DNA of 64,000 bases. Source: Escherichia phage vB_Eco_mar004NP2. The notes below the pieces were generated by a model. It searched no databases. It saw only the letters and a program-made list of their open reading frames with translations, and had not been told where the DNA came from. Positions within the stretch are counted from its first letter, which is position 1, and each line of letters starts with the position of its first letter. The DNA lies in sequence record NC_048205.1. One strand, 5' to 3'. Of the stretch, positions 1 to 64,000 are shown piece after piece. A program made the position numbers and the translations under genes.

Positions 1-913
1 AATCTGGCAACCGATCTCTAGATCGAGAGAGTTAATATAATCAACGTTATTAAGAGTCGCCTTAACAATTGTAGCATCATCAATAATTACCGGTTCGAAA
101 TAGCCAACTGGAGTTACTTTACCAGAAACCCCTACCTGCCACTCAACTTTAGTAAGAGTTGTAATCTCGCCTTCTTCATCCTCTTTAATAGCGAATGCTC
201 CACGAGGGAATTTATTAGTCCAGCCTTCTCGGAAGAATTTGTTATTGTCATTAATACGAACAACTTTACCGTCCGTCGGAATCCATTTAAAGAAGGAACG
301 CACATTAACAACTGTTAAGAAGTTCTCATTCTCCAGCCAAAGCATATCTTTTAAATACGCTTCTGTAATACCTACAGATTCAGCAGAACACTGGATACCA
401 TATGCAACGAAGATTAAACCACCTTCCCCGATACGTTGTACGAAATCATCTCTATCCTTGAGGTTAATAGCACCAGAGGCAAAGTTACGTTTATTTTCTA
501 CTTCTTTTGTAATTAGAACTTCACCAGTGATTTGAGTAGGTACTTTTTGGGAAATCTTTTTAGGGATGTTCAGCAATCTTACGTTGCTTGTGACATCATT
601 CCCTAGAATGCCATTACCACGAGTTAATGCTTGAACAAATTCGCCATTAATATATAACAGAGAAATCGCACAACCATCTAACTTATCAGTTTCTACCTGA
701 CCTAATGGGTTAAACGGAGGTTTATCTCCACGATTATAATAAACTTTCTGTAAAGAATACATACGATACAGATGTGGAATATCGCCCTTAGGCCCGATCT
801 CTTCTTCTAACGGAAATCTTTTAATCAGACGATCATATTCTTCGTCAGAGATTAAAGACATTCCCTGGTAATATGCTTCTTGGCAACGTTTAATAAAGTC
901 TTTTACATTAGTC
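1..913 (-). CDS. NAD-dependent DNA ligase, N-terminal adenylation part (truncated by window start)
   Basis: Manual translation of minus strand from ATG at 913: MTNVKDF...TDKLDGCAISLLY contains KxDG adenylation motif; promoter and RBS upstream. Confidence 0.75.
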
Positions 914-946
914 ATTTATTTGTATCTCTCATTAATTTATATAAAT

Positions 947-975
947 ATTATATAACAAAACTGAGTTGAAAGCAA
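947..975 (-). promoter_or_regulatory. T5-type early promoter (minus strand) for ligase gene
   Basis: -35 TTGCTT, 17-bp spacer, -10 TATAAT on minus strand; AT-rich upstream. Confidence 0.6.
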
Positions 976-1002
976 ATACATTTATAAAGAAAAAGCCAAG
1001 AA

Positions 1003-1311
1003 CTAGGCATTCTTGGCTTTGAGTTCTTCAGCTCGTTTCTGTACTTCATGTAAAACCTCAGATTCGCTAAGAATCTGTGTAAACGCATAGAAAAGCTGCG
1101 ATGTTGTTTCTAGGGTGTAAGGAAAAGAGAAGCCAGATTTCGTTGGAAACCATTCATCATTAATATCAAGAAGCCAGTAACGAATACCCATGTATAGATT
1201 CCCACGAAATTCAGATACTGTTAATCTTACTTGTTCTCCCTCCTTCTCCCAGAGTATGATGGACTGGTCATCAACGTGTCCTTCATAGTTTTGATTTACC
1301 TGTTCGCTCAT
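1003..1311 (-). CDS. PC4/YdbC-like ssDNA-binding protein (putative)
   Basis: RLTVSEFRGNLYMGIRYW...KSGFSF resembles PC4 C-terminal domain pattern. Confidence 0.45.
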   Translation of the reverse strand: MSEQVNQNYEGHVDDQSIILWEKEGEQVRLTVSEFRGNLYMGIRYWLLDINDEWFPTKSGFSFPYTLETTSQLFYAFTQILSESEVLHEVQKRAEELKAKNA

Positions 1312-1330
1312 TTACATATCCCAAATACAC

Positions 1331-1351
1331 AAAAAGCCCCATATAGGGGCT
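1331..1351 (-). terminator. rho-independent terminator (minus strand)
   Basis: Hairpin AGCCCC-ATAT-AGGGGCT followed by T-run on minus strand. Confidence 0.6.
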
Positions 1352-1361
1352 AATTGGTTTC

Positions 1362-1658
1362 TTATCGGCCTACTGGAGAAGCACGATCTAACTCTGATTG
1401 GAGGCTAGTCACACGACGGACTTTCTCGACAGGAATAAAACGGAAGCTATCATTAGTACGAGAGAAGACAAGGATCTCATCATCTTTCGCTTTACGAATA
1501 CGTTCACGTTTAATACGCTCAGCCAGATATTTATCTTGGGCTGGATCAAATTCCATCGTACCCTGAAGGTACGTGGTTCCTTTCTGACGAAGTTTCTCGT
1601 AATGAAGATAAAACTCACCAAATTTTTCACATTGTGTGATAATTTCAGCTTTGGTCAT
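1362..1658 (-). CDS. hypothetical protein
   Basis: ORF with AAGGAA RBS upstream; followed by hairpin plus T-run. Confidence 0.55.
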   Translation of the reverse strand: MTKAEIITQCEKFGEFYLHYEKLRQKGTTYLQGTMEFDPAQDKYLAERIKRERIRKAKDDEILVFSRTNDSFRFIPVEKVRRVTSLQSELDRASPVGR

Positions 1659-1694
1659 AACTGTGTTCCTTTTGTTGGTGGATTTATCTAAAAA

Positions 1695-2105
1695 TTACTT
1701 AGTGATAGCTCGGATTGCTTCTGCCAGATGAGCAGCCGCTTTACCGGTCAGTTTGTCGATAATTGCATCATCCAGAAAATCTGGTGCTAAGCCAGCATCA
1801 GAGAATGCTGAACGAAGATCGGCATGAGCTTGGGCTTTGGAAGTACGAGAACCACCAGAAGCTTTTTCTCCAGTAGATGCGCTAGATTTAGAAGCAGAGC
1901 CAGCAGCTTTCTTGATATACACACCTGCTTTAGTTAGCTTCATACGAAAACCGTTCGGAGTTACACCATTTTCCTGGGCAATTTCGCTAACAATTTCCAT
2001 GCTAACACCCGGACGTTCATCCTCTGGGAATTGCTCCATACGAGCAACGTATTCGGAAGACATTTTTTCGAACAGTTCATCAGTCCACTGAGTTGGAGTA
2101 GTCAT
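1695..2105 (-). CDS. hypothetical protein
   Basis: ORF with RBS and T5-type promoter upstream (2163-2191). Confidence 0.6.
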   Translation of the reverse strand: MTTPTQWTDELFEKMSSEYVARMEQFPEDERPGVSMEIVSEIAQENGVTPNGFRMKLTKAGVYIKKAAGSASKSSASTGEKASGGSRTSKAQAHADLRSAFSDAGLAPDFLDDAIIDKLTGKAAAHLAEAIRAITK

Positions 2106-2162
2106 ATTTTATATTTCCTTAATTAATAATTAAACAGAATAGTTCTTTCAAACTATGAGAAT

Positions 2163-2191
2163 ATTATATCAAGAATTATAGGATTAAGCAA
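2163..2191 (-). promoter_or_regulatory. T5-type early promoter (minus strand)
   Basis: -35 TTGCTT / 17 bp / -10 TATAAT. Confidence 0.6.
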
Positions 2192-2211
2192 CTGAAATTT
2201 TTCTGTAATTG

Positions 2212-2475
2212 CTACACATCTAGCTCAACGATCTCCCAATCATCCGCCAGAGCTTCTTCTAGGGTTAGGGAGGAGGTTTTCCATGTTGCGTCTTTTATAT
2301 CGAACTTGGTATACCCATCTTCATTGGGCCACCAGGTAAACTCGACAATATCATTATTATCAACATCTACTTTTATAATGGTAGAGTAATAAGTACGAGC
2401 GTCCCAATTACCCCAGCTATCCCGCTGGAGATATTTTACATCTCCATCTTTAAGCAAATCTGTTAGCTTACTCAC
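2212..2475 (-). CDS. hypothetical protein
   Basis: ORF; likely GTG start at 2475 preceded by AAGGAA; overlaps stop of upstream gene by 8 nt. Confidence 0.45.
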   Translation of the reverse strand: MSKLTDLLKDGDVKYLQRDSWGNWDARTYYSTIIKVDVDNNDIVEFTWWPNEDGYTKFDIKDATWKTSSLTLEEALADDWEIVELDV

Positions 2476-3172
2476 GGCGTTTTCCTTTTTCTTTATCAAG
2501 CTTCAGGGCGGCCTTAACAGCTTCGTTAATCAACGTAATAATTTCTTCACGAGTCCACTTGTACCCTAGAGATTTTACGTCAACCCCTAACTTTTCTAGA
2601 TGCTTAACAGAGGCCAACTCGTAATTCATATAATGGACGTTCTGTTGTTTGCCTTCCGATAGAAGCCATACACGGTAACAACCAACAGGATTATCCATTG
2701 CTTTTTTGATTTCACCGATACACTGGTATCCAGGAACCCAAACAAGCTCACCAACTGCAAATTCTTCTGCTACAGCATCATCAGGAATAATTGGAGGATT
2801 CAATGGATCTACAATATCGTTCAAACGAAGTAGAGCACCATATCGTTCCAGAACAGATTTAACCATTGCTACAGAGCGGTAATTACGATCGGCAATTTCT
2901 TCAAAAGAATCACCAGATAAATACTGCTCAATAACGTTAGCTAACTCAATGCCTTCAATGAGTGTGCCACGTTTCTTTTTCTTCATTTCGGCAACTTGAA
3001 TCTGGCGGTCTTGCCATTCTTCAATCATTCTTTCCATAGTTGGATTAGATGATACGCCGAGCATTTCACATGCTGCTTTCTTAGTACCACCGTTCTCCAG
3101 ATGCTCTATAACCTTTTTAAAGACTTCATCCGGGATTTCATGGATATGTTTCTTTCTACGAGAACCAGCCAT
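2468..3172 (-). CDS. putative HTH DNA-binding protein
   Basis: N-terminal HTH-like segment (GGTKKAACEMLGVS); strong RBS GAGGAG and N25-like promoter upstream. Confidence 0.65.
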   Translation of the reverse strand: MAGSRRKKHIHEIPDEVFKKVIEHLENGGTKKAACEMLGVSSNPTMERMIEEWQDRQIQVAEMKKKKRGTLIEGIELANVIEQYLSGDSFEEIADRNYRSVAMVKSVLERYGALLRLNDIVDPLNPPIIPDDAVAEEFAVGELVWVPGYQCIGEIKKAMDNPVGCYRVWLLSEGKQQNVHYMNYELASVKHLEKLGVDVKSLGYKWTREEIITLINEAVKAALKLDKEKGKRRE

Positions 3173-3203
3173 ATTTAAACTCCTCTCTCAAATTTATGAA
3201 TCT

Positions 3204-3232
3204 ATTATACAGAAATTTTTTGCACTATGCAA
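3204..3232 (-). promoter_or_regulatory. T5-type early promoter (minus strand), N25-like
   Basis: -35 TTGCAT / 17 bp / -10 TATAAT followed by CATAAATTTGAGAGAGGAG leader. Confidence 0.65.
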
Positions 3233-3240
3233 ATAAATTT

Positions 3241-3483
3241 TTACGATTCCTTGAGCAAAGAAGCAAGTTCAGCATAGACTTTATCTAATTCAAAGCCGAT
3301 GCGAAGAGACACGTTTGTTTTCCGTTGTTTAAGTAACCACTCGGATATGTTAGGGATGCCAGCTAATCTAGCAGGAACCACCCTACATAGCTTTTCCGAA
3401 GTATCGTAAACAGGAACTTTACGCTCTTTTACTGGGAACTTCCTTGTTTCCCATTTTTTATTCTTCACTGTCATTTCTAGCAC
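3241..3483 (-). CDS. hypothetical protein
   Basis: ORF overlapping end of upstream gene; weak RBS. Confidence 0.45.
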   Translation of the reverse strand: MLEMTVKNKKWETRKFPVKERKVPVYDTSEKLCRVVPARLAGIPNISEWLLKQRKTNVSLRIGFELDKVYAELASLLKES

Positions 3484-6247
3484 CTAGCTCTGCCATTGCT
3501 TCATCATGCATATGTTTCTCCTCATCAGTCATAAACTTATAAGGAATTGGCATACACTCGATTTTACAATAGGTTCTGTACCAGTCTACAATATTTTCAG
3601 TGTTCATATCCTTACCAATACCCATCATACCAAGATACATTCTAGCATATTTTGGGTTAGCACTCTGACCTGTTTTAAGGAAGAAGTCCTTCTTCTTACC
3701 TTTCAGAGCTTCTATGAATGGTTTGATAGTGACGTTTGAACACTTCTTAATATCTTCCCAAAACATCTCGTGCATTTTATGGAAGAATGCCGCTCGATCA
3801 TTAGGTTTATCCTTGATATATTGTTCAACATGCTCAACTGTTACATCTTTAATAGACTCAAGATGATAATAGCGAACAAGAAGTAGTTTAGCTTCATACG
3901 CATCCGCATGACGTGGAGCACAATAATCAGGAGTTGAATGTAGAATAGCTTTGATTCGCTCTTCCATATATTCTTTCCCTGCACCTTCAATAGTTCCCCA
4001 GCTTTCGCTGAAAATATCAATAGTTGCACCCTGATCAAGCAAGTAATAACGTAAAGTACTAGTATAATTTCTAGATTCCAGCTCTCTACGACGTGCATAT
4101 AATTGCTGTGCTAACTCCAGCCAGCCCTCATCAATATTATATTGTTCAGAACCTGCAGAGAATCCACTCGTAGATTTATCAATAAAATAATAGATATTCT
4201 GAGCACCACGGTCGCGCCTGATTGCTTGAAAACGCATGTTTGGAGCTTGGTTACTGGTTCTAGTAATAACGAATACGTTATCAAAATAGTTAAAGTCAAC
4301 TCCACTCGTTACGGATGGACTACATAATAAGCAATCAATTTGTTGATCAATCAGCTCATTAGTTGTGTAATCCAGAATACGTCTAATATCCACATCAGAC
4401 GTAGAATTTGAGTGGATTTCCTTAACTAACGCACCCGTATTACGACGTAATGCCATACCCTTCTCATTCAGCTCATCAGGGCCACAATCAGATACCAGAA
4501 TAGATTTCTCACCCATCTCTAGAGAAGTCTGAAGTGCAACCCAAATACTGGATTCATCAGGAAACTCATAAGCATGAGCTTTTGACAGCATTTTACGGTG
4601 ATGATTATAAAATGCAACCGGTTTATCAAACTCGATCAAAGAACCATATGCTTCAATTGTTTCTGCACTAATATCACCATCTGATAATATAATGATTTTT
4701 GCAGTTGCAAGAATATCCCGAAGAACCTGAATACATTCACGACGTTGTTTAACAACCGGGGCGAATAATAGGTCGTTCATTACTGCATCACATTCATCGA
4801 TAAAGATTGCATCAATTTGACCAATAAAACTCTTGAACTTATGCAAAGAGTGAATAGTTGTGGACATACGGTCAATAGCACCACGCTTAAAATTAAGCAT
4901 ATCTACAGACTTATCATATTGTCCTGCACTAAATTTCTTAGCATTGGAAGATACCAGTGCTCGAGTATTGGTAATTGCTAAGAAATTACCTTTAATAACT
5001 CCTGAATCTAACCAACGCACAACCGCTGTAGTTTTACCTGTACCTAGACTCGCTTTTACAAAAGTCATATAACCTTCTGGTGGCACAGTATTTAATTTCA
5101 AGAAGTTATCAGTCTCTAAAGAGTTAGTTTCTAGCTTTTTGAGTGGAATACCTTTTAAAACATCCGGTATATCACGTTTAGAATTATTAACAAATGCTTT
5201 TAGAGCCTGTTTACGACCATTATTAAAGTAGTCTTGAATATTACGACTATTATCTTTAGTTGCAATATATTCTGATAAGGCTGGACGGATTTCTTTTTCT
5301 AGCCATGCAAAATCAACACCATCCTCTAAAGCCCTGTGATAGAGTTTAGGAATAATACGTAGATACACTCCATCCTCAGCTTCTTCTAGTTCGCTGATGG
5401 TTTCTTCTACTTTATCAGAGGCAGCTTTTTTACCCTTAATTTGGTCGAGTAAAGAGTAGAACTCTTCTTTAAACTCACCTCTAGTTGTTTCATAGTCAAC
5501 CAGATTATTGGGTAAATTTACTTTAGAACCCTTAACAAATACCAGACGTGAAGCACCCTCCGCTTTAAACGGATCTACTATACCATCGGTAAATAACGGA
5601 TCTGCAAAATAATGGAGCTGTACGGAAGAGTAATAAGCTAAGTCGGCAATATCAAAGCCATACTTTTGTCTACTACTTTCGTTGATAGATGTAAATAAGA
5701 ATTTGATTTGACCCTGAGTTACTTTAACATTAGATTCTAGTATTAAGTGCATTCGGATACCTGGTTTTAGCCCAGCCGAAGACGATGCATGAGCGATAAA
5801 CCCTGCATCAAGAGGAAACATATCCTCACTAATACTATTTAACATTCTAATAATATGTCGAGCCATGCCAACAAGATCAAACTTGTTACAACCACCTGTA
5901 TCTACAATACCATCCACATCCATTGCAATTATATGACTTGGGTTAGATACATTAAAGTTGCCCTTCTTACGTCGCACATTATTTTTAGGTGCAAGACATC
6001 GACCTCGTACCGCAACGATATGAGGGTCAGACGTTAAACGTCTCATAAGAGGAAGCATTTCTACTAGGGTTTGAGGATCAACTTCGTCAATTACATCAAA
6101 CTTGAAGGGCATTGAAGCTGGTTTACCTTCAGGATGCTTTGAGGAAAATCTTTTAGCAAAAAGATAATCTTCTGCTTTAACTTCTCGCCAATTGCCTGTG
6201 GCTAAATCGCGATGAAATCCTGCATGACCTTGTAGGATTGAAAACAC
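3458..6247 (-). CDS. putative replication primase/helicase (P-loop NTPase)
   Basis: Walker A GTGKTT, DECD Walker B-like, helicase-like motifs; track ORF extends to 6325 (TTG) but GTG at 6247 has AGGAG RBS 7 nt upstream. Confidence 0.6.
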   Translation of the reverse strand: MFSILQGHAGFHRDLATGNWREVKAEDYLFAKRFSSKHPEGKPASMPFKFDVIDEVDPQTLVEMLPLMRRLTSDPHIVAVRGRCLAPKNNVRRKKGNFNVSNPSHIIAMDVDGIVDTGGCNKFDLVGMARHIIRMLNSISEDMFPLDAGFIAHASSSAGLKPGIRMHLILESNVKVTQGQIKFLFTSINESSRQKYGFDIADLAYYSSVQLHYFADPLFTDGIVDPFKAEGASRLVFVKGSKVNLPNNLVDYETTRGEFKEEFYSLLDQIKGKKAASDKVEETISELEEAEDGVYLRIIPKLYHRALEDGVDFAWLEKEIRPALSEYIATKDNSRNIQDYFNNGRKQALKAFVNNSKRDIPDVLKGIPLKKLETNSLETDNFLKLNTVPPEGYMTFVKASLGTGKTTAVVRWLDSGVIKGNFLAITNTRALVSSNAKKFSAGQYDKSVDMLNFKRGAIDRMSTTIHSLHKFKSFIGQIDAIFIDECDAVMNDLLFAPVVKQRRECIQVLRDILATAKIIILSDGDISAETIEAYGSLIEFDKPVAFYNHHRKMLSKAHAYEFPDESSIWVALQTSLEMGEKSILVSDCGPDELNEKGMALRRNTGALVKEIHSNSTSDVDIRRILDYTTNELIDQQIDCLLCSPSVTSGVDFNYFDNVFVITRTSNQAPNMRFQAIRRDRGAQNIYYFIDKSTSGFSAGSEQYNIDEGWLELAQQLYARRRELESRNYTSTLRYYLLDQGATIDIFSESWGTIEGAGKEYMEERIKAILHSTPDYCAPRHADAYEAKLLLVRYYHLESIKDVTVEHVEQYIKDKPNDRAAFFHKMHEMFWEDIKKCSNVTIKPFIEALKGKKKDFFLKTGQSANPKYARMYLGMMGIGKDMNTENIVDWYRTYCKIECMPIPYKFMTDEEKHMHDEAMAELGARNDSEE

Positions 6248-6746
6248 AACAATACTCCTGTGTTGGAAATGAAATAAGTTTTCTTTAGGACTATTCAGAA
6301 AGAATAGAACAACTGTTACTGTCAATTTCTCAACAAATTAATCGCAAATACTGAAGTGGGGTGGCAACTTCCACTTTCACGCTGCGCTGCTGCTTTGCTA
6401 TACCGCACAAATCCTTGAGGATGGCCGCTAAGCCAGATTTGCTCACCTAATGCTTCATATACTAGCTCATACTAGATGCAATATAACTTACAGAATCACG
6501 TCTCGGAGTTTTTCACTCCTCCCGTCTCACTTCACAACCACCTCTATCTAGGTTGCTTCGAGGCCTTACCAGGGTTCCTACGGGACGCAGATCGCTAAGT
6601 ATTCTATTAACTATTTGTTTAAAAACTAACACGTAACAGTTAAAACAACCCTTAATGGGGCAGCCTAACTGTTCCGTATCGCGGATTGTAAACAAGAAAA
6701 ATTAGCAAAATCAATTTTTACTAATGTCTCTCAATTCAATATAAAT

Positions 6747-6775
6747 ATTATATCAAGATTTTGAGCACCATGCAA
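6747..6775 (-). promoter_or_regulatory. T5-type early promoter (minus strand) with about 400-nt leader before primase/helicase gene
   Basis: -35 TTGCAT / 17 bp / -10 TATAAT. Confidence 0.55.
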
Positions 6776-6866
6776 GTAAATTTTTCCCAAAGGTGCTATC
6801 AGTGTCTTTGAGTACAGAGAAAACCGAGCCAAAATGACTCGGTAATCAGAGTTCAGCTAGTAAAAA

Positions 6867-7259
6867 TCATTCATCATTTAGGCCTGGAACATAAATCCCA
6901 ACACGGTTTAATTGTTCTTTAGCTTCTTTGAGAATATCTGGAGTGTACTCCCAAATATCATCTTTCACCTGTAAAAGATGGGGCGAACAACCGTCATCAG
7001 GCACACGACATATGGCAAAACCACGTGGATGGAACAAAGAGAAATTTAGGGAAACAATTAAACCCATAGAGGACAATTCATTCCAGTCCATCTCCCATTC
7101 CCCGGCATATCCAGACAGGAAAACGCCAGTGCAGGGATCATCTATTTGCTGCTCTGGAAAAGTGAAGGAGGCTTGCTTTACCCCCAACCAACGTTGTAGC
7201 AGCTTCTCAGCACGCTTCACCAAACTAGGATCAATCTGACGCCAATATACTTGTTCCAT
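6867..7259 (-). CDS. hypothetical protein (paralog of 7269-7697)
   Basis: AAGGAGG RBS; shares W.EL..MGL...LN..LF.P and C-terminal G(I/Y).(V/I)PGL with neighbour. Confidence 0.65.
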   Translation of the reverse strand: MEQVYWRQIDPSLVKRAEKLLQRWLGVKQASFTFPEQQIDDPCTGVFLSGYAGEWEMDWNELSSMGLIVSLNFSLFHPRGFAICRVPDDGCSPHLLQVKDDIWEYTPDILKEAKEQLNRVGIYVPGLNDE

Positions 7260-7268
7260 TCTGCCTCC

Positions 7269-7697
7269 TTAAGCAGTTAAACCTGGGATCATATACCCGA
7301 AACGGCGAAGTTTCTGAATCCCCTCATTCACCTCTTCCGGTGAGTAAGACCAACCATAACGTTCATTAACCTGAAAACCAGGAGATTCACTAGTTTTATA
7401 GTTAACAACTAGGCGATGCTTAGCAGGCATAAACAGCTTATAGTTTAACGCAAAAACTAAGCCCATTTCGTCTAACTCTTTCCAGCCCACAATCTCTTCA
7501 AGACCATCCTCTACCTGCACAATTAAACCAATACAGGGGGCCTCATCAATATCATCCTTAAAAGCAAAGGAGATTTCGTTATTCTCACACCATATTTTCA
7601 AAGAGTTAATAGCCTCATTATACAGGCTAGCTGGGAGAGTACGCCAAAAGTTAACCAAAATTGGGTTAGCTTCTTTAGAGAATACATTATTGAACAT
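7269..7697 (-). CDS. hypothetical protein (paralog of 6867-7259)
   Basis: AAGGTG RBS; paralogous to adjacent ORF. Confidence 0.65.
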   Translation of the reverse strand: MFNNVFSKEANPILVNFWRTLPASLYNEAINSLKIWCENNEISFAFKDDIDEAPCIGLIVQVEDGLEEIVGWKELDEMGLVFALNYKLFMPAKHRLVVNYKTSESPGFQVNERYGWSYSPEEVNEGIQKLRRFGYMIPGLTA

Positions 7698-7699
7698 AT

Positions 7700-8206
7700 T
7701 TACACCTTAAATTGTTGTAAGGATTTACACATTTCAATATCTGGGCTAAATTCTAGCATATAGCTAACAGCTTTTAAATCTTGAAGATTTATCCCAGTCC
7801 TACCGTTGACTATAACCGTTGGATACTGATACATCATAGCACCAGCATCATCAAGCACACACCAATGTTTGAGCTTATGCTTTTCAACGAAACGGAGAAC
7901 AGAATTACCTCTAGATAGCCCACCCCCAGTAAAATCAGTTGTACCAAGAAAACGATCGATAAGACCTAATCCGGTCATAATCTGAACGTTCTCCATCTCA
8001 TTCCTGACAGAGAACCATGAGGATACTCCAACAATCATTATCGGAGAAGGACGAATAAAATCCTGAAAAGCCTTGAGAAGCGGTTTGAAAACCCAGTCAC
8101 TTCCAAAGAAAATCTTTTCATTATCAGGTGCATGATGATGGGAGATGCTCGAATTGAGCACCCCATCAATGTCTAGAAAAATAATTGGAGTATTACTTAT
8201 TTCCAT
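7700..8206 (-). CDS. HAD-superfamily hydrolase/phosphatase (putative)
   Basis: N-terminal IIFLDIDGVLN matches HAD motif I (DxDG); AAGGAA RBS. Confidence 0.55.
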   Translation of the reverse strand: MEISNTPIIFLDIDGVLNSSISHHHAPDNEKIFFGSDWVFKPLLKAFQDFIRPSPIMIVGVSSWFSVRNEMENVQIMTGLGLIDRFLGTTDFTGGGLSRGNSVLRFVEKHKLKHWCVLDDAGAMMYQYPTVIVNGRTGINLQDLKAVSYMLEFSPDIEMCKSLQQFKV

Positions 8207-8296
8207 TTTTGTTCCTTTCTAAGAACGTATCATACTCAACCGTATCAACATATATAACACCAAGTGCCAGACTAAGCTATAAAAATATCCCATTCA

Positions 8297-9115
8297 TTAT
8301 TTCTTGCTTCTCGACACATAAGGTCTACCCTCTAAATGGGCTTCTACACGAGCAATAAAATCAGGGTCATTGAAAGCATCTACCGCACCTTTACTCCAGT
8401 AAGGGATACCACGTTCTTCCAGCTGGTACATCTCACTACGAGTCATACCTTGATAGCCCGGTTCCGCTGCGAGGGCACTATCATAGTAGTTAACAACCAT
8501 AAGTTTCGCAGCAGTCAAATTAAGAACAGGAAATAATTCCCAGTAGAAGTTAATTACTTGGTTAGAGCAACCAACCACAATGATCATATCTTGACTGGTA
8601 ATACCATCAAAAATATTGTACATTTCTGCATACGCTGGAGCATGCTCCCCAAAGAAGATTACATTAGGTTTAACCCATTTATAATCATCTGGATCAATAG
8701 AATTGTACCCTATATCAATAATCCGTTTATTGCTACTATTGTAGCTATCAGCTACAACAACCTCTTTTAAATATCCGTGAATGTGCAGAATGTCACTATG
8801 TGGAACGCCAGCACGCTCAATAAGGTCATCAACGTTGGTAGTCAAGTTTACTACCTGACCTGGATATTGTTTATACCATTCACCAATACGCAAATGTGCA
8901 AGATTGGGTTCAACAGTTTTTAGCTCTTCACGACGTTTGTTGTAAAACATATGGGTTTTATGGTAAAAATTACCACGAAAGGTATGAATATTACATACTT
9001 CTTCTAGATCATAATCATCCCACAGTGCTTTACCACTAGCAGTATCAGTACGAAAAGCTCGTACACCACTTTCAACACTCAAACCCGCACCGCTAATAAT
9101 AATTAATCTACGCAT
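8297..9115 (-). CDS. Sir2-family NAD-dependent deacetylase/ADP-ribosyltransferase-like protein
   Basis: IISGAGLSVESGVRAFR matches Sir2 GAG..ESG..FR motif; start taken at Met 9115 with AGGTGG RBS. Confidence 0.75.
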   Translation of the reverse strand: MRRLIIISGAGLSVESGVRAFRTDTASGKALWDDYDLEEVCNIHTFRGNFYHKTHMFYNKRREELKTVEPNLAHLRIGEWYKQYPGQVVNLTTNVDDLIERAGVPHSDILHIHGYLKEVVVADSYNSSNKRIIDIGYNSIDPDDYKWVKPNVIFFGEHAPAYAEMYNIFDGITSQDMIIVVGCSNQVINFYWELFPVLNLTAAKLMVVNYYDSALAAEPGYQGMTRSEMYQLEERGIPYWSKGAVDAFNDPDFIARVEAHLEGRPYVSRSKK

Positions 9116-9329
9116 TTTCCACCTGTTCTCTGAAGTTTTGCCCAATACTGTCTAATAGCTCAGCTAATTCTTTATTGCCTTTCTCCATTAAGGTATTAGC
9201 AATAACTTCTAGCATATTAGCGCAGGATTCAACACCATCCTTATAGCCAGTTTCCCAATGCTGCATTAATGCGTTTTCCAAAGCGGCATTTAAACCCTTA
9301 TCTGGTAGCATCGGCTTCGAGAATGCCAT
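9108..9329 (-). CDS. hypothetical protein
   Basis: ORF with AGGAG RBS. Confidence 0.55.
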   Translation of the reverse strand: MAFSKPMLPDKGLNAALENALMQHWETGYKDGVESCANMLEVIANTLMEKGNKELAELLDSIGQNFREQVENA

Positions 9330-9501
9330 AAAGTTTCTCCTCTAGTTCCATAACACGATTTTCATAAGAAGCACGCAACTTTTCAATTGCCAGCGCACGC
9401 ACTGTAACCTCATTAGAATTAATAGCTAACTGGGCTAGGTCTTCTGTTTCCATACGTCCGTTGTAAATTAAGCGATATTTAAGATGTTTTACGTTCTTCA
9501 T
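9298..9501 (-). CDS. hypothetical protein
   Basis: ORF with GAGGAA RBS. Confidence 0.55.
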   Translation of the reverse strand: MKNVKHLKYRLIYNGRMETEDLAQLAINSNEVTVRALAIEKLRASYENRVMELEEKLYGILEADATR

Positions 9502-9710
9502 TCTTGTTCCTCAAACATTTCAATTTCTGCACTAGCAATAGAAAGGGCGGGCCCAGATAAGCACAATCCCACCCTAGGATCAATCTTCCCTTCGTCCATC
9601 CAAGTATTTACTAAACATAATTTAGCTATATCCCCACGGAGAATGGAACCATACGCCCCAGAATCCATAATAAAATAGATACGTTCTTTATCTACCTTGT
9701 GAACTCTCAT
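9498..9710 (-). CDS. hypothetical protein
   Basis: ORF with GAGGAG RBS and T5-type promoter upstream. Confidence 0.6.
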   Translation of the reverse strand: MRVHKVDKERIYFIMDSGAYGSILRGDIAKLCLVNTWMDEGKIDPRVGLCLSGPALSIASAEIEMFEEQE

Positions 9711-9738
9711 AGCTTTCTCCTCTCAAATTTATAAATCA

Positions 9739-9767
9739 ATTATACATAAATTTTTGGCTGAAAGCAA
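9739..9767 (-). promoter_or_regulatory. T5-type early promoter (minus strand), N25-like
   Basis: -35 TTGCTT / 17 bp / -10 TATAAT then CATAAATTTGAGAGGAG leader. Confidence 0.65.
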
Positions 9768-9809
9768 ATAAAATAAAAGCCAGGTCGACTAGCAACCCGG
9801 CTGATTAGC

Positions 9810-11684
9810 TTATTTAGCTCGAATATCCTGATGTTTCACCCTGCCCATAACCTCGTGCTGTTTACCAGGGTTAAATGGACGAGCACCTGGATTTCCAAGA
9901 TACCCACAAACTCGGCGAGTTACTTCAAGAGTTTCGGGATCATGATTACCACAGATAGGGCACTTAAACCCATCTTCGGATGCTACTGTTTCACCTAAGA
10001 ATCCACATTTACCGCAAGAATCCACTGGAGTATTAATACCGAAGTAATGAACTTTACTAGCAGCATAATTAATAACCCATTCCAGTGCATCTGGGAATCG
10101 TTTCATATCTGGTAGTTCTACATAGGAAATGCACCCACCAGAAGCAATAGGCGTAAAGTTAGATTCATAATCAAATTTCACATTGGGAGCAACCTTACGT
10201 TCTACATCAAGGTGGTGCGAGTTAGTGTAGTATCCTTTAGACAGAATATCTTCATGCTCCGGGAAATATTCGCGGTCTAGACGACAAAAACGGTCACATA
10301 GGGATTCTGATGGTGTAGCATACAGGCTATAACCTAACTTAGTTTCTTCCTTCTTCTGATCGACTCTATCCCGCATGTACTGCAATACACGCTGAACAAA
10401 CTTGATGCAGGTCTCGGACATTGTGTCTACATCTTTGCCAAACATGAACTGTAGCATTTCATGGCAACCAATATACCCTAGAGATACAGAAGCACGGTTA
10501 TAGAAATGATCGAATACATATTCATCAGGCTCCAAGCGCAGTCCAAAGGCTCCTGACATATAGAGGATGGGCGCAGCTTTAGCTTGGATGTATTTTAAGC
10601 GATCAACTCTCCACTCCAATGCTTTTAACGCTGTATCCACACGTAGCTCAAGCAAATCAAAGAATAGGTCAATATTTCCTTCAGCTTCGATAGCAATTCT
10701 AGGCAAGTTTACAGAAACAACACCTAAGTTATTACGACCGGCAGTTTCACCATCTTCTGTAGCAGCTAGGAATGAACGGCAGCCCATAGAAACTTTATAG
10801 TCTCCAGTAACTTCCACAACCTTATCATAGCTGATATAATCTGGATACATACGTTCAGCAGTACATTTCATAGCTAACTTCTTGATGTCATAATTAACAT
10901 CTCCTGGTTTCATGTTAACGCCATCACGGAGTACAAATACCAGTTTCGGGAAGATAGCTGTACGCTTATTGATACCTAAACCATCCATGCGTACTTTCAG
11001 TATTGCTTTCTGTACTAGACGTGCTTCCCAAGAAGTTCCTAGACCAAAACCAAAGGTAATAAACGGACTCTGACCATTAGAGTTGAACATGGTATTGATT
11101 TCATATTCTAAACCCTGACAAGCGTCATAGACTTCTTTTTCAGTCATCTCCGTAGCCATTACGGATGCTTTGGCTTCATCCTTAGTCCAACGTTTTGCAA
11201 ACGCATGATTTTTGTCATAGGATTTACGAACATAAGGTGCTAATACTTCATCAAGGCGATCTACAGAAGTACCACCATACTGATGGGAGCTAACTTGAGT
11301 GATAATCTGAGCAGTGATAGCCGCCGCAGTAGTGATAGAGTTTGGAGTGCTAATTTCAGCATTACCAACCTTCATACCATTCTTCAACATATCTTCCAGA
11401 GCTACCAGGCAACAGTTAGTCATGCCTAATGCAGCATAATCAGCATCATGGAAATGAATATCCCCAATCATATGAGCATTTCGAATCTGAATTGGCATTT
11501 CTTCTAGAATCAGATACTTACTCAATTCACCTGCAAGCATATCCCTTTGTGTAGGGAAACGTTCTGAGGGTTTATTGGCATTATTAAACAGCAGCTCTTC
11601 ATCTGCTGACCCTTCGATAATCTCTTTGCAGTTTCTAATTAACGCCTGCATTTCTTTATACTTTAGTTCTTCATTGCGATTCAT
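9810..11684 (-). CDS. nrdD: anaerobic ribonucleoside-triphosphate reductase
   Basis: 624 aa; C-terminal glycyl-radical motif RVCGYLG and Cys cluster CGKCG...CPICG; RBS AAGGAG. Confidence 0.9.
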   Translation of the reverse strand: MNRNEELKYKEMQALIRNCKEIIEGSADEELLFNNANKPSERFPTQRDMLAGELSKYLILEEMPIQIRNAHMIGDIHFHDADYAALGMTNCCLVALEDMLKNGMKVGNAEISTPNSITTAAAITAQIITQVSSHQYGGTSVDRLDEVLAPYVRKSYDKNHAFAKRWTKDEAKASVMATEMTEKEVYDACQGLEYEINTMFNSNGQSPFITFGFGLGTSWEARLVQKAILKVRMDGLGINKRTAIFPKLVFVLRDGVNMKPGDVNYDIKKLAMKCTAERMYPDYISYDKVVEVTGDYKVSMGCRSFLAATEDGETAGRNNLGVVSVNLPRIAIEAEGNIDLFFDLLELRVDTALKALEWRVDRLKYIQAKAAPILYMSGAFGLRLEPDEYVFDHFYNRASVSLGYIGCHEMLQFMFGKDVDTMSETCIKFVQRVLQYMRDRVDQKKEETKLGYSLYATPSESLCDRFCRLDREYFPEHEDILSKGYYTNSHHLDVERKVAPNVKFDYESNFTPIASGGCISYVELPDMKRFPDALEWVINYAASKVHYFGINTPVDSCGKCGFLGETVASEDGFKCPICGNHDPETLEVTRRVCGYLGNPGARPFNPGKQHEVMGRVKHQDIRAK

Positions 11685-11713
11685 TATACTCTCCTTCTCT
11701 AACTAAGACTACT

Positions 11714-11742
11714 ATTATAACTCATTCGAGGGCGGATGTCAA
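11714..11742 (-). promoter_or_regulatory. consensus sigma70-type promoter (minus strand) for nrdD
   Basis: -35 TTGACA / 17 bp / -10 TATAAT. Confidence 0.6.
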
Positions 11743-11796
11743 CAATATTTTACTATAAAGTTCTGTAACATGATCTGAGTCAAAAAATTTTATTTG

Positions 11797-11825
11797 CCAA
11801 TCTCTATTAAAAATTGTATAATCAC
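11797..11825 (+). promoter_or_regulatory. promoter (plus strand) upstream of phoH
   Basis: -35 TTGCCA / 17 bp / -10 TATAAT. Confidence 0.5.
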
Positions 11826-11934
11826 GCACTCGTACACGCGATATAAAATGATTATCTAGTATCACACATCTCACGTTAAAAGCAAGCAAATTTTTTATTT
11901 AAATGCAATATCATAGGCTTATTTAAAATTGTAG

Positions 11935-11963
11935 TTGCTTTTTACTGTATATATTGGTATAAT
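11935..11963 (+). promoter_or_regulatory. T5-type early promoter upstream of phoH
   Basis: -35 TTGCTT / 17 bp / -10 TATAAT. Confidence 0.6.
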
Positions 11964-12036
11964 ATATTTGTAAGTTGATAAACAAGATCTTTTTGTTGAT
12001 CCTCTGTTAGCGAAGTACACTATAGGAGTGTTATTT

Positions 12037-12789
12037 ATGGGAAAAGCACGTCAAAAAAGAGAGAACCGCAATGGTTCAAGAAAGCGTGGCAACAAATATG
12101 AGAATAACGTAATTCAGGCTGATTTTTCTAATGATTACGCTAACCCAGTTGCTAAATCCCTAGTAGGTAAAAACCGCGAGCAAAAATCATATATCAATAT
12201 GATCAAGAACAACACAGTGACTGTGGGTATCGGTGAGCCAGGTACTGGTAAAACCTTTATTCCGTCCGTTCTTGCAGCTCAGGAACTCGTAGACATTCAC
12301 TCAGATATTGAGCAAGTGATTCTCGTACGTCCTAATGAACCTCTAGGTAAGTCTCTTGGTATGCTTCCTGGTGATCTGGCGGAAAAGCTAGAGCCTTGGT
12401 TAGAGCCAATAGCTGATGGTATGAAATGGGCCATCGGCGATCATGCCTATAAGGGATATGTCGAACGTCAGAAAATTAAATTTTTGGCTGTCGAACATGC
12501 TCGTGGCAGAACTTTCAACAACTCCTATGTAATTGTCGATGAAGCTCAGAATATTTCCGTTGAGGCAATGATTTGTCTCCTAACTCGTGTAGGGCAAGAC
12601 TGCCGTTTAATTATCTGCGGAGATATAGCTCAGAAAGACATTAAAGGTGACTCAGGTCTAGCACTCCTTATGGAAGTCTATGAGAAATATGAAAATGCCC
12701 CATTCTCAATGATCGAATTGATTGATAACGTTCGTTCTGTTGAGTCTAAAGCATTCTATGATATTTTTAAAGATATGGGAAAGGTGTAA
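12037..12789 (+). CDS. phoH: PhoH-like ATPase
   Basis: P-loop GEPGTGKTF and PhoH-like length; ATG at 12037 follows AGGAG. Confidence 0.85.
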   Translation: MGKARQKRENRNGSRKRGNKYENNVIQADFSNDYANPVAKSLVGKNREQKSYINMIKNNTVTVGIGEPGTGKTFIPSVLAAQELVDIHSDIEQVILVRPNEPLGKSLGMLPGDLAEKLEPWLEPIADGMKWAIGDHAYKGYVERQKIKFLAVEHARGRTFNNSYVIVDEAQNISVEAMICLLTRVGQDCRLIICGDIAQKDIKGDSGLALLMEVYEKYENAPFSMIELIDNVRSVESKAFYDIFKDMGKV

Positions 12790-12790
12790 T

Positions 12791-13033
12791 ATGGGAAACG
12801 TCGTTCATCTGAGCCGTAAAACTAAAATACATCGTACTTCACTGAGTGCTGCTAATATGATTACACGTAAGGAAGGGGAAGAAAGTCCTAAGACAACCCT
12901 AGCGTGGAAAATTGTAACCTCAAATCCAAATAAACCATTCAATTATAACGAGCTGAGCACCTCTATAGATATTCTATTAAAAGAAGTAGCTAGAGCTAAA
13001 GTAATTGAACAAGCTAAAAAGCTAGACTGGTAA
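12791..13033 (+). CDS. hypothetical protein
   Basis: ATG immediately after phoH stop; in-frame part of track ORF 12722-13033. Confidence 0.5.
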   Translation: MGNVVHLSRKTKIHRTSLSAANMITRKEGEESPKTTLAWKIVTSNPNKPFNYNELSTSIDILLKEVARAKVIEQAKKLDW

Positions 13034-13154
13034 TATACAGGGCCTGGGTATGAAAATACTCGGGCCTTTTCTATCAGAAAATTTTATTTGCCTAATGACA
13101 GATAATAAAGTAGAATATTCCTTAAATCCTGATAACTATAAAAAGGAAAGCCAA

Positions 13155-15485
13155 ATGAGCCATCGCATTGAAAAAGTAATTAAACGTGACGGTACTGTAG
13201 AAGACTTTGCTCCTGAAAAACTCAATGGTTGGGCAGAGTATGGTTGCAAAACAGTTGATGTAAGTTGGTCAGCCATTACTATGGCTGCTCAAAAAACTCT
13301 GCCTAAGGGGGTTGTAGATTCCGACACTCTGATGGACGCATTAATTAAAGCTGCTGAAAGTCTTATCAAAGATAACCCAGCATACGATGTGCCAGCAAAG
13401 GAATTACGTCTTGCGCAAATGCGTAAACGCCTTTACGACTCTTTCGAACCACCTTCTCTACGCTTCTTCCATGACCATATGGTTAGCGTAGGTGCATGGG
13501 AAGACATGAGTGCATGGATTACCGATGAGCAGTTCGAAGCTCTGAATCAGGTTATCGACCATGATCGTGACCGTCTTTTTACTAGTGGTGGACTGAAACA
13601 GTTCTTTGATAAGTATTCCCGTCGTAACATAGCCACTGGTGAAATTTATGAAACTCCGCAGTTTGCCTACATGGGTATGGCAATGGCGATGTTATCTCAA
13701 CCTAGCTGGACAATTCTAGATGCAATCGACCTCTACAACGCAATGTCACTCCACAAAATCAACGTTCCTACGCCGCCACTGGTTGGTCTGCGCTCTAGTG
13801 ACCGTGGATTTGCTAGTTGCTGCCTCGTGGATTCCACTGACACGTTGGATTCAATCGACACCGCCGAGCACATCGTCTTCAAAATGGTCGCAGCCAGAGC
13901 GGGAATCGGGTATCATCTTGAAAGCCGATCAATTGCTGATCCGGTGCGAAATGGGGCATTCCCGCATTCCGGAAAACTGCCATATTATCGACACATTGAC
14001 CGCTCAGTAAAGGCCAATACTCAGCAAACTCGTGGTGGTTCTGCCACAGTGTCTTATCCGTACTTCGACCCTGAAATCATTCAATTGATGCAGGTTAAGC
14101 AACAACGTGCTACAGATGAGAATAAAATCGATAAGATGGATTATTCTCTGAGCTTTAACAATCTTTTGTTAAAACGTTATCTTAAAAACGAAGATATTAC
14201 GCTAATGTCATACTTCTATGCTCCAGAAGTTCATGAAGCGTTTTATAGTGATGACGAGGCTAAATTTGAAGAAATCTACGTGGCAGCGGAGAAACGTGTG
14301 GCATCTCTTACAAAGATCGACCACGAAGGAAAAACAGTTCCAGCAGCTCCTAAAGTCTCTGCAAAAGAAATCCTAGATACTTGGCTACGTATCCGAATGG
14401 AAACAGGACGTATGTATGCGCATCACATCGGGGAATCTAATCGTCACGGTAATTTCCTTGATCCGATCCGTATGACAAACCTTTGTGTTGAGATTACTCA
14501 GCCTACACGCCCGTTCCACCATATCACGGAACTGTATAAAACAAAAGAACAACTTGATCAAATGAAGCCGGAGGATATTGGTGAAGTATCTCTGTGTAAC
14601 TTAGGTGGTGTTGTACTTGGACGCATGGAATCTCTGGCTGAGTGGGAAAAAACTTGCTACATCCTCCTGAAATTCGTTGATACAATTATTGAAATCCAGG
14701 ATTATCCGTTCCCAACTATGGAATATACGGCTAAGAAACGTCGTAATGTTGGTATTGGACTGATGAACGCAGCAGGTGCAATGGCAGCAGAAGGTCTGGC
14801 TTATGAAGGTATTGAAGCCCGTAACTGGATTCACCGTGAGGCTGAAAAACTGTCTTACTTCCTGCATAAAGCCTCTGTACGCCTAGCTAAAGAACAGGGT
14901 GCATGTGAGTGGTTTGATCGTACTAAACCATCTAAAGGAATTCTGGTAATCGACACGTACAAGAAAACTGTTGATGAACTGGTATCCGTAGGTCTAGAAA
15001 TGGATTGGGAGTCTCTACGTGCAGATATTCTGAAATATGGTATGCGTAACTCTGTTCTGACTGCTCAGATGCCGGGAGAAAGTTCTTCTGTTCTGTTAGG
15101 TGTTACTAACTCTATTGAACCACCTCGTAAGATTGTATCTATCAAGGGTAGTGCAGTAAATAAAGTAATTGCAATTGCTCCAGGTGCAACCGATTGGGAA
15201 ACGTTAATGAGCTATAAACTGGCCTATGATGTAGATCGTATCGAGTGGATCAAGTGGGTAGCAACTATGCAGAAATTCTTCAGTCAGTCTATCAGTACTA
15301 ATATGTACTATGACTACACCAAGTTTGAGAATGAAATCATTCCTGGCCCAGTAGTAGTTCGTGATTTCATGACTGCTGTTAAGTATGGGTGGAAAACTTG
15401 GTATTATGCTAACTTCAATACCGCAAATGGTGGAGGTGCTGGAGAAGAAGCAGCCGGTTGTGCATCCGGTGGTTGTACTATTTAA
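13155..15485 (+). CDS. nrdA: ribonucleoside-diphosphate reductase large subunit (class Ia)
   Basis: ATP-cone start MSHRIEKVIKRDGTVEDF, catalytic-site C-terminus with CxxC tail; RBS AAGGAAAG before ATG 13155. Confidence 0.9.
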   Translation: MSHRIEKVIKRDGTVEDFAPEKLNGWAEYGCKTVDVSWSAITMAAQKTLPKGVVDSDTLMDALIKAAESLIKDNPAYDVPAKELRLAQMRKRLYDSFEPPSLRFFHDHMVSVGAWEDMSAWITDEQFEALNQVIDHDRDRLFTSGGLKQFFDKYSRRNIATGEIYETPQFAYMGMAMAMLSQPSWTILDAIDLYNAMSLHKINVPTPPLVGLRSSDRGFASCCLVDSTDTLDSIDTAEHIVFKMVAARAGIGYHLESRSIADPVRNGAFPHSGKLPYYRHIDRSVKANTQQTRGGSATVSYPYFDPEIIQLMQVKQQRATDENKIDKMDYSLSFNNLLLKRYLKNEDITLMSYFYAPEVHEAFYSDDEAKFEEIYVAAEKRVASLTKIDHEGKTVPAAPKVSAKEILDTWLRIRMETGRMYAHHIGESNRHGNFLDPIRMTNLCVEITQPTRPFHHITELYKTKEQLDQMKPEDIGEVSLCNLGGVVLGRMESLAEWEKTCYILLKFVDTIIEIQDYPFPTMEYTAKKRRNVGIGLMNAAGAMAAEGLAYEGIEARNWIHREAEKLSYFLHKASVRLAKEQGACEWFDRTKPSKGILVIDTYKKTVDELVSVGLEMDWESLRADILKYGMRNSVLTAQMPGESSSVLLGVTNSIEPPRKIVSIKGSAVNKVIAIAPGATDWETLMSYKLAYDVDRIEWIKWVATMQKFFSQSISTNMYYDYTKFENEIIPGPVVVRDFMTAVKYGWKTWYYANFNTANGGGAGEEAAGCASGGCTI

Positions 15486-15493
15486 TAAAAACA

Positions 15494-15520
15494 AGGAGAT
15501 CTTCGGGTCTCCTTTTTCTT
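15494..15520 (+). terminator. rho-independent terminator after nrdA
   Basis: Hairpin AGGAGATC-TTCG-GGTCTCCT then TTTTTCTTT. Confidence 0.65.
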
Positions 15521-15531
15521 TGAAATTTTAC

Positions 15532-15560
15532 TTGCTAATCGCTACCAGATTTGCTATAAT
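15532..15560 (+). promoter_or_regulatory. T5-type early promoter for nrdB-frd-thyA
   Basis: -35 TTGCTA / 17 bp / -10 TATAAT. Confidence 0.6.
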
Positions 15561-15591
15561 ATTCCTGAAATAGTGAGAAAGAGGAAAATCA

Positions 15592-16737
15592 ATGACTACT
15601 TTACTAAACCTGAATTGGGATCATACTAACGCTGACCTTTTCCTGGGAGATTCTCTCGGTATCGCAGATTATGTACGTGTAGCACATCCAGAACTAGAAC
15701 GTCTGGCACTTCTGCAACGCTCTCAATTTTGGACTGAAACTGAAATTAGTCTGGAAGCAGATAAGAAACAGTGGCCTAATCTCCCGCGTGAAATTCAGGA
15801 AATTACACTCCTGAACTTAGCATGGCAGACTCAAACAGATTCCTTTATCAGTCGTGCCCCTGAAGCAGCTATTATGCCGCTTGTAAGTCGTCCAGAGTTG
15901 GAAGGTATGCTCAAGCAGTGGAGCTACTTCGAAGATCTGCATAGCCGTGCATATAGTAATATTATTCGTAATGTGCTGACTGATCCAGCAGAATTTATTG
16001 ATTCTGTAACCAAAAACCAAGAAGCATTCGCACGCATCGCTGATTCTGTTGAACTATTCGATGAACTGTACCAGTTAGGTCAGTATTTCATCGCAGTACG
16101 CGATCATCGTGGCGACAATACATATCCAGAAACTGAGTTCCCTGAAGTTAAACGTGAAACTCAGGCTAAGCTATTAGATGCTTACTTTGCGATCTATGGT
16201 CTGGAAGCAATGCAGTTTTACGCATCCTTTGCATGTACCTTTGCATTAGCAGAGAACGATATTCTGCAAGGTATTGCTAAAAATCTGCAATTAATCGCTA
16301 AAGATGAAGCTCTGCACACTCAGATGTCCAAAGCAATCATCCAGATTATGTTTCAACAATTTGACAAAGATCTGGTAGATGAAGCAGTGGCTAAAGCACC
16401 AGCACAGCTCCTGAAAACTCTGAAAACTGAAATTGAATGGGGTCATTTCATTTTCAAAGGTCGTAGTCTGATTGGTTTGAACGCAGAACTTCTAGAAGAG
16501 TATCTATATTTTGTGGGGCGTAATGCGTTTATGCACATTGGTGTAGAATGGCCTAGTCATTTACCAGTAATCACCAAAAACCCTATTCCGTGGATCATGA
16601 ACTGGTTGGATACCACTTCTTTACAGCCTGCTCCACAAGAAATCCAGATTGGTGCAGCCTACCGTGTGGGTCAGGTAACTGAGACCTCTACTGATACTCT
16701 GAAAGATCTGGGTAATGAATTTGGAGATTTCTTATGA
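15592..16737 (+). CDS. nrdB: ribonucleoside-diphosphate reductase small subunit
   Basis: 381 aa with di-iron/tyrosyl radical family features; follows nrdA terminator and promoter. Confidence 0.9.
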   Translation: MTTLLNLNWDHTNADLFLGDSLGIADYVRVAHPELERLALLQRSQFWTETEISLEADKKQWPNLPREIQEITLLNLAWQTQTDSFISRAPEAAIMPLVSRPELEGMLKQWSYFEDLHSRAYSNIIRNVLTDPAEFIDSVTKNQEAFARIADSVELFDELYQLGQYFIAVRDHRGDNTYPETEFPEVKRETQAKLLDAYFAIYGLEAMQFYASFACTFALAENDILQGIAKNLQLIAKDEALHTQMSKAIIQIMFQQFDKDLVDEAVAKAPAQLLKTLKTEIEWGHFIFKGRSLIGLNAELLEEYLYFVGRNAFMHIGVEWPSHLPVITKNPIPWIMNWLDTTSLQPAPQEIQIGAAYRVGQVTETSTDTLKDLGNEFGDFL

Positions 16738-17267
16738 TAACGGCATTATATGCAGTTGGGCCGAATGGGGAGTTCGGCCTCCGAGGTAAACTCCCTTGGG
16801 GTTCCTTCAAAGAAGAACTAGATGCTTTCTACTCTCAACTGGACGTGTTGAACCCAGATAACATCATCATTGGTGCGGGTACTTATTTAGCACTTCCAGA
16901 AGTTATTCGGCAACGTATGATTGGAGAATCTGACCTCTTTATTCGTGCGGATCGTCCTCTGCCTGATGATATTAAACATGGTATCTATACCCCAATTTCT
17001 AAGATTGGGGATACATTACCTACGTTCTTAAAAGATCAGCAAACAGTAGTTCTAGGCGGAGCTAATCTTCTCCTAGAAATGTATCAGCATGGACATATAG
17101 AAAGTGCTTTTGTATCTACAATCTTTAGCGAGCAGAAGCTAGAGGCGGATATACACCTAGATAGTATGATACTGGATTATAACTACGAATCCACTCGATT
17201 AGTCTATGCAGTTGGCGCAAACAGTGATAACAGCCTGCGATTTGTACAGGAATTGGTTACTTATTAA
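16734..17267 (+). CDS. frd: dihydrofolate reductase
   Basis: MITALYAVGPNGEFGLRGKLPW typical DHFR N-terminus; overlaps nrdB stop (ATGA). Confidence 0.85.
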   Translation: MITALYAVGPNGEFGLRGKLPWGSFKEELDAFYSQLDVLNPDNIIIGAGTYLALPEVIRQRMIGESDLFIRADRPLPDDIKHGIYTPISKIGDTLPTFLKDQQTVVLGGANLLLEMYQHGHIESAFVSTIFSEQKLEADIHLDSMILDYNYESTRLVYAVGANSDNSLRFVQELVTY

Positions 17268-18106
17268 TGCAACAATACTTAAAAATTTTGACAGATGTAA
17301 TTTTACTAGGTGAACCCCGTAATGACCGTACAGGAACAGGCACAGTTTCAATTTTTGATTCCTATGCTAAATTCGACCTACGTGAGGGGTTTCCGGCTGT
17401 AACTACCAAACGTCTAGCTTGGAAATCCGTAGTAGGAGAACTCTTATGGTTCTTGTCTGGTTCCACAAATCTCCATGATCTACGTGTATTCACATTTGGT
17501 CGTGACGAAGGACAGTGGACCATCTGGACTCCAAATTATGAAGATCAAGCTATAAGTATGGGGTATGATAAGGGTAATCTAGGACCGGTATATGGTAAAC
17601 AGTGGCGTAACTTTGGTGGGCGAGATCAGATTCTAGAACTTATTGAAGGACTCAAGAATAATCCTCATGGCCGCAGACATCTAGTTTCTGCGTGGAACGT
17701 AGCTGAACTTGATAAAATGGCATTACCACCTTGTCACTACGGCTTCCAGTGCTATGTAAGTAACGATGGATACCTAGATCTTAAATGGACACAACGCTCT
17801 GTGGATTGTTTCCTCGGTTTACCTTTCAATATTGCTAGTTATGCTTTATTAACACATATCCTGGCAAAACTGACTGGATTAAAACCTCGCTACCTTATCT
17901 TTAGTGGCGGTGATACTCATATCTATAATGACCATATGGAACAGGTAGAAGAACAGGTAAAACGTAAACCTCGTTCTTTACCAACTCTAGTAATGCCAGA
18001 ATTTGTAGATCTCTACGATTTACTGGAGAATAATACTGCAGCTTGGTCATTCCATTTAGAGGGGTACGATCCTCACCCAGCTCTTAAAGCTAAGATGTCT
18101 TCTTAA
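17267..18106 (+). CDS. thyA: thymidylate synthase
   Basis: Active-site PPCH(Y)GFQCYV motif; 279 aa. Confidence 0.9.
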   Translation: MQQYLKILTDVILLGEPRNDRTGTGTVSIFDSYAKFDLREGFPAVTTKRLAWKSVVGELLWFLSGSTNLHDLRVFTFGRDEGQWTIWTPNYEDQAISMGYDKGNLGPVYGKQWRNFGGRDQILELIEGLKNNPHGRRHLVSAWNVAELDKMALPPCHYGFQCYVSNDGYLDLKWTQRSVDCFLGLPFNIASYALLTHILAKLTGLKPRYLIFSGGDTHIYNDHMEQVEEQVKRKPRSLPTLVMPEFVDLYDLLENNTAAWSFHLEGYDPHPALKAKMSS

Positions 18107-18111
18107 CTCAA

Positions 18112-18135
18112 ATAGCCCTTCGGGGCTATTATATT
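18112..18135 (+). terminator. rho-independent terminator after thyA
   Basis: Hairpin TAGCCC-TTCG-GGGCTA then T-rich tail. Confidence 0.6.
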
Positions 18136-18145
18136 TAAATTTCAT

Positions 18146-18174
18146 TTGCTTACTGAGTGAAATTTAGATATAAT
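18146..18174 (+). promoter_or_regulatory. T5-type early promoter
   Basis: -35 TTGCTT / 17 bp / -10 TATAAT. Confidence 0.6.
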
Positions 18175-18198
18175 ATATTTTATAAATCGGAGACAACT

Positions 18199-18453
18199 AT
18201 GGGACTATTTAAAAAGAAAGTTTATTTAACACAAAGTCAAGAACGTAGGTTCTTAGCTCTGTCTCAGTATTATCACTTACCTTTCGATCATTTTGTAGAA
18301 CGGGCGTTAGAACAATTCCTAGAAAAGGAATTAAAGGCAATTAGACCTGAACCGCCAAGAGTACTAAATGATGCACAGAGAGGTCAACCATGTATTCCTC
18401 CTATGCCGCCAATTCCTCCAGCGACTAGGGTAATTATAGAAGGCGAAAACTAA
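18199..18453 (+). CDS. hypothetical protein
   Basis: Start at internal Met with GGAGA RBS downstream of promoter. Confidence 0.55.
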   Translation: MGLFKKKVYLTQSQERRFLALSQYYHLPFDHFVERALEQFLEKELKAIRPEPPRVLNDAQRGQPCIPPMPPIPPATRVIIEGEN

Positions 18454-18722
18454 TGTCTATTCTTTTATCTGCTTTAGAAGCAAAACAAAATACTATTGCT
18501 GTTATTAAACAGGAAGTACTTAATCTAGAGTCACTTATTGCCGTAGAGATTGATAAAGCAATCAAAGAAAAAGAATTTAACTGCCATATTCAGGGATTAA
18601 CTGAATATTCAGAAAACGCCAGAAACAGCGTTATGCAACGACTCACTAAACTAGGCTACGTCGTAGAAGCTAAGTATGAGCAGCGTGAAGGTTTTTGGCT
18701 TGAAATTGACTGGAGCAAATAA
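18453..18722 (+). CDS. hypothetical protein
   Basis: ORF translationally coupled to neighbours. Confidence 0.55.
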   Translation: MSILLSALEAKQNTIAVIKQEVLNLESLIAVEIDKAIKEKEFNCHIQGLTEYSENARNSVMQRLTKLGYVVEAKYEQREGFWLEIDWSK

Positions 18723-19198
18723 TGTCGGTTTTCCACATTTACACAGATGGTGCTTGTAAGTCTAACCCAGGTCCAGGTGCTTGGGGATTTATTGTCTATG
18801 ATGATAACGATGATCGTTTAGGTTCTAAATCTGGATATAGTCCTAAAACTACAAATAATGAGATGGAACTCACGGCTATTGTAGAGGCTCTACGTTGGTC
18901 AGTTAAAAAAGATAATAGACCAATTGTTATCTATACTGATTCTGCTTATTGCAAAAATGGTATGGAAAGTTGGATGTTTTCTTGGCAAAGGAAAGGCTGG
19001 AAGAAAGCAGATGGTGAAGTTCCTCTTAATCTAGAACTTTGGCAGGAAGCATTTAAATTAACACAGCAGTATATCAACTTTCATAATACTAACCCTACCT
19101 TTATTAAGGTTAAAGGACATTCTGGTATTAGTGGTAATGAAGCTGTAGACGCCTTATGTAACACAGTTATTACTGAAGCTGAAATGGCTGAGATGTGA
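18722..19198 (+). CDS. rnh: ribonuclease H
   Basis: IYTDGAC...NNEMELTAIVEAL...IYTDSAY...GHSG..GNE.VD RNase H1 catalytic pattern. Confidence 0.85.
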   Translation: MSVFHIYTDGACKSNPGPGAWGFIVYDDNDDRLGSKSGYSPKTTNNEMELTAIVEALRWSVKKDNRPIVIYTDSAYCKNGMESWMFSWQRKGWKKADGEVPLNLELWQEAFKLTQQYINFHNTNPTFIKVKGHSGISGNEAVDALCNTVITEAEMAEM

Positions 19199-19219
19199 TA
19201 AATAAATTAAAAAATTTTC

Positions 19220-19248
19220 TTGCTTAAAGCCCTCTAATTTAGTATAAT
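19220..19248 (+). promoter_or_regulatory. T5-type early promoter
   Basis: -35 TTGCTT / 17 bp / -10 TATAAT. Confidence 0.6.
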
Positions 19249-19275
19249 ATTCGTATTGAAAGTGAGGAGGGCTTT

Positions 19276-19554
19276 ATGAGAATTTATAACTCAAATTCAT
19301 TAGGATTTAAACCGTTGAGAAAACGTGCACAATCACCTCGTCAAATAAGAAAGGCTAATATTGGTGAGCCAGAAACACGTCTTCCACCTCCTCCGGAACA
19401 ACGTTTAGTTTATCTGGATGAAGAATTAGCTGAACGCGAAAGAAAAGCTCAAGAAGAGATTGAGCGTAAGAAAATGTGTACTGCTCCAGCATATAATAAA
19501 GGAGCGTATCAATATGTTTCCGATGCAGAACAAGCCAAGATGGTTGGTAGATAA
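19276..19554 (+). CDS. hypothetical protein
   Basis: ORF with GAGGAGG RBS and promoter. Confidence 0.6.
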   Translation: MRIYNSNSLGFKPLRKRAQSPRQIRKANIGEPETRLPPPPEQRLVYLDEELAERERKAQEEIERKKMCTAPAYNKGAYQYVSDAEQAKMVGR

Positions 19555-19570
19555 TTTTTAAAAAATTCAT

Positions 19571-19599
19571 TTGCTAAACGCTTCAAATTCTCGTATAAT
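19571..19599 (+). promoter_or_regulatory. T5-type early promoter
   Basis: -35 TTGCTA / 17 bp / -10 TATAAT. Confidence 0.6.
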
Positions 19600-19637
19600 A
19601 TACTTCATAAATTGATAAACAAAAAGGAAAATAAATA

Positions 19638-20153
19638 ATGGCTAAGCAGAAAAACGCAAAAACTCAAGCAGCCCCGGCAGTTAAAACTTTCCCTCAGACT
19701 GAGGCTAACCGCAAAGCTCGTCTGGAACGCCACCTGCGCAAGCACCCTACTGATGCTCAAGCTGCACAGGCACTGAATCGTCCGGCTCCGATTCGTCAAA
19801 AGCCGAAGGCTAAGAATACCACTCGTTCTGTAGCCCGCCTTGTGACCTATGTACAGGGTTATGGTCACAAATCTGTTCCAGTAGCACTGAGTTTCAATGC
19901 TGGAGCAGAATTGTTCCCTCGTAATGGCATGGCCATGAAAGATTACGAGAAAGCAGTTAACCAGAAACGCAAACCAACGGCAGATGTATTGCGTGATACT
20001 CGTGGACAGTTTGGTTCTGTTAAGCCAAATATCTTCGGTGTAGAGTATAGCAAAGATAATGTTCGTGCTCTGTGTTACGGTGTAGGCATTAAGTTCACGG
20101 GTGATTCTGCTCGTAAATCTGCTAAACCAGCTCGTAAACGTAAAGCGAAGTAA
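19638..20153 (+). CDS. hypothetical basic protein
   Basis: Lys/Arg-rich 171 aa; AAGGAAA RBS; promoter upstream. Confidence 0.6.
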   Translation: MAKQKNAKTQAAPAVKTFPQTEANRKARLERHLRKHPTDAQAAQALNRPAPIRQKPKAKNTTRSVARLVTYVQGYGHKSVPVALSFNAGAELFPRNGMAMKDYEKAVNQKRKPTADVLRDTRGQFGSVKPNIFGVEYSKDNVRALCYGVGIKFTGDSARKSAKPARKRKAK

Positions 20154-20217
20154 TAGATAAATAGGGGCAGAAGCCCCTACAATCTACTAATTCTCTAACT
20201 AATCAAGGATATTTTTT

Positions 20218-20433
20218 ATGTTCTCTAAGAAACCACGTTCCGTTACTGAAATCGTTGCTTCCTTTACCACTATCACTGATGAGCTTCAAGCTCGTATTGA
20301 GGCTGATCAAAAAATTGCGGCGGATATTCAGAAACAGCAGGAAGAACTCGCTTTAAAGTTGGCTGAAACCAACAAGAGTGAAAAATCTGCCCAAACTATT
20401 ATGGAAAATATCCTTAAACTGCTGGGCAAGTGA
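20218..20433 (+). CDS. hypothetical protein
   Basis: ORF with AAGGA RBS. Confidence 0.55.
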   Translation: MFSKKPRSVTEIVASFTTITDELQARIEADQKIAADIQKQQEELALKLAETNKSEKSAQTIMENILKLLGK

Positions 20434-20474
20434 TTTAAATCAGGGGGCGAAAGCCACTCTTATTTGGAGAAACT

Positions 20475-20711
20475 ATGCGTAATTTTGTAGCAAAGAATGA
20501 TTTTAACCGTGCTAGCACTCATAAGTCCGCTAGAGATTATACACGACTTTCTAGTCATGAGGTAATGGACACCTGTTATGAAGAGCTGGAAGGTAGCTGG
20601 AATGAATGGCCCGACTTCTCTATGGAAGAGAACTGGGATGTCAGTGAGGATATGCTTCCTGGCTTTAAAGACCCCAAGAAGTGGGGGTCTATTAAAGAGA
20701 CAGCTCTTTAA
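20475..20711 (+). CDS. hypothetical protein
   Basis: ORF with GGAGA RBS. Confidence 0.55.
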   Translation: MRNFVAKNDFNRASTHKSARDYTRLSSHEVMDTCYEELEGSWNEWPDFSMEENWDVSEDMLPGFKDPKKWGSIKETAL

Positions 20712-20739
20712 TAGTTTTCTACACAGTAAAGGATAAGTT

Positions 20740-21441
20740 ATGAAAGTAAAACCATTTGGTATGCTAGATATTGAATCTCTAGGAACTCCAGGAGATTGTG
20801 GTACTACTCATATCGTAATGCCTTCTTTCGCTTTTGTGGCTATGCATGGGGTTGATAAAGACCCTGATCTAGTATTTGTTACTTTGGATGTGCAGGATCA
20901 GCTTAATTCTGGTGCCAAAGTTACAGCATCTACTCTAGCATTCTGGATGGATCAAGCTAAAAATAGCCCCTCTGCTATCCACATTATGGAAGCTATGAAG
21001 GAACGTAATCCAAAACTGATTGCCTTCCAAAATGGTAAACATCATTGCACTAATAAATTAGGCTCAAACTATGCTGCCTTCTCTATGGCTCAAAATATTA
21101 TGGAGTTGGCTCTAGGCGAAAATGCTTTGTATTATGGCAATGGCCCAGAGTTTGATATGACTATCTACTCTGCAAACACGTTCCATGCTGGAACCAATGA
21201 AGAGGTAGTTCCATGGAAATTCTGGAATTTGGGTAATGTTCGATCTCTTCGTAATCTCTGGATGCAAGCTGGATACAGTTATAAGGCTCTAGAGACCGAA
21301 GGTATTAGCTGGGCAATAGCTAAAATGGAGAAGATGGACACCATTCGTTATGGGATCTATCCGGTTAAGCACGACCCAGCATTCGATGCCCTAGTTGAGA
21401 GTTATTGTGTTGCAGCTATGATCGAAAAAATGAAAATTTGA
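20740..21441 (+). CDS. DnaQ-like 3'-5' exonuclease (DEDDh)
   Basis: Exo motif I FGMLDIESLG and motif III H-x4-D (YPVKHDPAFDALV). Confidence 0.6.
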   Translation: MKVKPFGMLDIESLGTPGDCGTTHIVMPSFAFVAMHGVDKDPDLVFVTLDVQDQLNSGAKVTASTLAFWMDQAKNSPSAIHIMEAMKERNPKLIAFQNGKHHCTNKLGSNYAAFSMAQNIMELALGENALYYGNGPEFDMTIYSANTFHAGTNEEVVPWKFWNLGNVRSLRNLWMQAGYSYKALETEGISWAIAKMEKMDTIRYGIYPVKHDPAFDALVESYCVAAMIEKMKI

Positions 21442-21442
21442 T

Positions 21443-21471
21443 TTGCTTCCGGCTCCAAAATTCTGTATAAT
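21443..21471 (+). promoter_or_regulatory. T5-type early promoter
   Basis: -35 TTGCTT / 17 bp / -10 TATAAT. Confidence 0.6.
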
Positions 21472-21511
21472 ATATTCATAAATTTGAGAAAACAATAAAA
21501 GGAAAACAAAT

Positions 21512-21694
21512 ATGCCAGTATCTAAAAATGTTCGTAAAAATGGTAAGAAAGCTACTCGTAATCTGGGTATCCGTCGTATGGCTGAACGTCAATCAGGTAT
21601 CCAGAAAATCTTTGATCTGCTAAATCGTGCTAATATTAAAATTGATAACAGTAATGATACTGTTCTGCGCACTCTGCTGGCAATTGGTCTGTAA
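21512..21694 (+). CDS. hypothetical protein
   Basis: ORF with AAGGAAA RBS and promoter. Confidence 0.55.
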   Translation: MPVSKNVRKNGKKATRNLGIRRMAERQSGIQKIFDLLNRANIKIDNSNDTVLRTLLAIGL

Positions 21695-21747
21695 TAGACC
21701 AAATTTAAACAAATTCAAATCTCAAACTTCATATAAGGAAGCAAATA

Positions 21748-22386
21748 ATGACTACTCGTATCTCTAAAACTCGCGCTCTAGCAACTATCAAATCTCTGGA
21801 AGCTAAAATCCGTAAAGCTACTGAACAACAGCTTCTGATCGCTGTTGGTGAAGGTAAGGATAAAAATAAGGTTGTAGTTGGCGCTGCAATCGAAGTAGAT
21901 GATTTATCTGAGCGTATTAAGACAGATTTCCAGTCTCTGCTGGATATGATGTCTCAGCGTGATCGTATCAAAGCTGCTCTGATTAAGAGCAATGCGGAAA
22001 CAGTAGTTGAGATTGGCTCTCGTAAGATGACTGTTGCGGAAGCAATTGAAGCTAAGCGTTCTATGGAGCTTAAAGCTCAACTGCTGGCTAACATGCGTAA
22101 GCAGTTCCATGCCGCTACGGTTAAATTTAATACGCAGAAAGCACAGTTTGATGCTAAATATGAGCGTTTGCAGGATAGCATGGCTACCCGCGATAAGAAA
22201 ACTTCCGAAGATGAAGTTAAAATGCAGCTCAACCTGCTGGAACTCAAGAATACTCCATTCTTGATTGATCCGCTGGAACTGGAGAAGCTGATTAAGCAGC
22301 ATGACGAGGAATACCAGGACTTTGCAACAAATGTTGACTTTGTTCTGTCCGAGTCTAACGCCTCTACCTTCATTGAAGTAGAGTAA
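21748..22386 (+). CDS. hypothetical coiled-coil protein
   Basis: 212 aa, RBS AAGGAAG. Confidence 0.6.
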   Translation: MTTRISKTRALATIKSLEAKIRKATEQQLLIAVGEGKDKNKVVVGAAIEVDDLSERIKTDFQSLLDMMSQRDRIKAALIKSNAETVVEIGSRKMTVAEAIEAKRSMELKAQLLANMRKQFHAATVKFNTQKAQFDAKYERLQDSMATRDKKTSEDEVKMQLNLLELKNTPFLIDPLELEKLIKQHDEEYQDFATNVDFVLSESNASTFIEVE

Positions 22387-22769
22387 TAATTTAAAAGCTA
22401 GTAAATCGGTAGACGAAAGCCCAAGCATCTTACCTCGCAGCAGCGGTTGAAATACGAGGTTAAATAAGACCGCTGACCATACTATAAAGTATAATCTATT
22501 GGAGATTATGTTTATTACACCAGCCTTTTAAGCTGACACGTAAGAACAAAGCGTCGTTGATATTACCGACACAACTTCAAAGATCAACATTTAAGTATGA
22601 AAGCTGAAAAGTTTAAAGAACTCAAACTTCTAAACTTCTAAAGCTAAAAGATGCAAAGTATTCGTTGATGATTCAAACCCTAGATCAAAGGTACATGGCT
22701 CATAAGATATGGCCTGTGGCGCCTCTAGGCTGTTTATCGGTTTACTAGTTTCACAATTTAAAAATGTAT

Positions 22770-22798
22770 TTGCTAATCCACTAAATTATATGTATAAT
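22770..22798 (+). promoter_or_regulatory. T5-type early promoter
   Basis: -35 TTGCTA / 17 bp / -10 TATAAT. Confidence 0.6.
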
Positions 22799-22828
22799 AT
22801 ATTTTTAAATTGATGAAACGAGGCTATT

Positions 22829-23146
22829 ATGACTTTTCATATTTTGATTGATGATGTGCGTAATCTTCATGGAATGGACATTATCATTCGAACCCCAGAA
22901 GCCGCTGTAGAGTTTCTGAATAAAACTGATACCACAGGCCATTTCGTTTATATGGATAATGACTTGGCTGTAGATGGTATGGAAGGTTATCAAATTCTTC
23001 GTTTACTCTTAGAATTTGGGCAGAGACCAAAGAAAGTGGTACTAGTAACCTCGAACCCAGTAGCTAAGCAAAATATGCGTAATGATTTGCTTGACTTAGG
23101 GTATAAAGAAAATTCCAATCGTGTTGAATATGATTGGCAGGAGTAA
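22829..23146 (+). CDS. CheY-like receiver (REC) domain protein (putative)
   Basis: ILIDDV...YMDNDL...VDGMEGYQILRLL...VVLVTSNP aligns by eye with receiver-domain fold. Confidence 0.45.
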   Translation: MTFHILIDDVRNLHGMDIIIRTPEAAVEFLNKTDTTGHFVYMDNDLAVDGMEGYQILRLLLEFGQRPKKVVLVTSNPVAKQNMRNDLLDLGYKENSNRVEYDWQE

Positions 23147-23151
23147 AAAGA

Positions 23152-23601
23152 ATGAAGGCAGCTTTGCTTTTAGTAGCTGCCCTTACCTTCAGCTTTAGTA
23201 GTCAGGCATCGCACGATGCAAAAGAAATAGATTGCATTGCTAAAAATATCTATTTCGAAAGTCGTGGTGAGGGCATAAAGGGAATGACGGCGATTGCACA
23301 TGTTACTAAAAACCGTGTAAACTCCGGTAAATTCCCAGATTCCTACTGTAAAGTAGTATATCAGTCTAACCAGTTCTCTTGGGTATCTAAGAGACCAAAA
23401 GTTGATAAAACTGATGAGGCTTGGCAAACCGCCAAGAATTTAGCTAGAGTGATATACTACGTTGATTTACCACAAGATCCTACACATGGAGCACTATACT
23501 TCCATAGTGGTAAAGATAAACCTTACTGGACAAAGAAGTTTAAGAAAACAACTAAGATTAAGGGACATACGTTTTATAAACCTGTTGTCACTAAAACTTA
23601 A
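23152..23601 (+). CDS. secreted cell-wall hydrolase, SleB-like
   Basis: Signal peptide then NIYFESRGEG...AHVTKNRV..GKFPDSYCKVVYQSNQFSW pattern; start at ATG 23152 with AGGAG. Confidence 0.65.
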   Translation: MKAALLLVAALTFSFSSQASHDAKEIDCIAKNIYFESRGEGIKGMTAIAHVTKNRVNSGKFPDSYCKVVYQSNQFSWVSKRPKVDKTDEAWQTAKNLARVIYYVDLPQDPTHGALYFHSGKDKPYWTKKFKKTTKIKGHTFYKPVVTKT

Positions 23602-23609
23602 AAATTTAC

Positions 23610-23638
23610 TTGCTTAAATACTTAAATTTCCGTATAAT
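23610..23638 (+). promoter_or_regulatory. T5-type early promoter
   Basis: -35 TTGCTT / 17 bp / -10 TATAAT. Confidence 0.6.
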
Positions 23639-23669
23639 ACTTCCATAAATTAATGAGAGGAAGCGAAAT

Positions 23670-23840
23670 ATGAAATCAGTTGTAATTATTGGTGTTAACA
23701 CTCGCGGTATTCGTACTACGAAAACTGTTAAAACTTCTAACGTTGCTGAGATCACTACGAACCCTAAAAAGTTTGATTTCGCCAAAGTCTCAGCAGTTAT
23801 GACAGAACGATCTTTTAACCAAGCGTTAGGAATGAAATAA
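23670..23840 (+). CDS. small hypothetical protein (56 aa)
   Basis: Unlisted short ORF with GAGAGGAAG RBS directly after promoter; stop overlaps next ATG. Confidence 0.45.
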   Translation: MKSVVIIGVNTRGIRTTKTVKTSNVAEITTNPKKFDFAKVSAVMTERSFNQALGMK

Positions 23841-24283
23841 TGGAAGAGAATATTTTAGATGTTTTGCGTAGAGCTTTGCAGGATTCTAAGTTTAATGGTT
23901 CTGATAAAGAAGTCGCTAAAAGCTATCAGACCATAATCGGGGATCTTCAGCGTATTAATAAAGATTTCATCACTTCTGAACAATTTGTGTCTTATCTCAA
24001 AGCTCAACTAAAAAGCATTAACCAGATGAAAGCTAAACTTCATGGTCAAGATCTTGATAGTTATAGCTTGCAGTCCGCTCAGTATGAATACATTCTAAAT
24101 AAGTGGTTGCAGGAGTATCTGCCTCCTCAGTTATCTGATACTGAGATTCGTAAATACTTTGCAGAATTAGTTAAGCTAAACCCTGGAATTACAAAAGGTA
24201 TGCTAATGAAAGCGATTAAGGAAGAATTTCCTGGGCGTTATGATGGTGGTACTGCTGCTCAGATTGCTGGCGAATTTAATTAA
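23840..24283 (+). CDS. GatB/YqeY-domain protein (putative)
   Basis: C-terminal G..KGMLMKAIKEEFPGRYDGGTAAQIA resembles YqeY motif. Confidence 0.5.
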   Translation: MEENILDVLRRALQDSKFNGSDKEVAKSYQTIIGDLQRINKDFITSEQFVSYLKAQLKSINQMKAKLHGQDLDSYSLQSAQYEYILNKWLQEYLPPQLSDTEIRKYFAELVKLNPGITKGMLMKAIKEEFPGRYDGGTAAQIAGEFN

Positions 24284-24291
24284 AAATTTAT

Positions 24292-24320
24292 TTGCTAAAT
24301 GCTTATAAATTCTGTATAAT
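24292..24320 (+). promoter_or_regulatory. T5-type early promoter driving about 900 nt without an ORF
   Basis: -35 TTGCTA / 17 bp / -10 TATAAT. Confidence 0.6.
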
Positions 24321-24558
24321 ATATTCATAAATTAGAGAACAGCGAGCCGATTACGCTGAACTTGTCTTAATGTAAGATGCGTCAAGCACTAAGATTCGTT
24401 GAATAGAGTCGGTGGGTTAGTTGTAAAACTAGTACACAGGGGGCGGCAATCCCGGTTAGTGGCTAGAACGTGTAAAATGAGGCGTCTGAAACCTCTCCCC
24501 TAAACTCTTCTCTAATTTATAAATAGTGGGGTGTGGAAATCACTTATGTAGTAACACT

Positions 24559-24630
24559 GCCGTCCTAGTATAATTGGTATTATCAAGCCGTAACTGGTGG
24601 AAGATGTAGGTTCGAATCCTACGGTCGGTA
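24559..24630 (+). pseudogene. tRNA-like element lacking a foldable anticodon arm (possible tRNA pseudogene)
   Basis: Acceptor-like pairing GCCGTCC/GGTCGGT and perfect T-arm GTAGG-TTCGAAT-CCTAC but no anticodon stem; no CCA. Confidence 0.3.
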
Positions 24631-25132
24631 AGAACTGGATAACTGATGCTTTTAACGTAAAAGCTTCCGAGGTTAGTTGCGCACTGCCTAAACCACGCGG
24701 TAGTTGGTTCCAGACTAACCAACCAGTCTGCTGAATAGTTTTATTACGATTTAACTATGCCCAGGCTAAAGAAGAACTTTAGAAGGTATTCTAGGGTAGT
24801 GAAGTTCTTTCTCCATATCGGAGTAGTTTTTCAAGCTATCCACAAAGTGGGAAATGCTGACATGAGAGATGTCACTAATGGTGCACAATAGCACAGGTAA
24901 TTCGCGATAACTCCTGTTGAGTAGCAGCAAAAGGTGGGAAGTCATGACCCCAAGCCTAACCGAGTCCTCAATATACCGCAGGACATAACCACTAAGTCAC
25001 CCTGACTTAAACTGGAAAATAATAGACGTTACCGTATTTTGTCTTGAAATACTTAATGAGTGAGACTTATGACTCTCCCGGTATCGTCTGTATTTTTAAG
25101 AGTTTTTACGAGAGTTCTTAAAAATACTTAAA

Positions 25133-25207
25133 CGGGGTGTAGTCTAAGGGATAGGCAGGAGTCTTCTAAATTCCTTTATGCAGGTTCGAATCCTGTCACC
25201 TCGGCCA
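25133..25207 (+). tRNA. tRNA-Arg (anticodon TCT)
   Basis: Hand-folded: acceptor CGGGGTG/CACCTCG, AC loop CTTCTAA, T-loop TTCGAAT, encoded CCA. Confidence 0.7.
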
Positions 25208-25241
25208 ATTTTATTAACTGTAACTAAAACAAAGGAAATAT

Positions 25242-26189
25242 ATGTTTAATACTAAAAATATGAAAGAACTAACTTCTGAGCAGAAAGTAATTCGTACTAT
25301 TAAACGTTGGGGGATTGGTGCTGTAGTTGGTTTAGCAGGTTTAATCCTAGCTTTTAATTCATATACTATTGTTTCTGATGGTACGGTTAAAACCCAAACA
25401 TTTCTTGGTAAAGTAGATCCTAACCCAGTATTACCTGGTTTCCATCCTGTAAACCCATTTGCATCTTTCGATACTTTTAGTACAAAAGATATTGCTGTAA
25501 AATTAGATAAACTTCAGGTTCCTAGCCAGGATAAGTTTAAATCCACTGTTGACCTGACTGTTATGTTGCAGTTTGATGGTTCTAAGGCACCGATTAACCG
25601 TATTAATGCAGGTACTCAGGATCAAGCATTAGACAAATATGTAACTGAAAAATTACTGTCTACTATTCGTGAGTTTGGTAAGTCTGTACCTAAAGCACAA
25701 GATTTATTTGATGCTAAAATTCAGGCTCAATTGCAAACTGCAATTCAACAGGAAGTTGAAGAGTATGCACGCCCATATGGCTACACAGTTAAGCAGGTGT
25801 TTCTTCAGGATATTACTTTGCCACCAGTAATCATGGAACAGGTACAGAATACCAAAGTTCGTGAAGAGCAAGTTAATGCTGCAAAAGCTGAACTGGCTCG
25901 CGTTGAACAAGAAGCTCAGCAGAAAGTTAAACAAGCAGAAGCAGACCGTGAAGCTCGTAATAACCAAGCTATTGCTAACGAACGCGACGCAGATGCTAAA
26001 CTGTACGCAGCTAAGAAAGAAGCTGAAGCTAACGCCGCGCTGCAACGTACCATTACTCCTGAGATGATTCGCTGGAAGCAACTAGAAGTTGAAATGATTC
26101 GTGCTCAGAAGTATCAAGGTGGTGTACCGCAGACTGTGGTTGGCACTGGTTACGATGGCCAGATGATTATGGATATGCGTAATAAGTAA
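25242..26189 (+). CDS. SPFH/band-7 (HflC/prohibitin-like) membrane protein
   Basis: N-terminal TM helix plus coiled-coil Ala/Glu/Lys-rich C-terminus; AAGGAAA RBS. Confidence 0.55.
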   Translation: MFNTKNMKELTSEQKVIRTIKRWGIGAVVGLAGLILAFNSYTIVSDGTVKTQTFLGKVDPNPVLPGFHPVNPFASFDTFSTKDIAVKLDKLQVPSQDKFKSTVDLTVMLQFDGSKAPINRINAGTQDQALDKYVTEKLLSTIREFGKSVPKAQDLFDAKIQAQLQTAIQQEVEEYARPYGYTVKQVFLQDITLPPVIMEQVQNTKVREEQVNAAKAELARVEQEAQQKVKQAEADREARNNQAIANERDADAKLYAAKKEAEANAALQRTITPEMIRWKQLEVEMIRAQKYQGGVPQTVVGTGYDGQMIMDMRNK

Positions 26190-26213
26190 TATCCACGCGT
26201 AATATTCGAAGTA

Positions 26214-26248
26214 AGCCCTGTGTTTCCTGGAGAGCGCAGGGCTTTTCT
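26214..26248 (+). terminator. rho-independent terminator after SPFH gene
   Basis: Hairpin GCCCTG...CAGGGC followed by TTTTCTG. Confidence 0.6.
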
Positions 26249-26286
26249 GTATAATGTATTTATACAACTAACTAGGGGATCAAATA

Positions 26287-26805
26287 ATGACTGTTGATGA
26301 ACTAACAGAACATCTCTTATCTAGAGGGTTTGATACAGATAAATATCACTGCTGGCTAAGCCCAGAAGGATGGCTAACAGTCCCATTGTATGACTTCTCT
26401 GGGATGTTGAGAGGCTATCAGACTTATAATCCTTCTGCTCCAAAAGGTCATGGTAAACGCCCCTTTGAAGCTAGATATTTTACTTATTCTACTACACAGT
26501 GTGTATGGGGACTAGAAACTCTCAATGGAGACGAAAAAGTAGTATTGATTGCTGAATCTGTATTTAAGGCAGTTGCGTTACATAACGCTGGTTATCCAGC
26601 CCTGGCAATGTTGGGTTCTTCCCCCGGAAAAGCGTTGTTAAAGCAATTGAAATTACTACCTTTTAAATTGGTAGCTGTTGGGGATAATGATCCTGCTGGT
26701 GAAAAATTTGCTAGACAATTAAATGGATTTGTTTCTCCTGTAGATGTGGATGAGATGTCTACCGAAAACTTGAAAAATTTTCTTGCTATGAAGCTAAATT
26801 TCTAA
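26287..26805 (+). CDS. Toprim-domain protein (putative)
   Basis: VVLIAESVFKA and VAVGDNDPAGEKFA resemble Toprim E and DxD motifs. Confidence 0.45.
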   Translation: MTVDELTEHLLSRGFDTDKYHCWLSPEGWLTVPLYDFSGMLRGYQTYNPSAPKGHGKRPFEARYFTYSTTQCVWGLETLNGDEKVVLIAESVFKAVALHNAGYPALAMLGSSPGKALLKQLKLLPFKLVAVGDNDPAGEKFARQLNGFVSPVDVDEMSTENLKNFLAMKLNF

Positions 26806-26811
26806 TATAAT
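26783..26811 (+). promoter_or_regulatory. T5-type promoter driving tRNA-Ser/tRNA-CAT
   Basis: -35 TTGCTA / 17 bp / -10 TATAAT. Confidence 0.55.
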
Positions 26812-26826
26812 ATATTTATAAATTCG

Positions 26827-26914
26827 GAAGAATAGCATAACGGTATTGCAGCAGATTGCTAATCTGTCGGTTTGAAATATAGCCTTGTGGGTTCGATTCC
26901 CACTTCTTCCGCCA
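26827..26914 (+). tRNA. tRNA-Ser (anticodon GCT), type II
   Basis: Acceptor GGAAGAA/TTCTTCC, AC loop TTGCTAA, long variable arm, CCA encoded. Confidence 0.7.
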
Positions 26915-26920
26915 AATTCT

Positions 26921-26998
26921 GGTTCTCAAGCTCATATGGTATGAGCACCCGGCTCATAACCGGAAGGTACGTAGGTTCGAATCCTCGGGGAGCCACCA
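26921..26998 (+). tRNA. tRNA with CAT anticodon (Met, fMet or Ile2)
   Basis: AC loop CTCATAA; acceptor with two G-U pairs; T-stem imperfect. Confidence 0.5.
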
Positions 26999-27214
26999 AC
27001 TTAATTAGGGGATTACAAGTGGAATTATACATAGTTTATGTTGTGTTTATTCAAGATAGAGAATACCCTGATGAATATAAAAAAGGATATAGGTTAGCCA
27101 GAGCTACTTCTGAAGCCCAAGCTATGGATAAAGTGGCAGATTATATGCTTACAGTAGAAAACGTACACTACATCGACTACCTTGAAGCCTCAAAAGTAAT
27201 TGACTAAACTACAC

Positions 27215-27291
27215 GGGGGTGTAATCGAATTGGCATAGGTACTGGACTTAAAATTCAGGTTTTGTGGGTTCGAATCCCACCACCCCTACCA
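27215..27291 (+). tRNA. tRNA-Leu-like, anticodon TAA, type-I length
   Basis: AC stem CTGGA/TTCAG, loop CTTAAAA; Leu-type D-arm (3 bp stem, GAATTGGCATA loop); 5-nt variable loop; A73; CCA. Confidence 0.5.
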
Positions 27292-27466
27292 AATTAAGGA
27301 AATAAGATGTATAGACACCCACCTCCGCCAACACGTCGTTCTAGAGAAGTTATCCTCATGGAATTGACTAAAAACTTCAAGGCAACTCTTGAGGATAGAG
27401 ATTTAGGCACGGATGAAGACATTGATTTTATTTGTAGACTATTAAAGATGAAACTGGAGAAACAAC

Positions 27467-27673
27467 ATGGCTAATCCTGAAATTACCATGCAACGATTCA
27501 TGGCTAAAGGCATGATAGCTGAGGCAGGAATTGAACAAGAAGTAAAAAGTTATTACGAACAGATTAAGGGTATTGTAGACTCGGCTAAAAACACCGGAGA
27601 AAAAGAACATGGTGCGGCAATTATGGCTATAACTCTTATTAGTCTAGACTTGGCCGAAGAATCTGGAGTTTAG
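27467..27673 (+). CDS. hypothetical protein
   Basis: ORF with GGAG RBS. Confidence 0.5.
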   Translation: MANPEITMQRFMAKGMIAEAGIEQEVKSYYEQIKGIVDSAKNTGEKEHGAAIMAITLISLDLAEESGV

Positions 27674-27703
27674 CTCCTCCAAACAGAATTTTTAAAAATG
27701 TAC

Positions 27704-27733
27704 TTGCCTTTTGCCTTAAATTTCTGATATAAT
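27704..27733 (+). promoter_or_regulatory. T5-type early promoter
   Basis: -35 TTGCCT / 18 bp / -10 TATAAT. Confidence 0.5.
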
Positions 27734-27763
27734 AATTATATAAATTGATGGAGGAGTTAACGA

Positions 27764-28039
27764 ATGCAAAATCGTGTTGTAGCAACTGGTATTGAAAGTG
27801 CAATCTGTAAATCCTGGGAAGGCTGGGAAGGTGAGATTGAATGGCTTTATTTCTATGATGTAGAACTTCTACCGGAAGTTAAAGCTAAATGTATTGAAGC
27901 TGGCATGGCTCCAGATGCAAAAGCTGATATTGATATTTTAATGTCTGAACTTAAAGGTCGTGTAGTTACCGTTAGTAATGAGGGCGAAGAAGTTTTCGAA
28001 CTTCCGTTTTCCTTAACTGTCACTCCTAAGTTCGACTAA
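27764..28039 (+). CDS. hypothetical protein
   Basis: ORF with GGAGGAG RBS and promoter. Confidence 0.6.
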   Translation: MQNRVVATGIESAICKSWEGWEGEIEWLYFYDVELLPEVKAKCIEAGMAPDAKADIDILMSELKGRVVTVSNEGEEVFELPFSLTVTPKFD

Positions 28040-28075
28040 CTAATACAGCACTGAGCAAGTTCTTTAAAATTTGAC

Positions 28076-28104
28076 TTGCTCAGTGCCTTAAAACTTGATA
28101 TAAT
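28076..28104 (+). promoter_or_regulatory. T5-type promoter driving the tRNA-Tyr/Glu/Trp/Phe block
   Basis: -35 TTGCTC / 17 bp / -10 TATAAT. Confidence 0.55.
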
Positions 28105-28121
28105 AGTTATCTAATTCGGAA

Positions 28122-28170
28122 ACATATTTAAAAGTGTTTAAACTAGTATTTGAATACTTTTAAATATGTT
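28122..28170 (+). other. 15-bp-stem palindrome immediately upstream of and overlapping the tRNA-Tyr 5' end
   Basis: AACATATTTAAAAGT ... ACTTTTAAATATGTT perfect inverted repeat. Confidence 0.6.
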
Positions 28171-28258
28171 GGATTAGTATCGTAGAGGTAGCGAAGCAGA
28201 CTGTAAATCTGCCGACTCGGAAGGGTCTCGGGTGGTTCGACTCCATCATCCAACACCA
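28168..28258 (+). tRNA. tRNA-Tyr (anticodon GTA), type II
   Basis: Acceptor GTTGGAT/ATCCAAC, AC loop CTGTAAA, long variable arm, CCA. Confidence 0.7.
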
Positions 28259-28265
28259 AATTTAA

Positions 28266-28342
28266 GTCCTGTTAGACAAACTGGTAAAGTCACTACCCTT
28301 TCAAGGTAGGGTTTGCGGGTTCGATCCCCGCACAGGACCCCA
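28266..28342 (+). tRNA. tRNA-Glu (anticodon TTC)
   Basis: Acceptor GTCCTGT/ACAGGAC, AC stem CTACC/GGTAG loop CTTTCAA, T-loop TTCGATC. Confidence 0.7.
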
Positions 28343-28351
28343 ATTAATAAT

Positions 28352-28422
28352 TGGGGTACGCATAGGTTGCAAATGGGCCTCCAAAACCCATGAAAAGGTT
28401 TCGAATACCTTTACCCCTGCCA
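28352..28422 (+). tRNA. tRNA-Trp (anticodon CCA), short D-arm
   Basis: AC loop CTCCAAA, perfect T-arm AAGGT/ACCTT, 3' end CCCCTGCCA; U1-U72 mismatch and short D region. Confidence 0.5.
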
Positions 28423-28428
28423 AAATTT

Positions 28429-28503
28429 GCACCTTTAGCTGAGATGGATTAGCGCTTGCCTGAAGAGCTTGAGAGGTTCGTTCGATACGAACAGGGTGCA
28501 CCA
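28429..28503 (+). tRNA. tRNA-Phe (anticodon GAA), tentative
   Basis: Acceptor GCACCTT/AGGGTGC, D-arm GCTG/TAGC, AC loop CTGAAGA with weak stem, T-arm GTTCG/CGAAC. Confidence 0.5.
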
Positions 28504-28520
28504 AATTGAAGGAGATGCTG

Positions 28521-28790
28521 ATGCATCCTGAAAACTTCTTTATTTACTGCGCGGATAAGTCGCTGAAACGTAGAATTAACAAAGTCTATCATTATCGTGT
28601 TAGTCAACAGCCTTATGTATACGCTTTTGACGGTGATCACATTTCATTAGAACAATTATCTTGTGATTACATGATATTGAAGAACTTTGACGAGACGAAG
28701 ATCTCAAGCGTTCACAATCGACAGAATCCATTAACGTGGAAATATAAGAAAAAGAAAGGCATCAAATTCTTAAAAAATGTAGTTGCTTAG
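28521..28790 (+). CDS. hypothetical protein
   Basis: ATG 6 nt after AAGGAG; begins right after tRNA-Phe. Confidence 0.5.
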   Translation: MHPENFFIYCADKSLKRRINKVYHYRVSQQPYVYAFDGDHISLEQLSCDYMILKNFDETKISSVHNRQNPLTWKYKKKKGIKFLKNVVA

Positions 28791-28811
28791 TTTCCAAAAG
28801 TTCTGTATAAT
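28783..28811 (+). promoter_or_regulatory. T5-type early promoter
   Basis: -35 TTGCTT / 17 bp / -10 TATAAT. Confidence 0.6.
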
Positions 28812-28840
28812 AAATACATAAATTGAACTGGAGAAGCAAC

Positions 28841-29059
28841 ATGACAGAACAAGAATTGAATGAACGTAAGCTAGTAATGCTTCGCTTACTAAATATTTTC
28901 TCTGGTATGGACGGTGGTGGTGATTTCTTAAGACTTAAGGTATTTACAGAAACTGCCGAAGGTGATGCAATCTCTAGAGTTATTAGGAACATGGGAAGCC
29001 TGCTAGATGTGGCTGGAGTAGCTACTCAATACACCTTAGATAATCCTACTGGAGAATAA
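28841..29059 (+). CDS. hypothetical protein
   Basis: ATG at 28841 with GGAGAAG RBS and promoter. Confidence 0.55.
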   Translation: MTEQELNERKLVMLRLLNIFSGMDGGGDFLRLKVFTETAEGDAISRVIRNMGSLLDVAGVATQYTLDNPTGE

Positions 29060-29251
29060 ATGAGAAGATTAGTTAGATTTAAGTGTTGTAGTTCTGAACA
29101 TATTTTCACACATCTTCGTGAATTTAAAATGTGTGATTGTGGTAAATCAGGCTATGACTCTGGAAATGGGTTCTACACCCGTACTCTAGGGAACTTCAAT
29201 GATTTAGAATTTGAAGATCTCGAAAAACAAGATAAACCGACCGTTGGCTGA
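29060..29251 (+). CDS. hypothetical Cys-rich protein
   Basis: CC...CDC motif; 3' end overlaps tRNA-Cys. Confidence 0.45.
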   Translation: MRRLVRFKCCSSEHIFTHLREFKMCDCGKSGYDSGNGFYTRTLGNFNDLEFEDLEKQDKPTVG

Positions 29252-29313
29252 ATGGCTTAGGCGAAGGATTGCAAATCCTTTTTATGTGAGTTCAAATCTC
29301 ATGCGGTCGTCCA
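29238..29313 (+). tRNA. tRNA-Cys (anticodon GCA)
   Basis: AC stem AAGGA/TCCTT loop TTGCAAA; T-loop TTCAAAT; CCA; overlaps 3' end of upstream ORF. Confidence 0.7.
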
Positions 29314-29334
29314 AATTACTAAAGGAAAGAAGTA

Positions 29335-29853
29335 GTGCATACAAAAGTTTTTGATAGTTTGGTAAAGAAAGGCGTTGTTACTAACGAGCCCTTCTATATA
29401 ACCGCAGAACTAATCCAGAGATTTATGGAAGAATATATAAATCTTTCAGGAACCAATGGTAATACCAAAAAGAATACAAATACTATGTATTCGAGAAAAC
29501 TTGCTGCACTTTCCTTTATAAAGTTTAAGCAGGAAAATAAACTTCCTATTTCTGAAGGTTTTGTATACTGTATTAGTAATCCTGCATGGAAAAATCAGTA
29601 TAAAATAGGTATGAGTCAAAATCCAAAAGAGAGATTAGCTCAATATCAGACTTATTCCCCTTATAGGGATTATAAGTTAGAGCATTGGTCTTTTTGGTTT
29701 GACAAACGAAAAGGTGAAAAACTAATTCACCAGTATTTCAAAGATTTAAAAGAACATGAGTGGTTTAGTATAAATTCTAGGGATCTTAGTAAATATCTAG
29801 AACGTATTAACTCTAGTTCTGACTTATATGGTTCCTTAGCTCTAATTGGTTAG
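29335..29853 (+). CDS. T5orf172-domain protein
   Basis: 172 aa; GFVYCISNPAWKNQYKIGMSQNPKERL matches the T5orf172 family signature as recalled; GTG start after AAAGGAAAG; 3' end overlaps next tRNA. Confidence 0.6.
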   Translation: MHTKVFDSLVKKGVVTNEPFYITAELIQRFMEEYINLSGTNGNTKKNTNTMYSRKLAALSFIKFKQENKLPISEGFVYCISNPAWKNQYKIGMSQNPKERLAQYQTYSPYRDYKLEHWSFWFDKRKGEKLIHQYFKDLKEHEWFSINSRDLSKYLERINSSSDLYGSLALIG

Positions 29854-29908
29854 AGCGGCATCTTGTTAAGTTGAGGGTTGCTGGATTCGAATCCAGCAGG
29901 AACCGCCA
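29830..29908 (+). tRNA. tRNA-Asn (anticodon GTT), tentative
   Basis: Acceptor GGTTCCT/AGGAACC, D-arm GCTC/GAGC; weak AC stem; T-loop one nt longer than canonical. Confidence 0.45.
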
Positions 29909-30010
29909 AATTCTGTGTAGAGTTAAGTAAACCGGTAGCCAACCAGCTATCATTGCTGACATCGAATTCAGCCATAGATACCATTTTCGTTAATAACTGA
30001 GGAAACAAGC

Positions 30011-30196
30011 ATGTCCAAGAATGTAATTGCGCAGCTAGAAGTTCATCGTGATAGCACTATCAACAATATTGAAGTTGAGAAGAAATACATAGAAGAACTT
30101 AAACATGATATACTGGTAAGTCTCAACCGTCTTAATGTACGAAAAGAGTTTCTTAAAGAACTTAATGCAGCTATTGAAAAACTCAAAGCTGAGTAA
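30011..30196 (+). CDS. hypothetical protein
   Basis: ORF with GAGGAAA RBS. Confidence 0.5.
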   Translation: MSKNVIAQLEVHRDSTINNIEVEKKYIEELKHDILVSLNRLNVRKEFLKELNAAIEKLKAE

Positions 30197-30205
30197 ATGA
30201 ATTAT

Positions 30206-30282
30206 GCGACCGGGGCTGGCTTGGTAATGGTACTCCCCTGTCACGGGAGAGAATGTGGGTTCAAATCCCATCGGTCGCGCCA
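30206..30282 (+). tRNA. tRNA-Asp (anticodon GTC)
   Basis: Acceptor GCGACCG/CGGTCGC, AC stem CTCCC/GGGAG loop CTGTCAC, T-loop TTCAAAT. Confidence 0.75.
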
Positions 30283-30299
30283 AATAAGGTAGGTTAGCT

Positions 30300-30458
30300 A
30301 TGGAACGTAGGGAGTTTACTCCAGAAGAGATAGAGCAGATAAAAGAATCTGCTATGAAAAATGCTAGAATATCTCTGTCACTGGAAGGTATCATTATTAG
30401 TGATGTAAACTTTGAAAAAATCAAAGCCATAGCTGATGAACTGGAAAAAGTAATTTAA
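30300..30458 (+). CDS. small hypothetical protein (52 aa)
   Basis: Unlisted ORF MERREFTPEEIEQIK... with AAGGTAGG RBS between two tRNAs. Confidence 0.4.
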   Translation: MERREFTPEEIEQIKESAMKNARISLSLEGIIISDVNFEKIKAIADELEKVI

Positions 30459-30459
30459 T

Positions 30460-30535
30460 ACATCCATAGCTCAATGGTTAGAGCTACCGCCTCTTAAGCG
30501 GAGGGTTCTAGGTTCAAGTCCTAGTGGGTGTACCA
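30460..30535 (+). tRNA. tRNA-Lys (anticodon CTT)
   Basis: D-arm GCTC/GAGC, AC loop CTCTTAA, T-arm CTAGG/CCTAG. Confidence 0.6.
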
Positions 30536-30561
30536 AATTAAACTAGCACGAGAAATATGCT

Positions 30562-30909
30562 ATGATTAATGCTAAAGAAGAATTGTTACTTGCCCTAAAG
30601 AATACTAATTCTGAAGTTAAGTGTATTAAGATAGAATTCGGTTATTATGGGGATAAAGAAGTTTGGGTATTACCCGTAGGTTATACAGAAAAAGATATTG
30701 AAGATTTTCTAGATAATCTAGACTTTAAATATGATTCTGGTTTCGGCGGACAATTGCTTTATGGTAACGTATGGTTTACCGATGGAACTTGGTTAGAACG
30801 TGGTGAATATGATGGTTCTGAATGGTGGGAATATAAGACTACACCAGCAATCCCAGAAGAATGCCGAACAATTAATGGTGAAGTAGATCGTACTTTACTA
30901 TTAAATTAA
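30562..30909 (+). CDS. hypothetical protein
   Basis: 115-aa ORF, weak RBS. Confidence 0.5.
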   Translation: MINAKEELLLALKNTNSEVKCIKIEFGYYGDKEVWVLPVGYTEKDIEDFLDNLDFKYDSGFGGQLLYGNVWFTDGTWLERGEYDGSEWWEYKTTPAIPEECRTINGEVDRTLLLN

Positions 30910-31031
30910 CAAAATTTCAGTGCAGAACACGGAGCTAGCAATTCGGAAGTGCTGACTCATGATAAGCTGCCTATGTACTTGCGAAGCGGTCGTGTCCAAG
31001 ACTCGGACTCTTGCACTGAAAACAATCAAAC

Positions 31032-31152
31032 ATTCTAGCGTGGTTGATGGGGAAACCAGCTTGGCGAGGGCAGAAGCTCGTTCGATTCGAGTGAAAGAAT
31101 GGTTCTCGTAAGTCCGCACAAGTGATAACAGGTTCGAGTCCTGTCTAGAATG
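31032..31152 (+). ncRNA. 121-nt tRNA-like structured RNA (extra arms between acceptor and T-arm)
   Basis: Perfect 7-bp acceptor ATTCTAG/CTAGAAT, D-like hairpin TGGTT/AACCA, perfect T-arm ACAGG-TTCGAGT-CCTGT, internal extra hairpins. Confidence 0.3.
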
Positions 31153-31301
31153 ACACTATAAAGTTTACTTATTATGTAGGTTCCGATAGACCGGCGGGTC
31201 TATTCTAGCATTTAAGAGAGGTCTCGCAAACTTCTTTGTCAGCCGTGGGGTTGGTAGCCTCCAGGTGGCCTACACAATAAGTAAATTTATTAAAAATTCA
31301 T

Positions 31302-31330
31302 TTGCTATTCTGCTTTATTATCTGTATAAT
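31302..31330 (+). promoter_or_regulatory. T5-type early promoter
   Basis: -35 TTGCTA / 17 bp / -10 TATAAT. Confidence 0.6.
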
Positions 31331-31362
31331 ATATTTTATAAAGTGAAGAGAAGGAAAGCAAA

Positions 31363-31521
31363 ATGAAACACAAGATAGCTCAAGTTTTTATGGCATTATG
31401 GTGTATACCAATAGCTATAACAGCATTTAATCTAGATACTTTTACTATAGAAGAAAAATGTATCGGATTAGTTAGCGGTTTTAGTATGCTGGGCTTATCT
31501 TTGCTGTGGTTAAAGAAATAA
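31363..31521 (+). CDS. small hydrophobic protein (52 aa)
   Basis: Unlisted ORF MKHKIAQVFMALWCIPIAI... with strong RBS after promoter. Confidence 0.45.
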   Translation: MKHKIAQVFMALWCIPIAITAFNLDTFTIEEKCIGLVSGFSMLGLSLLWLKK

Positions 31522-31525
31522 TATT

Positions 31526-31603
31526 CTCCGTGTAGCTCAGTTTGGCCAGAGCGTTTCGTTTGGGGCGATAGGGTCGGGGGTTCAAATCCTCCCACGGAGA
31601 CCA
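31526..31603 (+). tRNA. tRNA-Pro (anticodon TGG)
   Basis: Acceptor CTCCGTG/CACGGAG, AC loop TTTGGGG, T-loop TTCAAAT. Confidence 0.7.
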
Positions 31604-31609
31604 AACAAT

Positions 31610-31687
31610 TGCGGGTTAGATCTCTGGTAGAGATCGCTAGTCTCATAAGCTAGAAAGAGGTAGGTTCGATTCCTGCACCCGCTTCCA
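31610..31687 (+). tRNA. tRNA with CAT anticodon (Met, fMet or Ile2)
   Basis: D-arm GATC/GATC, AC stem CTAGT/GCTAG loop CTCATAA; U1-U72 mismatch. Confidence 0.6.
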
Positions 31688-31707
31688 CTTTAATAGAGGA
31701 TTTCGAA

Positions 31708-31875
31708 ATGAAAGTATTTCGATTAGTAGTAAGTGACAAACGTTTAGGTAAGAATACCTCAAAATCCTTACTTGCTCATTATGGAAAAGATGATAAAGAA
31801 GTAATGGCGGAGTTTGGGATTAATCACCCTTACTTGAAAGTTCACTCTATTAAAGAAGTATATAATGGTTACTAA
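31708..31875 (+). CDS. small hypothetical protein (55 aa)
   Basis: Unlisted ORF with AGAGGA RBS between tRNAs. Confidence 0.4.
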   Translation: MKVFRLVVSDKRLGKNTSKSLLAHYGKDDKEVMAEFGINHPYLKVHSIKEVYNGY

Positions 31876-31876
31876 T

Positions 31877-31955
31877 AGATCGCTAGCTCAATAGGTTTAG
31901 TAGCATCCGACTTTTAATCGGAAGGTTCTGGGTTCGAGTCCCAGGCGATCTACCA
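31877..31955 (+). tRNA. tRNA-Lys (anticodon TTT)
   Basis: Acceptor AGATCGC/GCGATCT, AC stem TCCGA/TCGGA loop CTTTTAA, T-arm CTGGG/CCCAG. Confidence 0.75.
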
Positions 31956-31973
31956 ATTTCAAGAAAAACGCAG

Positions 31974-32002
31974 TTGCTTGATACTTAATTTCTTGTTATA
32001 AT
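31974..32002 (+). promoter_or_regulatory. T5-type early promoter followed by hairpin and untranslated segment
   Basis: -35 TTGCTT / 17 bp / -10 TATAAT. Confidence 0.6.
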
Positions 32003-32240
32003 ATTTATATAAATTGATGAGGATTTCTCCTCATCATAGTTCACTAAGGTATTAGCTCGACCTAGGACTGGCTGCCAAAAAGCACGATCCCTACGATTCG
32101 GGAGGAGTTCTAGATTAGTCCACTAGATTCAGCGGCAACTGAATAGTGTATTGGGTTTGCGAGATGACGCGGTTCCTTCCGCTCGAAGCGAAGGTGCTGT
32201 AGTTACGCCGAGCTAATAGCCTTAGTAAACTAAAGAATTT

Positions 32241-32319
32241 GGGGGATGGGTCTGCTAGGGGTGGACACCTCGCTTGCACCGAGGACATCAGAACGATTCG
32301 AATTCGTTATCCTCCACCA
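32241..32319 (+). tRNA. tRNA-Ala (anticodon TGC)
   Basis: AC stem CCTCG/CGAGG loop CTTGCAC; G3-U70 pair present; 7-nt variable loop. Confidence 0.6.
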
Positions 32320-32324
32320 AATAC

Positions 32325-32401
32325 GCGTGATTGATGGAATTGGCATACATACCGTCCTTAGAAGTCGGGTTTTGAGGGTTCGAATCCCTTGTCACGCACC
32401 A
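32325..32401 (+). tRNA. tRNA-Leu-like, anticodon TAG, type-I length
   Basis: AC loop CTTAGAA; Leu-type D-arm ATG/CAT with GAATTGGCATA loop; short variable loop; A73. Confidence 0.5.
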
Positions 32402-32526
32402 AATTTGATGGTCAGAGTAAATTAAACCTACTATCTCGGTTGAGCTGTTTTAATGGGTTCGAATCCCAGCGAGGCGTAACTGCCTGGTGTGATAGAGGCA
32501 TCATTCCACTAACATTGGAAAAACTA

Positions 32527-32757
32527 ATGAAACGAAAATTAAAAAAGTCTTATATAATTAAGATAAATAAGCTACGAAGTAGGGCAAAAGGATGGCCACT
32601 TCGAATATTAATTGCGGATAACCATACTAGATACCATGCGGAACAACGTCATTACAAACAGTGGGAGTCATACTGCCGCTCAAAAGCAGGTCGTTTAGAT
32701 GGATCTTATGAGTTTCTATTTGGTAAGAAGCCTACTAGAGTAGCTTTAGGTAATTAA
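32527..32757 (+). CDS. hypothetical basic protein
   Basis: In-frame ATG within track ORF 32389-32757, downstream of tRNA-like fragment. Confidence 0.45.
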   Translation: MKRKLKKSYIIKINKLRSRAKGWPLRILIADNHTRYHAEQRHYKQWESYCRSKAGRLDGSYEFLFGKKPTRVALGN

Positions 32758-32762
32758 TACTT

Positions 32763-32853
32763 GGAAGAGCAAATCGAATTGGCGACGAAAACCGCTTGGA
32801 AAGTGGCTGACTGGTAAAACGGCTTGAGAGTTCAAATCTCTCCTCTTCCGCCA
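32763..32853 (+). tRNA. tRNA-Ser (anticodon GGA), type II
   Basis: Acceptor GGAAGAG/CTCTTCC, AC loop TTGGAAA, long variable arm, T-arm GAGAG/CTCTC. Confidence 0.65.
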
Positions 32854-32865
32854 AACAATTTATAT

Positions 32866-32960
32866 GGTAGGTCAATCCAACGGCTGGCGCTGGACTCCGA
32901 CTTGAAATCGGTTGATCGTAGTGATACGGTGTAAGGGTTCGATCCCCTTACCTACCTCCA
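32866..32960 (+). tRNA. tRNA-Ser (anticodon TGA), type II
   Basis: Perfect acceptor GGTAGGT/ACCTACC, AC loop CTTGAAA, long variable arm. Confidence 0.65.
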
Positions 32961-32965
32961 AATCT

Positions 32966-33096
32966 TGGAATATGCCGGAATTGGTAGACGGGACTGCCGA
33001 ATAGGTTTACTAGGAACATCCACTCCTAGAAATATACCTTAAAAGCGGTTGAGTTAAATGGTCTAACTCATGAAGGTTCAAGCCCTTCTATTCCTT
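32966..33096 (+). pseudogene. tRNA-Leu-like gene (type II) interrupted by about 40 nt in the anticodon loop
   Basis: Acceptor GGAATA/TATTCC, Leu D-arm GCCGGAATTGGTAGACGGG, AC stem ACTGC/GCGGT enclosing 47 nt ending CTTAAAA, hairpin variable arm, T-arm GAAGG-TTCAAGC-CCTTC; no CCA, U73. Confidence 0.3.
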
Positions 33097-33210
33097 GATA
33101 CATCAATGGCTCAAAGTGTAACGGTGCTATTTGATGCTCTTGGAAAGACTTTCCCGACATGCGTTCGGGGGTAAGCTTCTGAGGCTAGAATAGAAGAGTT
33201 TCTGAGAGCC

Positions 33211-33330
33211 GCCACAATTGAAAATTCGTACTCGTCTTGAGCTGCGTGCAATAGGAGATAACTTGATTAGTATTCTAGAACATGCTAATTGAGGATGGTT
33301 TCGCTAACCCTGCGAGTTTTCAATTGTGGC
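33211..33330 (+). other. 18-bp inverted repeat whose 3' arm overlaps the tRNA-His 5' end
   Basis: GCCACAATTGAAAATTCG (33211-33228) vs CGAGTTTTCAATTGTGGC (33313-33330), 17/18 complementary. Confidence 0.55.
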
Positions 33331-33403
33331 TATATCATAATTGGTTAATGATCCTGATTGTGAATCAGGCCTATGTGGATTCGAATTCCACTAGCCACCC
33401 CCA
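33326..33403 (+). tRNA. tRNA-His (anticodon GTG)
   Basis: Acceptor GTGGCTA/TAGCCAC, D-arm TCAT/ATGA, AC stem CCTGA/TCAGG loop TTGTGAA; C-rich 3' tail. Confidence 0.7.
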
Positions 33404-33428
33404 AATTAACTTAAATAGGAAATAAAAT

Positions 33429-33623
33429 ATGGCTGATTTCTGCAAACAATGCTCCATTGATATGTGGGGCAGAGATACTGGTGATCTTTCTGGGCTGATT
33501 ACAGAAGCCGAAGTCAAAGAAGGTTATGGTGCAGTTGTGGTTTGTGAAGGATGCGGAGTCATTCGAGTAGATCATGAGGGTAAGCGCCTTGAAGAACCTG
33601 AGCCAGTTACCCTATTTCCCTAA
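33429..33623 (+). CDS. hypothetical zinc-ribbon-like protein
   Basis: CxxC...CxxC pairs; RBS AGGAAA. Confidence 0.5.
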   Translation: MADFCKQCSIDMWGRDTGDLSGLITEAEVKEGYGAVVVCEGCGVIRVDHEGKRLEEPEPVTLFP

Positions 33624-33636
33624 AGTAAAGAATTAT

Positions 33637-33712
33637 TGGGATGTAGATCAATTGGCAGATCGTCGGCCTCTGACTCCGAAGGTTCCACGTTCGATCCGTG
33701 GCATCCCAGCCA
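33637..33712 (+). tRNA. tRNA-Gln (anticodon CTG)
   Basis: Acceptor TGGGATG/CATCCCA, D-arm GATC/GATC, AC loop CTCTGAC, T-arm CCACG/CGTGG. Confidence 0.65.
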
Positions 33713-33718
33713 AATACT

Positions 33719-33794
33719 TGGAGAGTAGTGTAACGGTTAGCACAACGGCCTTTGACTCCGTTAATGGTAGGTTCGATTCCTCCTTCTCCAGCCA
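33719..33794 (+). tRNA. tRNA-Gln (anticodon TTG)
   Basis: Acceptor TGGAGAG/TTCTCCA, AC loop CTTTGAC, T-loop TTCGATT. Confidence 0.7.
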
Positions 33795-33801
33795 AATTAA
33801 T

Positions 33802-33876
33802 GCGTGATTAGTTCAGTGGCTAGAATAACTGGCTTCCAACCAGTAGACACGAGTTCGACTCTCGTATCCCGCACCA
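33802..33876 (+). tRNA. tRNA-Gly (anticodon TCC)
   Basis: AC stem ACTGG/CCAGT loop CTTCCAA, T-arm ACGAG/CTCGT. Confidence 0.7.
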
Positions 33877-33890
33877 AATAAGGAAACACT

Positions 33891-34142
33891 ATGCACGTTT
33901 TTGAGTTTCGTAATAAAAGTACTGATAAGCGAGTTATCATTATTGGAGAAACATATCGAGCATATGAACAAACTGATGGCTCTGTTATCTTGAATGATGA
34001 GAAAGGAGGTTTTAGCTTTTATCCAGAAGAACCTTATGAAGAGTTTCGAAAACAATTTAACCTAGACTGGAGAAAGCATTTAAACACTGTTGCTTCATCT
34101 GTAGTATTGCCAACTACCAGTACTGTACTCTCTAATGGCTGA
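33891..34142 (+). CDS. hypothetical protein
   Basis: ORF with AAGGAAA RBS. Confidence 0.55.
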   Translation: MHVFEFRNKSTDKRVIIIGETYRAYEQTDGSVILNDEKGGFSFYPEEPYEEFRKQFNLDWRKHLNTVASSVVLPTTSTVLSNG

Positions 34143-34309
34143 CAACCTAAAAGTAAAGATTGATAAACAAAAGAAACGTGTAGAAGTAGAGATTGGTGAA
34201 GAACGTGTTGGCTTTACTTTTGAATTTCTACAGCAAATGGCAATGGCAGTTATGACTGATAAGTCTCCTGTTATTGAAAAAGAAATCCCGTTGAAATAAC
34301 GGGATCATC

Positions 34310-34384
34310 GCTCCTAAAGCATTGCTGGCGATGCAGTTGCCTTGTAAGCATCTGAACCGGGTTCGATTCCTGGTGGGAGCACCA
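34310..34384 (+). tRNA. tRNA-Thr (anticodon TGT)
   Basis: D-arm GCAT/ATGC, AC loop CTTGTAA, T-loop TTCGATT. Confidence 0.7.
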
Positions 34385-34399
34385 AATTTAAAAATTCAT

Positions 34400-34428
34400 T
34401 TGCCTTCTCTCTTATTTATTGTTATAAT
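34400..34428 (+). promoter_or_regulatory. T5-type early promoter
   Basis: -35 TTGCCT / 17 bp / -10 TATAAT. Confidence 0.55.
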
Positions 34429-34458
34429 ATTTATATAAATTAATGAGAGGGAAACCAA

Positions 34459-34749
34459 ATGAAACGTTATCTTTCTATTGTATTCCAAACTGGTGGTCAA
34501 AGATATACCTATGAATTTCCATCTTCTTGGAAAATCAAAGAAGGTGATCAAGTAGTAGTGTTAACACCGCGTGAAGGGTATAAAGTAGTAATGGTTAAAC
34601 AAGTATTCCCAAAAGATCATGAACCAGCTAAAGGCATTCGCTATAAGATGATTCATGGTGTGGTCCGTCAAGTACCACGAACTGAGGTAGAAGTAGATAA
34701 GACTGGAGAAACTAAATTCCATTATACTTCTTACTTAGATAGTGTGTGA
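34459..34749 (+). CDS. hypothetical protein
   Basis: ORF with GAGAGGG RBS and promoter. Confidence 0.55.
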   Translation: MKRYLSIVFQTGGQRYTYEFPSSWKIKEGDQVVVLTPREGYKVVMVKQVFPKDHEPAKGIRYKMIHGVVRQVPRTEVEVDKTGETKFHYTSYLDSV

Positions 34750-34764
34750 TGTAAATATTCTAAT

Positions 34765-34841
34765 ACTTCGGTAGCTTAGCGATCTAAAGCACCCGGCTGA
34801 TAACCGAGAGATCGGGGGTTTAAATCCCTCCCGGAGTACCA
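34765..34841 (+). tRNA. tRNA-Ile (anticodon GAT)
   Basis: D-arm GCTT/AAGC, AC loop CTGATAA, T-loop TTTAAAT. Confidence 0.7.
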
Positions 34842-34937
34842 AATTTAGGAATTAAGACTATGCGTCCAGGAAAGTTTAAAAAAGCTAATTGGTCTAAAGA
34901 GTATAAAGAATACTTACTTAGTCTAGTAAAACATAAC

Positions 34938-35013
34938 AGTTAGTTGGCAGAGTGGTTATGCACCTCCTTCATACGGAGCGACTACAGTGGTTCAAATCCA
35001 CTACTAACTACCA
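34938..35013 (+). tRNA. tRNA with CAT anticodon (Met, fMet or Ile2)
   Basis: Perfect acceptor AGTTAGT/ACTAACT, AC loop TTCATAC, T-arm AGTGG/CCACT. Confidence 0.6.
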
Positions 35014-35050
35014 TTAAAATAGCTAGAGATAGCTAAATTTAGGAGCAGCT

Positions 35051-35245
35051 ATGTTAACAATTAAAATAATGTCAGCCAAGAATGGTGAACATATCCATAC
35101 AGGCAAAAGCGTAAGCTTTAATCCTAGAAATAAGAGATTGGCTATAGTTGGAGTAGATCAAGCCATCTTTTTAAAAGAAGATGAAGTAGCATACGTCATG
35201 AACCAAACTGGTAAGACAGTTTCCGTATACTATGGAAAAGTATAA
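35051..35245 (+). CDS. hypothetical protein
   Basis: ORF with AGGAG RBS. Confidence 0.5.
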   Translation: MLTIKIMSAKNGEHIHTGKSVSFNPRNKRLAIVGVDQAIFLKEDEVAYVMNQTGKTVSVYYGKV

Positions 35246-35287
35246 AGAATAAAGAGCTGAGCCAAATTCTAGCATCGTGGAGATCTA

Positions 35288-35656
35288 ATGAAAGCATATC
35301 AAAATCTTAAGTCTGGCGTAATTAATCTTGTTCATGATAATCAGATTATTCAACTGTACTCTAAAAATGGCGAACTTAAACAAAAAGTTCTGGTTGAGGA
35401 TCTAGAGGGTATTACACCCCATTTTGACCCCGAGTCCTTTCGTGAAGTCAAGGTGGAAGTCGCCCCTCAAATTGAAGGTGGTCAGCACCTAAATGTCAAT
35501 GTGTTAAGTCGTGATCAGCTTTTGGATGCACAGAAACATCCTGAAAAATACCCTCAATTAACTATCCGTGTTTCAGGGTACGCTGTGCGTTTTAACGCAC
35601 TGACGCGTGAACAGCAGAACGACGTTATTAGTCGTACATTTACTCAGGCGATGTAA
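35288..35656 (+). CDS. grcA: autonomous glycyl radical cofactor (GrcA/YfiD-like)
   Basis: [12 protein letters not shown]...[37 protein letters not shown] closely matches GrcA including RVSGY glycyl-radical motif. Confidence 0.85.
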
Positions 35657-35737
35657 TGGGGCTTGGATACGGTTTCTACGAACTACGTAAGGTAGTCGAG
35701 CAAACTCCATTTATCTCCCAAGTTTTAGGAGAAATGT

Positions 35738-36052
35738 GTGGATCGAGCATTAAGACGTCATCACCGGCAACGTGTAAAGAACAACCGCAAGAAGTATTGG
35801 ACAGTCTTCCCACATGAAGAAAGCCCTAAACGGTTAGGTATTATCACTACTACTCCTTGTATCTGTTCTTGTTGGATGTGCGGGAATCCTCGCAAATACT
35901 TTAAGAATAGTAAAGCAGGGATGAAAACCTCGGAGATTAGGAAAATGGAAGCAATGATTACGGATATTTCAAATGATGAATTTGATGGCTTTGTAGGATT
36001 CGGAGAAGGAATTAGCTCAGGCTGTTTCGAAGATGTACGCCCCGATTTGTAA
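35738..36052 (+). CDS. hypothetical Cys-rich protein
   Basis: GTG start after GGAG; followed by intrinsic terminator. Confidence 0.5.
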   Translation: MDRALRRHHRQRVKNNRKKYWTVFPHEESPKRLGIITTTPCICSCWMCGNPRKYFKNSKAGMKTSEIRKMEAMITDISNDEFDGFVGFGEGISSGCFEDVRPDL

Positions 36053-36063
36053 TTAATAACAAA

Positions 36064-36096
36064 CCCCAGCTATTGAATAGGTAGTCTGGGGTTTTT
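36064..36096 (+). terminator. rho-independent terminator
   Basis: Hairpin CCCCAG...CTGGGG followed by TTTTT. Confidence 0.7.
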
Positions 36097-36173
36097 CTGT
36101 ATACAGGTAGATAATTTATGTATAATAAAATTCATCCACATTAGGTTAATTTAAAAAACTTAATGGAGGTAAT

Positions 36174-36521
36174 ATGAGCCGTACTTATCGTAAACAATCT
36201 GGTGATCAGTGGTGGAAGTCTAAAGAACAATTCTCTCAAGAATATTCTTTCATCAAAGAAAATGGCTACTGGATTCGTGTTATTTATGCCAAATCTTGGG
36301 ACGACATCAAAAAAGAAATGAAGGAAGCAACCATTCGTAATGAGAAAAAGGATGGTTATAACTGGAATTCTGTTAGTAAGAATGTTAAGTGGCATTCTAA
36401 TAAAATGGTTCGTCAAGGGAATCGTCAAGAACTCCACCGCGTGATGAAAGATCCAGAAAATTACGACTATAATCGCGATCATGACATGCGTAAGCGTGGA
36501 TTATGGTGGTGCTACGACTAA
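36174..36521 (+). CDS. hypothetical protein
   Basis: ORF with GGAGG RBS. Confidence 0.55.
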   Translation: MSRTYRKQSGDQWWKSKEQFSQEYSFIKENGYWIRVIYAKSWDDIKKEMKEATIRNEKKDGYNWNSVSKNVKWHSNKMVRQGNRQELHRVMKDPENYDYNRDHDMRKRGLWWCYD

Positions 36522-36538
36522 TTTCTGAAATAATTCAT

Positions 36539-36567
36539 TTGCTAAACCTCTCTTTTCTTGTTATAAT
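36539..36567 (+). promoter_or_regulatory. T5-type early promoter
   Basis: -35 TTGCTA / 17 bp / -10 TATAAT. Confidence 0.6.
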
Positions 36568-36597
36568 ATATTTATAAATTGATGGGAGAGGTTTGAA

Positions 36598-36879
36598 ATG
36601 AAAACTCGTCTAGACTGTGCTATCCACGTTGTCGAGCATAGTGTTGTTGGAACCTGTATGTCTTACCATGAGGCAGGTCGCTTAATTAAAGAACGTGTGG
36701 CAGATGTATGTGGATTGAAGATTACTGCTGAGGAAGCTGATGATCTTTTAGGCCAAGCACTTGAGAAAACCGAAATATTCCTCTGTGATTCTTGTTCTTG
36801 GTGGTGTGAAGCTCACGAACATTCCTTCAATGATTATGATGTATGCCGTGACTGTAATGAGGAAGATACTGATGAATAA
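36598..36879 (+). CDS. hypothetical Cys-rich protein
   Basis: ORF with RBS and promoter. Confidence 0.55.
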   Translation: MKTRLDCAIHVVEHSVVGTCMSYHEAGRLIKERVADVCGLKITAEEADDLLGQALEKTEIFLCDSCSWWCEAHEHSFNDYDVCRDCNEEDTDE

Positions 36880-37171
36880 GTTTATTATTGCATTGATGGT
36901 TTCGGCAGTTAGTTTCGGTTCTCTAGCATCTACCAAAGTTTTTATGAAAAATGGCAATGTTAAAGTACAACAGAACGGCATTATTACCGAGTATGGTAAA
37001 GTTCGTGATGTTAAGGAACGTAACGGCAAAGTAGAAATATATACTAATAAAAACTTCTCTACTCCGGCTGTTACTGTTAGCAAACGTGGTGAGATAACTA
37101 CTCAACGTACTAATAGCTCTAGTTCTTTTACTTGTCGTTATGATTGCGACTTTGAAGGTGAAGATGAATAA
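36872..37171 (+). CDS. secreted small protein (signal peptide)
   Basis: MNKFIIALMVSAVSFGSLAS signal-like N-terminus; overlaps upstream stop. Confidence 0.5.
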   Translation: MNKFIIALMVSAVSFGSLASTKVFMKNGNVKVQQNGIITEYGKVRDVKERNGKVEIYTNKNFSTPAVTVSKRGEITTQRTNSSSSFTCRYDCDFEGEDE

Positions 37172-37559
37172 TTTAGACCCTAGAATTAAATTTGCAATTA
37201 CAGAAATCCAAGATCAAATTGATGAGGACTTCACTGTTTGGTCAAGGTCTGGTAATGGAGAATATTGCCAGCTTTATAGCATGAAAATGGGTATCTCAAT
37301 TGAGCTTAATATCAACTCTGAAGGTAGAGTAGAAGCCCAACCTATGTTTAGTATTCCAGGCTTCTCTGGATTTGTTGCAGGTATGAAATTGTGTCTACCA
37401 AATAACCATCTTCATCGAGTTATTTGTCAACTAGAGACTATTAAACACTTCTTACCAGAAGATAACATTAATGACCACTACCATGAAGTAGTAGCAGCTC
37501 ATATGATGAAAGAATGCAAACGTCGGAGAGAAGAACGTGAAAAAGCTAAACATCAATAG
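37164..37559 (+). CDS. hypothetical protein
   Basis: Internal ATG of track ORF 37140-37559 with GAAGGTGAAG RBS. Confidence 0.5.
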   Translation: MNNLDPRIKFAITEIQDQIDEDFTVWSRSGNGEYCQLYSMKMGISIELNINSEGRVEAQPMFSIPGFSGFVAGMKLCLPNNHLHRVICQLETIKHFLPEDNINDHYHEVVAAHMMKECKRRREEREKAKHQ

Positions 37560-37833
37560 CACAGTGCAGATTCCAGCAACTAAGGATATTTTAACATTCC
37601 TACGTAGTGAAAACACTCAGTTTTGGCACGACTATATTCAGGAAAATAAAAATAATCCAGATATAGTGGCTTTTGCCAAAACCCGTATTGGGGAATACAA
37701 AGATCCAGAAATTAAAGATGGCATGATTACTATGCAGTTATGGATAGCTATGAAAACATTTGGACCTACTATGAGTTTAGGATTTGCCCCTCTGTTTACT
37801 GATATTCTAATTAAGGAAAAGGATCTGAAATGA
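37537..37833 (+). CDS. hypothetical protein
   Basis: GTG start after GGAGAGAAG. Confidence 0.45.
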   Translation: MKKLNINSTVQIPATKDILTFLRSENTQFWHDYIQENKNNPDIVAFAKTRIGEYKDPEIKDGMITMQLWIAMKTFGPTMSLGFAPLFTDILIKEKDLK

Positions 37834-38114
37834 TTATCTCTCCATTTGCTCTTTGGTTCGTCATTGGGTCTATAGTTGCTATTTACAGCTTGATTGATGA
37901 TCTGTATATCTCTAAGAACAAAGATGTACTTTTATATGTTATACATAAAACACGTCCACTAGATCTAGCACCTCTTGACGATAAAACACTATTAAGATGT
38001 GGTATGTCTGTGCTATTTATTATGGATATTCTGCTAGGACCAGCATCTGTATTTTTCTATTACCGAAAAACTCGTAATATGAAAAAATTTAAAGCAGAAA
38101 TGCAGAATAATTAA
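37830..38114 (+). CDS. hypothetical membrane protein
   Basis: Hydrophobic helices; AAGGAAAAGG RBS. Confidence 0.5.
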   Translation: MIISPFALWFVIGSIVAIYSLIDDLYISKNKDVLLYVIHKTRPLDLAPLDDKTLLRCGMSVLFIMDILLGPASVFFYYRKTRNMKKFKAEMQNN

Positions 38115-38224
38115 AGAACTCGCGTAGGACCGAGTTGCGTCACCTGCAACTGTTACGGATAAGGGAGTCGTGCCCCTTAGTGCGGTAAGTGGTGAGTTGG
38201 TCGCTGACCTTAACTGGAGATGAT

Positions 38225-38569
38225 ATGACTATAGTATTAATTCTTGTTACCACTTGGTTTTTAATTGGTGCTGGGTATGCAGTAGCTGTACTTAGACATT
38301 TGGACGAATATTCTGCTGAATGGTTCATCAAATACCTTCGTATCGACAACAAGGAACATGAATTTAAAGATGAAAAGCAGAAAAAGGCAGTAGAGAAAAT
38401 GACAGCCAAAGAATGTTTATTCTACATGCGTATTATAGGATTCTTTGGGTTATTAATTGCTGGCCCAATTGGTTCTACTATTGCTCCGTACAAAGAAACA
38501 GTTGCTGACATCAAATTATGGAGAAATGCAGGGGTACTACGCAAAGCTAGAGAAACTAATATTACATAA
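38225..38569 (+). CDS. hypothetical membrane protein
   Basis: ATG at 38225 after GGAG; TM helices. Confidence 0.5.
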   Translation: MTIVLILVTTWFLIGAGYAVAVLRHLDEYSAEWFIKYLRIDNKEHEFKDEKQKKAVEKMTAKECLFYMRIIGFFGLLIAGPIGSTIAPYKETVADIKLWRNAGVLRKARETNIT

Positions 38570-38663
38570 GATTGACACTAAGTCAACTTACTAGCAAAAG
38601 CAAATAATGACAAAGCCCAGCCTGCACTTTTGCGACTGGGCTATTTTTGTAATAAAATTTTAG

Positions 38664-38692
38664 TTGCATAGATGCCCAAACTTTTGTATAAT
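38664..38692 (+). promoter_or_regulatory. T5-type early promoter
   Basis: -35 TTGCAT / 17 bp / -10 TATAAT. Confidence 0.55.
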
Positions 38693-38723
38693 ATACTCAT
38701 AGATTGAGGCAATAGGATTAAAT

Positions 38724-39422
38724 ATGAGAATCATTTCTAAATTCGCAGATGTGTATGATTTGCAGAACAGTTTGTTTGATCCCGATCGTGTTTGGGAGCG
38801 TAAAACTGAAGAGTTACTAGTTAAGGTAACTGATGATGCAGAAAAGAACATTGTGCATACTCGCCAAGTATTTCGTGAGGGTTCACTATCTTTCCGTGGT
38901 GACTTCGAATACTTCGTAAACCCACTGTTTATTGCAGGTGAAGTTTACTGGCTACACGAGCTGTACTGCTGGCACCCAGCATTTAGTTTCAAAACGTTCA
39001 ACCTCGACACTATGTTCGATAAAATGGAAGAGATGGGATTGCATGCTCGCTCCTACTTAATGGATAAGAGTCGTGGAGATGTTCGTGAAACAATGCGTGA
39101 TTTGCTCGTTGAAGCAAAACCTAAAGCAGAACGTATCTTGTCCGAACTGCGTGTACCGATTGCATATGTGAAAGGTATTAAGAAGAACGATAACGATGAT
39201 GTTCGTAACTTCGTGATTCAGACTAACATTCGTTTCCATCAGTCAGGTATTCCGTGGCAGGAAATTGAAAGTAACTTATACCGTTTACACCAGATGATCG
39301 AGCAATATATCTGGGGCGTATTAGGAACCGGTGAACCAGATACTATTACCACTTCCGATAAGGATCGCTTAGCTGCATATGGATTTGATATTGTTACTTC
39401 TTTTAGGAATATGAAAAGATGA
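38724..39422 (+). CDS. hypothetical protein
   Basis: 232-aa ORF downstream of promoter. Confidence 0.6.
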   Translation: MRIISKFADVYDLQNSLFDPDRVWERKTEELLVKVTDDAEKNIVHTRQVFREGSLSFRGDFEYFVNPLFIAGEVYWLHELYCWHPAFSFKTFNLDTMFDKMEEMGLHARSYLMDKSRGDVRETMRDLLVEAKPKAERILSELRVPIAYVKGIKKNDNDDVRNFVIQTNIRFHQSGIPWQEIESNLYRLHQMIEQYIWGVLGTGEPDTITTSDKDRLAAYGFDIVTSFRNMKR

Positions 39423-39916
39423 TCAGTAAGGAAGAGCTAAGAAGGATGTTCGATTACCGAGATGATGGTAATCTTATCTGGAAACCCAGGGAAGGGGACG
39501 AACACTTTAATAAGATATTCGCCGGAACAGTAGCAGGATCTAGACAAAGTACAGGACATAGAGTAGTTGAGCTGTATAATGGTTCCCTAGCTATAGGTAC
39601 ACATAGATTAATCTATGCATGGCATACTGGAGAATGGCCAGAAATAGTTGACCATAAGGATAAAGACTCAACTAATGATAGGTTTGAGAACCTAAGACCT
39701 GCTACAAGATCTGATAACGCTTGTAATCAAAAAGTAAGAAGCGACAACCATTTAGGCGTTAAAAATATTCATAGAAAAACAAATGGGACTTACCAAGTAA
39801 GAATCACTAAACATGGTAAGCAAGTTTCGAAAACACTTAAGAGTTTGGAAGAGGCCATAGAATGGAGAGACGCCAAACTTAAAGAACTCCACGGTGAGTT
39901 TGCGAGTACAGGCTGA
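39419..39916 (+). CDS. HNH homing endonuclease (HNH + AP2-like domain)
   Basis: VDHKDKDSTNDRFENLRPATRSDN HNH motif; AP2-like GVKNIHRK..GTYQVRI segment. Confidence 0.7.
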   Translation: MISKEELRRMFDYRDDGNLIWKPREGDEHFNKIFAGTVAGSRQSTGHRVVELYNGSLAIGTHRLIYAWHTGEWPEIVDHKDKDSTNDRFENLRPATRSDNACNQKVRSDNHLGVKNIHRKTNGTYQVRITKHGKQVSKTLKSLEEAIEWRDAKLKELHGEFASTG

Positions 39917-40359
39917 TGTGGAAATGGTTTGTAGACTTAGTTTGGGATAATAAGATGTATATCCTGGGAGCAGGTCTAGCGATAGGCATCGGATTCGGTG
40001 CTTATCACTTAGTTAATAAGGTTGAGACTCTAGCAGGTGATCTTGCAGCAGCTACTAAAAAGATCTCTTCTCTAGAAACCTCCCTTAATAATGTGAGGGC
40101 TGAGAGTGAACTTCGTGAGACTCGAATGAATCAGTATTTCACAATGAATAATGTTTCGCAAGCAGATCTAGACAAGAAAATTAATCAGCTTGATAAAGCA
40201 CTTAGTCGTCAAGATATTATAGCTGCAAAGCCTGGATTGGTTACATTAATTGCTAAAAAGCAGAGTAAGGAGTTCGAGGAAAGATTAGCATGTTTAACTG
40301 GAAACTTGGAATACTGCTCGCAGCCGCAATCACAATCACAGGCTGTGCACAAGAAATAA
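39916..40359 (+). CDS. putative i-spanin-like protein (N-terminal TM, coiled-coil)
   Basis: TM helix YILGAGLAIGIGFGAY then coiled-coil; 3' end overlaps next ORF. Confidence 0.4.
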   Translation: MWKWFVDLVWDNKMYILGAGLAIGIGFGAYHLVNKVETLAGDLAAATKKISSLETSLNNVRAESELRETRMNQYFTMNNVSQADLDKKINQLDKALSRQDIIAAKPGLVTLIAKKQSKEFEERLACLTGNLEYCSQPQSQSQAVHKK

Positions 40360-40643
40360 AGCCAGAACCTACCCATGAACTACCAACAGCTCATGTGGAC
40401 TGGCCTAAAGGACTTCAACCTTGTAGCTTTGATTTCAAATTTGAAAAGAAATTAGCTACAAACGGTGAAGATGGTGTAGTAGTAGTCGTACCATATAAAG
40501 ATTGGAATATGTTGGCAAAATGCCGCGAGGCAGAATATTCATATATCTCACGACTGACAAGTATGGTTTGCTTCTACCGCCAAGATTTGCAAGAAAAACG
40601 TTGTTTAGTATATTATCCACCAATTAACAATAGGAAAGATTAA
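40290..40643 (+). CDS. putative lipoprotein (o-spanin-like)
   Basis: Lipobox LAAAITITGC; start embedded in 3' end of previous ORF. Confidence 0.4.
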   Translation: MFNWKLGILLAAAITITGCAQEIKPEPTHELPTAHVDWPKGLQPCSFDFKFEKKLATNGEDGVVVVVPYKDWNMLAKCREAEYSYISRLTSMVCFYRQDLQEKRCLVYYPPINNRKD

Positions 40644-41395
40644 TGTCAGTATTAGTCGGTTTACATGGTGAAGCTGGTTCGGGAAAAGATACCGTTGCAA
40701 AATTAATTATCGATTGGTGTAATGACACGTATCCAACGTGTTTACCCCGTCGTTACAGTTTTGCCAAGCCCGTTTATGAACTTGCATCTGTAATCCTCGG
40801 TGTAACTCCAGAGTTTCTAGGAGAGCGCAGGGGAAAAGAGATTGACCAATGGTTTACGGTCACACAATCTCAATTGGAGCGAGCTAGAGACGTATGGTTT
40901 AAATACGGTATCGATAAGTTTGAAGACTTCTCGTACGTTTGGCCGATTTTTGAGGAAAAATATCTTAATCCTCAACAACTTATCTCAGAGAATAAAGAAG
41001 ACGGACTTTATAGTTTATTTATTTCTCCGAGAAAAATGTTACAGCTCGTAGGGACAGAGCTAGGAAGGCAGCTGGTACATGAACGCATTTGGCTCATAAT
41101 TCTGGAGCAATCCATCGCTAAAGACGACCCAGATGTCGCCGTAATAACAGATGTGAGATTCCCCAATGAAGGAGAGCTACTCAGAGAAACAAACCATTTA
41201 GATATGGATTCTTTGATAGTAAATGTAGTACCAGCTGAGCAGAAGTTCACTATTAAATCAGATCATCCATCTGAAAGTGGTATTCCTGCAAAATATATTA
41301 CTCACGAATTAGTTAATAAATTCGATGGTATCAATAACCTTAAACTAGAAGTTTATAACTTCTGTGACTTAGAGCTAGAACCACTAGTTGGATAA
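40643..41395 (+). CDS. dnk: deoxynucleoside monophosphate kinase
   Basis: P-loop GLHGEAGSGKDT; 250 aa as in T5-type dNMP kinase. Confidence 0.65.
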   Translation: MSVLVGLHGEAGSGKDTVAKLIIDWCNDTYPTCLPRRYSFAKPVYELASVILGVTPEFLGERRGKEIDQWFTVTQSQLERARDVWFKYGIDKFEDFSYVWPIFEEKYLNPQQLISENKEDGLYSLFISPRKMLQLVGTELGRQLVHERIWLIILEQSIAKDDPDVAVITDVRFPNEGELLRETNHLDMDSLIVNVVPAEQKFTIKSDHPSESGIPAKYITHELVNKFDGINNLKLEVYNFCDLELEPLVG

Positions 41396-41407
41396 TCAAG
41401 GATCGCT

Positions 41408-42007
41408 ATGACTAATAAAAAAGAAGAAAAGACTAACCTGTTTCACTCCATTCGCCAATCTAATGAGTATACCTTTTTCTTTGATGAAGAACTCGGTCCG
41501 CCGGATGAATACCGTGATTTATCAATGGTACTTATGCAAGCAAATGAGGACGACGAAATTAATCTGATGATTAATGGTCCAGGTGGTTATGTTGATACTG
41601 CTGCACAGTTATCTAACTTAATTGCTAATTGCCGTGGAACAGTTATAGGACATCTGGTTGGTCCTAGTGCTTCTGCTTACTGCACAATTTTCCTATCCTG
41701 TCATGGATGGGTAGTACATCCACATGCTACGCTAATGGGACACACGTTCTCTGGCGGATTCTGTGAGAAAGGTCAAGAAATCAAGAAAGCCTATGAATCT
41801 TACAACAAGTTCGTAGAAGATATGATGCTAGATGTCTACTATCCGTTCTTCTCAATAGATGAAATAGACGAGATGGTAAAAGACAACAAAAATATCTATC
41901 TAGATAGCAAGGAAATCCATAAGCGTATTGAAATCTTGGCGAAATATAGATCTGAGCAATATAATAAAATGCAGTTAACTCAATCTGAGGAGCACAACGA
42001 AGAGTAA
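41408..42007 (+). CDS. ClpP-like serine protease (putative)
   Basis: INGPGGYV and GPSASAYC...HPHATLMGH resemble ClpP INSPGG / AAS..G / MIHQ blocks. Confidence 0.55.
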   Translation: MTNKKEEKTNLFHSIRQSNEYTFFFDEELGPPDEYRDLSMVLMQANEDDEINLMINGPGGYVDTAAQLSNLIANCRGTVIGHLVGPSASAYCTIFLSCHGWVVHPHATLMGHTFSGGFCEKGQEIKKAYESYNKFVEDMMLDVYYPFFSIDEIDEMVKDNKNIYLDSKEIHKRIEILAKYRSEQYNKMQLTQSEEHNEE

Positions 42008-42026
42008 GTAATTTTAAGCCAGGGTT

Positions 42027-42057
42027 AAGTACCCTGGCTTTTCTTTTATCTAAAATT
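42027..42057 (+). terminator. rho-independent terminator after ClpP-like gene
   Basis: Hairpin AGCCAGGGT-TAAGT-ACCCTGGCT then TTTCTTTT. Confidence 0.7.
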
Positions 42058-42109
42058 CTTCTTGACAACGACATAATTTTATGCTCCAAGTGTAACATTT
42101 AAAAACCCA

Positions 42110-42138
42110 TTGAAATTTTCCTCCAAAATTAGTATAAT
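42110..42138 (+). promoter_or_regulatory. promoter upstream of holin-endolysin
   Basis: -35 TTGAAA / 17 bp / -10 TATAAT. Confidence 0.5.
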
Positions 42139-42163
42139 GGTACTGGTTAGAGGAGGTTACAAA

Positions 42164-42820
42164 TTGGAAAAGTTCTTACAATTATTAACAGTACTGCTCC
42201 AAGAAGCGAAAGACCCAGCATCGCTTCTTAAACGTCTGCTAACTATCTTAGTTGCTGTCATTATTTTCTTATTTGTTAGTAATACTAGTGAAGTAATGTC
42301 ATTCTTAAAGACTTTTTCCACGTCTGCAGTTTTACAGGATTTACAAACCCAGAGGATAGATAACTTCCCTAATGTGGCGAGGGAAAAGAGCATGGTTCTC
42401 TTCTCTCAGACGGGTGCAGATGCTGTTTTTGTAGTCAAGTATAAACCAGATGCTATCAATGATTATTCCAATATTATTGCATGGGAAAGTAATGCGCAAT
42501 TAGATAGGGCTGACTTGGCCGATAAAGCGGTAAATAAAACGTCTGAATTATACAGACGTCATTTAGAGGGCTTTAACTACGCATCGGATTTAAGTGTAAG
42601 AGTAAATAAATATATGGGGTTAAATATACCTGCGTTTAAAAACGTTACTTTTAATTACATATACACTTGTCCATACTTCAATCTAAAAAATATCTATGCT
42701 GGGTACATTGGTATTGCTTGGAAAGATAATCCGGTAGATACAGCTGATTCTGAACAGTTCAAGGAATATTTAGCAAAGCTCTGTTCCCCACAACAGAGAT
42801 CTTTAGGTAGGTCAATATGA
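42164..42820 (+). CDS. holin (T5-type, putative)
   Basis: TTG start 7 nt after AGGAGG; single TM LLTILVAVIIFLFV; immediately upstream of endolysin. Confidence 0.55.
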   Translation: MEKFLQLLTVLLQEAKDPASLLKRLLTILVAVIIFLFVSNTSEVMSFLKTFSTSAVLQDLQTQRIDNFPNVAREKSMVLFSQTGADAVFVVKYKPDAINDYSNIIAWESNAQLDRADLADKAVNKTSELYRRHLEGFNYASDLSVRVNKYMGLNIPAFKNVTFNYIYTCPYFNLKNIYAGYIGIAWKDNPVDTADSEQFKEYLAKLCSPQQRSLGRSI

Positions 42821-43230
42821 GTTTTAAATTTGGTAAAAATAGCGAAAAACAATTAGCTACCGTTAAGCCCGAGCTACAAAAAGTAGCTCGTAGGGCTTTA
42901 GAATTATCTCCGTATGATTTCACAATCGTGCAAGGTATTCGTACAGTAGCACAAAGTGCCCAGAACATTGCTAATGGTACTTCATTTCTAAAAGATCCTA
43001 GTAAAAGCAAACATATTACTGGGGATGCTATTGATTTTGCTCCATATATTAATGGCAAAATTGATTGGAATGACTTAGAAGCATTTTGGGCGGTTAAAAA
43101 GGCTTTTGAACAAGCTGGTAAAGAACTAGGCATTAAACTTCGTTTTGGTGCTGATTGGAATGCTTCAGGAGACTATCACGATGAAATAAAACGTGGTACC
43201 TATGATGGCGGTCATGTCGAACTAGTTTAA
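42817..43230 (+). CDS. endolysin, L-alanyl-D-glutamate peptidase (peptidase M15)
   Basis: 137 aa; HITGDAIDF and DGGHVE zinc-ligand motifs; terminator follows. Confidence 0.85.
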   Translation: MSFKFGKNSEKQLATVKPELQKVARRALELSPYDFTIVQGIRTVAQSAQNIANGTSFLKDPSKSKHITGDAIDFAPYINGKIDWNDLEAFWAVKKAFEQAGKELGIKLRFGADWNASGDYHDEIKRGTYDGGHVELV

Positions 43231-43240
43231 TTAATAACTG

Positions 43241-43265
43241 AGGCGGGAATATTCCCGCCTTTTTA
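43241..43265 (+). terminator. rho-independent terminator after endolysin
   Basis: Hairpin GGCGGGAAT-ATTCCCGCC then TTTTT. Confidence 0.7.
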
Positions 43266-43307
43266 GGCAAAGGGGGCTTTAATAATTTTTGAAGATAGGA
43301 GAAAGCC

Positions 43308-43724
43308 ATGTTTGCAGAACTATTCACTATGATGCTGCTAGGTATCTGGAAAATAAGTCTAGTAGTATTCGTTTTAATGATAGTCTTTACTATCATTGCA
43401 TTAACTACCCGAAATAGCTTATTAATAAAGGTTATTCACGGACTAGAGTATATAATTATGGGTTCATTCGGCGTTTGTAAATGCAATTGCCATAGAGATA
43501 CGAAATATTGTTGGTTATGGATGGAACTAGAGAATCCCATATCCATAGCTTTGGCTGTTTCATTCGGTATGATTCTTATGGCCCTTACTCTAGCATTAAT
43601 ACCTTTAATGTTAGCTGGGGGAGTTACAGCGTATTTCACCCTTTTCTCCCCGATACTTATGTACTCAATTTACCCAATAACTATGTATCTAGTTAGGAAA
43701 AGATTTATACATGCAGTAGATTAA
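43308..43724 (+). CDS. hypothetical polytopic membrane protein
   Basis: Multiple hydrophobic helices; AGGAGAAAG RBS. Confidence 0.55.
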   Translation: MFAELFTMMLLGIWKISLVVFVLMIVFTIIALTTRNSLLIKVIHGLEYIIMGSFGVCKCNCHRDTKYCWLWMELENPISIALAVSFGMILMALTLALIPLMLAGGVTAYFTLFSPILMYSIYPITMYLVRKRFIHAVD

Positions 43725-43737
43725 GATAAAAAAGTAG

Positions 43738-43766
43738 TTGACTTTTAGCCCTAGTTATTATATAAT
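43738..43766 (+). promoter_or_regulatory. T5-type early promoter
   Basis: -35 TTGACT / 17 bp / -10 TATAAT. Confidence 0.6.
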
Positions 43767-43799
43767 ATATACATAAATTAGTTAAGAGAGGTATATATT

Positions 43800-44231
43800 A
43801 TGTCTGATCGTTTCTACACTCAAATGGCGGAACATTTTCGTATACCACATTACGAGCTAAACATTGCACTCCGTGATCATGACTCTCCTGAGTACAAAAA
43901 GCTCGAAAAGAAAGCGGAAAAATCTATTGATACAAAGGTAGGTGCATCTATGTCTAAGGGCAAAAAGTTAACTCGTCTTGATCTTAATAAAATTTTAACT
44001 GAACTTTTGGGTACTGATATTGAAGGTGCTAAATTACCACTTCTTGTACTAGAGACTATGATTAAAAAGGTCAAAAATAAAGAATATAAGAAGGTAGAAG
44101 TCCCAGAGGGCAGATTAAAGGCTCCTTATCAGGAAGCATTAACCGAGTGTTTGGGTGTAAATCTTGATCTGAGCACCGCAACCGTAAAAACTATGAAAAA
44201 CTTCTTAGAGGCCATTAATAACTATGAGTAA
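43800..44231 (+). CDS. hypothetical protein
   Basis: ORF with GAGAGG RBS and promoter. Confidence 0.6.
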   Translation: MSDRFYTQMAEHFRIPHYELNIALRDHDSPEYKKLEKKAEKSIDTKVGASMSKGKKLTRLDLNKILTELLGTDIEGAKLPLLVLETMIKKVKNKEYKKVEVPEGRLKAPYQEALTECLGVNLDLSTATVKTMKNFLEAINNYE

Positions 44232-44514
44232 ATTAGTCTATCTATTAAAAGGTTCCACCTGTAACCCGTGTAAACTTTTCGAGCCAGTATTTGATAAAGT
44301 AGTCAGTGACTATAATTTGGAAATCCATAAAGAGACTGATAATACAGAATTAATGCAGAAATTTGGTGTGCGCCAAGTTCCTGTAGTAGTTCTGGCGGAT
44401 CGCTTACCTAATGGTCGAGTAGAAGCTAATCATATTCTGATTGGACGTCAGCTTCGTAAAGAAACTATGCACGAAGCTATTAAAAATTTCCTGGATGATA
44501 ATCCAGAGGACTAA
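44224..44514 (+). CDS. thioredoxin/NrdH-glutaredoxin-like protein
   Basis: CNPC redox motif and VRQVPVVV beta-strand similar to NrdH. Confidence 0.5.
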   Translation: MSKLVYLLKGSTCNPCKLFEPVFDKVVSDYNLEIHKETDNTELMQKFGVRQVPVVVLADRLPNGRVEANHILIGRQLRKETMHEAIKNFLDDNPED

Positions 44515-44520
44515 TAAACA

Positions 44521-44555
44521 AAGCCTGATCTTAGCTGATCAGGCTTTTATTTTAC
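44521..44555 (+). terminator. rho-independent terminator
   Basis: Hairpin AAGCCTGATC-TTAG-CTGATCAGGCTT then T-run. Confidence 0.7.
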
Positions 44556-44584
44556 TTGCTTTTTGCTAAAAATTTTGGTATAAT
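44556..44584 (+). promoter_or_regulatory. T5-type early promoter
   Basis: -35 TTGCTT / 17 bp / -10 TATAAT. Confidence 0.6.
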
Positions 44585-44641
44585 ACTTATATAAATTGAT
44601 GAAAAGGCTATCTACACACTACAAGAAATAGGGGTATTCCA

Positions 44642-45019
44642 ATGAACTATGCATATCTAATTATTAATAATAACGTAGTTTGTGGTACTCGCGCCGTTGA
44701 GATGGGTATTACAGAAGAAAAGTATAAGTCACTTCCAGAAAAGGAACAACAATATTATGTTGAAGAAGCTGCTTGGGAATATGCTGATGTTTATCCCGAA
44801 CAGCGTGAAGATCGCGTTACTATTGTTGTCTCTTTGGGGCTGGTTGGCTGTGATACCGAAGTTGATACAGACCTAGAGACTTTAGAAGAGTGGGGAGAAT
44901 TAGACATTTCAGCTAAAAACTCTTTAATCCGTGAGGCTTTTTGGGAAGCAGTTGACTGCCATGTTGTCTTTGAGCCTAACGATGAGGAAGCTGAGAAGCA
45001 TACTAACCACTGGGGATAA
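44642..45019 (+). CDS. hypothetical acidic protein
   Basis: ORF with RBS and promoter. Confidence 0.55.
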   Translation: MNYAYLIINNNVVCGTRAVEMGITEEKYKSLPEKEQQYYVEEAAWEYADVYPEQREDRVTIVVSLGLVGCDTEVDTDLETLEEWGELDISAKNSLIREAFWEAVDCHVVFEPNDEEAEKHTNHWG

Positions 45020-45023
45020 TTAA

Positions 45024-45269
45024 ATGTTAGCGGAACAAGCAAAACGTTTAGCTAGGATAAATAGAGCTGCAATTCTTAAGAGCAGAAAGAAACCATATAA
45101 GTATGTTAAAAAGAGAATAGTTTCTTCTGTGGAGATTGGAGGTTCTTTTGTACAGTTTAATCGTGATGAAATTAGTTATGAAGCTATAAAAGCCCTCTAT
45201 AAAGAGGGTTATACTCTCCAACTATCTAATGAGTATGGCACAACTATTTTAACTGTTATTTGGGAATAA
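45024..45269 (+). CDS. hypothetical protein
   Basis: 81-aa ORF. Confidence 0.5.
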   Translation: MLAEQAKRLARINRAAILKSRKKPYKYVKKRIVSSVEIGGSFVQFNRDEISYEAIKALYKEGYTLQLSNEYGTTILTVIWE

Positions 45270-45271
45270 TT

Positions 45272-46135
45272 ATGAAAAAAGAATTTAATGTACATAAAAC
45301 TCTAGTAGTGCCAGATGATGCCAACTTGTTTTTCGTTGGTGATATTCATGGATGCAATGATTTGCTGGAAGATGCGTTGAAATTAGCTGGGTATAATAGC
45401 AAGAAAGATTGCGTAGTATGTGTTGGTGACTTAATTGACCGGGGCACACAAAACTTACAAGTTTTAGCTAAATTCTTATATAATCCACGTTTTTGTAGCG
45501 TTCGTGGAAATCATGACCAGTTTATGATTGTAGGAGATTGGGCTAACTGGATGTATAATGGAGGTATGTGGGCTATGAATGAGCTGGACGCAGATACCAT
45601 TAAAAATATTGCCGAAGACATGGCTGAAAAACTTCCAGTATTTATGACTGTGCTGCATCGTGGCAAGAAGTATGGTGTTGTTCATGGTGGTGTACCTTTT
45701 ACATACAAAGAATGTGGTAACGAAGTAGAAACTCCAGTATGGGATAACCTTATTGCACAAGTAGAAGCAGCTAAGGAAGACCCACATGACCATCCTGGAT
45801 ACCATGTTGAACCATATTTATGGGATCGAGATGTAATACAAGAAATAGGCTTCCATTTGTCCAAAAATGGTGAGGAACACCCGTATTTCCAGCGTTATTC
45901 TGGGTTTAAAGAAAAATACATGGTAGAAATACCTCCAGTTAGTGGGGTAGACTTTGTGTTTCATGGGCATACTGGAGTACCTTACCCTATTTTACACCAA
46001 AATCGTGTTTACTTAGATACTGGCGGTGTTTTCAACGGGCAGTTGACGGTTGCGCAAGTTAATGATGAAACTGGCAAAATCACAACATTTACCACGCTTC
46101 GCGAAGATAGCTGTGGCATACAGAGGATTCTTTAA
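45272..46135 (+). CDS. Ser/Thr protein phosphatase-like metallophosphatase
   Basis: GDIHG, GDLIDRG, GNHD calcineurin-like motifs. Confidence 0.7.
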   Translation: MKKEFNVHKTLVVPDDANLFFVGDIHGCNDLLEDALKLAGYNSKKDCVVCVGDLIDRGTQNLQVLAKFLYNPRFCSVRGNHDQFMIVGDWANWMYNGGMWAMNELDADTIKNIAEDMAEKLPVFMTVLHRGKKYGVVHGGVPFTYKECGNEVETPVWDNLIAQVEAAKEDPHDHPGYHVEPYLWDRDVIQEIGFHLSKNGEEHPYFQRYSGFKEKYMVEIPPVSGVDFVFHGHTGVPYPILHQNRVYLDTGGVFNGQLTVAQVNDETGKITTFTTLREDSCGIQRIL

Positions 46136-46656
46136 TGAAAGTCTGCTTTTGGAGCGATCTACACTTAGGACATGCAAATATTACTAAATTCAGACCAATC
46201 TTCTCTACTATGGAAGAGCATGATGAATTTATTATGGATACTATTACATCCATGAAAGATAAGCGTACAGTATTTTATATTTTAGGGGATGCATTTGTAT
46301 CTAGAAATGGTTTGGAGAAATTCGAAAAACTCTTTAGTAATGTTAGAACTACATTAGTTTTGGGGAACCACGACTTAGAACGAGAAGGGTTATCTTTCAA
46401 AGACTTAGTGGGAGTTGTAGATAACGTACAATCCCTAGTTAAGTATAAAAACTTTTGGCTTTCCCATGCTCCAGTACATCCAGAAGAGTTAAGGGGCAAG
46501 AAGAACTTACATGGGCATACTCACTTTGAGTTAATGGGGGACCCTCGTTATATTAACGTTTGTGTAGAGTATGCAAAATCACCAGTACGCCTGGAAGACA
46601 TCATGAATGGTAAGTACACTTCTCATGATAAAACTAGCTGGATGTTAAATGTCTAA
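46135..46656 (+). CDS. calcineurin-like metallophosphoesterase
   Basis: DLHLGH, GNHD, HGHTH motifs. Confidence 0.6.
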   Translation: MKVCFWSDLHLGHANITKFRPIFSTMEEHDEFIMDTITSMKDKRTVFYILGDAFVSRNGLEKFEKLFSNVRTTLVLGNHDLEREGLSFKDLVGVVDNVQSLVKYKNFWLSHAPVHPEELRGKKNLHGHTHFELMGDPRYINVCVEYAKSPVRLEDIMNGKYTSHDKTSWMLNV

Positions 46657-46764
46657 GTATATAGCTGAGGTTATTATTAAACGAATTATACAGGCGATAG
46701 CAATACTTATAATCATTTGTATTGCTATTGGCACAGGATTAGGCATTTTAATTGAAAGTTTTAT

Positions 46765-46793
46765 TTGCTAAAATGCCTAAGTTTCTGTATAAT
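46765..46793 (+). promoter_or_regulatory. T5-type early promoter
   Basis: -35 TTGCTA / 17 bp / -10 TATAAT. Confidence 0.6.
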
Positions 46794-46823
46794 TACTTTA
46801 TAAATTGATGAGAAGGAATCAAA

Positions 46824-47255
46824 ATGAACAAAGTTGATAAAGCTCTAGTTTTCACAGCAGCAGATAAGTTTGAACAAGTTAAGGCAACTTTCCGAACCTT
46901 GTTCCAGTCTTACGTTCAGGATAAGTCTAATCCTATCTCTGAACGTTTGATGGTCTGGGAATGTCATGCATGCAATGCCTTATTAATTGCTGATTATCGT
47001 AGCGATATAGATAAAGATCTGTGCGAAATTCTTATCGCTGAGGAGGCAGAACGTTATCAGTTAATCTCTTTCCAAGATTTGGCAGAGCATATCATTCCCG
47101 ATGATCTTTGGGATAAATACTATGGTGATCCTGAAGATGAAGGAATGACTCCAGAAGCATGCATTGAGCTGATCTGCAAAGATCATCCTGAAATTGCAGA
47201 GAAATTTGAAAAAGTTTTTGCTTCTGAGTTCTCCGGCGTTGTTAACGATTGGTAA
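46824..47255 (+). CDS. hypothetical protein
   Basis: ORF with GAGAAGGAA RBS and promoter. Confidence 0.6.
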   Translation: MNKVDKALVFTAADKFEQVKATFRTLFQSYVQDKSNPISERLMVWECHACNALLIADYRSDIDKDLCEILIAEEAERYQLISFQDLAEHIIPDDLWDKYYGDPEDEGMTPEACIELICKDHPEIAEKFEKVFASEFSGVVNDW

Positions 47256-47272
47256 GTAATTAAAAAATTCAG

Positions 47273-47301
47273 TTGCTTTAAGCCTTAAAATTCTGTATAA
47301 T
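47273..47301 (+). promoter_or_regulatory. T5-type early promoter
   Basis: -35 TTGCTT / 17 bp / -10 TATAAT. Confidence 0.6.
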
Positions 47302-47333
47302 AAGTTCATAAATTAATGAGAGAGGAAATTCTA

Positions 47334-47585
47334 ATGGAAAACATGACTAAAAATGAAATGGCTAACGTTCTGGCAATTCTCCTCGACATGCAGGGTTTTG
47401 AAGGCCAGCTCATGAAGATGTCTATTCCGGCAATGAAAAAGATGTACGATTCCCTGAATAAGAATGCTATGGCGTTCAACCTTGCAAAACAAGAAGCACG
47501 TTTTGCTAAAGAGCATCAGGCAACTGCCGAACGTCGTGCAGCATCTTTTGAGCGTGAAGTTAAGCAACTGAAAGGTAAGAAATAA
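47334..47585 (+). CDS. hypothetical protein
   Basis: Second ATG of track ORF, 8 nt after GAGAGAGG. Confidence 0.55.
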   Translation: MENMTKNEMANVLAILLDMQGFEGQLMKMSIPAMKKMYDSLNKNAMAFNLAKQEARFAKEHQATAERRAASFEREVKQLKGKK

Positions 47586-47749
47586 TGGAAAGAATATCCA
47601 TTTTTATGCTATCACTCCTTTTAGGAGTGTTAATATATAGTATAGTTTCTCTTCACACACGTTTAGCAGAACTAGACAATTCTATCCACGAGTTAAATGT
47701 GGAGTTGTGTAAACTAGTTCCAAACAATGAAAAATGTAAGGATATTTAA
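47585..47749 (+). CDS. small membrane protein (54 aa)
   Basis: Unlisted ORF MERISIFMLSLLLGVLIY...; start overlaps upstream stop. Confidence 0.4.
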   Translation: MERISIFMLSLLLGVLIYSIVSLHTRLAELDNSIHELNVELCKLVPNNEKCKDI

Positions 47750-48030
47750 TGTTGATTGAAATTCTTATTGGGTTACTAGTTCTTACTACACTAGTAGCGA
47801 TTGGTGGAGTTATTGGGATTGTGAATGCACGAAAAAACATGGAAAGTATGCTTAGTACTAATGATGGACTACACCACCGTTTGCTAGAGCAAGAGCAAGA
47901 TATTGAATTAGCACAAAGACGCTCGGATATTCTTAAGGAAAAACTAAATAGTATAGAAGCAATAGTTGGGAATAATAAATTACCGGCTAAAGTAATGCGT
48001 ACACAGATAATCACGGAGATTAAAAAATGA
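47749..48030 (+). CDS. hypothetical membrane protein
   Basis: N-terminal TM helix; coupled starts. Confidence 0.5.
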   Translation: MLIEILIGLLVLTTLVAIGGVIGIVNARKNMESMLSTNDGLHHRLLEQEQDIELAQRRSDILKEKLNSIEAIVGNNKLPAKVMRTQIITEIKK

Positions 48031-48272
48031 TGATGTTTATTCTAGCATTTTATCTAATCGTGGTGGGAGTTCTAGTTACTAAGTACCATACATGGGCACC
48101 AAAGAATGTAGTTAAGGTAGCACTATTTGTTATTCCAGTCCCACTTATTATACTTTCTATGTTACTGGTGATGTTAATTGGTAAAGTGACGAAGACCGAT
48201 ATTAAACGCATTGCTGATGAATTGCAACAGTCTTGTGATATGGTAGAGGATATTCTTAAAGATGAAGCTTAA
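48027..48272 (+). CDS. hypothetical membrane protein
   Basis: Two TM helices; GGAGA RBS. Confidence 0.5.
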   Translation: MMMFILAFYLIVVGVLVTKYHTWAPKNVVKVALFVIPVPLIILSMLLVMLIGKVTKTDIKRIADELQQSCDMVEDILKDEA

Positions 48273-48588
48273 TTTTAATGAATTAAATACCTTACATGAG
48301 ATACTACAGTTTGTGAATAATAATATTAGCATTCCAGATGACACGCTAGAAGTTCTCATGTTAATCGAGAAAAAGGTAGGAATTGAAATTGAGGATTCTT
48401 GGAAACCACTTTCTGTATTAACACCACTTAATATGAAAGTGATAGTTAAAAATATTGATACTGGTGAAGAGTGTGAAATGATTCGTAAAGAACTAGCTGA
48501 TAGCTATTCACCAAAGTCTGTAGTAATGTACCATGATGATACCGCTAAGACTCTACAGACAGCTAATTATGTATGGCGTCTCCCATGA
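48262..48588 (+). CDS. hypothetical protein
   Basis: 108-aa ORF. Confidence 0.5.
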   Translation: MKLNFNELNTLHEILQFVNNNISIPDDTLEVLMLIEKKVGIEIEDSWKPLSVLTPLNMKVIVKNIDTGEECEMIRKELADSYSPKSVVMYHDDTAKTLQTANYVWRLP

Positions 48589-48687
48589 TTGATTTAGTAC
48601 CAATTACTGCGGGGCTAATAGCACTATTAGTGCTCGCAGTTTTCATTATTGTGGAGCAGGCCAAAGTAATAAGGAGACTTAAAAACA

Positions 48688-48888
48688 ATGGTAAAACGTC
48701 TTGTTTATCAGGCACCAAAGATTGTAACTGAGTATTTTGTATTACTGCCTCAGATTGTATTTCTAACAGCATTATTTAATATACTTTTTCGACATCTAGG
48801 AATAACGGAAAATATCTTCTACACTTCTGGGCTACTTCCTTTTATGTACGAAGGCATCATCGTGGCAATTAACGGAGTTCGTAAATGA
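48688..48888 (+). CDS. hypothetical membrane protein
   Basis: AAGGAG RBS. Confidence 0.5.
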   Translation: MVKRLVYQAPKIVTEYFVLLPQIVFLTALFNILFRHLGITENIFYTSGLLPFMYEGIIVAINGVRK

Positions 48889-49346
48889 CAGCACTACAAC
48901 AACTACAGAATTACTGGTTTGATAACCAATTTAACGATCTCTTCATCCAGTTGTTTGTCGAAACGAACGGACGCTTCAACTACCGATTCTTTAATAAGTT
49001 TCACGAAACAAAATTCTCGCATACAGAAATTAATGCAGCAATCCAAGACCTAACTGGTTCTAAAGTAATTCAGTATCGTGAAGTAGACTTCACACCAGAT
49101 TGTTTTGGGTTTGAATTGTTTAAGAAAGCGTATAAATTTGGTAAGTTTGAGGATGCTCGTCAATGGGTTCATGATTTCTGGTACAACACCGATATTGTCC
49201 CTAGTCGCGTGCTGATTCTTAACTGGATTGCTAAGCAACATCCACCTAAAACGCAATCATCCTTCTTACCGACTGACACAGGAAACCTCTACCATGACAG
49301 AAAAGAAAAACCCATTATTGGAGCAGATGAAGGAGTGGGAGAGTAA
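48885..49346 (+). CDS. hypothetical protein
   Basis: 153-aa ORF with GGAG RBS. Confidence 0.55.
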   Translation: MTALQQLQNYWFDNQFNDLFIQLFVETNGRFNYRFFNKFHETKFSHTEINAAIQDLTGSKVIQYREVDFTPDCFGFELFKKAYKFGKFEDARQWVHDFWYNTDIVPSRVLILNWIAKQHPPKTQSSFLPTDTGNLYHDRKEKPIIGADEGVGE

Positions 49347-49665
49347 TATTGAAACTGGTCTAATAGACGGTGAAGATATTGTCAACTCCATGCTAGAAGT
49401 AACAGTAGATAATATTAATCCTATTTTGGCTGGAGAAACCTCAGATCTTATAGGACTCTCTAGCACATTTGATTCTTTGGCTAAATTAGCTTTAGACGAT
49501 GAAGATATAACCAAAGAAGATCTCGCTACAGCTATGAATATGGCTATTAATGCTTACATCGGTAAACGTACTGATGAACTTGGTAAACAGATCAATAAGC
49601 GTGATGCTACGCTAGGTCTTATGGAAACGGCCACTATGTTAAGAAGTGGTAAACAACTTCATTAA
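49294..49665 (+). CDS. hypothetical protein
   Basis: Internal ATG of track ORF 49228-49665; start uncertain (49294 or 49330). Confidence 0.45.
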   Translation: MTEKKNPLLEQMKEWESNIETGLIDGEDIVNSMLEVTVDNINPILAGETSDLIGLSSTFDSLAKLALDDEDITKEDLATAMNMAINAYIGKRTDELGKQINKRDATLGLMETATMLRSGKQLH

Positions 49666-49672
49666 TTTTAGG

Positions 49673-49709
49673 AGGCCAGGACTTAGTTGTTCTGGCCTTT
49701 TATGTTTTC
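49673..49709 (+). terminator. rho-independent terminator
   Basis: Hairpin AGGCCAGGA...TCTGGCCT then TTTTATGTTTT. Confidence 0.65.
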
Positions 49710-49721
49710 AAGGAACTTCAA

Positions 49722-49925
49722 ATGCAAGTATATGTCCTTACTAGAGATATAAATGAGTATAATCAGGATGGTGAGTATTTTGTAAAAGTATTCGCTGAAA
49801 AGCCAAGTAAACAACAATTATTAGATGCGGGGGTACCCGAAGACCAGGCTAAGTGTATACTACAAGATAAAGAGTTTACCGGGGATGCTTACGAATGTTT
49901 CTACCTTAACTGTGAGACTATTTAA
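49722..49925 (+). CDS. hypothetical protein
   Basis: ORF after terminator; AAGGAA RBS. Confidence 0.5.
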   Translation: MQVYVLTRDINEYNQDGEYFVKVFAEKPSKQQLLDAGVPEDQAKCILQDKEFTGDAYECFYLNCETI

Positions 49926-49926
49926 T

Positions 49927-50373
49927 ATGAGAGAGAAAGTAAATGAATTATTAATCGAGGAAGCTAACAACTTTCCAATAAATAGGTTCATCAAATCGGA
50001 TGGATCTATTAATAGAACTAAAATTAAGCAGCTACATCCCGACTTCCAACAAGAAGCACTAAACCTTATATTTATCAAGAAAGCTGTTGCAGCTCATGGA
50101 GCTTTCTTCGGGTATGAGCGTGTAAATTATAAGACAATGCAACAGCAAGTTGAGATCTATTGTCCAGATCACGATGGTTATTACTGGCAAACTGCTAGAT
50201 CTCATTTAGAAGGTCATGGATGTCGACTGTGCGCACACAAGGTTGTGCAGCGTGTCACGGATTATGGAACTTATACCGTACCAGCATGTTACCATAAATT
50301 TGTAATTGACGATAATCATATAGTTTGGTATAATAAGTTTTCAAAGCTAAGAATGGAGATAAGTAGTGAGTAG
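49927..50373 (+). CDS. hypothetical Cys/His-rich protein
   Basis: In-frame ATG of track ORF 49825-50373. Confidence 0.5.
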   Translation: MREKVNELLIEEANNFPINRFIKSDGSINRTKIKQLHPDFQQEALNLIFIKKAVAAHGAFFGYERVNYKTMQQQVEIYCPDHDGYYWQTARSHLEGHGCRLCAHKVVQRVTDYGTYTVPACYHKFVIDDNHIVWYNKFSKLRMEISSE

Positions 50374-50656
50374 CTATATTGTATGGTCAAACCCACTAGC
50401 AGCACTTAGTAACAAACTATTTAAAACAACGTGGGGGTATAATGAAATAGACTTAGGTAGTCGCCCAATACCAAACAAACACCCCTTAGTTCCAGAGCTG
50501 TATAAGGTAGTGATAAATGGCACGGAGTATTTGGTTGATAAATTTGACAGAAAACGTTTACTAGAGGGTATCTACGATAATTCTACATCGATAAATGAAT
50601 TAGTAGAACATGCCCAAATATACGATAAGAGCTGGATGTTAATATGGAGATCATAG
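50366..50656 (+). CDS. hypothetical protein
   Basis: GTG start after GGAGA. Confidence 0.45.
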   Translation: MSSYIVWSNPLAALSNKLFKTTWGYNEIDLGSRPIPNKHPLVPELYKVVINGTEYLVDKFDRKRLLEGIYDNSTSINELVEHAQIYDKSWMLIWRS

Positions 50657-50877
50657 TAATTATTTTAGCAGTTATGTTATTTATTGTAACATTTGTATCG
50701 TTTGCTATTATGCGCAGAGCTATAGAACTAGCGGAAGATATAACAAAATTACGCGGTGAGTTGGCTGCTCTTAAACTACAACGTGAAGCCCTCAAGCTAT
50801 TTGTAGCTCAAGGTAGCGTAGAGCATACAGCAGAAGACTTCATCATATATCTCAAACGTTACATGGGAGTTAAATAA
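50644..50877 (+). CDS. hypothetical membrane protein
   Basis: TM helix then coiled-coil. Confidence 0.45.
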   Translation: MEIIVIILAVMLFIVTFVSFAIMRRAIELAEDITKLRGELAALKLQREALKLFVAQGSVEHTAEDFIIYLKRYMGVK

Positions 50878-51062
50878 TGGAAACTCTTTTTCTTTTAATG
50901 CTCGTAGGTTCCTTGCTAGTTATATTAGCACTTCTACTGATCTGCAATATTCTTAATAATAAGAATCTAGAGCTAAAGTGTGAGAACCAAATCCTTAACC
51001 GTGAACTTAAACAATATAATCTAGCAGCCCATAAACTGTTAGACAAACTGGAGAATAAATAA
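50877..51062 (+). CDS. hypothetical membrane protein
   Basis: TM helix; GGGAG RBS. Confidence 0.45.
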   Translation: METLFLLMLVGSLLVILALLLICNILNNKNLELKCENQILNRELKQYNLAAHKLLDKLENK

Positions 51063-51664
51063 TGTTTACACAACAACCTATTCAAGTAGTACCAGACCAT
51101 GAACTGAACACATGGGATTATAGCCTTAAAGATTTAACTGCTACTGTACAATTCAAATCTATGAAGCTAACATTTGCACACACTGACCTTAGAGCCTGTA
51201 AAGATCTTGAAGGTAAGCTCGAAGATGCTCGTAGGATTTTTGGCACGGCTCGCATCCCGGCTGATAACCTGATTAATGCACTAATCGATGCGGGATACAA
51301 ACTCGTGAAGACTGAGGTGAACCGCCCCAATACTCCAGTGACTATTAGAGACCCGTGGCAGTCAGGGCCAAATACAATGTGGAACAGCCCTAAAATAACG
51401 TCGGATTTGCACAATGTTCCTTGTGGGGGTGTGGTAAGTAGTACGAAGTCATATAAGTTTGGTGAAGATTATGGGCCTTCTGTACAGTTAAAGCATACCC
51501 AAGAAGCTCTTGAATCTGACATGAAAAGCGTAGCGCCTGCGGATACTGAAGGTTTTAGAAGTCCCATCTATGTTACTCACTTTAATAATCTTAGACCTGG
51601 GAGTATAAATGATACTATCCTTGAGGCGTTGGGAGCTGCTCTTAATGAGAGTAAAAAGGATTAA
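51062..51664 (+). CDS. hypothetical protein
   Basis: 200-aa ORF with GGAGA RBS. Confidence 0.55.
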   Translation: MFTQQPIQVVPDHELNTWDYSLKDLTATVQFKSMKLTFAHTDLRACKDLEGKLEDARRIFGTARIPADNLINALIDAGYKLVKTEVNRPNTPVTIRDPWQSGPNTMWNSPKITSDLHNVPCGGVVSSTKSYKFGEDYGPSVQLKHTQEALESDMKSVAPADTEGFRSPIYVTHFNNLRPGSINDTILEALGAALNESKKD

Positions 51665-51744
51665 TAATTTCCTAATACATGAGCCTCTACGGAGGCTCTA
51701 AAATAAAAAGAAGGTCATCCAGACCTTAAAAACGGGAGATAATA

Positions 51745-52629
51745 ATGTATAACTTTAAAGATAAACTAAGACAAAATGCTGGTAAAACAAAACCTAAAGA
51801 GAATAATAATGTTCCTAATGCCAAAGTATTACCATTTCCAGAACTGTCTCAAGAAGAAAAAGATAAGTTAGCATTTATGTTTGATGCTCTTCTAGGGCTA
51901 AGTGGACGTTTATATTCCTCACTCAATATTAATGAGAAACGTCTAGTAGAGATGTTCTGTAAACGTTACCAAGTTACTTCAAAGGGCAATTCTTATAAAG
52001 AAGGTGAAAAAGCATTTACAGTCTTAAAGATTAGCGCATATGCACATCGTTTCTTAGTTTATGGATTGCAAATGGAATACTTCACCATCCCATCATTTAG
52101 CTCTTTCCATATCTTTGAAGATGAACGAATGAATATTGATGATCTCTATGGGGATACGTACAAATACTCAGGAAGTCCATTCCACGATGCATTAAGGAGC
52201 TACCCTACTAGTTACTTACCAGTTAGGGCATCTCAAGGTAAAGCTAGCGTTTTTGCTGTTTACTCAGGATCTAAAGCATCGGATCTAGAAACTTATATAT
52301 TTAAAGAGCGTAAATCTGTACTTCCAGATGAAGCATTGTATAGCAATCCATTGCTTCCAGAAAAAGAACCAGAGAAAATTGATGTAACCCCACCAATCCC
52401 ATCTGATTCTCAATATTTAATTTATGAGAAACAAGTTAAGTTATCCCTAGAAATTGGGTTAGTTACACCGCTTGCTGCAGCGTTCATAAATAGATACCTA
52501 GAAATCCCAGATGAGTTCCACCAACGTTATAATACGAATATTCAGATAACGGATGAATTAATTGCGTTAGCAAAAGATACACCTACTGACACTGAGGCGT
52601 ATCAAAAAGCATACCAAGAGTTATTATAA
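51745..52629 (+). CDS. hypothetical protein
   Basis: 294-aa ORF with GGGAGA RBS; last gene before repeat region. Confidence 0.6.
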   Translation: MYNFKDKLRQNAGKTKPKENNNVPNAKVLPFPELSQEEKDKLAFMFDALLGLSGRLYSSLNINEKRLVEMFCKRYQVTSKGNSYKEGEKAFTVLKISAYAHRFLVYGLQMEYFTIPSFSSFHIFEDERMNIDDLYGDTYKYSGSPFHDALRSYPTSYLPVRASQGKASVFAVYSGSKASDLETYIFKERKSVLPDEALYSNPLLPEKEPEKIDVTPPIPSDSQYLIYEKQVKLSLEIGLVTPLAAAFINRYLEIPDEFHQRYNTNIQITDELIALAKDTPTDTEAYQKAYQELL

Positions 52630-53162
52630 TATTCTGCATGTCTCGGTGCACAATACCTGTACCGAGACTCAAATACAAACTCTCGTTGACAGATAGCTAA
52701 ATGTATGTTATCATAACTCTATGAGTTAATAGAATTAACCATTTAGAGTTGCCACACAGAAGGTGTGGTGGTTCAGTAATTTAAAATTACTAACTTGTAG
52801 CGGAGGATACGGAGCGACAGGACAAGTTAATAAGTAATTTAATATAAATTGCTAGAAACATCACGAGACCTTCTGGCGGGGGCAAAGCTCTATATGAGAA
52901 CCCTGGGGGATCTTATATTTAAAATAAAAGTAAAACTTTTGACCATATAATTTACATTCAAGATGATACACCTGTTGCCGCTCATCTGCTAGGATGGCAC
53001 AACACTTTCTTCTAGACTCCTAAGTTTCTAGGAAAACTCTTACACTCTAGGGCAGTTTCTCTCCAACGTTACATATCCTAGGCCGGTTTAATACAGGGCG
53101 GTTATTGGGAGGGCGGTTATTTCTAGAAGACATTTTTCCAAAACACATTTCCAGAAATTACT

Positions 53163-53764
53163 GTCGGATTCGCACATTGTGTTTCTAGAAATTTATGGTC
53201 GGATTTGCACAATTGCCTAAGTTTTCATGGACACATAATCTCCTGAAAATGGCAGCATTATTTCGGGCCGAAGGCCCATGATTGCCTGAGTTTTTAGAGC
53301 CACAAGAATTTTCACTTGTCAAGCTATTTTGCCACCTTTAGCAAATAAAATTTTACTTTATCTCCACTAATCTCAAATTAACCCAAATCTTCTCAACTCT
53401 TCCCCCAAAAACGCAGCAAATCAGGCGTTGCACGCCACCCATGCTGCTCCTCCAGTTTCTCCACTTATTTTCTCTCGCTCTCTCATCTTCTCCTCAAACC
53501 TATACAATCACACACCCTCCAATCGAAGTCACAAAAATCTTGTCGGATTCGCACATCTTAATCCTAGAAAAACCGTGTCGGATTTGCACATATCCCACAG
53601 GATTCGAACGCAGTTCGAGATTGCTGGAGTTTTTGGGAAAATTCATTGTCGGATTTGCACACTATAAAAATTTTTGGGGTCGGATTTGCACACTACCAAA
53701 AATTGTCGGATTCGCACATACACGCCCGCGCGTAATCCATGGTGGCAAATGTCGGATTTGCACA
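53163..53764. repeat. array of 8 dispersed direct repeats (T/G)GTCGGATT(C/T)GCACA
   Basis: Copies at 53163, 53198, 53541, 53576, 53647, 53678, 53704, 53750 with irregular spacing; iteron-like. Confidence 0.8.
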
Positions 53765-53766
53765 AA

Positions 53767-54000
53767 AGCGCAGGGCAATTGCCCTGCGCTAAATACGAAT
53801 GATAATGAGAATCATTCGTATTTAAAAAGCGGAATAAGAATGATAATAGTTCTCATTTAGAAAGTGAAATGAGAATCAATCTCATTTAAGAAAGGGAATG
53901 AGAACTATTCAAAAAATGAAATGATTCTCATTTAAAAAATGGAATGATTATCGGTTAGATAGTGAAATGCGAATGATAATGATTCTCATTTAAGAATGGA
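53767..54000. repeat. cluster of palindromic repeats (GCGCAGGGCAATTGCCCTGCGC and repeated AATGAGAATCATTCTCATT-type units)
   Basis: Perfect 22-bp palindrome at 53767-53788, then at least 6 copies of an inverted-repeat unit; related copy near 54320. Confidence 0.75.
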
Positions 54001-54083
54001 AGCGAGAAACACTATTATTTAAGTTACCCACAGACTTATTAACAGCACGATTTGATTTGACAGAATCCTAGCCATTTTGAGGC

Positions 54084-54128
54084 GTTATCAACAGACTTAT
54101 CCACAGCTTATCCTACTGTATAAATATA
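54084..54128. promoter_or_regulatory. DnaA-box cluster and left arm of inverted repeat
   Basis: TTATCCACA at 54097-54105 plus near-match TTATCAACA; segment is reverse complement of 57608-57649. Confidence 0.6.
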
Positions 54129-54389
54129 CAGTATTCCTACGCAGTGAATAATTCTAATATAGCGTTAAAACGTCCTAAATCGCATTCTAACGCGCTTAAT
54201 TTTGATGGGGATACTAAAACAAGGGCAAAATTGGAGGAGGCTTAAAAATTAGTTAGCTTGCTAACGATCACACAAGGCGACACGTAACACCCTAATCATT
54301 AGCAGGCTAACCATCACGGGCGCGGTTAAATGAGAATCACTCTCATTTGAGAATTGGGGGCACTCCCTGGTAGTTGCGCCCCGTTATTA

Positions 54390-54584
54390 TTAGTCTGGTA
54401 GTCGATGCGTGATCTTTTCCTCCTCCCCGTAGGAATCCACCAAATGCTGATAATAACCATCGTGATCATAAATCACTTTATCATACTCGCCACGCTCGAC
54501 CGCTTGTCGGTTTTCCGGCGTATCGGGCACGTAAAAAACATCAACCATTGTACTGATTTTGGTTACAACAATTTTATTGCTCAT
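54390..54584 (-). CDS. hypothetical protein (pre-early-region operon)
   Basis: Start at Met 54584 with AGGGG RBS; track ORF uses TTG at 54614. Confidence 0.45.
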   Translation of the reverse strand: MSNKIVVTKISTMVDVFYVPDTPENRQAVERGEYDKVIYDHDGYYQHLVDSYGEEEKITHRLPD

Positions 54585-54686
54585 AATAACCCCTAGTAAA
54601 TATATTTTTGCCAATAGTGGCGAACGTTATCGCCACCAGCGGAATCATTTGCAGCCTCAACATTACCCGCGAAAATATATATAATC

Positions 54687-55031
54687 TCATTGCGCCACCT
54701 TTCGAAACGCTGTTTCAATACTATCCGCAGTGGATTGAATATACGCGCCTTTCATTATCAGGCGCTCGGTGCATATCTTGCGAAAAATATTAATAAAATC
54801 ATCTTCATTTTCTGCAATTAACGCCTCACCCATGACCTGAACGTCGCAAGATGCAAAGGTCAAAAATTGAAACGCTAGTTCACGGGCAACGACCGCATTG
54901 ATTTTATAATGCGCCTTGCCTTCATAAATATTAATAACGCCCTTATAAGCTGGGGAAAGCTGATTTAAGTAGTTTGCTAGTAATGCCGGACGGCAATTAG
55001 CAACAAAACGATTGCCTTCATAAATTACCAT
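54687..55031 (-). CDS. hypothetical protein (pre-early-region operon)
   Basis: Start at Met 55031 with GGGGAG RBS. Confidence 0.5.
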   Translation of the reverse strand: MVIYEGNRFVANCRPALLANYLNQLSPAYKGVINIYEGKAHYKINAVVARELAFQFLTFASCDVQVMGEALIAENEDDFINIFRKICTERLIMKGAYIQSTADSIETAFRKVAQ

Positions 55032-55032
55032 T

Positions 55033-55245
55033 TTATAGCACTCCCCGAAACGCAGCGTAAAAGGTGGCAAAATGTTTAACTGTTTCAGCTATCACGTTGC
55101 CCCGTTTATCGAATTTTTTCTCGGTAACACGGAAGGCGTTTTTATTTCGCGCTACATATTCAATTTTACAATCTTCCCGCTCGAACGTGTTAACGTCCAC
55201 CAGCTTAAAGCCTTTTGAACGTGCAAGGGAAACGTTACGAATCAT
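55033..55245 (-). CDS. hypothetical protein (pre-early-region operon)
   Basis: AAGGAG RBS 7 nt upstream. Confidence 0.55.
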   Translation of the reverse strand: MIRNVSLARSKGFKLVDVNTFEREDCKIEYVARNKNAFRVTEKKFDKRGNVIAETVKHFATFYAAFRGVL

Positions 55246-55247
55246 TT

Positions 55248-55397
55248 TTATTCTCCTTTACTAGTCATGCAGCCCAGCAGATAAGAAAATACAGCGATAC
55301 CCGCACCAATAATAACCGCGTGAACGCCGAAAGCTATTGCAAAAAGTGATAAAATAGCGCCCAAGATACCTGCTAGAATAGCTCGAAAAATAACCAT
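55248..55397 (-). CDS. small membrane protein (49 aa)
   Basis: Unlisted hydrophobic ORF MVIFRAILAGILGAILSLFAIAF... with AGGAGG RBS. Confidence 0.4.
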   Translation of the reverse strand: MVIFRAILAGILGAILSLFAIAFGVHAVIIGAGIAVFSYLLGCMTSKGE

Positions 55398-55446
55398 TTG
55401 TGATAGCCTCCTAGTTATCGGGGGATATTATATCCCCCGTTATTAA

Positions 55447-55677
55447 TTACATTAAAACAATTTTTGCAGCTTGTTTTTTGGTGCAATGTTCCGCCTTCAG
55501 GGTATCCAGCAAAAAGCCAGCCGTTTGCTGATCGATTTTATCGGCGTTATATAGTTCCTGAATGGTATTATAGGTTTTAGCAATACCGAACTCCTGCACC
55601 ATTTCATAGATGACAGCACGATTAGATACCCAGCCTTGCGCGGTAAACAGATGACTAGCAGAAGAATAAGCAACCAT
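55447..55677 (-). CDS. hypothetical protein (pre-early-region operon)
   Basis: Start at Met 55677, GGAGG RBS 6 nt upstream. Confidence 0.5.
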   Translation of the reverse strand: MVAYSSASHLFTAQGWVSNRAVIYEMVQEFGIAKTYNTIQELYNADKIDQQTAGFLLDTLKAEHCTKKQAAKIVLM

Positions 55678-55783
55678 TTTAAGCCTCCAAATTTTTGGGA
55701 AAATTTTCAACCGTCCTTAAACGGTGTAAAGGCATTATAACAAAAAAGGCCACCAATTATGGCGACCTTTACAAAACTTTACA

Positions 55784-56278
55784 TTAAACTACTTGTAATG
55801 TTTCAATATTGAAACATCGTTTCAATTCGTCATGCAAAACAGCGTATTCATCCCATCGGGTACTATCAGGGATATAAACAAGCTGTTTTAGTCGGTTTGC
55901 GTATATTACCGCTTTATTTCCGATTATTTCAGCGCCACCATATTTAATAATTAATTTCATGACGGAATTAATAGGATCGCCGCCGTTTACATATGTGCCG
56001 GATTTACTTAATTGATAATGATAAAGGCTTGCATATACATTATCATTCTCATACCATTCGCCCGTTTCCTCATCTTCATAGCCATCGCTACCAAAACGAG
56101 AAGCATTATCAACAGCCATTTCATGAGCGAAAGCGTCGAGATCCGTACCAGCAGGAACAAAATATTCCTCAGTATTCCCTTCACCGCAATAGCCAGTATG
56201 ACAATCGACCAAAATGATCATATCATGTTTAGCCTTGCTCACTTCCCCTAGCGAAAACCCATATTTTTCCTCAGCCAT
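55784..56278 (-). CDS. hypothetical protein (pre-early-region operon)
   Basis: 164 aa, AGGAGG RBS. Confidence 0.6.
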   Translation of the reverse strand: MAEEKYGFSLGEVSKAKHDMIILVDCHTGYCGEGNTEEYFVPAGTDLDAFAHEMAVDNASRFGSDGYEDEETGEWYENDNVYASLYHYQLSKSGTYVNGGDPINSVMKLIIKYGGAEIIGNKAVIYANRLKQLVYIPDSTRWDEYAVLHDELKRCFNIETLQVV

Positions 56279-56343
56279 TTATTAGCCTCCTATTAATTAA
56301 TAAGGGAATAGTAAAGCGGGGAAACAATCCCCGCTAAATATTA

Positions 56344-57336
56344 TTACTCGCTTTCGGTGCTAGTGGTAAAAGTAGAAATATCGATACCTTTCACCATTTC
56401 ATCAATCATTTCAGCGATGTTAAAACTTTGCACCATTTCTAGCATTGCCGCTTCCATAGCTGCGCCTGCTACCGCTTTCGCTTTCTGGTTATTCGGGGCG
56501 TACTGGTCAACCGCTACGCTCAGCAGGTTAGCAATAACTACCCGACCAATCGGCGTATCAATATAACCTTTAATCATAAACGGCGCTTTTTTAGCCGCTA
56601 CTTTCGTGATTTGAGTCAATGCAATTTTGCCAGCTTCCAGTTTTGCAGCATTTACAACAGCGGATTTATTAGCGGCAACGATATTAGCGATCTTGGTCAT
56701 GGTATTATTTCCTTTGTTTTCAGTAGTTTGAGTGTTAACGCTTTGAGTGTTAGAATTTACAGCATGTTTTTCCGTGTTGTCAATAGGCTGATCTTCCTCC
56801 TTCCAGAAAGAAAAGCCCGCGCTTTCAATATCCCCATCATATACATAAGGGTACACTTCCGACGGTAACAAAAAATTACCGTTATCATCAAAGGCCATTA
56901 CAGCCGCGAAACGATACCCGTCACAATCCGACCGATTCCAGCCAACTGATAAATAACGCCAAAATGAATCAAGAAAATTTTCAATATCATAAAGATCATT
57001 GGGGTTGGCTTCATAATTTTCTATTGAAAAAACTTCTAAGCCTGCCCCAGTATCATAGGCTTTTACTGTGCTACCTTTTACGATTATGAAATCAGTATCC
57101 GGCCCTCGACTAGTGAGCAATTGATAATCTTGATTATATAAAACAAGCGTTGCCCCTTGTTTATATAACGGTAGAAAACTATTCATATCATAGGCATCGA
57201 AATCACCAAAAAAGTTTTGGTGAATAGTTTCAGCCTTGTTAATAAAATGTTTAATGCTGGTTGTTCTGCTACCGTCCAGCAGGTTACGCAGCGCACCTTT
57301 TAAGACGGTTGCGTTATCTGGTTTATATAGCCTCAT
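56344..57336 (-). CDS. hypothetical protein (pre-early-region operon)
   Basis: 330 aa, GAGGGAGG RBS; first gene of minus-strand operon. Confidence 0.6.
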   Translation of the reverse strand: MRLYKPDNATVLKGALRNLLDGSRTTSIKHFINKAETIHQNFFGDFDAYDMNSFLPLYKQGATLVLYNQDYQLLTSRGPDTDFIIVKGSTVKAYDTGAGLEVFSIENYEANPNDLYDIENFLDSFWRYLSVGWNRSDCDGYRFAAVMAFDDNGNFLLPSEVYPYVYDGDIESAGFSFWKEEDQPIDNTEKHAVNSNTQSVNTQTTENKGNNTMTKIANIVAANKSAVVNAAKLEAGKIALTQITKVAAKKAPFMIKGYIDTPIGRVVIANLLSVAVDQYAPNNQKAKAVAGAAMEAAMLEMVQSFNIAEMIDEMVKGIDISTFTTSTESE

Positions 57337-57607
57337 TTGTTGGCCTCCCTCGTTAATCGGTGAGTGAATGATAAAGGCAATTTTCTAGCATAGGCAAATA
57401 TTATTTTACCTTTTTATTTTCCTTGCCTAGCGCCTAGTTTTATGCTAACCGCGCAGCGGTACAGTAAAGAGCAAAACACGGTGAAGCCACCAGGGCGACG
57501 GGTGAAGGCTTCACTTTAATATTACCCCACCGCATTTAGCTCGTTAGAAAGCGTTTTAGGCCGCCTAAAATTGATTGCAGTTGTTAACACTACCTTTTTA
57601 CCCTGTA

Positions 57608-57710
57608 TATTTATACAGTAGGATAACATGTGGATAAGTCTGTGGATAAGTCCTTATATCGTCGCCTATCGTGTCAAATCATTTTGTGCTGTTAATAAAC
57701 TTGTGGATAA
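57608..57710. promoter_or_regulatory. DnaA-box cluster and right arm of inverted repeat
   Basis: TGTGGATAA at 57629, 57641, 57702; CTGTATATTTATACAGTAGGATAA mirrors 54.1 kb copy. Confidence 0.6.
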
Positions 57711-57993
57711 CTTAAATGATAGTGGTTCTCACTTAGGACGATAGTTTCTTATAGTTATTATTTCTATCGGTTACGATTTCTTATAATTATTATTTCTCAT
57801 TAATTTATAAGTATATTATATATCATGAAATAGTTAGTTGGCTAATGAGATTTTCCGTGATTAATAGTCTGCTAACAGTTCCGGCTGTTACAATCCACCA
57901 GCATGATTATCATCCTAGCAACTATTAGTCTGCTATCTTTCCGATGCATACTAACAAATAAAAGTCAATTAATTTATTTCATAAAATAAGTAG

Positions 57994-58069
57994 TTATCCA
58001 CTGGAAAATAAAAGTCAAGTGGATAACTAGGAAAATTTCATTTTTGCTTTTGGGGATAAGTTATCAACA
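57994..58069. promoter_or_regulatory. additional DnaA-box-like sites
   Basis: TTATCCACT, AGTGGATAA, TTATCAACA near-consensus boxes. Confidence 0.45.
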
Positions 58070-58482
58070 AGGCTAGAATGCGCCTAAAACGCCCTATAAC
58101 GCGATGAAGTTTTTAGCCATGCCATTGCATTGCCTACCCTCGTTTATCGCTACCACGAGCTTTTTAGTTTTTGTCAAGTAGGGCAAGGCAAATATAAATG
58201 AAAAAATTACTTGCCAACCTGCTGGGTTTTATGGTATTCGCGCGCCCGTTTCCTTTAATTTTAGTGCGCCGCGCCCAGGTCGCCGCACGGTGTCCGGTGG
58301 CATTTTGTCTTTACGTTTCTTTACAAAAATAAGGTTGCGCCATTTTTACTATTTGCTATTATTTATCTCGTAGGGCGGCAATGACGAACTACACGGCGGG
58401 AAGTTTACCGCCGCGCTCTTTAAAAATTGGGTACATCTTAAAGTCTATCGGCGGTAAACTTATATTATAAGGAATCGCAGAT

Positions 58483-58686
58483 ATGAAACAAACTTTATTG
58501 ATCACTGGTAAACCAGCTAAAAAATTAGATGGTACTACTAAAAAATTGTTGACAATAGCCCAGCAATCCGTAAAATACCGATTTGCTCAGTACAAGAAAG
58601 GCCGCCAGCAGGGTTTAGAAATGATCTGGCGTAATATTATGATCGACCTGAAAGAAAATCATAAAAAACTGCAAAAAACAGTTTGA
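58483..58686 (+). CDS. hypothetical basic protein
   Basis: 67-aa ORF with AAGGAA RBS. Confidence 0.5.
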   Translation: MKQTLLITGKPAKKLDGTTKKLLTIAQQSVKYRFAQYKKGRQQGLEMIWRNIMIDLKENHKKLQKTV

Positions 58687-58916
58687 CACCCTAGCCGATA
58701 GGCTTTAAGATGTACCCAGTTCGATGAGAGCGATAACTTGATACAATTTGACGGTTAGGTGATTCCCCATAAATCATCCTGCCCCCTAACTGGGATATAG
58801 CAGCCTGCGTGGAGTTCCTTAAATTGATTATAGCGGTGAGCGGATTGTTGCTTATTACCTGCTACTTTCTAGCAGGTAATGCGGAACAATCCCCTAAATA
58901 ACTTGGAGTTTATACT

Positions 58917-59168
58917 ATGCAAAACGTTATTACCGCGCCTAAAATTGGTCAATCCGTTTTTATTCCTTTCGTTACTAAAACGGATGAACTAACCGGAAAA
59001 GCCGAACGTATTAAAGGTGCGGCGCTTATGCCGTTTGATACAATCGACGCGGTATACGCTGAAAATGAACGTAGTAACAACGGCAAAACCGTTTTTAGCG
59101 TTCGCGTTAAATCCGGCGACGTTGTAAAGGTTGTACAGCGTAACGAAAAATGGGAAGCTGTAGCGTAA
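58917..59168 (+). CDS. hypothetical protein
   Basis: TGGAGTTTAT RBS context; hairpin follows. Confidence 0.55.
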   Translation: MQNVITAPKIGQSVFIPFVTKTDELTGKAERIKGAALMPFDTIDAVYAENERSNNGKTVFSVRVKSGDVVKVVQRNEKWEAVA

Positions 59169-59264
59169 TAGTGTTACTTTTATATCCCCCAGTAGTTCGG
59201 GGGATATAACGATTAACATTATGTTAATCTTATCCCTTAAATTAAACTAATAGGAGTTTTTACC

Positions 59265-59672
59265 ATGACTAACGTTAAAACCGCAAAATTTGCTTGGAAT
59301 GAAGAAAACACTCAAAAAGCTGTTTCTATGTACCAGCAGTTAATTAATGAAAACGGTTTAGATTTCGCAAATAGCGACGGTTTAAAAGAGATTGCAAAAG
59401 CAGTGGGCGCGTCTTCTCCCGTGTCTGTTCGCTCAAAATTGACCAGCGCAAAAGCGTATCAGAAAAGCGATAAGCCTCGCAAAGTTGGCGGCGGTAGCTC
59501 AATCCGCAAAGCTCACTATGTACGCGTTATCGCTAAACATGCTATTGATTCCGGCATTATTAAAGACGCCGACGATCTGGCAAGTCTGGAAAGTGCAAAA
59601 CTTGAAACGCTGGACGCCGTAGCGCAACTGTTAGGCGTTGCCGATGAAGTAAAACAGGCCGCAGGTGAATAA
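59265..59672 (+). CDS. hypothetical protein
   Basis: AGGAGTTTTT RBS context. Confidence 0.55.
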   Translation: MTNVKTAKFAWNEENTQKAVSMYQQLINENGLDFANSDGLKEIAKAVGASSPVSVRSKLTSAKAYQKSDKPRKVGGGSSIRKAHYVRVIAKHAIDSGIIKDADDLASLESAKLETLDAVAQLLGVADEVKQAAGE

Positions 59673-59728
59673 ATTTAATTAGTGGGGAATATTCCCCACT
59701 ATAATTTCCCTTTGACTGGAGTTTTAAA

Positions 59729-59926
59729 ATGATCTTTTACCCCACTGAATCGTTAATTTTAGGCTTATTTATTATGGCGGCCTCGTTATTATTCGCTTAT
59801 TTTCAAAATGATTTAGACTCATATTATTTTAAACGTAAGTCTAAATTGGCAAAGCGTTTAGGTCTGATTTGTTTTATTGCCGCCATTGCTTGTGGTGTTA
59901 GTTCTAGCCTTATGCCTTTAAATTAA
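59729..59926 (+). CDS. hypothetical membrane protein
   Basis: Two TM helices; TGGAGTTTTA RBS. Confidence 0.5.
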   Translation: MIFYPTESLILGLFIMAASLLFAYFQNDLDSYYFKRKSKLAKRLGLICFIAAIACGVSSSLMPLN

Positions 59927-60023
59927 TGTTGCAAATTATAACGCCTATTATTCAAGGCGTTATATTTGGCAATATTTGCCAATAACAAACGTTTTTTAAT
60001 CCCTTTAATGGAGTTTTATTAAT

Positions 60024-61688
60024 ATGATTATTTCCGCAGAAAAACAAACCGTTATCCTGAAAATGGCCGCTGACTTTAATTTCTATGGTAAACGTCTGCG
60101 CGCTACTAAACTGGAGGTCTGCGACGATATATCAAAAGCGGTCTACGATACAACAAAACACTCGACCGCTATCTGCGACTGGTTGGAAGCAAATAAACCA
60201 GCTAAACCGAAAGCGGCGAAAGTAGCAAAAGCCATTAAAAACGATGAGCGTCCAGAAGCGGCGGGGATTGTTTCTAGCACGGTTGAGCAATGGGAAGTAA
60301 AGCAGGGTAAACGCTTTATTATTACGTCGATTCAGAATAATACTTTCCCGCATAAAAACTTTTTAGCCTCATTGGAGCAATTTGCTAAATATATCGGCGC
60401 TGATTTGCTGGTTAGCAAGTTTATTTATAACAAAAACGGTTTTCAAAATGGCGAGGGTGCAGAAGGAATAAAATATGATTCCGCATTTGACAAATATATC
60501 TGCAATAAAAACGTGTTTTTAAATAACCGCCGTTTTGCTTTCATGGCTGAAATTAACGTTTTGCCAACCGCAGATTATCCGCTTTCTGGATTCGCTGAAA
60601 CTGCAACGGCGCTTAATCTGGAAGGTCTGGCAATTGGTCACGCTAAAATTACCGCTGAAAGCGTGCCAGCTTTAAAAGGTGAAGTAGTGCGCCGTATGTA
60701 CTCAACCGGAACGGCAACGCTCAAAAACTACATTCAGCAGAAAGCAGGACAAAAGGCCGAGGCGCTGCATAACTTCGGTGCGCTAATTGTCGAGTTCGAC
60801 GAGGACGGGGAATTTTTTGTACGCCAGCTCGAAACGATGGACGAAAGCGGGGTATTTTATGATCTGAATGTGTGCGCTACTCCTGCCGGATGCTATGAGA
60901 CATCGGGGCATGTTTTAGGCTTGCAATACGGCGATATTCACGCAGAAAAACTAGATGATGATTGTGCCGTTGCGTCATGGGCTGGCGAAAATAGCTTGCT
61001 TGATATTCTCAAGCCTAAATATCAGTTTATCCATGACGTGCATGATTTTACATCACGCAACCATCACAACCGCGCATCCGGTGTATTCCTAGCAAAACAA
61101 TACGCCGCCGGACGTGATAAGGTATTAGATGATCTTATCGATACGGGGCGCGTGCTGGAATCAATGGAACGTGATTTCTCGCAAACAATCATTGTTGAAT
61201 CTAATCACGATTTGGCGCTATCCCGTTGGCTTGATGATCGTAATGCTAACATTAAAGACGATCCAGCAAACGCGGAACTATATCACCGCCTAAATGCCGC
61301 GATTTATGGAGCTATTGCAGAAAAAGACGATACTTTCAACGTGCTAGATTATGCGCTGCGCAAGGTTGCAGGTTGTGAGTTTAACGCCATTTTTCTAACT
61401 ACTGACCAATCTTTCAAGATTGCAGGCATTGAATGCGGCGTACACGGTCACAACGGCATTAACGGCAGCCGTGGCAATCCTAAACAATTTAAGAAATTGG
61501 GCAAATTAAACACCGGACACACTCACACCGCCAGCATTTATGGCGGCGTGTATACCGCTGGCGTAGCTGGTAGTCTGGACATGGGTTACAACGTTGGCGC
61601 GTCAAGCTGGACGCAAACGCATTTAATTACCTATGCAAACGGTCAGCGCACTTTGATTGACTTTAAAAACGGTAAATTCTTTGCGTAA
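60024..61688 (+). CDS. A1-like pre-early protein, calcineurin-like metallophosphoesterase
   Basis: 554 aa; GDIHAE, ESNHD, VHGHNG, GHTHTASIY phosphoesterase motifs; size matches T5 A1 (about 556 aa, from memory). Confidence 0.65.
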   Translation: MIISAEKQTVILKMAADFNFYGKRLRATKLEVCDDISKAVYDTTKHSTAICDWLEANKPAKPKAAKVAKAIKNDERPEAAGIVSSTVEQWEVKQGKRFIITSIQNNTFPHKNFLASLEQFAKYIGADLLVSKFIYNKNGFQNGEGAEGIKYDSAFDKYICNKNVFLNNRRFAFMAEINVLPTADYPLSGFAETATALNLEGLAIGHAKITAESVPALKGEVVRRMYSTGTATLKNYIQQKAGQKAEALHNFGALIVEFDEDGEFFVRQLETMDESGVFYDLNVCATPAGCYETSGHVLGLQYGDIHAEKLDDDCAVASWAGENSLLDILKPKYQFIHDVHDFTSRNHHNRASGVFLAKQYAAGRDKVLDDLIDTGRVLESMERDFSQTIIVESNHDLALSRWLDDRNANIKDDPANAELYHRLNAAIYGAIAEKDDTFNVLDYALRKVAGCEFNAIFLTTDQSFKIAGIECGVHGHNGINGSRGNPKQFKKLGKLNTGHTHTASIYGGVYTAGVAGSLDMGYNVGASSWTQTHLITYANGQRTLIDFKNGKFFA

Positions 61689-61744
61689 ATAATTAATCCC
61701 CTAGCGGCTTGAAATATAGCCGCTATTACAGGAGCTAAATTAGA

Positions 61745-62002
61745 ATGAAAGTTACATTACCCAAAACGCTAGACGAAAAAGCATTTATTTCACCGGATGA
61801 AATGGAATCCGATAAAGTTTACAGCTTCGGGCCTATTCTAGCCGCCAAAACTAATACTGATGGGATTATTACGGTCGATTATCGTGATAATGATATTGTA
61901 CCCTTTGACGATGATGGTGCTTTTTATGAGTGGCTAAGCGATAATAATTTACCCGTAAACGGTGAATTAACGCCGTACCAGATGCAGATTATTATCAAAT
62001 AA
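61745..62002 (+). CDS. hypothetical protein
   Basis: 85-aa ORF with AGGAG RBS. Confidence 0.5.
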   Translation: MKVTLPKTLDEKAFISPDEMESDKVYSFGPILAAKTNTDGIITVDYRDNDIVPFDDDGAFYEWLSDNNLPVNGELTPYQMQIIIK

Positions 62003-62040
62003 ATTAAATCCATTATTAAACTAATTGGAGTTTTATAAAC

Positions 62041-62433
62041 ATGAAAAAGCAAAATATTCCATTTGACCGCGCTCAATCCTCAATTGTTCTGGTTTATTCT
62101 AATGGTGAGCGTTACCACGTCGAGGCGGGGCACGTTATTGATGAATTGCTAGATTTCAATGACGCTTTGCAGGTTACAACATTTGCATATATGCAAGGCA
62201 AACTAACTAGCCATATTAAAGCAAAAGGCGTTTATGTTGACACGGTGAAACAAGAAACGATTATCATCGACGCAGTAAAATCCGGTCTAACCTTTGCAGT
62301 TGTCGCGCCTTGCCCCGCTTGCCTTGATGATCAATTGATTTCTGCAAAAGTATATACTTGTGCGGGGATTCGTTCCCATGTATCAGGTGAGGATGTTAGT
62401 TTTATCGCCGATGCGTTGGCTTATGGTCTTTAA
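62041..62433 (+). CDS. hypothetical pre-early protein (possibly A2-like)
   Basis: 130 aa next to A1-like gene; TGGAGTTTTA RBS; assignment by position and size only. Confidence 0.4.
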   Translation: MKKQNIPFDRAQSSIVLVYSNGERYHVEAGHVIDELLDFNDALQVTTFAYMQGKLTSHIKAKGVYVDTVKQETIIIDAVKSGLTFAVVAPCPACLDDQLISAKVYTCAGIRSHVSGEDVSFIADALAYGL

Positions 62434-62512
62434 TAGTTAATTTATTATTACCCGCTTATAAATAGCGGGTAATGCTGAATTAATCTAATCCCTTAAATGG
62501 AGAACGTAACAA

Positions 62513-63247
62513 ATGAATAAAGCTATCATGAATCTTTCCCGCAGCTTCCCGCATATTTCCCGCGTCATGATTTGGGATTTAGACGGCACTATCATTAATT
62601 CTTTCCATCGTGTAGCACCCTGCTTTGATAGCGAGGGCAATTTAGATTTAAATAAGTATAAAAATGAAGCGTGTAAACACCATTTAATAATGCAAGATAC
62701 TTTATTGCCATTGGTTGAATATATGCGCCAGTGCATGAATGACGCAAATACTTTAAACATTATTTGCACCGCTCGACTGATGAGTAAGTCGGACTATTAT
62801 TTCTTGCGTAAACAAGGGTTGCGCGGTCGTGGTAATAGTAATATCCGCGTATTTTCCCGCGATACACTACACAAATATTTTAAAGCTGATAAGGTTAGCG
62901 AAATATACCACAGCAAAGACGCAGTATATAAATCTTATTATTTTGAATTATTTAAACAGTTATATCCTAACGCTGATTTTACAATGATTGATGATCATAA
63001 AGGCGTGCTATCAGCGGCAGCGTCATACGGATTTAAAACGCTGGACGCACAAGCCGTTAATGATATTCTATCAATCGGCGTGGCATTGATAGGTGAAACC
63101 TTTATTGATGAATCTCTCGACGATGATAATGATTATCAATTCCTAGCTGACCGTTTAAAATTATGCTGGGAAGGTATGACCGAGGAAGAACGCGCAGAAT
63201 ATAGTTGCAGTCCTCAACAATATATTGAGAAATTAAAAGTTGCCTAA
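62513..63247 (+). CDS. dmp: HAD-family 5'-deoxyribonucleotidase (dmp-like)
   Basis: RVMIWDLDGTIIN HAD motif I; 244 aa; pre-early location. Confidence 0.6.
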   Translation: MNKAIMNLSRSFPHISRVMIWDLDGTIINSFHRVAPCFDSEGNLDLNKYKNEACKHHLIMQDTLLPLVEYMRQCMNDANTLNIICTARLMSKSDYYFLRKQGLRGRGNSNIRVFSRDTLHKYFKADKVSEIYHSKDAVYKSYYFELFKQLYPNADFTMIDDHKGVLSAAASYGFKTLDAQAVNDILSIGVALIGETFIDESLDDDNDYQFLADRLKLCWEGMTEEERAEYSCSPQQYIEKLKVA

Positions 63248-63399
63248 CAATTAAAGTTGAAATAGTCACGGTGTGTAATGATACCATGCCGTGACTATTA
63301 GCCTGCTAAGTACCGGGCGGTAATGAGACTCATTCTCATCTGGGGGGCCACTGGACACACCCACGCGTACGTAATCCAAAGAAATTGGCAAAAGTCAAA

Positions 63400-63645
63400 T
63401 TAGCGCATAGAAGGGTCATCAAACCTGTATTCTGGTCTGAACTCACGGAATCTCTTCCGCGACGCCCGAGATCCATCCGACCACTCCCGCTCAAACTCCG
63501 CACGTTTCTCGTCAAACTTCCGCTCCCTTTCCGCAATCTCCCGCGTCACTCCCGCAATATATTTACGATGCTTATTGATTGCCGCAGTCGTCCCGAAAAC
63601 TCCCGTGAGTATCCCGATAATAAAAGCAATTACAATACTAAACAT
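63400..63645 (-). CDS. hypothetical membrane/coiled-coil protein
   Basis: N-terminal TM helix, Arg/Glu-rich tail; GAGAGGG RBS. Confidence 0.5.
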   Translation of the reverse strand: MFSIVIAFIIGILTGVFGTTAAINKHRKYIAGVTREIAERERKFDEKRAEFEREWSDGSRASRKRFREFRPEYRFDDPSMR

Positions 63646-63832
63646 CTAATTCCCTCTCAATTTGCAGAATACGGGTACTATCACAGCGTTGAAGCTCTAC
63701 TAATTTTTCTAGTGCAAATTGTTGCTGCTTTACCTGGGCCTCTAGAGTTTTTAGGCGAACATACGCGGTATAAGAAACAATGAAAATTGCCCAGATTAAT
63801 ATTACTATTAATGTAGCTGCCACTTCCATCAT
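63638..63832 (-). CDS. hypothetical membrane/coiled-coil protein
   Basis: TM helix plus coiled coil; GGAGA RBS. Confidence 0.5.
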   Translation of the reverse strand: MMEVAATLIVILIWAIFIVSYTAYVRLKTLEAQVKQQQFALEKLVELQRCDSTRILQIERELDV

Positions 63833-64000
63833 TTACGTTTCTCCAGCAATAAAGTTTCAATTCTAGCTAAGTGATTATCTAAAATACATTGCCCAATAAT
63901 CACAATCCCTAATAGTGCAATAATTACCCATTCCATTAAATCCACCCCGCCATAGCTGCTAACCAAAAACCTACGAAAATAAAGAATAGGAGAGTTCCGA

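What the first reader, a model, noticed from the sequence alone, without database searches (positions are those of the whole stretch)
58880..62512. Conserved leader motif upstream of pre-early genes
The genes at 58917, 59265, 60024 (A1-like), 62041 and 62513 (dmp-like) are each preceded by a similar element, AATCCC(C/T)T(A/T)AAT or TAAACTAAT, then (A/T)GGAGTTTT(A/T) and the ATG. The genes are also separated by hairpins without strong T-runs. This suggests a shared translational or RNA-processing signal specific to this module.
Basis: seen in the sequence. Interest (0 to 1): 0.45.

Follow-up and report, generated by a model that had tools for sequence, protein, structure and literature searches.

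The report
Conserved leader box before T5 pre-early genes
Every gene of the first operon that this T5-like phage expresses is preceded by the same short C-rich box placed just upstream of a GGAG ribosome-binding site. The box is kept in distantly related phages, so it is probably a dedicated start-of-translation signal, but the factor that reads it is unknown.

Summary
The window is a T5-like phage, identical to Salmonella phage PMBT29 in this region. Positions 58880-62512 are the leftward pre-early (first-step-transfer) operon: 007, A2, 005, A1, 003, 002, dmp.

All seven cistrons, not only the five listed, carry the same layout: [A/T][A/T]TCCC[C/T]T[A/T]AA, then 6-27 nt, then GGAG (mostly GGAGTT), then ATG. 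Five of the seven junctions follow a stable hairpin that lacks a T-run.

- **Specificity:** TCCC plus a GGAG ribosome-binding site (Shine-Dalgarno, SD) occurs at 6/7 of these genes against 2/107 genes outside the terminal repeat (p = 7e-8).
- **Conservation:** a matrix trained only on Erwinia, Klebsiella and Proteus relatives picks out these leaders (p = 4.5e-5). In the whole Proteus phage 1 genome, the composite occurs only at four pre-early genes.
- **Strand and spacing:** the box lies on the coding strand and tracks the SD, with a spacing that is specific to each gene and conserved.
- **What it is not:** a promoter, a terminator, an Rfam family, a boxA or a 16S-complementary enhancer. Pairing with the SD is weak.

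Best reading, confidence 0.45: part of an extended, insulated translation-initiation region for each cistron. The trans-acting factor is unknown.

By-product: true rrn-type boxA elements sit in pre-early leaders across the family.

The parts
58549..58576 (+). Promoter-like site TTGACA-16-TAAAAT inside hdi. It corresponds in position to T5 promoter P-H22.
   Evidence: 11/12 match; T5 annotation (paper 10.64898/2026.04.02.716235 places P_H22 and P_D/E20 over hdi)
58683..58711 (+). Promoter-like site TTGACA-17-TAAGAT, in the position of T5 P-D/E20. It is the likely start of the seven-cistron transcript, which has a leader of about 200 nt.
58854..58880 (+). Hairpin ATTACCTGCTA-ctttc-TAGCAGGTAAT upstream of gene 007. 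It has no T-run.
   Evidence: stem variants in relatives (CCTGTTA/TAGCAGG, TCTGCTA/TAGCAGA)
58888..58899 (+). C-box AATCCCCTAAAT of gene 007. The SD GGAG is at 58905-58908 and the ATG at 58917.
59180..59229 (+). Two hairpins upstream of A2: 59180-59209 (TTATATCCCCC..GGGGGATATAA) and 59211-59229 (GATTAACAT..ATGTTAATC).
   Evidence: in relatives one stem position takes C-G, T-A, A-T and G-C
59231..59256 (+). A2 junction: C-box TATCCCTTAAAT (59231-59242), spacer TAAACTAAT (59243-59251), SD GGAG (59253-59256). The ATG is at 59265.
59680..59701 (+). Hairpin TAGTGGGGA-atat-TCCCCACTA upstream of gene 005.
   Evidence: TAGCGGGGA/TCCCCGCTA variants
59704..59721 (+). Gene 005 junction: C-box ATTTCCCTTTGA (59704-59715) and SD GGAG (59718-59721). 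The ATG is at 59729.
   Evidence: In relatives where the rest of this intergenic region is replaced by unrelated sequence, CTTCCCTTAAATCAGGAGTTTT is still present.
59937..59982 (+). Two hairpins upstream of A1: 59937-59964 and 59966-59982.
59998..60013 (+). A1 junction: C-box AATCCCTTTAAT (59998-60009) abutting SD GGAG (60010-60013). The ATG is at 60024.
   Evidence: ATCCCTTTA[AT][TA]GGAG is invariant in all but one of 27 distinct variants, while the 5' flank varies.
61695..61734 (+). Gene 003 junction: C-box AATCCCCTA (from 61695), then hairpin 61702-61725 lying between the box and SD GGAG (61731-61734). The ATG is at 61745.
   Evidence: The same box-hairpin-SD order is seen in Erwinia KEY, Klebsiella Roth37 and Vibrio D239.
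62006..62030 (+). Gene 002 junction: degenerate box AAATCCATTATT (62006-62017), spacer TAAACTAAT (62017-62025), SD GGAG (62027-62030). The ATG is at 62041. This junction has no hairpin.
   Evidence: most relatives have ATCCCTTA, ACCCCTTA or GCCCCTTA here
62447..62473 (+). Hairpin ATTACCCGCT-tataaat-AGCGGGTAAT upstream of dmp.
   Evidence: 10 pairs, 6 with changes on both sides, 96.7% of cells paired, 0/500 shuffles reach the covariation score
62487..62502 (+). dmp junction: C-box AATCCCTTAAAT (62487-62498) abutting SD GGAG (62499-62502). The ATG is at 62513.
56296..56309 (-). Right-arm copy ATTCCCTTATTAAT upstream of TAGGAGGCT (56284-56292) and the ATG at 56278.
55691..55704 (-). Right-arm copy ATTTTCCCAAAAAT upstream of TGGAGGCT (55682-55689) and the ATG at 55677. 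The same box is present at T5.012.
58395..58427 (+). Context rather than part of the box: hairpin GGCGG-gaagttta-CCGCC (58395-58412) followed by boxA CGCTCTTTAAAAAT (58414-58427), upstream of hdi.
   Evidence: identity to E. coli rrnB boxA elements

Best explanation
The C-box is the upstream half of an extended translation-initiation region that is repeated at each cistron of the pre-early operon(s).

Anatomy:
- A stable hairpin closes off the upstream cistron at five of the seven junctions.
- A short, A/U-rich tract follows that carries the invariant CC(C); local folding predicts it mostly but not consistently unpaired.
- After 6-27 nt comes a minimal four-base Shine-Dalgarno sequence (SD), GGAG, flanked by U so that pairing with 16S cannot extend.
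- The ATG follows.

Proposed mechanism (inferred, not shown):
- The hairpins insulate each start region from the neighbouring coding RNA. They probably also protect upstream 3' ends.
- The C-box tract acts as a sequence-specific docking or standby site for the 30S subunit or an associated protein. S1 is the obvious candidate.
- Each cistron of a long transcript can then recruit ribosomes independently and strongly in a cell still full of host mRNA.
- The spacing between box and SD, which is specific to each gene and conserved, sets relative output.

Shown here: existence, enrichment, strand and position rules, conservation, hairpin covariation.
Not shown: any effect on translation, or the identity of the factor that reads CCC.
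For: 1. Restricted to pre-early genes. TCCC plus a GGAG SD occurs at 6/7 left-arm genes, 3/9 other terminal-repeat genes and 2/107 other genes. Early genes use a different promoter-plus-leader unit.

2. Coding strand on both divergent arms. This argues for an RNA-level role.

3. Positioned relative to the SD rather than the upstream stop. The distance from box to GGAG is 5-17 nt, or the box and SD flank a hairpin. The distance is gene-specific and conserved across genera: A1 and dmp 6-8 nt, A2 and 002 mostly 11-17 nt. The distance to the upstream stop and hairpin varies freely.

4. Purifying selection. The box survives where the rest of the intergenic DNA has been replaced (005 and A1 junctions). 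It also survives in Erwinia KEY, Klebsiella Roth37, Proteus phage 1 and partly Vibrio D239, with A1 identity from 66% down to 34%.

5. Independent replication. A matrix built only from those other genera separates the window's leaders from controls (Mann-Whitney p = 4.5e-5). In the complete Proteus phage 1 genome, TTCCC..GGAG..ATG occurs at 4 pre-early starts and at none of the other GGAG-led ORF starts, of 68 in all.

6. Loss of the box and the GGAG SD together. In L037-L039, gene 003 has neither the CCC nor a GGAG SD.

7. The SD core is only GGAG, with non-complementary flanks (read from the sequence against the 16S 3' end). An auxiliary recruitment element is therefore plausible.

8. Local folding gives intermediate unpaired probabilities for the tract between hairpin and SD, roughly 0.2-0.9 per base, higher in the A/U part than at the C's. 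This is permissive rather than strong support.

9. From my own knowledge: intercistronic enhancers upstream of a short CUGGAG SD are known (E. coli atpE), and so are phage leader enhancers (T7 gene 10).
Against: - There are no functional data.
- Generic S1 or standby sites are A/U-rich and not sequence-specific, so the invariance of CCC is unexplained by this model.
- Complementarity of the boxes to E. coli 16S rRNA is no better than for shuffled boxes.
- Among close T5-like relatives, the 12-mers as a whole are no more conserved than the rest of these intergenic regions (identity 0.836 against 0.838). The argument therefore rests on distant relatives and on the replaced flanks.
- A few junctions in relatives lack a free C-box yet keep GGAG (A1 to 002 in L023 and L029).
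Confidence: 0.45

Rival explanations
1. The C-box plus GGAG is an operator for class-specific post-transcriptional shut-off of pre-early expression. A phage or host RNA-binding repressor (as with T4 RegA) or an endoribonuclease (as with T4 RegB cutting GGAG) would recognise the box and silence all pre-early cistrons together once the rest of the genome has entered.
For: - All seven cistrons use GGAG, against 33/107 genes elsewhere, and share a sequence-specific neighbour. This looks more like an operator than a generic enhancer.
- The T5 annotation states that A1 is required for shut-off of pre-early genes.
- T4 RegB sites are GGA(G) in early-gene SDs plus a flanking determinant (abstract of PMC1702504).
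- GGAG followed by UUU fits the RNase E preference for a uridine two nucleotides downstream of the cut (abstract of PMC5222698). The exact consensus is from my own knowledge.
Against: - The RegB determinant is A-rich and lies 3' of GGA. Here the 3' flank is U-rich and the conserved element lies 5'.
- The paper read attributes A1-dependent shut-off to dampened transcription from pre-early promoters.
Confidence: 0.2
2. The box is a weak anti-Shine-Dalgarno element acting in cis. UCC/CCC would pair with the GGA/GG of the SD, and in gene 003 this closes around the intervening hairpin. The effect would be to throttle translation of toxic pre-early proteins or make it condition-dependent.
For: - In partition-function folds, the box C's are the main upstream partners of the SD G's, with pair probabilities of 0.15-0.73.
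- The minimum box-to-SD gap is 5-6 nt, which is compatible with a hairpin loop.
- The box and SD flank a hairpin at gene 003 in four genera.
- An HNH gene inserted in relatives uses a perfect version, AATCCTCCAATTA..TAATTGGAGGATT.
- Several pre-early genes are toxic when cloned.
Against: - Only 2-3 base pairs are possible, and CUCC is never used in about 170 junction variants.
- The flanks of the box and of the SD do not covary. AATCCC, TATCCC and AGTCCC all occur with GGAGTTT, GGAGTTG or GGAGCTT.
- Changing C to A in silico lowers the SD opening energy by only 0.1-1.6 kcal/mol in six junctions.
- In Klebsiella Roth37, most boxes are AACCC, which cannot pair with the A or the last G of GGAG.
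Confidence: 0.12
3. The junctions are RNA-processing and stability modules. A host endonuclease such as RNase E would cut in the single-stranded box region, the upstream product would be protected by the 3' hairpin, and the polycistronic RNA would become monocistronic units, as RNase III does for T7 early RNA.
For: - Conserved, covarying hairpins without T-runs sit just upstream of a mostly single-stranded A/U-rich tract at five of seven junctions.
- From my own knowledge, this is the usual architecture of RNase E sites and of 3' stabilisers.
Against: - The box keeps register with the downstream SD, not with the hairpin.
- The 002 junction has a box but no hairpin, and the 003 junction has the box before the hairpin.
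- RNase E does not need a CCC.
- The stems are 7-11 bp, too short for RNase III.
- No transcript-end data were found.
Confidence: 0.1
4. The box is a degenerate boxA that binds NusB-NusE (S10). It would either re-load the antitermination complex or, as at suhB, couple Nus binding to translation control.
For: - UCCCUUUAA resembles GCUCUUUAA.
- Genuine boxA elements are present in the same region in every relative examined.
- In Proteus phage 1, one boxA is followed directly by AATCCCGTTAAAAT.
Against: - NusB-NusE reads boxA nucleotides 1-8 base-specifically (PMC3177189).
- The box differs at two of these positions: U or A in place of G, and C in place of U.
- It is conserved as CCC, distinct from the CUC of the true boxA elements in the same genomes.
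Confidence: 0.05
5. The repeats act at DNA level, or are historical. They would be junction linkers left by, or used for, modular gene exchange, or a protective or recognition site on first-step-transfer DNA, with no role in expression.
For: - Gene content changes exactly at these junctions: 003 is absent in some relatives, HNH genes are inserted, and intergenic blocks are replaced. The box marks the 5' edge of the conserved block.
- How first-step-transfer DNA escapes A1-dependent degradation is described as unknown.
Against: - A recombination linker need not be conserved between genera whose proteins are 34-66% identical, yet the box is.
- The box is always on the coding strand and always 5-17 nt (or one hairpin) from an SD, on both divergent arms.
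Confidence: 0.05

Closest known systems
Intercistronic translational enhancer upstream of E. coli atpE (named from my own knowledge)
   Same: It lies between cistrons of a long operon. It is an A/U-rich unstructured tract directly upstream of a short (A)CUGGAG Shine-Dalgarno sequence (SD). Many T5-like junctions read AACTGGAG.
   Different: It serves one gene rather than a whole gene class, it has no invariant CCC, and its function is experimentally shown, which this box's is not.
T7 gene 10 leader 'epsilon' enhancer UUAACUUUA (named from my own knowledge)
   Same: It is a phage leader element upstream of the SD. TAACTT and TAAACT occur in several junctions.
   Different: Epsilon is defined by complementarity to 16S nt 458-466. 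Here only 5-6 of its 9 bases match, and only in some junctions. The box's 16S complementarity is no better than shuffled controls.
T4 RegB/S1 target sites and RegA operators on T4 early mRNAs
   Same: They are class-specific signals overlapping the ribosome-binding sites of the earliest phage genes, and GGAG is the preferred SD (PMC1702504).
   Different: The RegB determinant is an A-rich run 3' of GGA. Here the conserved element is a C-box 5' of GGAG and the 3' flank is U-rich. No RegB or RegA homologue was identified.
boxA (NusB-NusE site) of rrn operons and lambdoid nut sites
   Same: The sequences resemble each other (CYCUUUAA), and true boxA elements lie in the same region.
   Different: The C-box fails two base-specifically read positions. 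It sits before each SD rather than once per leader.
RNase III sites between T7 early genes; T4-type promoter-early stem-loop cassettes (PeSL) (named from my own knowledge)
   Same: There is a hairpin at each junction of the host-polymerase-transcribed earliest genes, and the junctions coincide with sites of gene gain and loss.
   Different: The stems are 7-11 bp, too short for RNase III. No promoter-like site coincides with the box.
UCCC seed motifs of Staphylococcus aureus Rsa sRNAs (named from my own knowledge)
   Same: An unpaired UCCC is able to contact a G-rich SD.
   Different: Those act in trans on GGGA-type SDs. Here the element is in cis, the SD is GGAG, and pairing is at most 2-3 bp.

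Membership tests
Shine-Dalgarno ribosome-binding site | A purine-rich core complementary to the 16S 3' end, placed 5-12 nt upstream of the start codon | tested here: met
   GGAG lies 5-10 nt upstream of each of the seven ATGs; the 16S 3' end ...CACCTCCTTA was read
Upstream translational enhancer (atpE / T7 epsilon type) | Lies in the leader or intercistronic RNA just 5' of the SD and is predicted single-stranded | tested here: inconclusive
   Position met: the box lies 5-17 nt 5' of GGAG, or the two flank a hairpin. Accessibility is mixed: per-base unpaired probabilities are about 0.2-0.9 and as low as 0.2-0.4 at the C's in several junctions, and the 007 box pairs into an extended stem in the MFE fold.
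Upstream translational enhancer (atpE / T7 epsilon type) | Epsilon type only: complementarity to 16S rRNA nt 458-466 (UUAACUUUA) | tested here: not met
   Only partial TAACTT or TAAACT matches, and only in some junctions. The best 16S complementarity of each box is within the shuffled range.
Upstream translational enhancer (atpE / T7 epsilon type) | Raises translation of the downstream cistron | not testable with these tools
   Needs reporter fusions or toeprinting
boxA (NusB-NusE binding site) | The 8-nt core GCUCUUUA, read base-specifically | tested here: not met
   The C-box is (A/U)UCCCUU(U/A)A, with mismatches at G and at the first U. A separate element at 58414-58427 does meet the definition and matches the E. 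coli rrnB boxA elements.
Intrinsic (rho-independent) terminator | A G+C-rich hairpin followed immediately by a T-run | tested here: not met
   No + strand terminator-like site falls at any junction hairpin; the tails read tgcgga, cgatta, taattt, tttggc, ttacag and gctgaa
RNase III processing site (T7 early type) | About 20 bp or more of double-stranded stem | tested here: not met
   The core stems are 7-11 bp
T4 RegB target | GGA(G) in a single-stranded SD with an A-rich sequence immediately 3' | tested here: not met
   GGAG is present, but the 3' flank is TTT(T/A) in 5 of 7 junctions. The definition is taken from PMC1702504.
T4 RegB target | A RegB-family nuclease encoded by the phage | not tested
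   Only the eight operon proteins were scanned against Pfam
SD-sequestering hairpin (cis anti-SD, thermometer-like) | An upstream segment complementary to the SD that occludes it in the folded RNA, supported by covariation | tested here: inconclusive
   CC:GG pair probabilities are 0.15-0.73. The C-to-A change in SD opening energy is 0.1-1.6 kcal/mol. There is no covariation of the flanks.
Sigma-70 promoter | -35 and -10 hexamers at 16-18 bp spacing | tested here: not met
   No + strand promoter-like site overlaps any C-box. The sites found lie at 58549-58576 and 58683-58711.
Any curated RNA family (Rfam 15) | A covariance-model match at or near the gathering score | tested here: not met
   Only sub-threshold chance hits in 53000-64000, none at the junctions

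The most novel reading that the evidence does not exclude
The C-box plus GGAG pair is the operator of a dedicated post-transcriptional switch. A factor that reads UCCC next to a minimal Shine-Dalgarno sequence would either give pre-early mRNAs privileged access to ribosomes in the uninfected-state cell, or later shut the whole class off. The factor could be a host ribosome-associated protein or a phage pre-early or early protein or nuclease. This would work together with Nus/boxA-modified, translation-uncoupled transcription of the same operons, making T5's first-step programme a self-contained, rrn-like expression system.
Probability: 0.2. Interest if true: 0.7.

Novelty: new variant of a known kind. 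Interest (0 to 1): 0.5.

Why it matters
T5 injects 8% of its DNA, pauses, and must express a handful of pre-early proteins fast enough to destroy host DNA and resume injection. How these genes are expressed so efficiently, and then switched off as a class, is only partly understood.

A conserved, class-specific element next to every pre-early ribosome-binding site gives a concrete handle that can be mutated. It is small enough for reporter and phage-engineering tests, and it is present from Escherichia to Proteus and partly Vibrio phages.

The genuine rrn-type boxA elements in the same leaders add a testable proposal: that the pre-early programme borrows the host's ribosomal-RNA antitermination machinery.

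If the box proves to be a strong portable initiation element, it would also be useful for expression-cassette design.

Tried and rejected
- **Promoter reading of the box.** No sigma-70-like site overlaps it.
- **Terminator reading of the hairpins.** None has a T-run.
- **Known RNA families.** Nothing was found at the junctions.
- **Host homologue of the A1 leader.** There is no meaningful match in 5,426 E. coli genomes.
- **Exact ATCCCTTWAATGGAG in IMG/VR.** Outside T5-like contigs, almost none of the hits lie at a plausible gene start, so they are taken as chance matches. The leader is family-specific.
- **16S rRNA complementarity.** It is no better than shuffled boxes.
- **Extended pairing AAUCCC with GGAGUU.** It looked attractive (5 of 6 positions, and KEY AUAUCCC with GGAGUGU), but there is no consistent covariation across about 170 variants.
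- **The extra copy ATTCCCCATAAAT at 58762 in the 007 leader.** It is not conserved; relatives have cacttaccataat there.
- **The annotated 30-aa ORF 58809-58901 as an eighth cistron.** Relatives carry 2-nt and 4-nt indels inside it, so it is unlikely to be coding.
- **-1 frameshift heptamer C_CCT_TTA.** This was rejected because the box lies beyond stop codons in all frames and other copies do not fit the pattern.
- **tRNA-like or RNase P substrate (hairpin plus NCCA).** The distance from hairpin to CCC is too variable.
- **Literature.** No paper in the searchable library mentions this motif, or boxA in T5. Davison 2015 and the older T5 sequencing papers are not held, so prior description cannot be excluded.

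Full report
**What the region is**

Window 58400-63300 is 100% identical to Salmonella phage PMBT29 and 80-92% identical to several hundred T5-like phages. The rest of the window differs from PMBT29 by indels.

Comparison with annotated relatives and with T5 itself gives this gene order on the + strand:
- hdi, 58483-58686
- 007, start 58917
- A2, start 59265
- 005, start 59729
- A1, 60024-61688
- 003, start 61745
- 002, start 62041
- dmp, start 62513

This is the leftward arm of the terminal-repeat (first-step-transfer) pre-early region, drawn here in reverse orientation relative to T5. Two strong promoter-like sites, TTGACA-16-TAAAAT at 58549-58576 and TTGACA-17-TAAGAT at 58683-58711, sit where T5 has P-H22 and P-D/E20 (paper read). 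The seven genes from 007 to dmp therefore most likely form one transcript with a leader of about 200 nt.

**Check of the observation**

The two starts it omitted (59729, 61745) carry it too.

The common plan is [A/T][A/T]TCCC[C/T]T[A/T]AA, then 6-27 nt, then GGAG (GGAGTT in five), then 5-10 nt, then ATG. TAAACTAAT is not an alternative box. It is a spacer inserted between box and GGAG at A2 and 002.

The statistics are clear:
- The strict 11-mer occurs four times in 64 kb, all here.
- The 12-mer with one mismatch occurs 9 times against 2.6 expected.
- Among mapped gene starts, TCCC in the leader occurs in 6/7 against 11/116, TCCCTT in 4/7 against 1/116, and GGAGTT in 5/7 against 4/116.
- TCCC together with a GGAG ribosome-binding site (Shine-Dalgarno, SD) occurs in 6/7 left-arm genes, 3/9 other genes of the terminal repeat, and 2/107 genes elsewhere (p = 7e-8).

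Early genes in the window instead carry the T5 early promoter-plus-leader unit (tgtataat...cataaattgatgagagga).

**The hairpins**

Stable hairpins lie at five of the seven junctions, and one lies between box and SD at gene 003. None is followed by a T-run or scores as an intrinsic terminator.

They are maintained as structures. The dmp hairpin has changes on both sides at 6 of 10 pairs, with 96.7% of cells paired; no shuffle or slid register comes close. In the A2 hairpin, one stem position takes all four Watson-Crick pairs among relatives. Stems are 7-11 bp.

**Conservation**

T5 has the box at all seven orthologous junctions and at T5.012 on the other arm.
- Erwinia phage KEY (A1 66% identical) has it at six junctions plus one right-arm gene, and a TTCC variant at gene 003.
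- Klebsiella phage Roth37 (72%) has it, mostly as AACCC.
- Proteus phage 1 (42%) has it as TTCCC[C/T]T at four genes.
- Vibrio phage D239 (34%) has it in part.

A weight matrix trained only on the KEY, Roth37 and Proteus sites scores the window's seven leaders far above 116 control leaders (Mann-Whitney p = 4.5e-5). The best-scoring controls are the right-arm pre-early genes.

In the complete 102-kb Proteus phage 1 genome, the composite TTCCC..GGAG..ATG-ORF occurs at four starts. All four are pre-early, out of 68 GGAG-led ORF starts.

Among 38 close T5-like sequences, the boxes as a whole are not more conserved than the surrounding intergenic DNA (0.836 against 0.838; synonymous sites 0.742). 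The informative cases are those where the flank has been replaced and the box kept:
- The 005 junction exists in two unrelated versions that share only (T)TCCCTT..GGAGTT.
- The A1 junction has four different 5' flanks in front of an essentially invariant ATCCCTTTA[AT][TA]GGAG.

In one lineage, gene 003 has lost both the CCC and the GGAG SD together.

Outside T5-like contigs, almost none of the exact ATCCCTTWAATGGAG matches in IMG/VR lie at a plausible gene start, so they are taken as chance matches.

**Rules of position**

The box is always on the coding strand, on both divergent arms.

Its distance to GGAG is constrained to 5-17 nt, or the two flank a hairpin. The distance is characteristic of each gene across genera: A1 and dmp 6-8 nt, 005 6-8 nt, 007 8-13 nt, A2 and 002 mostly 11-17 nt. 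Its distance to the upstream stop or hairpin is free.

This ties the box to initiation at the downstream cistron rather than to the 3' end of the upstream one. It argues for an RNA-level role.

**What it is not**

- It is not a promoter or a terminator, and it is not a curated RNA family.
- It resembles boxA (UCCCUUUAA against GCUCUUUAA), but it fails two of the eight positions that NusB-NusE reads base-specifically. It is conserved as CCC alongside true CUC boxA elements in the same genomes.
- Its complementarity to E. coli 16S rRNA does not exceed that of shuffled boxes.
- Pairing with the SD is possible only through CC:GG, with or without U:A. Predicted pair probabilities are 0.15-0.73. Removing the C's in silico changes the SD opening energy by 0.1-1.6 kcal/mol in six junctions. 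The flanks do not covary. A cis anti-SD role is therefore weakly supported at best.

**Most likely mechanism**

I read each junction as an insulated, extended translation-initiation region.

The SD core is only GGAG, flanked by U on both sides in most junctions, so that 16S pairing cannot extend (sequence read). Upstream of it lies an A/U-rich tract, predicted partly unpaired, that carries the C-box. A hairpin separates this tract from the previous cistron.

The inferred function is independent, efficient recruitment of 30S subunits at every cistron of a long transcript, in a cell that still contains all its own mRNA. The box-to-SD spacing would tune each gene.

The step from 'conserved element next to the SD' to 'enhancer' is inference by analogy with the atpE intercistronic enhancer and the T7 gene 10 leader, both cited from my own knowledge. 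The invariance of CCC is not explained by generic S1 or standby binding and points to a specific reader that I could not identify. Confidence is 0.45.

**Rivals**

- **Class-specific operator for shut-off, confidence 0.2.** This would be RegA-like repression or RegB-like cleavage. It fits the uniform use of GGAG and the known A1-dependent shut-off of pre-early genes. No factor is known, however, and the RegB determinant differs.
- **Weak cis anti-SD, 0.12.**
- **Processing or stability module, 0.1.**
- **Degenerate boxA, 0.05.**
- **DNA-level or recombination linker, 0.05.**

Their evidence is given in the rival entries.

**By-product: boxA**

Genuine rrn-type boxA elements are a family-wide feature of pre-early leaders.

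- The window has CGCTCTTTAAAAAT at 58414-58427 after a GGCGG..CCGCC hairpin, upstream of hdi. It is the only exact match in 64 kb.
- It is conserved at this position in nearly all of the T5-like loci examined.
- A TTGCTCTTTAC lies on the other strand at 57464-57474, in the region upstream of the right arm.
- KEY, Roth37, D239 and Proteus phage 1 have one to five copies, mostly 15-25 nt after a -10-like hexamer.
- In the whole Proteus phage 1 genome, all five GCTCTTTAA[AC]AA matches fall within 1.1 kb of the pre-early promoter region.
- Three H8-like relatives carry TGCTCTTTAAC directly after the P-D/E20 -10.
- The E. coli rrnB leader and spacer boxA elements read TGCTCTTTAACAATTT and TGCTCTTTAAAAATCTGG. 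KEY's GCTCTTTAAAAATCTGG is identical over 17 nt.

This suggests Nus-factor antitermination of at least part of pre-early transcription. It would fit long junctions with hairpins and ribosome loading that is independent of the polymerase.

One caveat applies. In this window, the two strongest promoters lie downstream of the boxA, so only transcripts from a promoter further upstream would carry it. No paper in the searchable library connects T5 with boxA.

**Verdict**

The element is a family-specific, class-specific addition to the ribosome-binding sites of T5 pre-early genes. It is a new variant of a known kind of signal, and I found no description of it in the accessible literature. It is of moderate interest in itself, and of more interest together with the boxA elements.

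Noticed in passing
window 58395-58427 (+); also L003, L004, L006, L007, L059 and L008-L044: An rrn/lambda-type boxA, CGCTCTTTAAAAAT, follows a GGCGG..CCGCC hairpin upstream of hdi. It is the only exact boxA in the window. It is conserved in nearly all T5-like loci examined and in Erwinia, Klebsiella, Proteus and Vibrio relatives, usually 15-25 nt after a -10-like hexamer. In the complete Proteus phage 1 genome, all 5 matches cluster within 1.1 kb. KEY's copy equals the E. coli rrnB spacer boxA over 17 nt. This suggests Nus-dependent antitermination of pre-early transcription. No paper found links T5 and boxA.
   Followed up: partly
window 57464-57474 (-): A boxA-like TTGCTCTTTAC lies on the strand of the right-arm operon, about 130 nt upstream of the 011 homologue (ATG at 57336), and is conserved in most of the T5-like loci examined. 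It lies upstream of the promoter position annotated in T5, so whether it is transcribed is unclear.
   Followed up: partly
L026, L037, L039 (alignment of window 58690-58845): In H8-like relatives, the long structured leader after the P-D/E20 -10 is replaced by a short one that carries TGCTCTTTAAC or CGCTCTTTAACA at about +15. The window's leader has only a degenerate remnant (GATACAATTTGACGG).
   Followed up: partly
window 58718-58916 (+): The roughly 200-nt leader of gene 007 contains conserved hairpins. One shows compensatory changes among relatives (ggcac..gtgtc, ggtgc..gcatc, ggtac..gtgcc). It also has an invariant CCGCCCCCTAACTGGGATATAGCGGCC block that looks like a C-box plus pseudo-SD with no gene after it.
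   Followed up: no
window 58809-58901 (+): A 30-aa ORF annotated in PMBT29 overlaps the 007 hairpin and box. Relatives have 2-nt and 4-nt indels inside it, so it is probably not coding.
   Followed up: partly
window 62513 vs 62567 (+): PMBT29 annotates dmp from 62567 (226 aa). The box-plus-SD arrangement and T5.001 (244 aa) support the start at 62513.
   Followed up: yes
L010 near 6739, L026 near 4488, L027 near 6745: A gene inserted between A1 and 002 in some relatives (169 aa in L026; an HNH endonuclease is annotated in this region in several related records) has its GGAGGA SD buried in a perfect 13-bp hairpin, AATCCTCCAATTA..TAATTGGAGGATT. This is a strong form of the pairing that the C-box could only make weakly.
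   Followed up: no
window 57600-58060: There is a cluster of DnaA-box-like sequences (TGTGGATAA / TTATCCAC) and inverted repeats between the two pre-early arms. It corresponds to the repeat regions with DnaA boxes that Davison describes for T5-like phages.
   Followed up: no
window about 900-52000, many sites: Early genes are each preceded by a near-identical promoter-plus-leader unit (ttgc..tgtataatat..cataaattgatgagagga..ATG). It differs from the pre-early leaders and gives a clean contrast between the two gene classes.
   Followed up: no
[not shown]
   Followed up: partly
L182 (E. coli rrnB) 16S 3' end vs window 62490-62498: The sequence immediately after the mature 16S 3' end is CCTTAAAGAAG. 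It shares CCTTAAA with the boxes TCCCTTAAAT. This may well be chance: a 7-mer in an A/T-rich context.
   Followed up: no
window 1-54000 vs PP554579.1: The window is identical to PMBT29 from about 55000 onward but is offset from it by indels of 560-573 bp and 41 bp further left. The window therefore comes from a different, closely related genome or assembly.
   Followed up: no
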